DNA of 16,763 nucleotides from Minisyncoccia bacterium (GCA_044356725.1 JBIKVS010000016.1:1-16763); one strand, 5' to 3'; positions 1-16,763 are shown, counted from the first letter of the stretch. Program-made: numbers and translations. Notes: generated from the letters alone by a model not told the origin.

Positions 1-42
1 TGGCAAAAAGGTTTAGTTGAATATACCAATAGGCTTATTCGT

Positions 43-423
43 CTATTCTTCCCTAGAAACATAAATCCACAATCTATTTCTCATTCTGATGTCGCTCAAG
101 TTCAATTCCTTATTAACTCTCGTCCTAGAGCTAATCTTAACTTTAAAGCTCCTATTAACTTCCTTCATCTTATCTCTAAATCTCCTAAACTTTCCTCTAA
201 ACCTTCCAAACTCTAAAGTGGTGCGTTTGTTCCTTGACTTTTCCCCTATCTCACTATACCTAGATAATCTCCAATTATGTGATTGCCAATTTTTCAACTT
301 CTCATAACCAAGAGTACGAGCTATTTGGATAGCTTGTTGTCTTGTGACAACATTGAGCAGAAGATTTGGATTAGCTGAGAATCCATGAGTGCATTGATGT
401 GCGTGAAGATTCAAAAGAGTCAT
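43..423 (-). CDS. Hypothetical basic protein (126 aa from ATG at 423); possibly a degenerate or chimeric remnant
   Basis: The ORF-track start (TTG at 477) lies inside a -35 box, so ATG at 423 just downstream of the promoter is more plausible. The C-terminal half is very K/R-rich and encoded by low-complexity purine-rich DNA. Confidence 0.4.
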   Translation of the reverse strand: MTLLNLHAHQCTHGFSANPNLLLNVVTRQQAIQIARTLGYEKLKNWQSHNWRLSRYSEIGEKSRNKRTTLEFGRFRGKFRRFRDKMKEVNRSFKVKISSRTRVNKELNLSDIRMRNRLWIYVSREE

Positions 424-448
424 TGGTCTTAAGTTGAAAGCCAACAAA

Positions 449-477
449 ACTATAGCATATTTCTTACATTTTGTCAA
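449..477 (-). promoter_or_regulatory. Sigma70 promoter TTGACA-17-TATAGT with extended -10 (TGn)
   Basis: Minus strand reads TTGACA (477-472) AAATGTAAGAAATATGC TATAGT (454-449). Confidence 0.75.
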
Positions 478-510
478 TAGTAGTCAACATCACTTTTTGA
501 GGGGAAAATG

Positions 511-537
511 AAAAAAGCCGGACACTGGGTGTCCGGC
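511..537 (-). terminator. Rho-independent terminator
   Basis: Minus strand GCCGGACAC-CCA-GTGTCCGGC followed by TTTTTT, a perfect 9-bp stem downstream of the 44-aa ORF. Confidence 0.85.
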
Positions 538-629
538 CGGTTGAGGGGGGGATCAAGGAAGTCACCACCCTTGCCTAATGATCAGGCCTGAGCCGCCTGC
601 AGGTTTTGATTGAAGGAGGGCATCTTTGC

Positions 630-764
630 CTATACGCACGCACGTGCTTCTTTCCCCCCAATGGCATTATATGTGTCTTGGCACAGAAAGTACTCCGCCC
701 TTGCCGCGGGAGCAACGAGCCCGAGGGCTGCGGAGAGAAGAATGACGGCTGAACGAAGGTTCAT
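630..764 (-). CDS. Small secreted peptide precursor (44 aa), or truncated secreted protein
   Basis: MNLRSAVILLSAALGLVAPAARA is a Sec-type signal peptide ending A-R-A, followed by EYFLCQDTYNAIGGKEARACV (2 Cys). Has its own promoter (805-833) and terminator (511-537). Confidence 0.55.
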   Translation of the reverse strand: MNLRSAVILLSAALGLVAPAARAEYFLCQDTYNAIGGKEARACV

Positions 765-804
765 GTTAAGGGTGAGGGATACTATCCCTCTGAGGGTCGA
801 CAAA

Positions 805-833
805 ACTATAGCATATTTTCCTATTTTCATCAA
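805..833 (-). promoter_or_regulatory. Sigma70 promoter TTGATG-17-TATAGT with extended -10
   Basis: Minus strand TTGATG AAAATAGGAAAATATGC TATAGT; 19 nt (800-818) are identical to 444-462. Confidence 0.65.
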
Positions 834-880
834 GAGATTATCTGACTTGAATAAATAAACAGAGCCTTAAATAAGTTACT

Positions 881-925
881 GTCCTCCTCCGTCACCTACG
901 GTGCCACCTCCCCCAAGGGAGGACA
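881..925 (+). repeat. REP-like palindromic element, copy 1
   Basis: GTCCTCCTCCGTC-ACCTACGGTG-CCACCTCCCCCAAGGGAGGACA; the ends pair with each other. 13-nt and 22-nt blocks match 2171-2233 exactly in inverted orientation. Confidence 0.8.
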
Positions 926-934
926 AAGGACAAT

Positions 935-977
935 CCACCTCGTCAGGCAAAGCCTGCCACCCCTCAAGAGGGGAATT
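935..977 (+). repeat. Second REP-like double-hairpin element
   Basis: CAGGC-AAA-GCCTG and CCCCTC-AA-GAGGGG hairpins, with the same CGTC...CCACC architecture as the neighbouring REP. Confidence 0.65.
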
Positions 978-987
978 TAAAGAACAC

Positions 988-2031
988 TCACTTCTTAAGT
1001 GGGTGAAAATTCTCATGAGTGTCTTTGGCATAATTATCTGAAGCATGCACATATTTTGTAGTAGTCTCGAGGGATTCGTGGCCGAGTAATACTTTGATAG
1101 CGGCAGGATTGGCCCCTGATTCAGCTAAATAGGTTGCAAAACCATGCCTAAGAGTATGGGCGGAGATAGGGTAGGGTATATTGAGTAATAATCTATAGGA
1201 TTTTATTTTAGATTGAAGATAATTCTCGGATATATGGGAGTTGAGTAGGGAAGAGGGGAGAGTCTGATCTTTGATTTGCTCATCTAGGGTATCAAAAGTT
1301 TTTTTGGTGATGAATACATATTTGAATTGATGTATATACTCCCCTGTTTGATATTGAGAGGGGAGAGCCTCTTTGATTATTTCTTGTCTAGCTTCAAGAT
1401 ATTGATCCAGTATAGCTTTAGCTCTGGGGGTAAGATACACAAATCTTTGCTTATTCCCCTTTCCTTTTATCAAAATTTTAGAATCATCTTGATGAATTTG
1501 ATCAATGGTTAAATGTGTAACTTCAGAAATTCGCATTCCTGAGGCAAAAATTAATTCTAATATAGTTTGATTCCTGAGCCCAATAAATGGATTTTTCTCA
1601 AGATGTCTTGGAGCTTCTATGAATTGAATTAGAGTTTCTAGCTCTGGTAAATGTAATTTGTACTTCCCTAGCTTCATTAATTTGATTTGCTGAGGTAATA
1701 ATGGACAAGGATAATCATTATCTATAAGGTATACAAAATATGACCTAATACTGGTTAGCATTCGGTTGATAGTTTTAGGCTCTAGAGGTTTGGCTGATTG
1801 GTTATTTATTTTTAGTTTTAGTAATTGTCTATCTTCCGCCATTAGATCTGCTTGATAGATGGTGATAGTTTTTTTAGTTATATTGATAAATTCAAAACTA
1901 TTATCATTTAAGAATTTTTCAAAAACTAATAAATCTCTCTCATAATTACGGATTGTAGTCTTTGAGTAGTTACTAGTAGTCAAAAAAAGTAAAAAGTCTT
2001 CTAATAGGGGCAGTTTTTGGCTTATTGGCAT
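988..2031 (-). CDS. Tyrosine recombinase, XerC/XerD family
   Basis: N-terminal SAM-like region (YSKTTIRNYERDL) and a full catalytic set: SGMRISE (R), KGKGNKQR (K), HTLRH (HxxR), LLGH, TTKY (Y). Confidence 0.95.
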   Translation of the reverse strand: MPISQKLPLLEDFLLFLTTSNYSKTTIRNYERDLLVFEKFLNDNSFEFINITKKTITIYQADLMAEDRQLLKLKINNQSAKPLEPKTINRMLTSIRSYFVYLIDNDYPCPLLPQQIKLMKLGKYKLHLPELETLIQFIEAPRHLEKNPFIGLRNQTILELIFASGMRISEVTHLTIDQIHQDDSKILIKGKGNKQRFVYLTPRAKAILDQYLEARQEIIKEALPSQYQTGEYIHQFKYVFITKKTFDTLDEQIKDQTLPSSLLNSHISENYLQSKIKSYRLLLNIPYPISAHTLRHGFATYLAESGANPAAIKVLLGHESLETTTKYVHASDNYAKDTHENFHPLKK

Positions 2032-2101
2032 ATATATGCGATTTAGTTTGAGTTATTTTATTTATAAGTGGTGAAGGTTGAATAATTAGTGTAAATTTAT
2101 G

Positions 2102-2165
2102 CTTCGACAGGCTCAGCATACTTTTGTCCACACCCTATGGGAACCCTCGTCAGCGAGGGACAAAG
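2102..2165. repeat. GC-rich palindromic cluster in the xer leader
   Basis: CTTCGACAGGCTCAG REP-like motif, then TTTGTCC...GGACAAA with an overlapping CCCTCG-TCAG-CGAGGG hairpin. Confidence 0.45.
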
Positions 2166-2170
2166 ATAGC

Positions 2171-2233
2171 TGTCCTCCCTTGGGGGAGGTGGTCACTCCC
2201 ATACTTCTAGTTTGGGAGTGGACGGAGGAGGAC
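2171..2233 (-). repeat. REP-like palindromic element, copy 2 (inverted relative to 881-925)
   Basis: Reverse complement reads GTCCTCCTCCGTC-[CACTCCCA..TGGGAGTG hairpin]-A-CCACCTCCCCCAAGGGAGGACA. Confidence 0.8.
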
Positions 2234-2344
2234 TTATAGTTTAGATATAATTAAATCCACCTTACAAAGGGAGACATAACTCCATAAATCTTTGGACTGC
2301 CTTTGTTAAGGTTTATAAAAGGGGAGTGTAAATGTACTAAATTT

Positions 2345-2373
2345 ATTATATATCAAATTTTTTATATCTGCAA
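2345..2373 (-). promoter_or_regulatory. Sigma70 promoter for xer, TTGCAG-17-TATAAT
   Basis: Minus strand TTGCAG (2373-2368) ATATAAAAAATTTGATA TATAAT (2350-2345), pointing toward xer. Confidence 0.6.
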
Positions 2374-2400
2374 CAGAGTATAATAATGATTATACTCTGT
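2373..2400. other. Candidate dif site (Xer recombination site), symmetric 11-6-11
   Basis: ACAGAGTATAA-TAATGA-TTATACTCTGT: perfect inverted arms with the ATAA-N6-TTAT core of known dif sites, about 340 bp upstream of the xer start. Confidence 0.7.
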
Positions 2401-2490
2401 TTGATTAATGTAGTCAAGAGAGGGTATTCTTATAAGATAACCTGTTCTCTACTCTTTGTTAAAATTACAAATAAAAATCAAATTTCCTTT

Positions 2491-2820
2491 CTACCCTCTA
2501 ATGGTTGGATCACCTTCTGGGTGTTTTTTGTCAATTTTAGCTAGACTAGCTTCCATTAACTCATCAAAACTTATATTTAATTCATCTAAAGTTAGGTTCA
2601 TATACCATAATAAATCTCCTAATTCTTCTTTGATTTTAGTTTTATCTAATGAGGCTAAAGATTTTTTAGATTTTTTAATTATATCTAGTACTTTAGCCGA
2701 CTCTGTTACCAATCCCATACTTGCGTAATCTAATCTTGCAGAGACATCTCCAGTATGGAAGTCCCTATAGTCAGCGTAGTCTGTTCTTAAAGCTTTATCT
2801 TTATATTCATTAATGTCCAT
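2491..2820 (-). CDS. MazG-like nucleotide pyrophosphohydrolase
   Basis: GLVTE..KVLD..KK and KEELGDLLWY motif of all-alpha NTP-PPases; 109 aa. Confidence 0.85.
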   Translation of the reverse strand: MDINEYKDKALRTDYADYRDFHTGDVSARLDYASMGLVTESAKVLDIIKKSKKSLASLDKTKIKEELGDLLWYMNLTLDELNISFDELMEASLAKIDKKHPEGDPTIRG

Positions 2821-2824
2821 ATAT

Positions 2825-3322
2825 TTAATCTTTATTTCTGACAGCTAAGCTATTATAGGTAGCTAATAAAAATATTATCAAGAATAATACTCCACATATA
2901 AATGGCATAGTTATAAATCCAAAGTAGTTTACAGGAGCATCGGCACAGTTAATTCCATTAGGATCACATAATAAGGACTTAGCAATCCAGCCTCTTTGTA
3001 AACTATAATGATAAATATCTAGAATTAGTCCTAATACAGTTAAAGGTATAATATAATCTGTAAATTTATTATCATTCTTGAATATTCCCACAGATGCAAT
3101 AGGGAAAATAGGGAACATCAAAACTCTAGCATACCAACACAAATTACAAGCAGGTATGCCTAATTCAGGGTTAAACCACTCCCCTCCTCCACTTAAATGT
3201 AGGAAAAAATCTCCATAATATAAATAATAGCTAGCTAATAAAATTGCTAGAAGTGATAGTAAAAATATTGCATATTGAGAAAAAATTACTAACTTTTTAT
3301 TATATTTAACATTCATTTTCAT
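2825..3322 (-). CDS. dsbB: Disulfide bond formation protein, DsbB/BdbC family
   Basis: PACNLCWYAR (CxxC..R), four hydrophobic helices and a second Cys pair (LCDPNGINC). Confidence 0.9.
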   Translation of the reverse strand: MKMNVKYNKKLVIFSQYAIFLLSLLAILLASYYLYYGDFFLHLSGGGEWFNPELGIPACNLCWYARVLMFPIFPIASVGIFKNDNKFTDYIIPLTVLGLILDIYHYSLQRGWIAKSLLCDPNGINCADAPVNYFGFITMPFICGVLFLIIFLLATYNSLAVRNKD

Positions 3323-3365
3323 AGATTTCAGATTATTAATTTATATTTATATTATACCATACTTT

Positions 3366-4520
3366 TTAAGCAAGCCAGATTTGGAATAAAAACATTGTAT
3401 AAAATGTAGCCATTAATAAGACACTTGTAAAAGTGTAAAATTGTTCGAATAATTTACTTTTATTACACCATACTGCTAATACTATATAAATAGGGAAAAA
3501 ACCTAATACGTATCTCGGCATACTAACCAAAGATCCAGAAATAATTGGTATCATTAGAAATCCCCAACTCCAAATTAAATATGGTGGACTAAATGTTTTC
3601 CTGATAGTTATCCAAATTAATATTCCTACCGCAAATAAAGTCATCCATAAATCCGTTCCTCCTATTATAAATATTCCTTCATTAGAAATTTTAGAAATAG
3701 TAGAAATAAATTCATCCCAAATAATAATCATTGGATTATGGTATCCTCCCCTACCATGTACTTCTGCCCAATATTTTTGTGCATTTAGAAAATGTAGCCA
3801 ATCTCCAGTCTGTATATAATTAAAGTAAGCATAAGATAATAATCCTAATAGAGGGGTAAAAATTGCTAAAATCCCAAATCTAATTTTTTTCAAATTCCAA
3901 CCTTTAGAGACTAGATATTCCCAAAATATCACTGGAGCTACTAGAATACCCAATAGCCTAGTCAATGGTGCAAAAAACCCAAAAAAACCAGCAAGCCACC
4001 AATTTCTATCTTTAGCAAAATACCAAGTAGCTAGAGTAGTGAATAAAAATAAACTTTCTGTATAAACTGCCATCAGAAAGTAAGCAGTTGGGAAGATTAA
4101 CATCAACCAAGCCGTCTTATAGGCTATATCTTTTCCCCATTCTTTTTCTACTAATTTTACTAGAAATATTAAAGCTCCAAATAGTGCTAGTCTAGATACA
4201 ATAACTCCAGCCAAAGGATATGAAATATCTAAAATATTTACAAAGATCTTTATTAATATTGGCAATAATGGAAAAAATGCATATAAGGGTAAGATATTAT
4301 ATCCTTCTCTAGCTATAACTACATAATTATTTCCATCCCAATTGGTCCAAACTGAAAGTTGTTCTCCAATGCCATAGTAGCTATGTATAGAGCCATTGAC
4401 TGGGATACGACCAACCATAATCGCTCCAACTAAAATTAATATTGTCATCCAAACAATCCAGATAGTAAGGACATATTTTACATTCCAGTTTTTTAGGAAT
4501 GAGATAAACTTATATTTCAT
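3366..4520 (-). CDS. GT-C integral membrane glycosyltransferase (PIG-V-like mannosyltransferase family)
   Basis: WDGNNY..IAREGY, YAFFPLLP, YTESLF and SMPRY motifs; many TM segments. Confidence 0.85.
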   Translation of the reverse strand: MKYKFISFLKNWNVKYVLTIWIVWMTILILVGAIMVGRIPVNGSIHSYYGIGEQLSVWTNWDGNNYVVIAREGYNILPLYAFFPLLPILIKIFVNILDISYPLAGVIVSRLALFGALIFLVKLVEKEWGKDIAYKTAWLMLIFPTAYFLMAVYTESLFLFTTLATWYFAKDRNWWLAGFFGFFAPLTRLLGILVAPVIFWEYLVSKGWNLKKIRFGILAIFTPLLGLLSYAYFNYIQTGDWLHFLNAQKYWAEVHGRGGYHNPMIIIWDEFISTISKISNEGIFIIGGTDLWMTLFAVGILIWITIRKTFSPPYLIWSWGFLMIPIISGSLVSMPRYVLGFFPIYIVLAVWCNKSKLFEQFYTFTSVLLMATFYTMFLFQIWLA

Positions 4521-4531
4521 TAATATAAACC

Positions 4532-5770
4532 CTAAAGCTTTTTATAAATTATCAAATCTGGCACTCTAGTTGCAATAGCAAACATTAGCCAAATTGCTCC
4601 AAACAATAATGAATCATTAAATATTCCAGTAACAATAATTGAGATGGGGATTAAATACATTAATGTTATAATTTGTGGATTTTGTTTATAAAATAAAATA
4701 CTCTGTTTAAACATAAGATATAATGCTGCCAAAAATAAAGCTATACCAATAATTCCGGATCCTACTAATATACCTAAAAATAAATTATGTTCATTAGTGG
4801 GTCCCATACCAATAAACGGACTTTGTTGATATCTTATCAAACTTATCAAATAACTTTCGTATCTAATGTCAACATTAACATCTCGAACCACCTCATCATC
4901 AATTAGTATCTCATGGGTAAATGTAGAGGTGAATCTATCTCGTAAATTAAAGTCTGTAAGACCGGTTTGGGATAATACTACTGCTATTGTAGAAAATAGA
5001 GTTATTGAAATTATAAATGAAATTAATTTTTTAGAGAATGACTTAGATATGATATTTTGCAATATAAATATAATATTTAGTGTAATCATTGTAAGCCAAG
5101 CGGCTCTCCCCATTGCTAATATAGAAGTAAAAGTAACTCCTATAAACATCCCCGCTAATAATATCTTTTCTTTTTTATTATGAGAAAAATAATATAATGG
5201 TATCAATATTGCATATATAAAACTAATAAACATTGAAAACCAATTTGGTTCAGGGAAAAAACTGTCCACTCTTCCAGGAAAATACATAAAGTTACTCCAT
5301 CCATTTTGAAAGGCTATCGCCTCATATATAGCAAAAAGTATAATTATTGTAGTTGAGTAAAATAATGTCTTCAAAACATTCAGCAGTTGTAATCTTGAGT
5401 TTATCCCATAATATATTATTCCAAAAAGAATAATATACCCTACAAAGGCTCCACCCCTAATAAGAGTTAGTTGAATTGATTCTCCAAAAATCAATCCGCC
5501 TATAATATATAGTACAGCTATACTTAAAAATAAAAATAAATAAATATTATTATACCAAAAATTAAAGTTAAAGATATTTTTTTGTAAAAATCTCAACTTC
5601 TCTGGAATTTTACTGTAATAAGCTACACCAGCTAATATAATTGTTATTAATAATGCTATTTGATGTATTCTAATATTAAACCCACTTATAGCTATTTGTA
5701 ATGTCTCGAATGGAATTACAAATATTAATAAATACCAACTAAATCTAAATAATTTTTCTCTTGTTATCAT
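4532..5770 (-). CDS. O-antigen ligase / O-oligosaccharyltransferase family protein (Wzy_C-like)
   Basis: Polytopic membrane protein with RVDSFFPEPN, GRAAW and R...PFIGMG...HNLFL motifs. Confidence 0.8.
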   Translation of the reverse strand: MITREKLFRFSWYLLIFVIPFETLQIAISGFNIRIHQIALLITIILAGVAYYSKIPEKLRFLQKNIFNFNFWYNNIYLFLFLSIAVLYIIGGLIFGESIQLTLIRGGAFVGYIILFGIIYYGINSRLQLLNVLKTLFYSTTIIILFAIYEAIAFQNGWSNFMYFPGRVDSFFPEPNWFSMFISFIYAILIPLYYFSHNKKEKILLAGMFIGVTFTSILAMGRAAWLTMITLNIIFILQNIISKSFSKKLISFIISITLFSTIAVVLSQTGLTDFNLRDRFTSTFTHEILIDDEVVRDVNVDIRYESYLISLIRYQQSPFIGMGPTNEHNLFLGILVGSGIIGIALFLAALYLMFKQSILFYKQNPQIITLMYLIPISIIVTGIFNDSLLFGAIWLMFAIATRVPDLIIYKKL

Positions 5771-5842
5771 ACTTTATTAGATTATTATTAAAACTTATAC
5801 TAATATTATATATTATATATTTTATTTTAACAAACTTTATAA

Positions 5843-6994
5843 TTAAATTATTGACTTAATAATATTATAGGTCTGTTCAATTTCATACTTAGTAGTGTAT
5901 TGAGAAAGTGAAATTCTAATACTATTTTTAGCTTTCTCGGGCTGAGTAGGGCTAATGGCTTTAATCACTGCTGATTCTTGCATAGCCCCACTATGACAAG
6001 CCGAGCCAGCTGAGATAGCGAGTCCAGCCAAATCAGCTGCAATCACTAATTTTTCAGCTAATTGATTATGAATAGAAATATTTATATTCTGAGGTAGTCT
6101 ATTGTCTCTATCCCCATTTAGACTTACTCCCTTTATAGACAATAGTTTGTCCAATAAAACATCTCTTAAGTCCTTGACATTTTTAACTATATTTTTATGC
6201 TCTGAGATAGATAATAATTTTATAGCTTCTCCTAAGCCAGCAATTCCAGGAGTATTAAGAGTTCCCGACCTCATACCATATTCCTGTCCCCCACCATACA
6301 CAATAGATTGAATTGGTGTATTCTTATTTATATACAAAGCTCCTATACCTTTTGGAGCATACATTTTATGTCCAGAGATACTATATAAATCTAAATTAGA
6401 ATACTTTAAATTTATTTCTTCCGACCAAACTGCTTGAGCTCCATCAGAATGAAATAATGGATAAATTGAATCTGGATTGTATTTTTTTAACATTCTGCCT
6501 ATATCTCTGATTGGCTGAATCGTACCAATTTCATTATTGGCATGGATTATACTAACTAGGATTGTATCTGGAGTTAATAAATTCTGGATATCCTCAACTG
6601 TGACAATTCCACTTTCAGTGATAGGTGTAGTTTTATGTATAATCCTATTGGGATATTGATTGATTAAGTCTTGAATTGGAGCTATAACTGCACTATGTTC
6701 AATTGGGGTAGTAATGATTTCAACTTTATCTCTTGCCTTTAAAGCTTCTAAAATCACCCCCTGAATTGCTATATTATTGCTCTCAGTAGCACCACTTGTG
6801 AAAATAATTTCTGAGAACTCTACACCAAAATGATTAGTTATAATTCTTCTAGCTGTATCTACAATATGCATAGATTTTTGTCCCATTCTATGCTGACTAT
6901 GAGGATTTGCAAACTTATCCTGCATAACCTTAGTTACTACTTGTAAGACTTCAGGATGAATTTGTGTACTGGCCTGATTATCTAGATATATCAT
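5843..6994 (-). CDS. iscS: Cysteine desulfurase, IscS/NifS family
   Basis: IYLDNQAST, FTSGATESNN, PLP lysine in SGHKMYAPKG, catalytic Cys in SAGSACHSG. Start overlaps the upstream stop (ATGA at 6994-6991). Confidence 0.93.
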   Translation of the reverse strand: MIYLDNQASTQIHPEVLQVVTKVMQDKFANPHSQHRMGQKSMHIVDTARRIITNHFGVEFSEIIFTSGATESNNIAIQGVILEALKARDKVEIITTPIEHSAVIAPIQDLINQYPNRIIHKTTPITESGIVTVEDIQNLLTPDTILVSIIHANNEIGTIQPIRDIGRMLKKYNPDSIYPLFHSDGAQAVWSEEINLKYSNLDLYSISGHKMYAPKGIGALYINKNTPIQSIVYGGGQEYGMRSGTLNTPGIAGLGEAIKLLSISEHKNIVKNVKDLRDVLLDKLLSIKGVSLNGDRDNRLPQNINISIHNQLAEKLVIAADLAGLAISAGSACHSGAMQESAVIKAISPTQPEKAKNSIRISLSQYTTKYEIEQTYNIIKSII

Positions 6995-8268
6995 AAACTG
7001 GATAAAATTTGTTCTAATTTCACACTATCACTAGCTGAAACATTACCAATTAAAGCTAAATTTAGATGCTCAGGTAAGGCAAATTTTTGCATAAAGTCTA
7101 GAACTTGCTGTTTAGTAACTGCCTTGTATTGTTCCATTTCATAGTCAAGATCAAAAGGTTGTTGTAATAATAACTCATTCATTCCTATTATAGCAGCAAT
7201 TTCATCACTAGATTCAAATCCCATAACAGTTTGTCCTTGAATATGTTCTTTAGCAATATTTAATTCTCTATCACTTACAGTATAAGATTTCATTTCCTTC
7301 AACTCTTTTAATATAAGTTTAAGTGTATCTACTACCTTAGTATTCTGTACTCCTGTATTAATATTGAATACTCCTGTATCATCAAAATGATGACTATCAG
7401 CTCTAATATAATAAGACAATCCTCTTTTTTCTCTAATTTCAGTGAATAACCTAGAGCTCATATATCCCCCCAAGATTGTACTAGCAATAGTGGCTATATA
7501 TCTATCTTGTGAATGAATATCTGGAATATGAAAGCCAAGCATAAGATGAGTTTGATCTGTTTTCTTATTTCTAATATTAACTTTAGGCGAATTTTGCGTG
7601 ATTGTAAAATTTACTTTAGCAGGAGACTCAGCTTGCCTAGCATTATTAAAGGAGGCTTCCACTTTATCTAACATATTATTATCTATCTCTCCTGCTACAA
7701 TAATATAAGTGTTAGAAGCGACATATTTGTTCGAAAAATAATCCATAAAGTTTTCTCTATTAAATGAATTGATTGACTCTTTAGTCCCAATAATTGGTCT
7801 TCCTAATGGAGTATCAGAGCCATATAACAAAGTCTGGAAATCACTATGTATTTGTCTAGTTGGCATATCCAAATACATATTAAGTTCCTCAATGATAGCT
7901 CCTCGCTCAACCTGTATATCACTAGCCTGTAAGAGAGAGTTTTGAAAAATATCCGCAATTACATCAAGGGCTATATATTTTTTTTGATTTCTAACCTTGA
8001 CCCAATAGCCAGTATATTCATAGCTGGTAAAAGCATTATATGAAGCTCCTAGACCGTCTAATTCTTGAGCAATCACCTTAGCATTTGGTCGTTTTTTAGT
8101 CCCTTTGAACATCATATGTTCCAAAAAATGCGACAAACCTTGTTCATTATCTGACTCATATCTTGACCCCACCCCTACTAATGTCAAAACTGTAGTAGTT
8201 TTAGAATCTTTAAGTGGGATTCCAATTATTGTAAGTCCATTATCTAATTTACGAGTTTTATATACCAT
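6991..8268 (-). CDS. M16 family zinc peptidase (pitrilysin/insulinase-like)
   Basis: GSRYE...GLSHFLEHMMFKGT (HxxEH), NAFTS and SSRLFTEIREKRGLSY. Confidence 0.95.
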   Translation of the reverse strand: MVYKTRKLDNGLTIIGIPLKDSKTTTVLTLVGVGSRYESDNEQGLSHFLEHMMFKGTKKRPNAKVIAQELDGLGASYNAFTSYEYTGYWVKVRNQKKYIALDVIADIFQNSLLQASDIQVERGAIIEELNMYLDMPTRQIHSDFQTLLYGSDTPLGRPIIGTKESINSFNRENFMDYFSNKYVASNTYIIVAGEIDNNMLDKVEASFNNARQAESPAKVNFTITQNSPKVNIRNKKTDQTHLMLGFHIPDIHSQDRYIATIASTILGGYMSSRLFTEIREKRGLSYYIRADSHHFDDTGVFNINTGVQNTKVVDTLKLILKELKEMKSYTVSDRELNIAKEHIQGQTVMGFESSDEIAAIIGMNELLLQQPFDLDYEMEQYKAVTKQQVLDFMQKFALPEHLNLALIGNVSASDSVKLEQILSSL

Positions 8269-8276
8269 ATTCTAAT

Positions 8277-9065
8277 CTATCTTATTACGAATGAATCTAA
8301 CATTCTTTGATATATTTCTTGATAAGTTGTAGTTTTATTATAGCATAAATATAGAGATTTTTCATCTATATCTAATTTTTTCTCACAAGTGCCAGCTGGA
8401 TAATTTGGTTGTTGTGAAGCTATATCGATTATAAACTCGAAACCATTATTGGCTGTGAATTTAACTGGATAAATACTTCTATCACTCACATTAACAAAAT
8501 CTGGATATTGCAATTCAAAGTTAGGATTATCAAAGTTTTGCCAAGACTTAACTTCAGCAAAAGATTTAACAGCAGGATTAGTATTAGAACTTTCTGTAAT
8601 ATTACTTATCTTTACTAGCCAGGGTTTATTAGGATATTTTTCGACTAAATAATCATATAATTTGGTATATTCGCCAGTTGACTCATCAAACAAAGGGGTT
8701 CCTCCCATATAAATAGTATCTGGTTTATCTCCATATTGATTGTAGCCATTTTTTTCTAACCAAGCTTCTATTTGAGATTTTTCCGATTCTGGTAGATCTA
8801 GGTTGAGGTCTTGTTTATCTATATTAGGATCTTGAATTTCTAATTCTGTATATTGAGTATAGGTAATTCCATTATAATTACATCTAGCTGGTATAACTTG
8901 TAGCACAACTCCACCATTAGCCTCAACACAAGAATTAAAATCATTAACCACTATTTTAGGATCATCTAATAAAATAAAATACCAATATAATGCTCCTATA
9001 ATTATAAACACTACTAATACCAGTGGAAAGATTAATTTTGGATTTTTATTTAACCATTCTTTCAT
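8277..9065 (-). CDS. Hypothetical single-pass membrane-anchored extracellular protein
   Basis: N-terminal TM; Cys-pair module FNSCVEANG..PARC; central NQYGD..T.YMGGTPLFDE.TG..PW motif; C-terminal WQNF..FELQYP region with another Cys pair. Confidence 0.8.
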   Translation of the reverse strand: MKEWLNKNPKLIFPLVLVVFIIIGALYWYFILLDDPKIVVNDFNSCVEANGGVVLQVIPARCNYNGITYTQYTELEIQDPNIDKQDLNLDLPESEKSQIEAWLEKNGYNQYGDKPDTIYMGGTPLFDESTGEYTKLYDYLVEKYPNKPWLVKISNITESSNTNPAVKSFAEVKSWQNFDNPNFELQYPDFVNVSDRSIYPVKFTANNGFEFIIDIASQQPNYPAGTCEKKLDIDEKSLYLCYNKTTTYQEIYQRMLDSFVIR

Positions 9066-9081
9066 ATTTTTAATTTAATTA

Positions 9082-11682
9082 TTATTTACCATGACACTTT
9101 TTATACTTTTTCCCACTACCACAAGGGCAAGGATCATTACGCCCGACTCTCGTAATAGTCTCTCCTGATATCATATTTTGTGGTTGCTCTACTTGAGTAT
9201 TCAAAGTTGGCTCTACTCTTAGAATGGTATTAATATAGTTAGTTTGAATAGAGGTTAATAATTTTTCAAATAACATAAAGGCCTCATTTTTATATTCAAT
9301 CAAAGGGTCTCTTTGAGCATAACCTCGAAGTCTAATACCGGTCTTGAGATAGTCTATAATTTCTAAATGATCCATCCATAAATTATCTAATGTTTGAATA
9401 TAAACTGAATTCATAATAGCTTGTAGTTGCTCTTCTGAAATAGAGCTAAATCTATTTTGCAATATATCTTCTATTGTCTTTACTAAATAATCGGTAATGG
9501 CTTCTTTTTTACTATCTATAGTCCCTTCCTGGTCTCTAATATTTTCTAAATTATTACCAAAATCTAATTTACTTCCAATTAAACCATTAATATCCTCTTT
9601 GATAGCCTTCAAATCCCACTCTCTTGTACTTTCACTAGTTGTATAGAAAGAAACGACTTTGTATACATTTTCTTTAATTAAATCCGTAGTTTGTTCCTGT
9701 AAATCTGTTTTTTGTAGAATTATATCTCGTCTTTTGCGATATACAATTTCTCGCTGTTTATTCAATACATCGTCGTATTCTAATAAATGTTTACGAGAGT
9801 CAAAATGAAATCCTTCAATCTTTGTCTGAGCACCTTCAATAGATTTAGCAATCAAAACATTCTCAATTGGCTCATCTTCAGGAAAGTTAAATCTCTCCAT
9901 CAAGCCCTTAATTCGCTCACCCCCGAAGATTCTCATAATTTCATCATCAAGTGAAAGATAAAACTGAGTTGTCCCAATCTCTCCCTGTCTACCAGACCTT
10001 CCTCTCAGCTGATTATCTATTCTCCTTGCCTCATGTCTTTCACTACCGATTACATAAAGTCCTCCTAATTCTAAAATCTCTTGTTTTTCTTCTTCTGTAG
10101 CAGCAGCTCCTCCTAGCTTAATGTCCACACCACGACCTGCCATATTAGTAGCAATAGTAATAGCCCCCTTTTTACCGGCATCGGCAATGATTAAACCTTC
10201 AGCTTCATGCTGTTTAGCATTCAGAATTGTATACTTCAGTCCAAATTTATCGAAAACTTGACCTAAAGCCTCACTCTTTTCAATAGAAGCTGTACCTAAT
10301 AATACTGGTTGTCCTTTTTGTGACAATTCTTTTACCTTTCTAGCTATTGCTTGGAATTTAGCTTTTTCATTTTTATAAACCACATCAGCTAAATCAACTC
10401 TCTTAATCTCTCTATTGGTTGGCATAATTACCACATCCAAATCATACACTTTATGAAATTCCTCCGCACTAGTCACCGCTGTACCAGTCATACCGGCCAA
10501 CTTATCATACATACGGAAGTAATTTTGCAGAGTAATCGAAGCTAGAGTTTTAGACTCTTGCTGTACAGTGACACCTTCTTTGGCTTCTATAGCTTGATGC
10601 AAACCTTCCGAGTATCTTCTACCAGGAGTTAATCTACCAGTAAATTGATCTACAATTATAATCTCCCCATCTTTAACTACATATTCTTTGTCTAAATGAA
10701 ATAAAGCCTGAGCCTTGAGAGCTTGTTCTAAATGATGTACAAAGGCAATACCCTTTTCTTCATATATATTATTTATATTCAGAGCTTTTTCTACCTTATC
10801 TATTCCAGATTCTGTGATATTTACAGTTCGCATTTTCTCATCTACAGTATAATCTGTCTCAGCCTTCAGATTAGGTATAATAGATGCAAAAGTTTTATAG
10901 AGAATAGGAGATTCTGCATCAGGCATAGAGATAATCAATGGTGTTCTCGCCTCATCAATCAAAACACTATCCACCTCATCTACAATGGCAAAATAATACT
11001 CTCTTTGTACCATATTATCCCTAGAAGTAGCCATATTATCTCTAAGATAATCAAATCCAAATTCATTATTAGTCCCATAAGTAATATCCGCCTCATAGGC
11101 TGCTTTACGAGTGACTGAAGTCAAAAATTCAGCTTCCACCTCATAAGAACCTTTTTCATCTCTTTCTCTATCTTCCTCAGGCACTTCCTTGTATAAATAA
11201 GAACCCTCCCCTGTCACAATACCTAAAGAAAGCCCCAAAAAATTATAAATTTGCCCCATCCAGACCGCATCTCTTTTGGCAAGATAATCATTTACCGTCA
11301 CTACATGCACTCCCCTACCAGTCAGAGCATTTAATACAGTTGGCAAGGTTGCTACCAGAGTTTTACCTTCCCCAGTTCTCATCTCAGCAATTTTACCTTG
11401 ATGCAAAACAATACCTCCAATTAACTGCACATCAAAATGTCGCTGTCCTAAAGTCCTCCTAGAAGCTTCTCGTACTATCGCAAATACTTGTGGTAAAACT
11501 TCATCCAGACTAGTACCCCGCTCCTGTATATCTAATTTTATTTGTGAAATCTCCGACTTTAACTCTTCATCTGACTTAGCTTTATAAGTCTCTTCTAGTG
11601 AATTAATCGTATCTACAAATGGTTGAATTTTTGATAATGTTTTAGAATTTGGGTCTCCGAATATTTTTTGTAAAAATGTCAT
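9082..11682 (-). CDS. secA: Preprotein translocase subunit SecA
   Basis: AEMRTGEGKT, VTVNDYLA, DEVDSVLIDEARTPLIIS, ATNMAGRG, QLRGRSGRQG and C-terminal SEC-C motif GRNDPCPCGSGKKYKKCHG. Confidence 0.99.
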   Translation of the reverse strand: MTFLQKIFGDPNSKTLSKIQPFVDTINSLEETYKAKSDEELKSEISQIKLDIQERGTSLDEVLPQVFAIVREASRRTLGQRHFDVQLIGGIVLHQGKIAEMRTGEGKTLVATLPTVLNALTGRGVHVVTVNDYLAKRDAVWMGQIYNFLGLSLGIVTGEGSYLYKEVPEEDRERDEKGSYEVEAEFLTSVTRKAAYEADITYGTNNEFGFDYLRDNMATSRDNMVQREYYFAIVDEVDSVLIDEARTPLIISMPDAESPILYKTFASIIPNLKAETDYTVDEKMRTVNITESGIDKVEKALNINNIYEEKGIAFVHHLEQALKAQALFHLDKEYVVKDGEIIIVDQFTGRLTPGRRYSEGLHQAIEAKEGVTVQQESKTLASITLQNYFRMYDKLAGMTGTAVTSAEEFHKVYDLDVVIMPTNREIKRVDLADVVYKNEKAKFQAIARKVKELSQKGQPVLLGTASIEKSEALGQVFDKFGLKYTILNAKQHEAEGLIIADAGKKGAITIATNMAGRGVDIKLGGAAATEEEKQEILELGGLYVIGSERHEARRIDNQLRGRSGRQGEIGTTQFYLSLDDEIMRIFGGERIKGLMERFNFPEDEPIENVLIAKSIEGAQTKIEGFHFDSRKHLLEYDDVLNKQREIVYRKRRDIILQKTDLQEQTTDLIKENVYKVVSFYTTSESTREWDLKAIKEDINGLIGSKLDFGNNLENIRDQEGTIDSKKEAITDYLVKTIEDILQNRFSSISEEQLQAIMNSVYIQTLDNLWMDHLEIIDYLKTGIRLRGYAQRDPLIEYKNEAFMLFEKLLTSIQTNYINTILRVEPTLNTQVEQPQNMISGETITRVGRNDPCPCGSGKKYKKCHGK

Positions 11683-11716
11683 ATACTATATTTTCTATCG
11701 ATTAATCTATTTATAT

Positions 11717-11745
11717 AGTATACGCTAATTTTAAGGAAAGTTCAA
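11717..11745 (-). promoter_or_regulatory. Sigma70 promoter for secA, TTGAAC-17-TATACT
   Basis: Minus strand TTGAAC TTTCCTTAAAATTAGCG TATACT, about 35 nt upstream of the secA ATG. Confidence 0.6.
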
Positions 11746-11754
11746 ATTGAATTA

Positions 11755-12885
11755 TTATAAGCCACCACAACCAGATTTTGGACTTCCAGTAGTTTTAACT
11801 TTTGATGGATCTGGATTTCTTGAACTATCTAAAAGAATATCATATGGATTAACTGTTGAACCGTTGATAAAAACATCGAAATGTAAATGAGGTACACCCT
11901 CTGATCCTTTTTCCCCTAATTTTGCAATTTCTTGTCCAGCTTTTACTTCTTGCCCCACAGATACTGAAACTACACTATTATGAGTATATCTTGTTTCAAC
12001 TCCATCTTTATGCCTAATTCTAACATCATTTAATCCTCTTTCATTAATTTTTATTACTGTCCCGTCTCTAAAAGCTAATATAGGTTGACTTCCCCATCCT
12101 TGACGATTAAATGGTACCCCACCTGGAACAACATCTGCCCAGCAAGGAGTAAAATCTATGCCCGTATGCGGTCCATACTCTCTGGGGGCTCCATAAAGTT
12201 GTCCACCAGATGGTCCCTGATATAAATAAGTAACTGGAAACACACTCTCACCAGGTTTTGGGACAATATTAGATGGTCCAGCTGGACCTCCTATAGTAGA
12301 GCCACTCCCAACCGAAGGTATACTACAATTACCCTGCAATAAACCTGGATTTATAACATTTATAATTATAAATATAGACAAACCTATAATCAATCCTGTA
12401 ATAGTATTAGTAAATATTTCCTTAGCCTGATTTACCTTACCAGCATTGACACCTGCAGTTACATAAATATAACCTCCATACAAAAACATTCCCAATACTG
12501 AGGTTAATAATACTGCAAACCCTAAATACCATAAACCAGTCATTAGCTGACATAAATTACTTATTCTACCTACTCCTGGGAAATTAGTATATGACTCATA
12601 GGTAACAGTACCTGCTGTAGTGGTCGGAGTAGTTGATTGTGTAGTTGGTGTTTGAGGTGTGGTCTGCCCAGTGGTTGGTGGAGTGTTTGTTCTTCGATTC
12701 TCATTTTGAGTATTAGTACCAGCATTAGGAAGTGTAGTTGGTTGACTATTTTCAGTTATAATTGGATTAGCATCTGGTAATTGCGGCCTGTTCTCAAATC
12801 TATCATTCTGAGCAAATACAGTCTGAAAGTTAAATACTATTAAAAATAATATTGCACCTTTTAAAAATAAATTTTTATTATTCAT
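11755..12885 (-). CDS. CPR pilin (VirB2/TrbC-like two-helix hairpin) fused to a C-terminal M23 peptidase
   Basis: Signal peptide (..VFA), P/T/Q-rich linker, pilin core (GGYIYVTAG..KVNQAKEIFTNTITGLII..INPGLL), then M23 motifs H240TGID244, A..DGTV, RYTH, V.VGQ.VKAGQ.IA.LG and PH333LH335F. Confidence 0.88.
   Translation of the reverse strand: MNNKNLFLKGAILFLIVFNFQTVFAQNDRFENRPQLPDANPIITENSQPTTLPNAGTNTQNENRRTNTPPTTGQTTPQTPTTQSTTPTTTAGTVTYESYTNFPGVGRISNLCQLMTGLWYLGFAVLLTSVLGMFLYGGYIYVTAGVNAGKVNQAKEIFTNTITGLIIGLSIFIIINVINPGLLQGNCSIPSVGSGSTIGGPAGPSNIVPKPGESVFPVTYLYQGPSGGQLYGAPREYGPHTGIDFTPCWADVVPGGVPFNRQGWGSQPILAFRDGTVIKINERGLNDVRIRHKDGVETRYTHNSVVSVSVGQEVKAGQEIAKLGEKGSEGVPHLHFDVFINGSTVNPYDILLDSSRNPDPSKVKTTGSPKSGCGGL
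12316..12621 (-). repeat. Pilin core, direct repeat copy (306 bp; partner 14278-14583)
   Basis: 95 of 102 aa identical between the two pilins by manual alignment; includes a 47-nt perfect DNA match. Confidence 0.9.
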
Positions 12886-12961
12886 ATTTTAATTTTTGTA
12901 AAATTATAAGGCAAGCAGTTGTCTTGTTTACCCTAAGTAGCAGAGCGGGTAGAGGGATTCG
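12862..12961 (-). repeat. About 100-bp direct repeat: tRNA-Gly 3' end + leader + first 8 codons of pilin (partner 15286-15384)
   Basis: Only 2 substitutions and 1 indel between the copies by manual alignment. Confidence 0.92.
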
Positions 12962-13016
12962 AACCCTCATCATCTGCTTGGAAGGCAGAGATAATTAGCC
13001 CTTATACGATACCCGC
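12944..13016 (-). tRNA. tRNA-Gly (TCC), copy 2
   Basis: Acceptor stem GCGGGTA/TACCCGC, anticodon arm TCTGC-CTTCCAA-GCAGA, T arm GAGGG-TTCGAAT-CCCTC; CCA not encoded. Confidence 0.96.
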
Positions 13017-13025
13017 ATTGAGCAT

Positions 13026-13035
13026 ATTATAGCAT
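13026..13035 (-). promoter_or_regulatory. Extended -10 promoter (TGcTATAAT) for tRNA-Gly copy 2
   Basis: Minus strand ATGCTATAAT ends 9 nt upstream of the tRNA 5' end. Confidence 0.6.
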
Positions 13036-13071
13036 ATTTTTTATAAAATGTACAGAGTAAAATTTATCACT

Positions 13072-13815
13072 TTATTCCACAATTACAGATTCATACCAAT
13101 ACTTACCTTTCATACTACCATCATAGCTTAATTCCTGATTGCCAGCATTTACAAAGATTAACTTACTTATAGCTGAGCCATCTTCAGTTGGCTTTACAAA
13201 AAACTTATTATTTATATCAGCATAATTAGCACAAGTTTGAGTAGAGTTTTTAGGCTTAATACTATATCTACCATTTTTTTCCTCTACTCTACACCCTACT
13301 TTTTCATCAGCTATTAATATTTGTTGAGTTATAATCTCTGGAATAGTATTAAATCTAAGATTAGGGTCAATATTTATAACTTCTATTGATTGACCGGATT
13401 CTTTAGGCCTATCAACACTATGTAGATATATAGTACCAGAATTGGTAGCAAAGTCTGAAGGAGTTATCATAAAATATTCTTCTGAATTTATCGATGCTCT
13501 AATTTCATATGAAAGTGCAATACCAAACTCTTCAGAATAAAAGTAATCAATAAACTCCGAGCTTCTAGAATCTGGTAATTTATTCCTAAGATTCGTAGGC
13601 ATACTTCCTAGGGCTCTAAACCGTAAATCACCACTTCCTTCTATAATATTGTCAATTGCTGTGTTTGTACTAATCAATACATCTTCTTCTCTATTTTCAA
13701 CATTAATTTCTTGCACCATCGAAGATCTGTTACCTAATAATACATAAACCATAATAATCCCAATAATTACTATACCAATTATTATAATCCCCATAAAAAC
13801 TTTTTTTCTATTCAT
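13072..13815 (-). CDS. Hypothetical membrane-anchored protein, cotranscribed with the 495-aa pilin
   Basis: 247-aa ORF starting 6 nt after the pilin stop; KK plus hydrophobic N-terminal anchor; soluble domain with 2 Cys. Confidence 0.8.
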   Translation of the reverse strand: MNRKKVFMGIIIIGIVIIGIIMVYVLLGNRSSMVQEINVENREEDVLISTNTAIDNIIEGSGDLRFRALGSMPTNLRNKLPDSRSSEFIDYFYSEEFGIALSYEIRASINSEEYFMITPSDFATNSGTIYLHSVDRPKESGQSIEVINIDPNLRFNTIPEIITQQILIADEKVGCRVEEKNGRYSIKPKNSTQTCANYADINNKFFVKPTEDGSAISKLIFVNAGNQELSYDGSMKGKYWYESVIVE

Positions 13816-13821
13816 AAATAT

Positions 13822-15309
13822 CTACCTTAAAGGATATTGTTGAAGTACTTGACGCTCTGCCGTTAGCATCTCGTCCAATGCTGCACTTGATACATTACCG
13901 TTTGGGAATCCTAAGTGAATATGTGTTGGATGTCCTGCAGGATCAGTTATAGGACCAAAAAATTGAATTCCATATTTTCTAGCAATAGGACTCCATGCCC
14001 TATCTAGTGCTTGCATCCTAGGAAGCCAAACTGATTGAGGTTCACCTGGCCTCCTCCAATCTGTAATATCTAAGGCTTTATCTTGATAATGTAAAGAACC
14101 AATAGAGTGCCCCCCAGTGATTGGTCTACCACCATTCCAAGCTGAATGTTCTCTTACTCTTAATCCCATTCTACTTTCAATAAACCTTCCTACCTCCACA
14201 ACACTTGCAGTTGGACCACTAGTAACAGGTCCCCCAAAAGTAGGCTGACCAGCTCCAGTACCTGTACTACCTATAGGTGGTATACTACAATTTCCTTGTA
14301 ATAACCCTGGATTTATAACATTTATAATTATAAATATAGACAACCCTATAATCAACCCTGTGATGGTATTAGTAAATATTTCCTTAGCCTGATTTACCTT
14401 ACCAGCATTGACTCCCGCGGTTACATAGATATACCCTCCCCACAAAAACATTCCTAATACTGAGGTTAATAATACTGCAAATCCTAATAGCCACAGAGCG
14501 TTCATTAACTGGCATAAACTACTAATCCTTCCAACTCCTGGGAAATTAGTATAAGATTGATAGCTCACTGTCCCTGCTGTGGTGCTAGCTGAGCTAGTAC
14601 TAGCTGTAGATGAGGAGTCTGTAGCCGCCCCTCCTGCAGCACTAGTAATAGCCGCATCATATTCCTGATAAGATTGATATTCTTCTGGCTTAATTATGAC
14701 TACTCTATCTCCGAATTTAGCTTTTATTTTGGCTGCTATAGCATCTGTTACATCTCTTTCTGAGAATCCGTTATATTCTGCTGCTCCAGTAGCATTAGCA
14801 TTACTATAAGTATTGCCTCCTGGAGTATCAGGAATTCGTCGTCTTGTATGATCCATTGGGATAATAATTTTACTACCACTCCCTACATTTGGAGCTATAA
14901 CATTGTCAATAAGATCTGTAACATAAGGGCTATTAGCAACTCCAGTTGGAGTCCCATATTGATCTAATAATAATCTATGTGCACCAACTTCTATTAAAGC
15001 TGCATTTGTAACTCCTGCGCTATTAGCTACACTTAGAGTTTTATTTGCTTGATTTACAGCAGTTGTCCCAACTCCTGGTTTCTTGCGAATACTGAATCTG
15101 TCTGCTGACGCACTAAGACCAGATTGTAATGAATTTGCAAATGTACCAGAACCTATCACATGAGCTCCTCCCTCATATCCTCCTGGCGTATACGCATCTG
15201 TATGTATAGAGACAACTGAGACTCCTTGTCCGTATACAAAATTAAAATTAAAGGCTGCTATTGTGATTATAGTTATAGCAACTTGTAAAAATAAATTTTT
15301 ATTATTCAT
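13822..15309 (-). CDS. CPR pilin fused to an N-terminal circularly permuted Amidase_3-like domain and a C-terminal M15/LAS-type Zn peptidase-like domain
   Basis: Signal peptide; VSIH36, ALIE107VG, IIIPMDH154, E184RDVTDAIA; S/T linker; pilin core; SLH407YQDKALD414 and H463IH465LG. Confidence 0.78.
   Translation of the reverse strand: MNNKNLFLQVAITIITIAAFNFNFVYGQGVSVVSIHTDAYTPGGYEGGAHVIGSGTFANSLQSGLSASADRFSIRKKPGVGTTAVNQANKTLSVANSAGVTNAALIEVGAHRLLLDQYGTPTGVANSPYVTDLIDNVIAPNVGSGSKIIIPMDHTRRRIPDTPGGNTYSNANATGAAEYNGFSERDVTDAIAAKIKAKFGDRVVIIKPEEYQSYQEYDAAITSAAGGAATDSSSTASTSSASTTAGTVSYQSYTNFPGVGRISSLCQLMNALWLLGFAVLLTSVLGMFLWGGYIYVTAGVNAGKVNQAKEIFTNTITGLIIGLSIFIIINVINPGLLQGNCSIPPIGSTGTGAGQPTFGGPVTSGPTASVVEVGRFIESRMGLRVREHSAWNGGRPITGGHSIGSLHYQDKALDITDWRRPGEPQSVWLPRMQALDRAWSPIARKYGIQFFGPITDPAGHPTHIHLGFPNGNVSSAALDEMLTAERQVLQQYPLR
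14278..14583 (-). repeat. Pilin core, direct repeat copy (partner 12316-12621)
   Basis: Encodes TTAGTV...GNCSIP, nearly identical to the other pilin. Confidence 0.9.
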
Positions 15310-15384
15310 ATTTTAATTTTTGTAAAGTTATAAGGCAAGCAGTTGTCTTGTTTACCCTAAGTGCTGAGCGGGTAGAGGGATTCG
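15286..15384 (-). repeat. About 100-bp direct repeat including an 18-nt tRNA-Gly 3' fragment (15367-15384)
   Basis: Matches 12862-12961; its last 49 nt (15336-15384) also match 15497-15545 with 2 substitutions. Confidence 0.92.
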
Positions 15385-15512
15385 GTCACAAATAATTTTC
15401 CTGACGAAAAATTTTCGCTACCCCGTCTCGCGGTGTTCGCCTTGTACTTCGTACAAACTCACACATCGCTCCGACTTTCTCATCCCTCTCGAAAGACAAG
15501 CAGTTGTCTTTC
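15367..15512 (-). other. tRNA-linked structured mini-element (161-bp repeat period)
   Basis: AGAGGGAT (15489-15482) pairs with the tRNA-derived ATCCCTCT (15381-15374), enclosing hairpins such as TTGTAC-GAA-GTACAA (15442-15456). Preceded by the hairpin GAAAGACAA-CTGC-TTGTCTTTC (15491-15512). Confidence 0.65.
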
Positions 15513-15527
15513 TTACCCTAAGTGCTG

Positions 15528-15600
15528 AGCGGGTAGAGGGATTCGAACCCTCATCATCTGCTTGGAAGGCAGAGATAATTAGCCCTTATACGATACCCGC
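15528..15600 (-). tRNA. tRNA-Gly (TCC), copy 1
   Basis: 73 nt identical to 12944-13016; full cloverleaf. Confidence 0.96.
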
Positions 15601-15613
15601 GTTGATATAAAAT

Positions 15614-15642
15614 ATATTAACAAATTTATTGAGTATAGTCAA
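15614..15642 (-). promoter_or_regulatory. Sigma70 promoter for tRNA-Gly copy 1, TTGACT-17-TAATAT
   Basis: Minus strand TTGACT (15642-15637), 17-nt spacer ending TGT, TAATAT (15619-15614). Confidence 0.65.
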
Positions 15643-15673
15643 ATTTTTTATCATTAATTTAATATAATTAGTC

Positions 15674-15702
15674 TTGCAAATTTCACAACTTCAAGGTATA
15701 CT
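15674..15702 (+). promoter_or_regulatory. Sigma70 promoter for tRNA-Trp/fur, TTGCAA-17-TATACT
   Basis: TTGCAA 15674-15679 and TATACT 15697-15702, 10 nt before the tRNA. Confidence 0.7.
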
Positions 15703-15712
15703 TAATCTACTT

Positions 15713-15786
15713 AGGCGCATAGTTAAATGGTATAACAATGGTCTCCAAAACCATCGTCGTAGGTTCGATTCCTACTGTGCCTGCCA
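15713..15786 (+). tRNA. tRNA-Trp (CCA)
   Basis: Acceptor AGGCGCA/TGTGCCT, anticodon arm ATGGT-CTCCAAA-ACCAT, T arm GTAGG-TTCGATT-CCTAC, encoded 3' CCA. Confidence 0.96.
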
Positions 15787-15812
15787 AATTTATAAGCTAT
15801 AGATTTATATCT

Positions 15813-16235
15813 ATGAACCTTGACTCTAAAGTTTTTGAATATTTACGTAATCATAATATTAGAATTACTAAACATATACAAGCAATTTTAGATATTATAA
15901 TTGATAAATCTACACCTATTGATGCTAGAGCTATATATAATAATCTTATATCTAATAGTCAATTAATCGATTTATCCACAATTCATAGGATTTTAGATAA
16001 ATTACATAAAATTAGACTCCTAGATGCGATCTATGGTGAGAAAGCTAATTATTATGAATTATCATCTCAGTTCCTACCCCATCATCATCATTTTACTTGT
16101 ATCAAATGTGGTCAAATTACTGATATAGATATATGTATGATGAATCCTATTCTTAGTTCTCTTGAAGATATTGGGACTCCTCTTTCTCACTCTTTTGAAA
16201 TCAAAGGGATTTGCAATAATTGTAAATTAAAATAA
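15813..16235 (+). CDS. Fur family transcriptional regulator (Fur/Zur/PerR), 140 aa
   Basis: IRITK..AIL, STIHRIL, HHHHFTCIKCG and GICNNC. Start moved to ATG 15813 because the track start lies within tRNA-Trp. Confidence 0.92.
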   Translation: MNLDSKVFEYLRNHNIRITKHIQAILDIIIDKSTPIDARAIYNNLISNSQLIDLSTIHRILDKLHKIRLLDAIYGEKANYYELSSQFLPHHHHFTCIKCGQITDIDICMMNPILSSLEDIGTPLSHSFEIKGICNNCKLK

Positions 16236-16267
16236 AAAAGAGCTTTTTTATCAGCTCTCTTTTATTT
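16230..16267. terminator. Probable bidirectional terminator between convergent fur and rpmG
   Basis: AGAGCT/AGCTCT stem flanked by AAATAAAA and TTTTATTT. Confidence 0.5.
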
Positions 16268-16282
16268 ATCTAAGATAATAGA

Positions 16283-16441
16283 TTATTTTTTCATCTCTCT
16301 GTGTAGAGTATGTCGTCGTAAATCTGGATTAAATTTCTTTAATTCCAACTTCTCAGTATTCTTCTTTTTATTCTTACGAGTATAATATCCAATTCTACCA
16401 GTTTCTGTACACTGTAATTTAATTAAGTTTTCTTGACTCAT
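16283..16441 (-). CDS. rpmG: 50S ribosomal protein L33 (zinc-free type), absent from the ORF track
   Basis: Manual translation: MSQENLIKLQCTETGRIGYYTRKNKKKNTEKLELKKFNPDLRRHTLHREMKK. Confidence 0.96.
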   Translation of the reverse strand: MSQENLIKLQCTETGRIGYYTRKNKKKNTEKLELKKFNPDLRRHTLHREMKK

Positions 16442-16475
16442 ATTCTTATAATCTTAAGTATAAATTAATATAGGG

Positions 16476-16548
16476 AGCCGATAATCAGGATTGAACTGAT
16501 GACCTCACCCTTACCATGGGTGCGCTCTACCGACTGAGCTATATCGGC
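16476..16548 (-). tRNA. tRNA-Thr (GGT)
   Basis: Acceptor GCCGATA/TATCGGC, D arm GCTC/GAGC, anticodon arm CACCC-ATGGTAA-GGGTG, T arm ATCAG-TTCAATC-CTGAT. Confidence 0.96.
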
Positions 16549-16568
16549 ACATAGTGCAGTATTGAAAT

Positions 16569-16597
16569 ATTATATACTAATACTACACTTTTGTCAA
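16569..16597 (-). promoter_or_regulatory. Consensus sigma70 promoter TTGACA-17-TATAAT for tRNA-Thr/rpmG
   Basis: Minus strand TTGACA (16597-16592) and TATAAT (16574-16569). Confidence 0.85.
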
Positions 16598-16633
16598 AAG
16601 TTTGTATTAGATAAGGAGATCGTAGACAATTTG

Positions 16634-16763
16634 TAAAGTAAAAGACCCCGCCTTAAAAGGCAGGGCTTTTACTTTATATAACTATATTTTCCTTCGCTCG
16701 CAAGCTCTTCGCTTGCTTTAGCTATCGGAAAATTTGGACATTCATCCCCGCCCTTAAAAGGGC
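16634..16763. mobile_element. Paired related hairpins resembling IS200/IS605-family ends (possible non-autonomous element; runs off the window)
   Basis: TAAAGTAAAAG-ACCCCGCCTTAAAAGGCAGGG-CTTTTACTTTA (16634-16676) and ATTCATCCCCGCCCTTAAAAGGGC at the window end share CCCCGCC(C)TTAAAAGG. Confidence 0.45.

What the first reader, a model, noticed from the sequence alone, without database searches (positions are those of the whole stretch)
11755..15600. tRNA-Gly-anchored tandem cassettes of pilins armed with different peptidoglycan hydrolases
Seen: on the minus strand the order is promoter, tRNA-Gly, leader, pilinA (495 aa), partner ORF (247 aa), promoter, identical tRNA-Gly, near-identical leader, pilinB (376 aa). 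The pilins share only the first 8 codons and a 102-aa core (95 identical); everything flanking the core is unrelated. Known: M23, Amidase_3 and M15/LAS domains cleave peptidoglycan, and CPR bacteria are episymbionts rich in VirB2/TrbC-like pilins. Inference: a polymorphic armed-pilin system with a constant membrane/pilus-assembly module carrying exchangeable wall-degrading domains for attaching to or opening host envelopes, stored as tRNA-delimited cassettes and expressed by read-through from strong tRNA promoters.
Basis: partly seen in the sequence, partly recalled or inferred. Interest (0 to 1): 0.9.

Follow-up and report, generated by a model that had tools for sequence, protein, structure and literature searches.

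The report
Swappable wall-cutting enzymes on pilin cores
A tiny freshwater bacterium has two tRNA-led genes in which one conserved pilin-like membrane hairpin carries different cell-wall-cutting enzymes that are exchanged between close strains, probably to act on other cells' walls.

Summary
On the minus strand lie tRNA-Gly(UCC), pilinA (495 aa), ORF247, an identical tRNA-Gly, pilinB (376 aa) and secA. The shared 102-aa core (94 identical) is homologous to the genome's own PF18895 (VirB2-like) pilins (hhalign 97.7%). PilinB carries M23. PilinA carries a LAS/M15-like C-domain and a divergent, apparently circularly permuted Amidase_3-like N-domain.

The locus is polymorphic. 65 database proteins with 73-100% identical cores show 25 combinations of flanking domain types. 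Single- and two-cassette loci both occur among relatives. A near-identical strain seems to have M15_3 where pilinB has M23.

New here:
- ORF247's variable middle region tracks the neighbouring pilin's C-domain type (5 of 5 for type C3), which resembles an immunity or partner protein.
It recurs after many different tRNAs, is followed by a copy of that tRNA's 3' end, and matches in 62 of 151 sampled class genomes. Rfam has no match to it.

Not shown: pilus assembly, enzymatic activity, the target wall (self or foreign), and read-through into the coding sequences. Verdict: a real, interesting new variant of known kinds.

The parts
15614..15642 (-). promoter-like hexamers (TTGACT, 17-nt spacer, TAATAT, TG) upstream of tRNA-Gly#1
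   Evidence: Consensus scan, (9 of 12). Such matches are at chance level in this AT-rich stretch (22 found, 18.0 +/- 4.2 expected). The upstream region is conserved with single-cassette relatives.
15527..15600 (-). tRNA-Gly(UCC) copy 1
   Evidence: ARAGORN; Rfam tRNA 58.4 bits; identical to copy 2.
15493..15526 (-). tRNA trailer with a 7-bp hairpin (AAGACAA CTGC TTGTCTT); an older copy of the start of the pilin leader
   Evidence: Sequence; repeat D4; alignment.
15385..15492 (-). tRNA-trailing structured RNA element: two hairpin domains plus a closing stem with the following tRNA fragment
   Evidence: 41 pairs, 95.1% of cells paired, 14 pairs with compensatory changes. RNA-library contigs cover it. 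No Rfam match.
15366..15384 (-). repeat of the 3' part of tRNA-Gly, from T-loop C56 to the discriminator
15310..15365 (-). leader of pilinA, near-identical to the leader of pilinB
   Evidence: Repeat D2 (96%); 96 of 99 from tRNA fragment to codon 8.
13822..15309 (-). pilinA, 495 aa: signal-like N-terminus, N3 domain, Ser/Thr linker, core, LAS-like domain
14632..15228 (-). N3 domain of pilinA (aa 28-226): divergent, apparently circularly permuted Amidase_3-like fold
   Evidence: Pfam Amidase_3 only E 0.012. phmmer found 37 hits; 8 of the 10 distant hits scanned carry Amidase_3. hhalign found two alignments in swapped order, prob 98.8 and 69. AF2 block-mean pLDDT mostly 67-92 over this domain, dipping to 46-58 at residues 161-180.
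14275..14580 (-). core A (aa 244-345): VirB2/T4SS_pilin-like helical hairpin with one conserved Cys on each outer flank
13825..14274 (-). C-terminal domain of pilinA (aa 346-495): LAS/M15-like, with motifs SLHYQDKALD (H-x6-D) and HIH
   Evidence: No Pfam hit on pilinA itself. BLAST 31% over 106 aa and hhalign prob 95 to modules that hit PF08291. Motifs read.
13072..13815 (-). ORF247: N-terminal membrane anchor, variable middle region, conserved beta-rich C-terminal domain; candidate cognate partner (immunity-like)
13026..13054 (-). promoter-like hexamers (TGTACA, 17-nt spacer, TATAAT, TG) upstream of tRNA-Gly#2; the region is conserved in all two-cassette loci
   Evidence: 10 of 12.
12943..13016 (-). 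tRNA-Gly(UCC) copy 2
12886..12942 (-). leader of pilinB
   Evidence: An RNA-library contig spans 12912-12972.
11755..12885 (-). pilinB, 376 aa: signal-like N-terminus, Thr/Pro-rich linker (N1), core, M23 domain
12313..12618 (-). core B (aa 90-191)
11845..12087 (-). Peptidase_M23 domain of pilinB (aa 267-347), with HTGID (HxxxD) and HLH (HxH)
   Evidence: Pfam E 2.9e-21, 75.9 bits against a cut-off of 28.7; motifs read.
9082..11682 (-). secA, the conserved downstream anchor of the locus

Best explanation
Shown. The locus encodes two paralogous exported proteins. Each is built on one highly conserved VirB2/T4SS_pilin-type helical hairpin: two membrane helices, a short Lys-containing loop, and one conserved Cys just outside each helix.

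Inferred topology. The N-terminal signal-like segment plus the hairpin should put both ends of the protein outside the cell. Those ends carry peptidoglycan-hydrolase domains. PilinA has an Amidase_3-like domain and a LAS/M15-like domain. PilinB has a Thr/Pro-rich spacer and an M23 domain.

Shown. Among close relatives the hydrolase domains are exchanged while the core stays 73-100% identical. The switch points lie at the borders of the core. The two cores of one genome resemble each other most.

Inferred mechanism of exchange. Homologous recombination and gene conversion use the core, and the tRNA-Gly/leader repeat, as crossover sites. This creates new enzyme combinations, deletes the pilinA-ORF247-tRNA block, or fuses two genes into one.

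Shown as a correlation. One ORF247-type membrane protein exists per pilin gene, and its variable middle region tracks the C-terminal enzyme type.

Inferred function. ORF247 is a cognate partner, most likely an inhibitor that protects the producer's own wall. I therefore read the system as a polymorphic, surface-displayed wall-hydrolase effector with a partner, used on the peptidoglycan of another cell (host or competitor) at a contact site. Whether the hairpin merely anchors the enzymes or enters a T4SS pilus is open.

Transcription. It most likely starts at the tRNA-Gly promoters. It is shown only as far as the leaders.
For: Architecture:
- Searches give the genes. Hydrophobic stretches lie at 6-26, 262-296 and 310-339 in pilinA. 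AF2 predicts helices 263-302 and 305-332.
- Core-to-pilin homology: six-frame PF18895 scores of 28.8 bits (pilinA) and 24.3 bits (pilinB); hhalign of a 71-sequence core alignment against the genome's six array pilins gives prob 97.7, E 2e-12.

Enzymes:
- M23, E 2.9e-21.
- LAS through modules that hit PF08291.
- Amidase_3-like.
- Other alleles carry VanY, M15_3 or Beta-lactamase2. Types C3 and C4 have CHAP/NlpC-like leads only.

Polymorphism:
- 65 proteins fall into 25 N-type by C-type combinations.
- At the secA-proximal position, loci with SecA 88-93% identical to the window's carry C1, C2 or C5 with five different N states.
- A strain with pilinA 491 of 495 identical, ORF247 241 of 247 and pilinB residues 1-191 at 188 of 191 has an M15_3 tail starting right after NCSIP.
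- Cores of one genome cluster together: window 85/86 support, G015 100/100.
- L066 (N4-core-C1, single gene) looks like the product of a core-to-core deletion.

Partner:
- Each of 11 genus relatives has one ORF247 homologue and the two-cassette window genome has two. Strong core matches number 2 in G000, 0 in G001 and 1 in each of the other 10.
- Variable-region class VAR2 goes with a C3 pilin in 5 of 5 cases of known context. These include G003, whose sister species with C1 pilins have VAR1 on a near-identical C-terminal half.

Housekeeping alternatives exist: two other M23 genes with higher scores lie elsewhere in the genome.
Against: - No activity, binding or localisation was measured.
- Catalytic motifs were read by eye.
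- PF18895 is below its cut-off for pilinB, and for pilinA in hmmscan.
- No T4SS gene is adjacent. The only VirB4-like ORF is on contig C10, and no VirD4 was found.
- A protein held in the producer's membrane by two helices would most simply cut the producer's own wall.
- The locus is a syntenic core feature next to secA in 10 of 11 genus relatives searched, as a housekeeping gene would be.
- ORF247 class VAR1 accompanies C1 and C5 pilins and, in two-cassette genomes, a C2b or C1 pilin, so it is not type-specific. One paralogue sits between rpoC and RNase Y.
- Three of the pilin/ORF247 pairings rest only on equal 'longest contig' lengths.
- The genomes are kin, so the counts are not independent.
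- Hosts of these Paceibacteria are unknown.
Confidence: 0.5

Rival explanations
1. Housekeeping autolysins. The pilin-derived hairpin is only a membrane anchor. The enzymes remodel the producer's own wall (growth, division, turnover). ORF247 is their regulator, as ActH is for LytH or EnvC for amidases. The domain turnover reflects relaxed or lineage-specific wall chemistry.
For: The locus is conserved next to secA and tRNA-Gly across the genus. The proteins are membrane-tethered. No canonical Amidase_3 is found elsewhere in the genome. An ORF247 paralogue lies between rpoC and RNase Y, and VAR1 accompanies several enzyme types.
Against: Enzyme classes with different bond specificities replace each other between near-identical strains and within one genus, which is unusual for essential autolysins. 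N3 is absent from most relatives, so it cannot be required. Two separate M23 genes with stronger matches exist. ORF247's variable region switches together with the C3 domain.
Confidence: 0.27
2. VirB1/PrgK-like role. The hydrolases open the producer's own wall locally so that the T4SS or its pilus can be assembled. The pilin-like core docks them to the machine.
For: The core is homologous to the array pilins and far more conserved than those pilins are among themselves. The array pilins average 25% identity in the passages seen of PMC12102498; the cores are 73-100% identical. This suggests a conserved protein contact. A VirB4-like gene is present. According to the same passages most Patescibacteria with VirB2 homologues lack a VirB1 homologue. 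Multidomain T4SS hydrolases such as PrgK are cited there.
Against: The locus is not near virB4 or the pilin array. A machine-assembly enzyme has no obvious need for strain-level domain swapping or for a co-varying partner.
Confidence: 0.13
3. Assembly artefact. The tandem duplication arises from collapsing or chaining two strains' alleles at the repeated tRNA and core.
For: Short-read contigs of two DNA runs break exactly at the repeats, and none spans the whole stretch. The window is a metagenome-type contig.
Against: Both cassettes' unique parts lie on contigs of similar mean depth in two runs of different studies. Independent contigs of other strains show the same order: L070 complete, L065 from tRNA to tRNA. 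Promoter region P2 and the in-cassette ORF247 are conserved among them. The genome has two ORF247 genes to match.
Confidence: 0.03

Closest known systems
VirB2-like pilin arrays of Patescibacteria (PF18895/PF04956 hits; essential array in Southlakia epibionticum). Passages seen in PMC12102498, PMC12857230 and PMC10633639.
   Same: The same hairpin family, shown by profile match to this genome's own six-gene array. Multiple paralogues per genome. A monoderm CPR host with a VirB4-like ATPase.
   Different: The array pilins are short and diverge to about 25% identity. Here the hairpin is 73-100% conserved, lies next to tRNA-Gly and secA rather than in the array or near virB4, and is fused at one or both ends to wall hydrolases. 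The passages I saw mention no such fusion. Supplementary tables were closed and may list them.
T4SS-associated multidomain peptidoglycan hydrolases of monoderms (VirB1 analogues such as PrgK, TraG, CwlT). Cited in PMC12102498; the details are recalled.
   Same: Membrane-anchored proteins that combine two or more wall-hydrolase domains (LytM/M23, CHAP, muramidase) in a T4SS-bearing monoderm.
   Different: Those have a single N-terminal anchor, a fixed architecture and a place inside the T4SS operon. Here the anchor is a pilin-type hairpin in the middle of the protein, the domains are shuffled, and a co-varying partner gene exists.
Antibacterial peptidoglycan-hydrolase effectors with cognate immunity proteins (T6SS Tae/Tai and Tse3/Tsi3; the Xanthomonadales killing T4SS with Smlt3025-type immunity). 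Recalled; the names also appear as weak fold-search rows.
   Same: A repertoire of amidases and endopeptidases that differs between strains. A small exported or membrane partner encoded beside the enzyme that changes with the enzyme type.
   Different: Those effectors are soluble cargo with delivery tags. Here the enzymes are fused to a membrane or pilin hairpin. The default partner class (VAR1) is not type-specific. No toxicity or neutralisation has been shown.
Modular pilins of type IV pili, in which a functional module is grafted onto a pilin (for example in Streptococcus sanguinis). Recalled; not searched.
   Same: The idea of displaying a functional domain by fusing it to a filament subunit.
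   Different: A different, unrelated pilin superfamily and assembly machine. The known modules are adhesive, not wall hydrolases.
For the RNA element: duplications of tRNA 3' ends made by integrative elements that target the T-loop, and transposed tRNA introns of Thermoproteales (both recalled).
   Same: A direct repeat that starts in the T-loop and runs to the tRNA end or beyond. Related inserts at many different tRNAs.
   Different: Only about 108 nt lie between the repeats, with no integrase. The repeat is copied from each target tRNA. The insert is a covarying structured RNA whose 5' end pairs with the repeated T-arm strand. The upstream tRNA gene is complete, so no splicing is needed.

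Membership tests
T4SS_pilin (PF18895) / VirB2-like pilins | Pfam model match at or above the gathering score (26.6 bits) | tested here: inconclusive
   hmmscan: pilinA 25.4 bits, pilinB 22.8 bits. Six-frame genome search: pilinA 28.8 bits (over the cut-off), pilinB 24.3 bits (under it).
T4SS_pilin (PF18895) / VirB2-like pilins | Homology to undisputed members by profile comparison | tested here: met
   hhalign of the core alignment against the six C20 array pilins (all over the Pfam cut-off): prob 97.7, E 2e-12, 62 columns.
T4SS_pilin (PF18895) / VirB2-like pilins | Signal peptide followed by two hydrophobic helices joined by a short loop | tested here: met
   Hydropathy stretches. AF2 helices 4-21, 263-302 and 305-332. 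VIA-align lists the R388 conjugative pilin at Z 6.5, but helical hairpins score this high by chance.
T4SS_pilin (PF18895) / VirB2-like pilins | Small stand-alone subunit encoded with the T4SS genes | tested here: not met
   The proteins are 376 and 495 aa with large extra domains. The neighbours are tRNAs, ORF247 and secA. The VirB4-like ORF is on contig C10 and the array on C20.
T4SS_pilin (PF18895) / VirB2-like pilins | Polymerises into an extracellular filament | not testable with these tools
   Needs microscopy or biochemistry.
Peptidase_M23 (pilinB C-domain) | Pfam match above the gathering score, plus HxxxD and HxH metal motifs | tested here: met
   75.9 bits against 28.7, E 2.9e-21. HTGID and HLH read. 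All NCBIfam equivalogs score below their cut-offs, so no specific orthologue is assigned.
LAS metallopeptidases (Peptidase_M15_3 / VanY-like; pilinA C-domain) | Family model match | tested here: not met
   No M15 or VanY family is listed for pilinA at E up to 1. No PDB sequence match.
LAS metallopeptidases (Peptidase_M15_3 / VanY-like; pilinA C-domain) | Homology to members, plus H-x6-D and H-x-H motifs | tested here: met
   BLAST 30-32% over 106 aa (E about 5e-7 in a small set) and hhalign prob 95 to sister modules that hit PF08291 at 26-27 bits. SLHYQDKALD and HIH align with HYQGLAVD and HTH.
Amidase_3 (pilinA N-domain) | Pfam match above the gathering score (27 bits) | tested here: not met
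   16.1 bits, E 0.012, residues 173-206 only.
Amidase_3 (pilinA N-domain) | Remote homology over the whole domain, with metal and catalytic residues | tested here: inconclusive
   phmmer hits to N3 residues about 112-200; 8 of the 10 scanned carry Amidase_3. hhalign gives two alignments in swapped order (prob 98.8 and 69), implying circular permutation. Candidate His/Glu residues were seen by eye only. Foldseek found only weak rows for LytH, Rv3717 and Ami1.
Polymorphic effector-immunity systems | Constant delivery module with exchangeable enzymatic modules among close strains | tested here: met
Polymorphic effector-immunity systems | Adjacent partner gene that co-varies with the enzymatic module | tested here: inconclusive
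   VAR2 with C3 in 5 of 5 cases. VAR4 with the pilinA-type C-domain in 2 cases (one lineage). VAR3 with C4, but also with G008's C2d. VAR1 with C1, C5 and C2b.
Polymorphic effector-immunity systems | Toxicity to target cells and neutralisation by the partner | not testable with these tools
   Needs expression and lysis assays.

The most novel reading that the evidence does not exclude
The conserved hairpin is a working T4SS pilin that is built into the pilus made by the genome's VirB4-type machine. The filament, or its tip, is then decorated with interchangeable peptidoglycan hydrolases that open the wall of the cell it touches. ORF247 variants are the matching immunity proteins. This would be a polymorphic effector-immunity system delivered on a conjugative-type pilus, diversified by recombination in the pilin core at a tRNA-Gly hot spot. 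In addition, the 108-nt RNA that trails tRNA-Gly#1 would belong to a new class-wide family of T-loop-associated mobile or regulatory RNAs that copy the 3' end of their target tRNA.
Probability: 0.2. Interest if true: 0.9.

Novelty: new variant of a known kind. Interest (0 to 1): 0.74.

Why it matters
How ultrasmall CPR/Patescibacteria deal with the walls of the cells they live on is an open question. Their essential VirB2-like pilins have no known function.

This locus gives a concrete, testable object. A pilin-type core is physically joined to wall hydrolases. There is natural allelic variation: at least 25 domain combinations, with near-isogenic strains differing in one enzyme. There is also a candidate cognate inhibitor.

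If the enzymes act on foreign walls, their specificities could predict host or competitor range for uncultured freshwater Paceibacteria.

The recombination design (constant core, tRNA and leader repeats) shows how a reduced genome diversifies a surface weapon.

The tRNA-trailing RNA matches in 62 of 151 sampled class genomes and is present in RNA libraries. It is a separate lead to an undescribed RNA family or mobile element.

Tried and rejected
Protein structure and sequence look-ups that gave nothing usable:
- PDB sequence search with pilinA: one chance row, E 0.66.
- Foldseek against PDB: no match at E <= 0.001 for the pilinA model or the ORF247 model.
- VIA-align wide: all Z below 8. For pilinA the best rows were generic helical hairpins, PLP-enzyme C-domains, R388 pilin at Z 6.5 and VldE C-domain at Z 6.2. 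For ORF247 the best were BT_1490 at Z 6.5, Tsi3 at Z 5.7 and PsbP/Mog1 folds. I treat these as leads only.
- Complex prediction of the pilinA C-domain with the ORF247 ectodomain: no verdict, score 0.00. This is no evidence either way.
- ESM Atlas for C3 and C4: CHAP/NlpC/Amidase_5 neighbours at scores 0.82-0.87, below the 0.9 level. Leads only.

RNA element:
- No Rfam match at E <= 1 over 11000-16763.
- The idea that it is a TnpB-type guide scaffold or a retroelement RNA: no PF07282 and no RVT_1 in the genome.
- A hammerhead-like GAUGAG reading was dropped because that stretch is not conserved in the tRNA-Leu copies.
- An acceptor-stem mimic formed with the trailer fits tRNA-Gly but not tRNA-Glu (by eye).

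Expression and signals:
- RNA-library contigs leave most of the coding sequences uncovered in X19 and X20. Nothing can be concluded from that, and contig depths cannot rank genes.
- The terminator scan found no minus-strand terminator between the tRNAs and the pilins. Promoter-like hits are at chance level.

Other:
- I expected ORF247's orthologue just beyond tRNA-Thr at the window end, as in L042-L046. tblastn found none there. The second copy is on contig C15.

Literature:
- Searches for pilin-hydrolase fusions and passages read in three papers gave no description of such fusions.
- Searches for the RNA gave nothing relevant. A preprint on tRNA mimics (abstract and outline only) concerns other Rfam motifs.
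- Supplementary tables were closed. They may list VirB2 hits with extra domains.

My 'C2' cluster is single-linkage and heterogeneous. It has four subtypes, partly joined only through a shared linker. The type counts are therefore approximate.

Full report
WHAT IS THERE

The window is a whole 16,763-bp contig (C19) of an 897-kb, 33% G+C genome in 20 contigs, 99% complete. Records of its closest relatives are titled as Paceibacteria/Parcubacteria-type MAGs. 18 DNA runs from 18 studies, 17 labelled lake water metagenome and one aquatic metagenome, hold half or more of the stretch's sampled words. One of them may be the source.

On the minus strand the order is:
- a promoter-like site;
- tRNA-Gly(UCC) 15600-15527;
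- pilinA 15309-13822 (495 aa);
- ORF247 13815-13072;
- a second promoter-like site;
- an identical tRNA-Gly 13016-12943;
- pilinB 12885-11755 (376 aa);
- secA.

These are the only two tRNA-Gly genes found in the genome. The pilins share MNNKNLFL and a 102-aa core, 94 of 102 identical. The 42 nucleotide differences in the core fall in 27 synonymous and 8 non-synonymous codons. The core duplication is therefore old and under purifying selection. By contrast, the stretch from the tRNA 3' part through the leader to codon 8 is 96 of 99 identical, which points to constraint or recent conversion.

Between tRNA-Gly#1 and pilinA's leader lie a 34-nt trailer, a 108-nt structured element and a 19-nt repeat of the tRNA's 3' end.

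THE PROTEINS

Both begin with a signal-like hydrophobic segment and contain two further hydrophobic helices. The core scores at the edge of PF18895. A profile of 71 cores matches a profile of the genome's own six array pilins on contig C20, all over the Pfam cut-off, with probability 97.7 and E 2e-12. So the core is a member of, or derived from, the VirB2-like T4SS_pilin family.

With a signal peptide and a hairpin, both ends should be outside the cell. This rests on the established topology of VirB2-type pilins, which I recall, and is an inference here. One Cys is conserved just outside each helix (C266 and C341 are invariant). A DsbB-family gene lies in the window, so a disulfide clamp is possible. 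This was not tested.

Domain assignments:
- PilinB's C-domain is M23 (75.9 bits), with HxxxD and HxH motifs.
- PilinA's C-domain has no Pfam hit. It is homologous to sister modules that hit Peptidase_M15_3, and it keeps H-x6-D and H-x-H.
- PilinA's N-domain (N3) gives only E 0.012 to Amidase_3. An exhaustive phmmer search found 37 proteins. 8 of 10 distant ones scanned carry Amidase_3 at the aligned place. hhalign aligns the C-terminal third of N3 to the start of that domain (prob 98.8) and the N-terminal part to its end (prob 69). N3 thus looks like a circularly permuted Amidase_3 relative.
- The AF2 model (mean pLDDT 66) shows an alpha/beta N-domain, the hairpin and a C-domain, but found no significant PDB neighbour.

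THE LOCUS IS POLYMORPHIC

In 10 distinct relatives the interval is tRNA-Thr, tRNA-Trp, tRNA-Gly, one pilin gene, secA. The same two-cassette order as in the window occurs in L070 (complete) and in part in L065, L068, L071 and L072. L071 and L077 repeat parts of L070. L079 and L075 repeat L039 and L040.

In other genera of the family the pilin gene lies just upstream of tRNA-Gly and carries VanY plus M15_3 or other domains.

A word-indexed search with the core found 65 proteins, 73-100% identical in the core. Their flanks hit M23, VanY, M15_3 or Beta-lactamase2, or nothing. My clustering gave 9 N-types (besides proteins with no N-domain) and 7 C-types in 25 combinations. The C2 class is heterogeneous, so there are really more C-types. 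N3 occurs with C1, C2 and C3. The VanY type N4 occurs with C1-C4.

The switch lies right after the core motif NCSIP. Same-contig location is inferred from the equal lengths, not seen directly.

In a maximum-likelihood tree of 27 core DNA sequences (5 duplicate loci left out), the two cores of one genome pair with each other: window 85/86 support, G015 100/100, the latter 14.5 kb apart. Identical flank types are scattered over the tree. Nucleotide comparison of the window with nine loci shows collinear flanks interrupted exactly at domain borders.

Together this supports recombination and conversion through the core and the tRNA/leader repeats. This is an inference from pattern. L066 (N4-core-C1 as a single gene) is what a core-to-core deletion in a two-cassette locus would leave.

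THE PARTNER GENE

ORF247 has an N-terminal membrane helix, a low-complexity stretch, a variable middle region and a conserved C-terminal half with two invariant Cys. Every one of 11 genus relatives has exactly one homologue, and the window's genome has two. Strong core matches number 2, 0 (G001, 93% complete) and 1 in each of the other 10. The second copy in this genome lies between rpoC and RNase Y.

I clustered the variable region of 17 genomic or metagenomic and 51 database homologues. This gave:
- VAR1: 35 sequences;
- VAR2: 16;
- VAR3: 12;
- VAR4: 3;
- two singletons.

VAR2 goes with a C3-type pilin in all 5 cases of known context: L065, L068, G003, and two pairs inferred from equal contig lengths. 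The N-type does not matter. G003's sister species with M23 pilins carry VAR1 on a nearly identical C-terminal half.

VAR4 goes with pilinA's C-domain (window and one close strain). VAR3 goes with C4 (L070/L071), but G008's copy with a C2d pilin also falls there. VAR1 goes with C1, C5 and, in two-cassette genomes, the secA-proximal pilin of whatever type.

The pattern resembles effector-immunity co-variation but is not clean. Fold searches list immunity proteins such as Tsi3 only at Z below 8. I treat the partner role as a well-founded lead with odds of about 0.55.

FUNCTION

Three observations argue that the enzymes face a changing, probably foreign, substrate: strain-level swapping of bond specificities, a co-varying partner, and separate higher-scoring M23 genes elsewhere.

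Three observations keep a self-directed role alive: the membrane tether, the universal syntenic position and the unspecific VAR1 class.

Pilus incorporation is neither supported nor excluded. A VirB4-like ORF exists on contig C10, no VirD4 was found, and no T4SS gene is adjacent.

One array pilin (469 aa) also has a long extra C-terminal region with no Pfam hit beyond T4SS_pilin. The Cys-rich N2 module of some alleles resembles the N-terminus of another array pilin. So array pilins and these proteins seem to exchange modules.

EXPRESSION

Promoter-like hexamers precede both tRNAs, but such matches are at chance frequency.

In one RNA library (X20), contigs with 0-4 differences run from the tRNA-Gly#1 3' part through the trailer into the element (15459-15542). 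They continue from the element through the tRNA fragment into the leader (15332-15413). Another runs from tRNA-Gly#2 into leader B (12912-12972). That fits read-through from the tRNA promoters as far as 22-26 nt before the start codons.

Contigs cannot show single transcripts, DNA carry-over cannot be excluded, and the coding sequences were not shown to be co-transcribed.

THE tRNA-TRAILING RNA

The 108-nt element has two more copies in this genome, directly after tRNA-Leu(UAA) and tRNA-Glu(CUC). Each is followed by a copy of that tRNA's 3' part starting at T-loop position 56. For tRNA-Glu this is a perfect 57-nt direct repeat that includes the trailer.

By BLAST it occurs in 14 of 16 family genomes and 0 of 24 genomes of other families. 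Of 31 matches, 29 lie 35-213 nt behind a same-strand tRNA of 10 isoacceptor types. 24 of those 29 are followed by an exact 14-nt copy of that tRNA's 3' region.

28 distinct copies support a structure of two hairpin domains plus a closing stem between the element's 5' end and the repeated T-arm strand. 95.1% of cells are paired, and 14 pairs have changes on both sides. No shuffle of 500 reaches the observed values, and slid controls fall to 36-46% paired.

A covariance model finds it in 62 of 151 sampled genomes of the class (49 of 123 genera, 1-9 copies each) and in 8 of 151 sampled across the phylum. The latter 8 include G000 and one other genome of the class. In distant families it again trails tRNA-Pro, Arg, Tyr, Val and Ser with matching 3' copies.

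Its presence varies at orthologous tRNA-Gly sites, and tandem doublets occur. Rfam 15 has no match, and two literature searches found nothing.

It may be a T-loop-associated miniature mobile element, a processed trailer RNA, or both. I could not decide which.

VERDICT

It is unproven on pilus arming, host attack and full read-through. VirB2-like pilins of Patescibacteria and wall-hydrolase effectors are both known. What is new is their fusion on an ultra-conserved core, the combinatorial shuffling at a tRNA-Gly/secA site, and the co-varying partner. I could not find these in print within the searches named above.

Noticed in passing
window 15385-15492 (minus), with the tRNA fragment at 15366-15384; also G000:C10:36957-37094 (+) and G000:C9:69427-69563 (-): A 108-nt covarying structured RNA that trails tRNA genes and is followed by a copy of that tRNA's 3' end from the T-loop on. 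Its 5' end pairs with the copied T-arm strand. It matches in 62 of 151 sampled class genomes and 8 of 151 across the phylum (including G000 and one other of the class), has no Rfam match, and is covered by RNA-library contigs. It is a candidate new RNA family or T-loop-associated miniature mobile element.
   Followed up: partly
L112 (G009:C1:115731-116032); also G009:C6:44448-44751, G008:C5:14519-14822, G013:C2:17787-18231, G065:C9:17238-17548: The tRNA-trailing element occurs as tandem doublets about 165-365 nt apart behind one tRNA, each followed by the tRNA 3' copy. This would fit repeated insertion or unequal crossing-over.
   Followed up: no
G000:C20:25931-31627 (loci L001-L006): An array of six PF18895 pilin genes. 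The 469-aa one has a roughly 200-aa C-terminal extension with no Pfam hit. The 299-aa one starts with a Cys-rich module that resembles the N2 module of some secA-linked alleles. No virB4 is beside the array.
   Followed up: partly
G000:C10:10100-11950 (minus; loci L113, L114): A single VirB4-like ORF (619-aa open frame; AAA_10 35.3 bits, CagE_TrbE_VirB 18.3 bits). No VirD4-type coupling protein was found in the 99%-complete genome.
   Followed up: no
window 2825-3322 (minus): A DsbB-family gene (36.1 bits). Together with the invariant Cys pair flanking the pilin hairpin and the two invariant Cys of ORF247, this hints at disulfide-stabilised surface proteins.
   Followed up: no
whole genome G000: ARAGORN finds only UCC as a tRNA-Gly anticodon (two identical genes, both in this locus) and no tRNA-Asn. 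These are either assembly gaps or a very reduced decoding set.
   Followed up: no
window 15713-15786 (+) and 15738-16235 (+): The listed start of the Fur-family ORF overlaps tRNA-Trp on the same strand, so the real start is probably further downstream. The tRNA-Thr / tRNA-Trp / fur / tRNA-Gly block is conserved across the genus.
   Followed up: no
window 988-2031 (minus): A tyrosine recombinase (Phage_integrase 105 bits with an N-terminal SAM-like domain) lies 11 kb from the locus. It could be XerC/D or an integrase. No link to the tRNA-end duplications was tested.
   Followed up: no
G000:C15:4160-4939 (locus L127): The second ORF247 paralogue (class VAR1) lies between rpoC and RNase Y. In G003 and G007-G010 the single homologue lies just upstream of tRNA-Thr instead.
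   Followed up: partly
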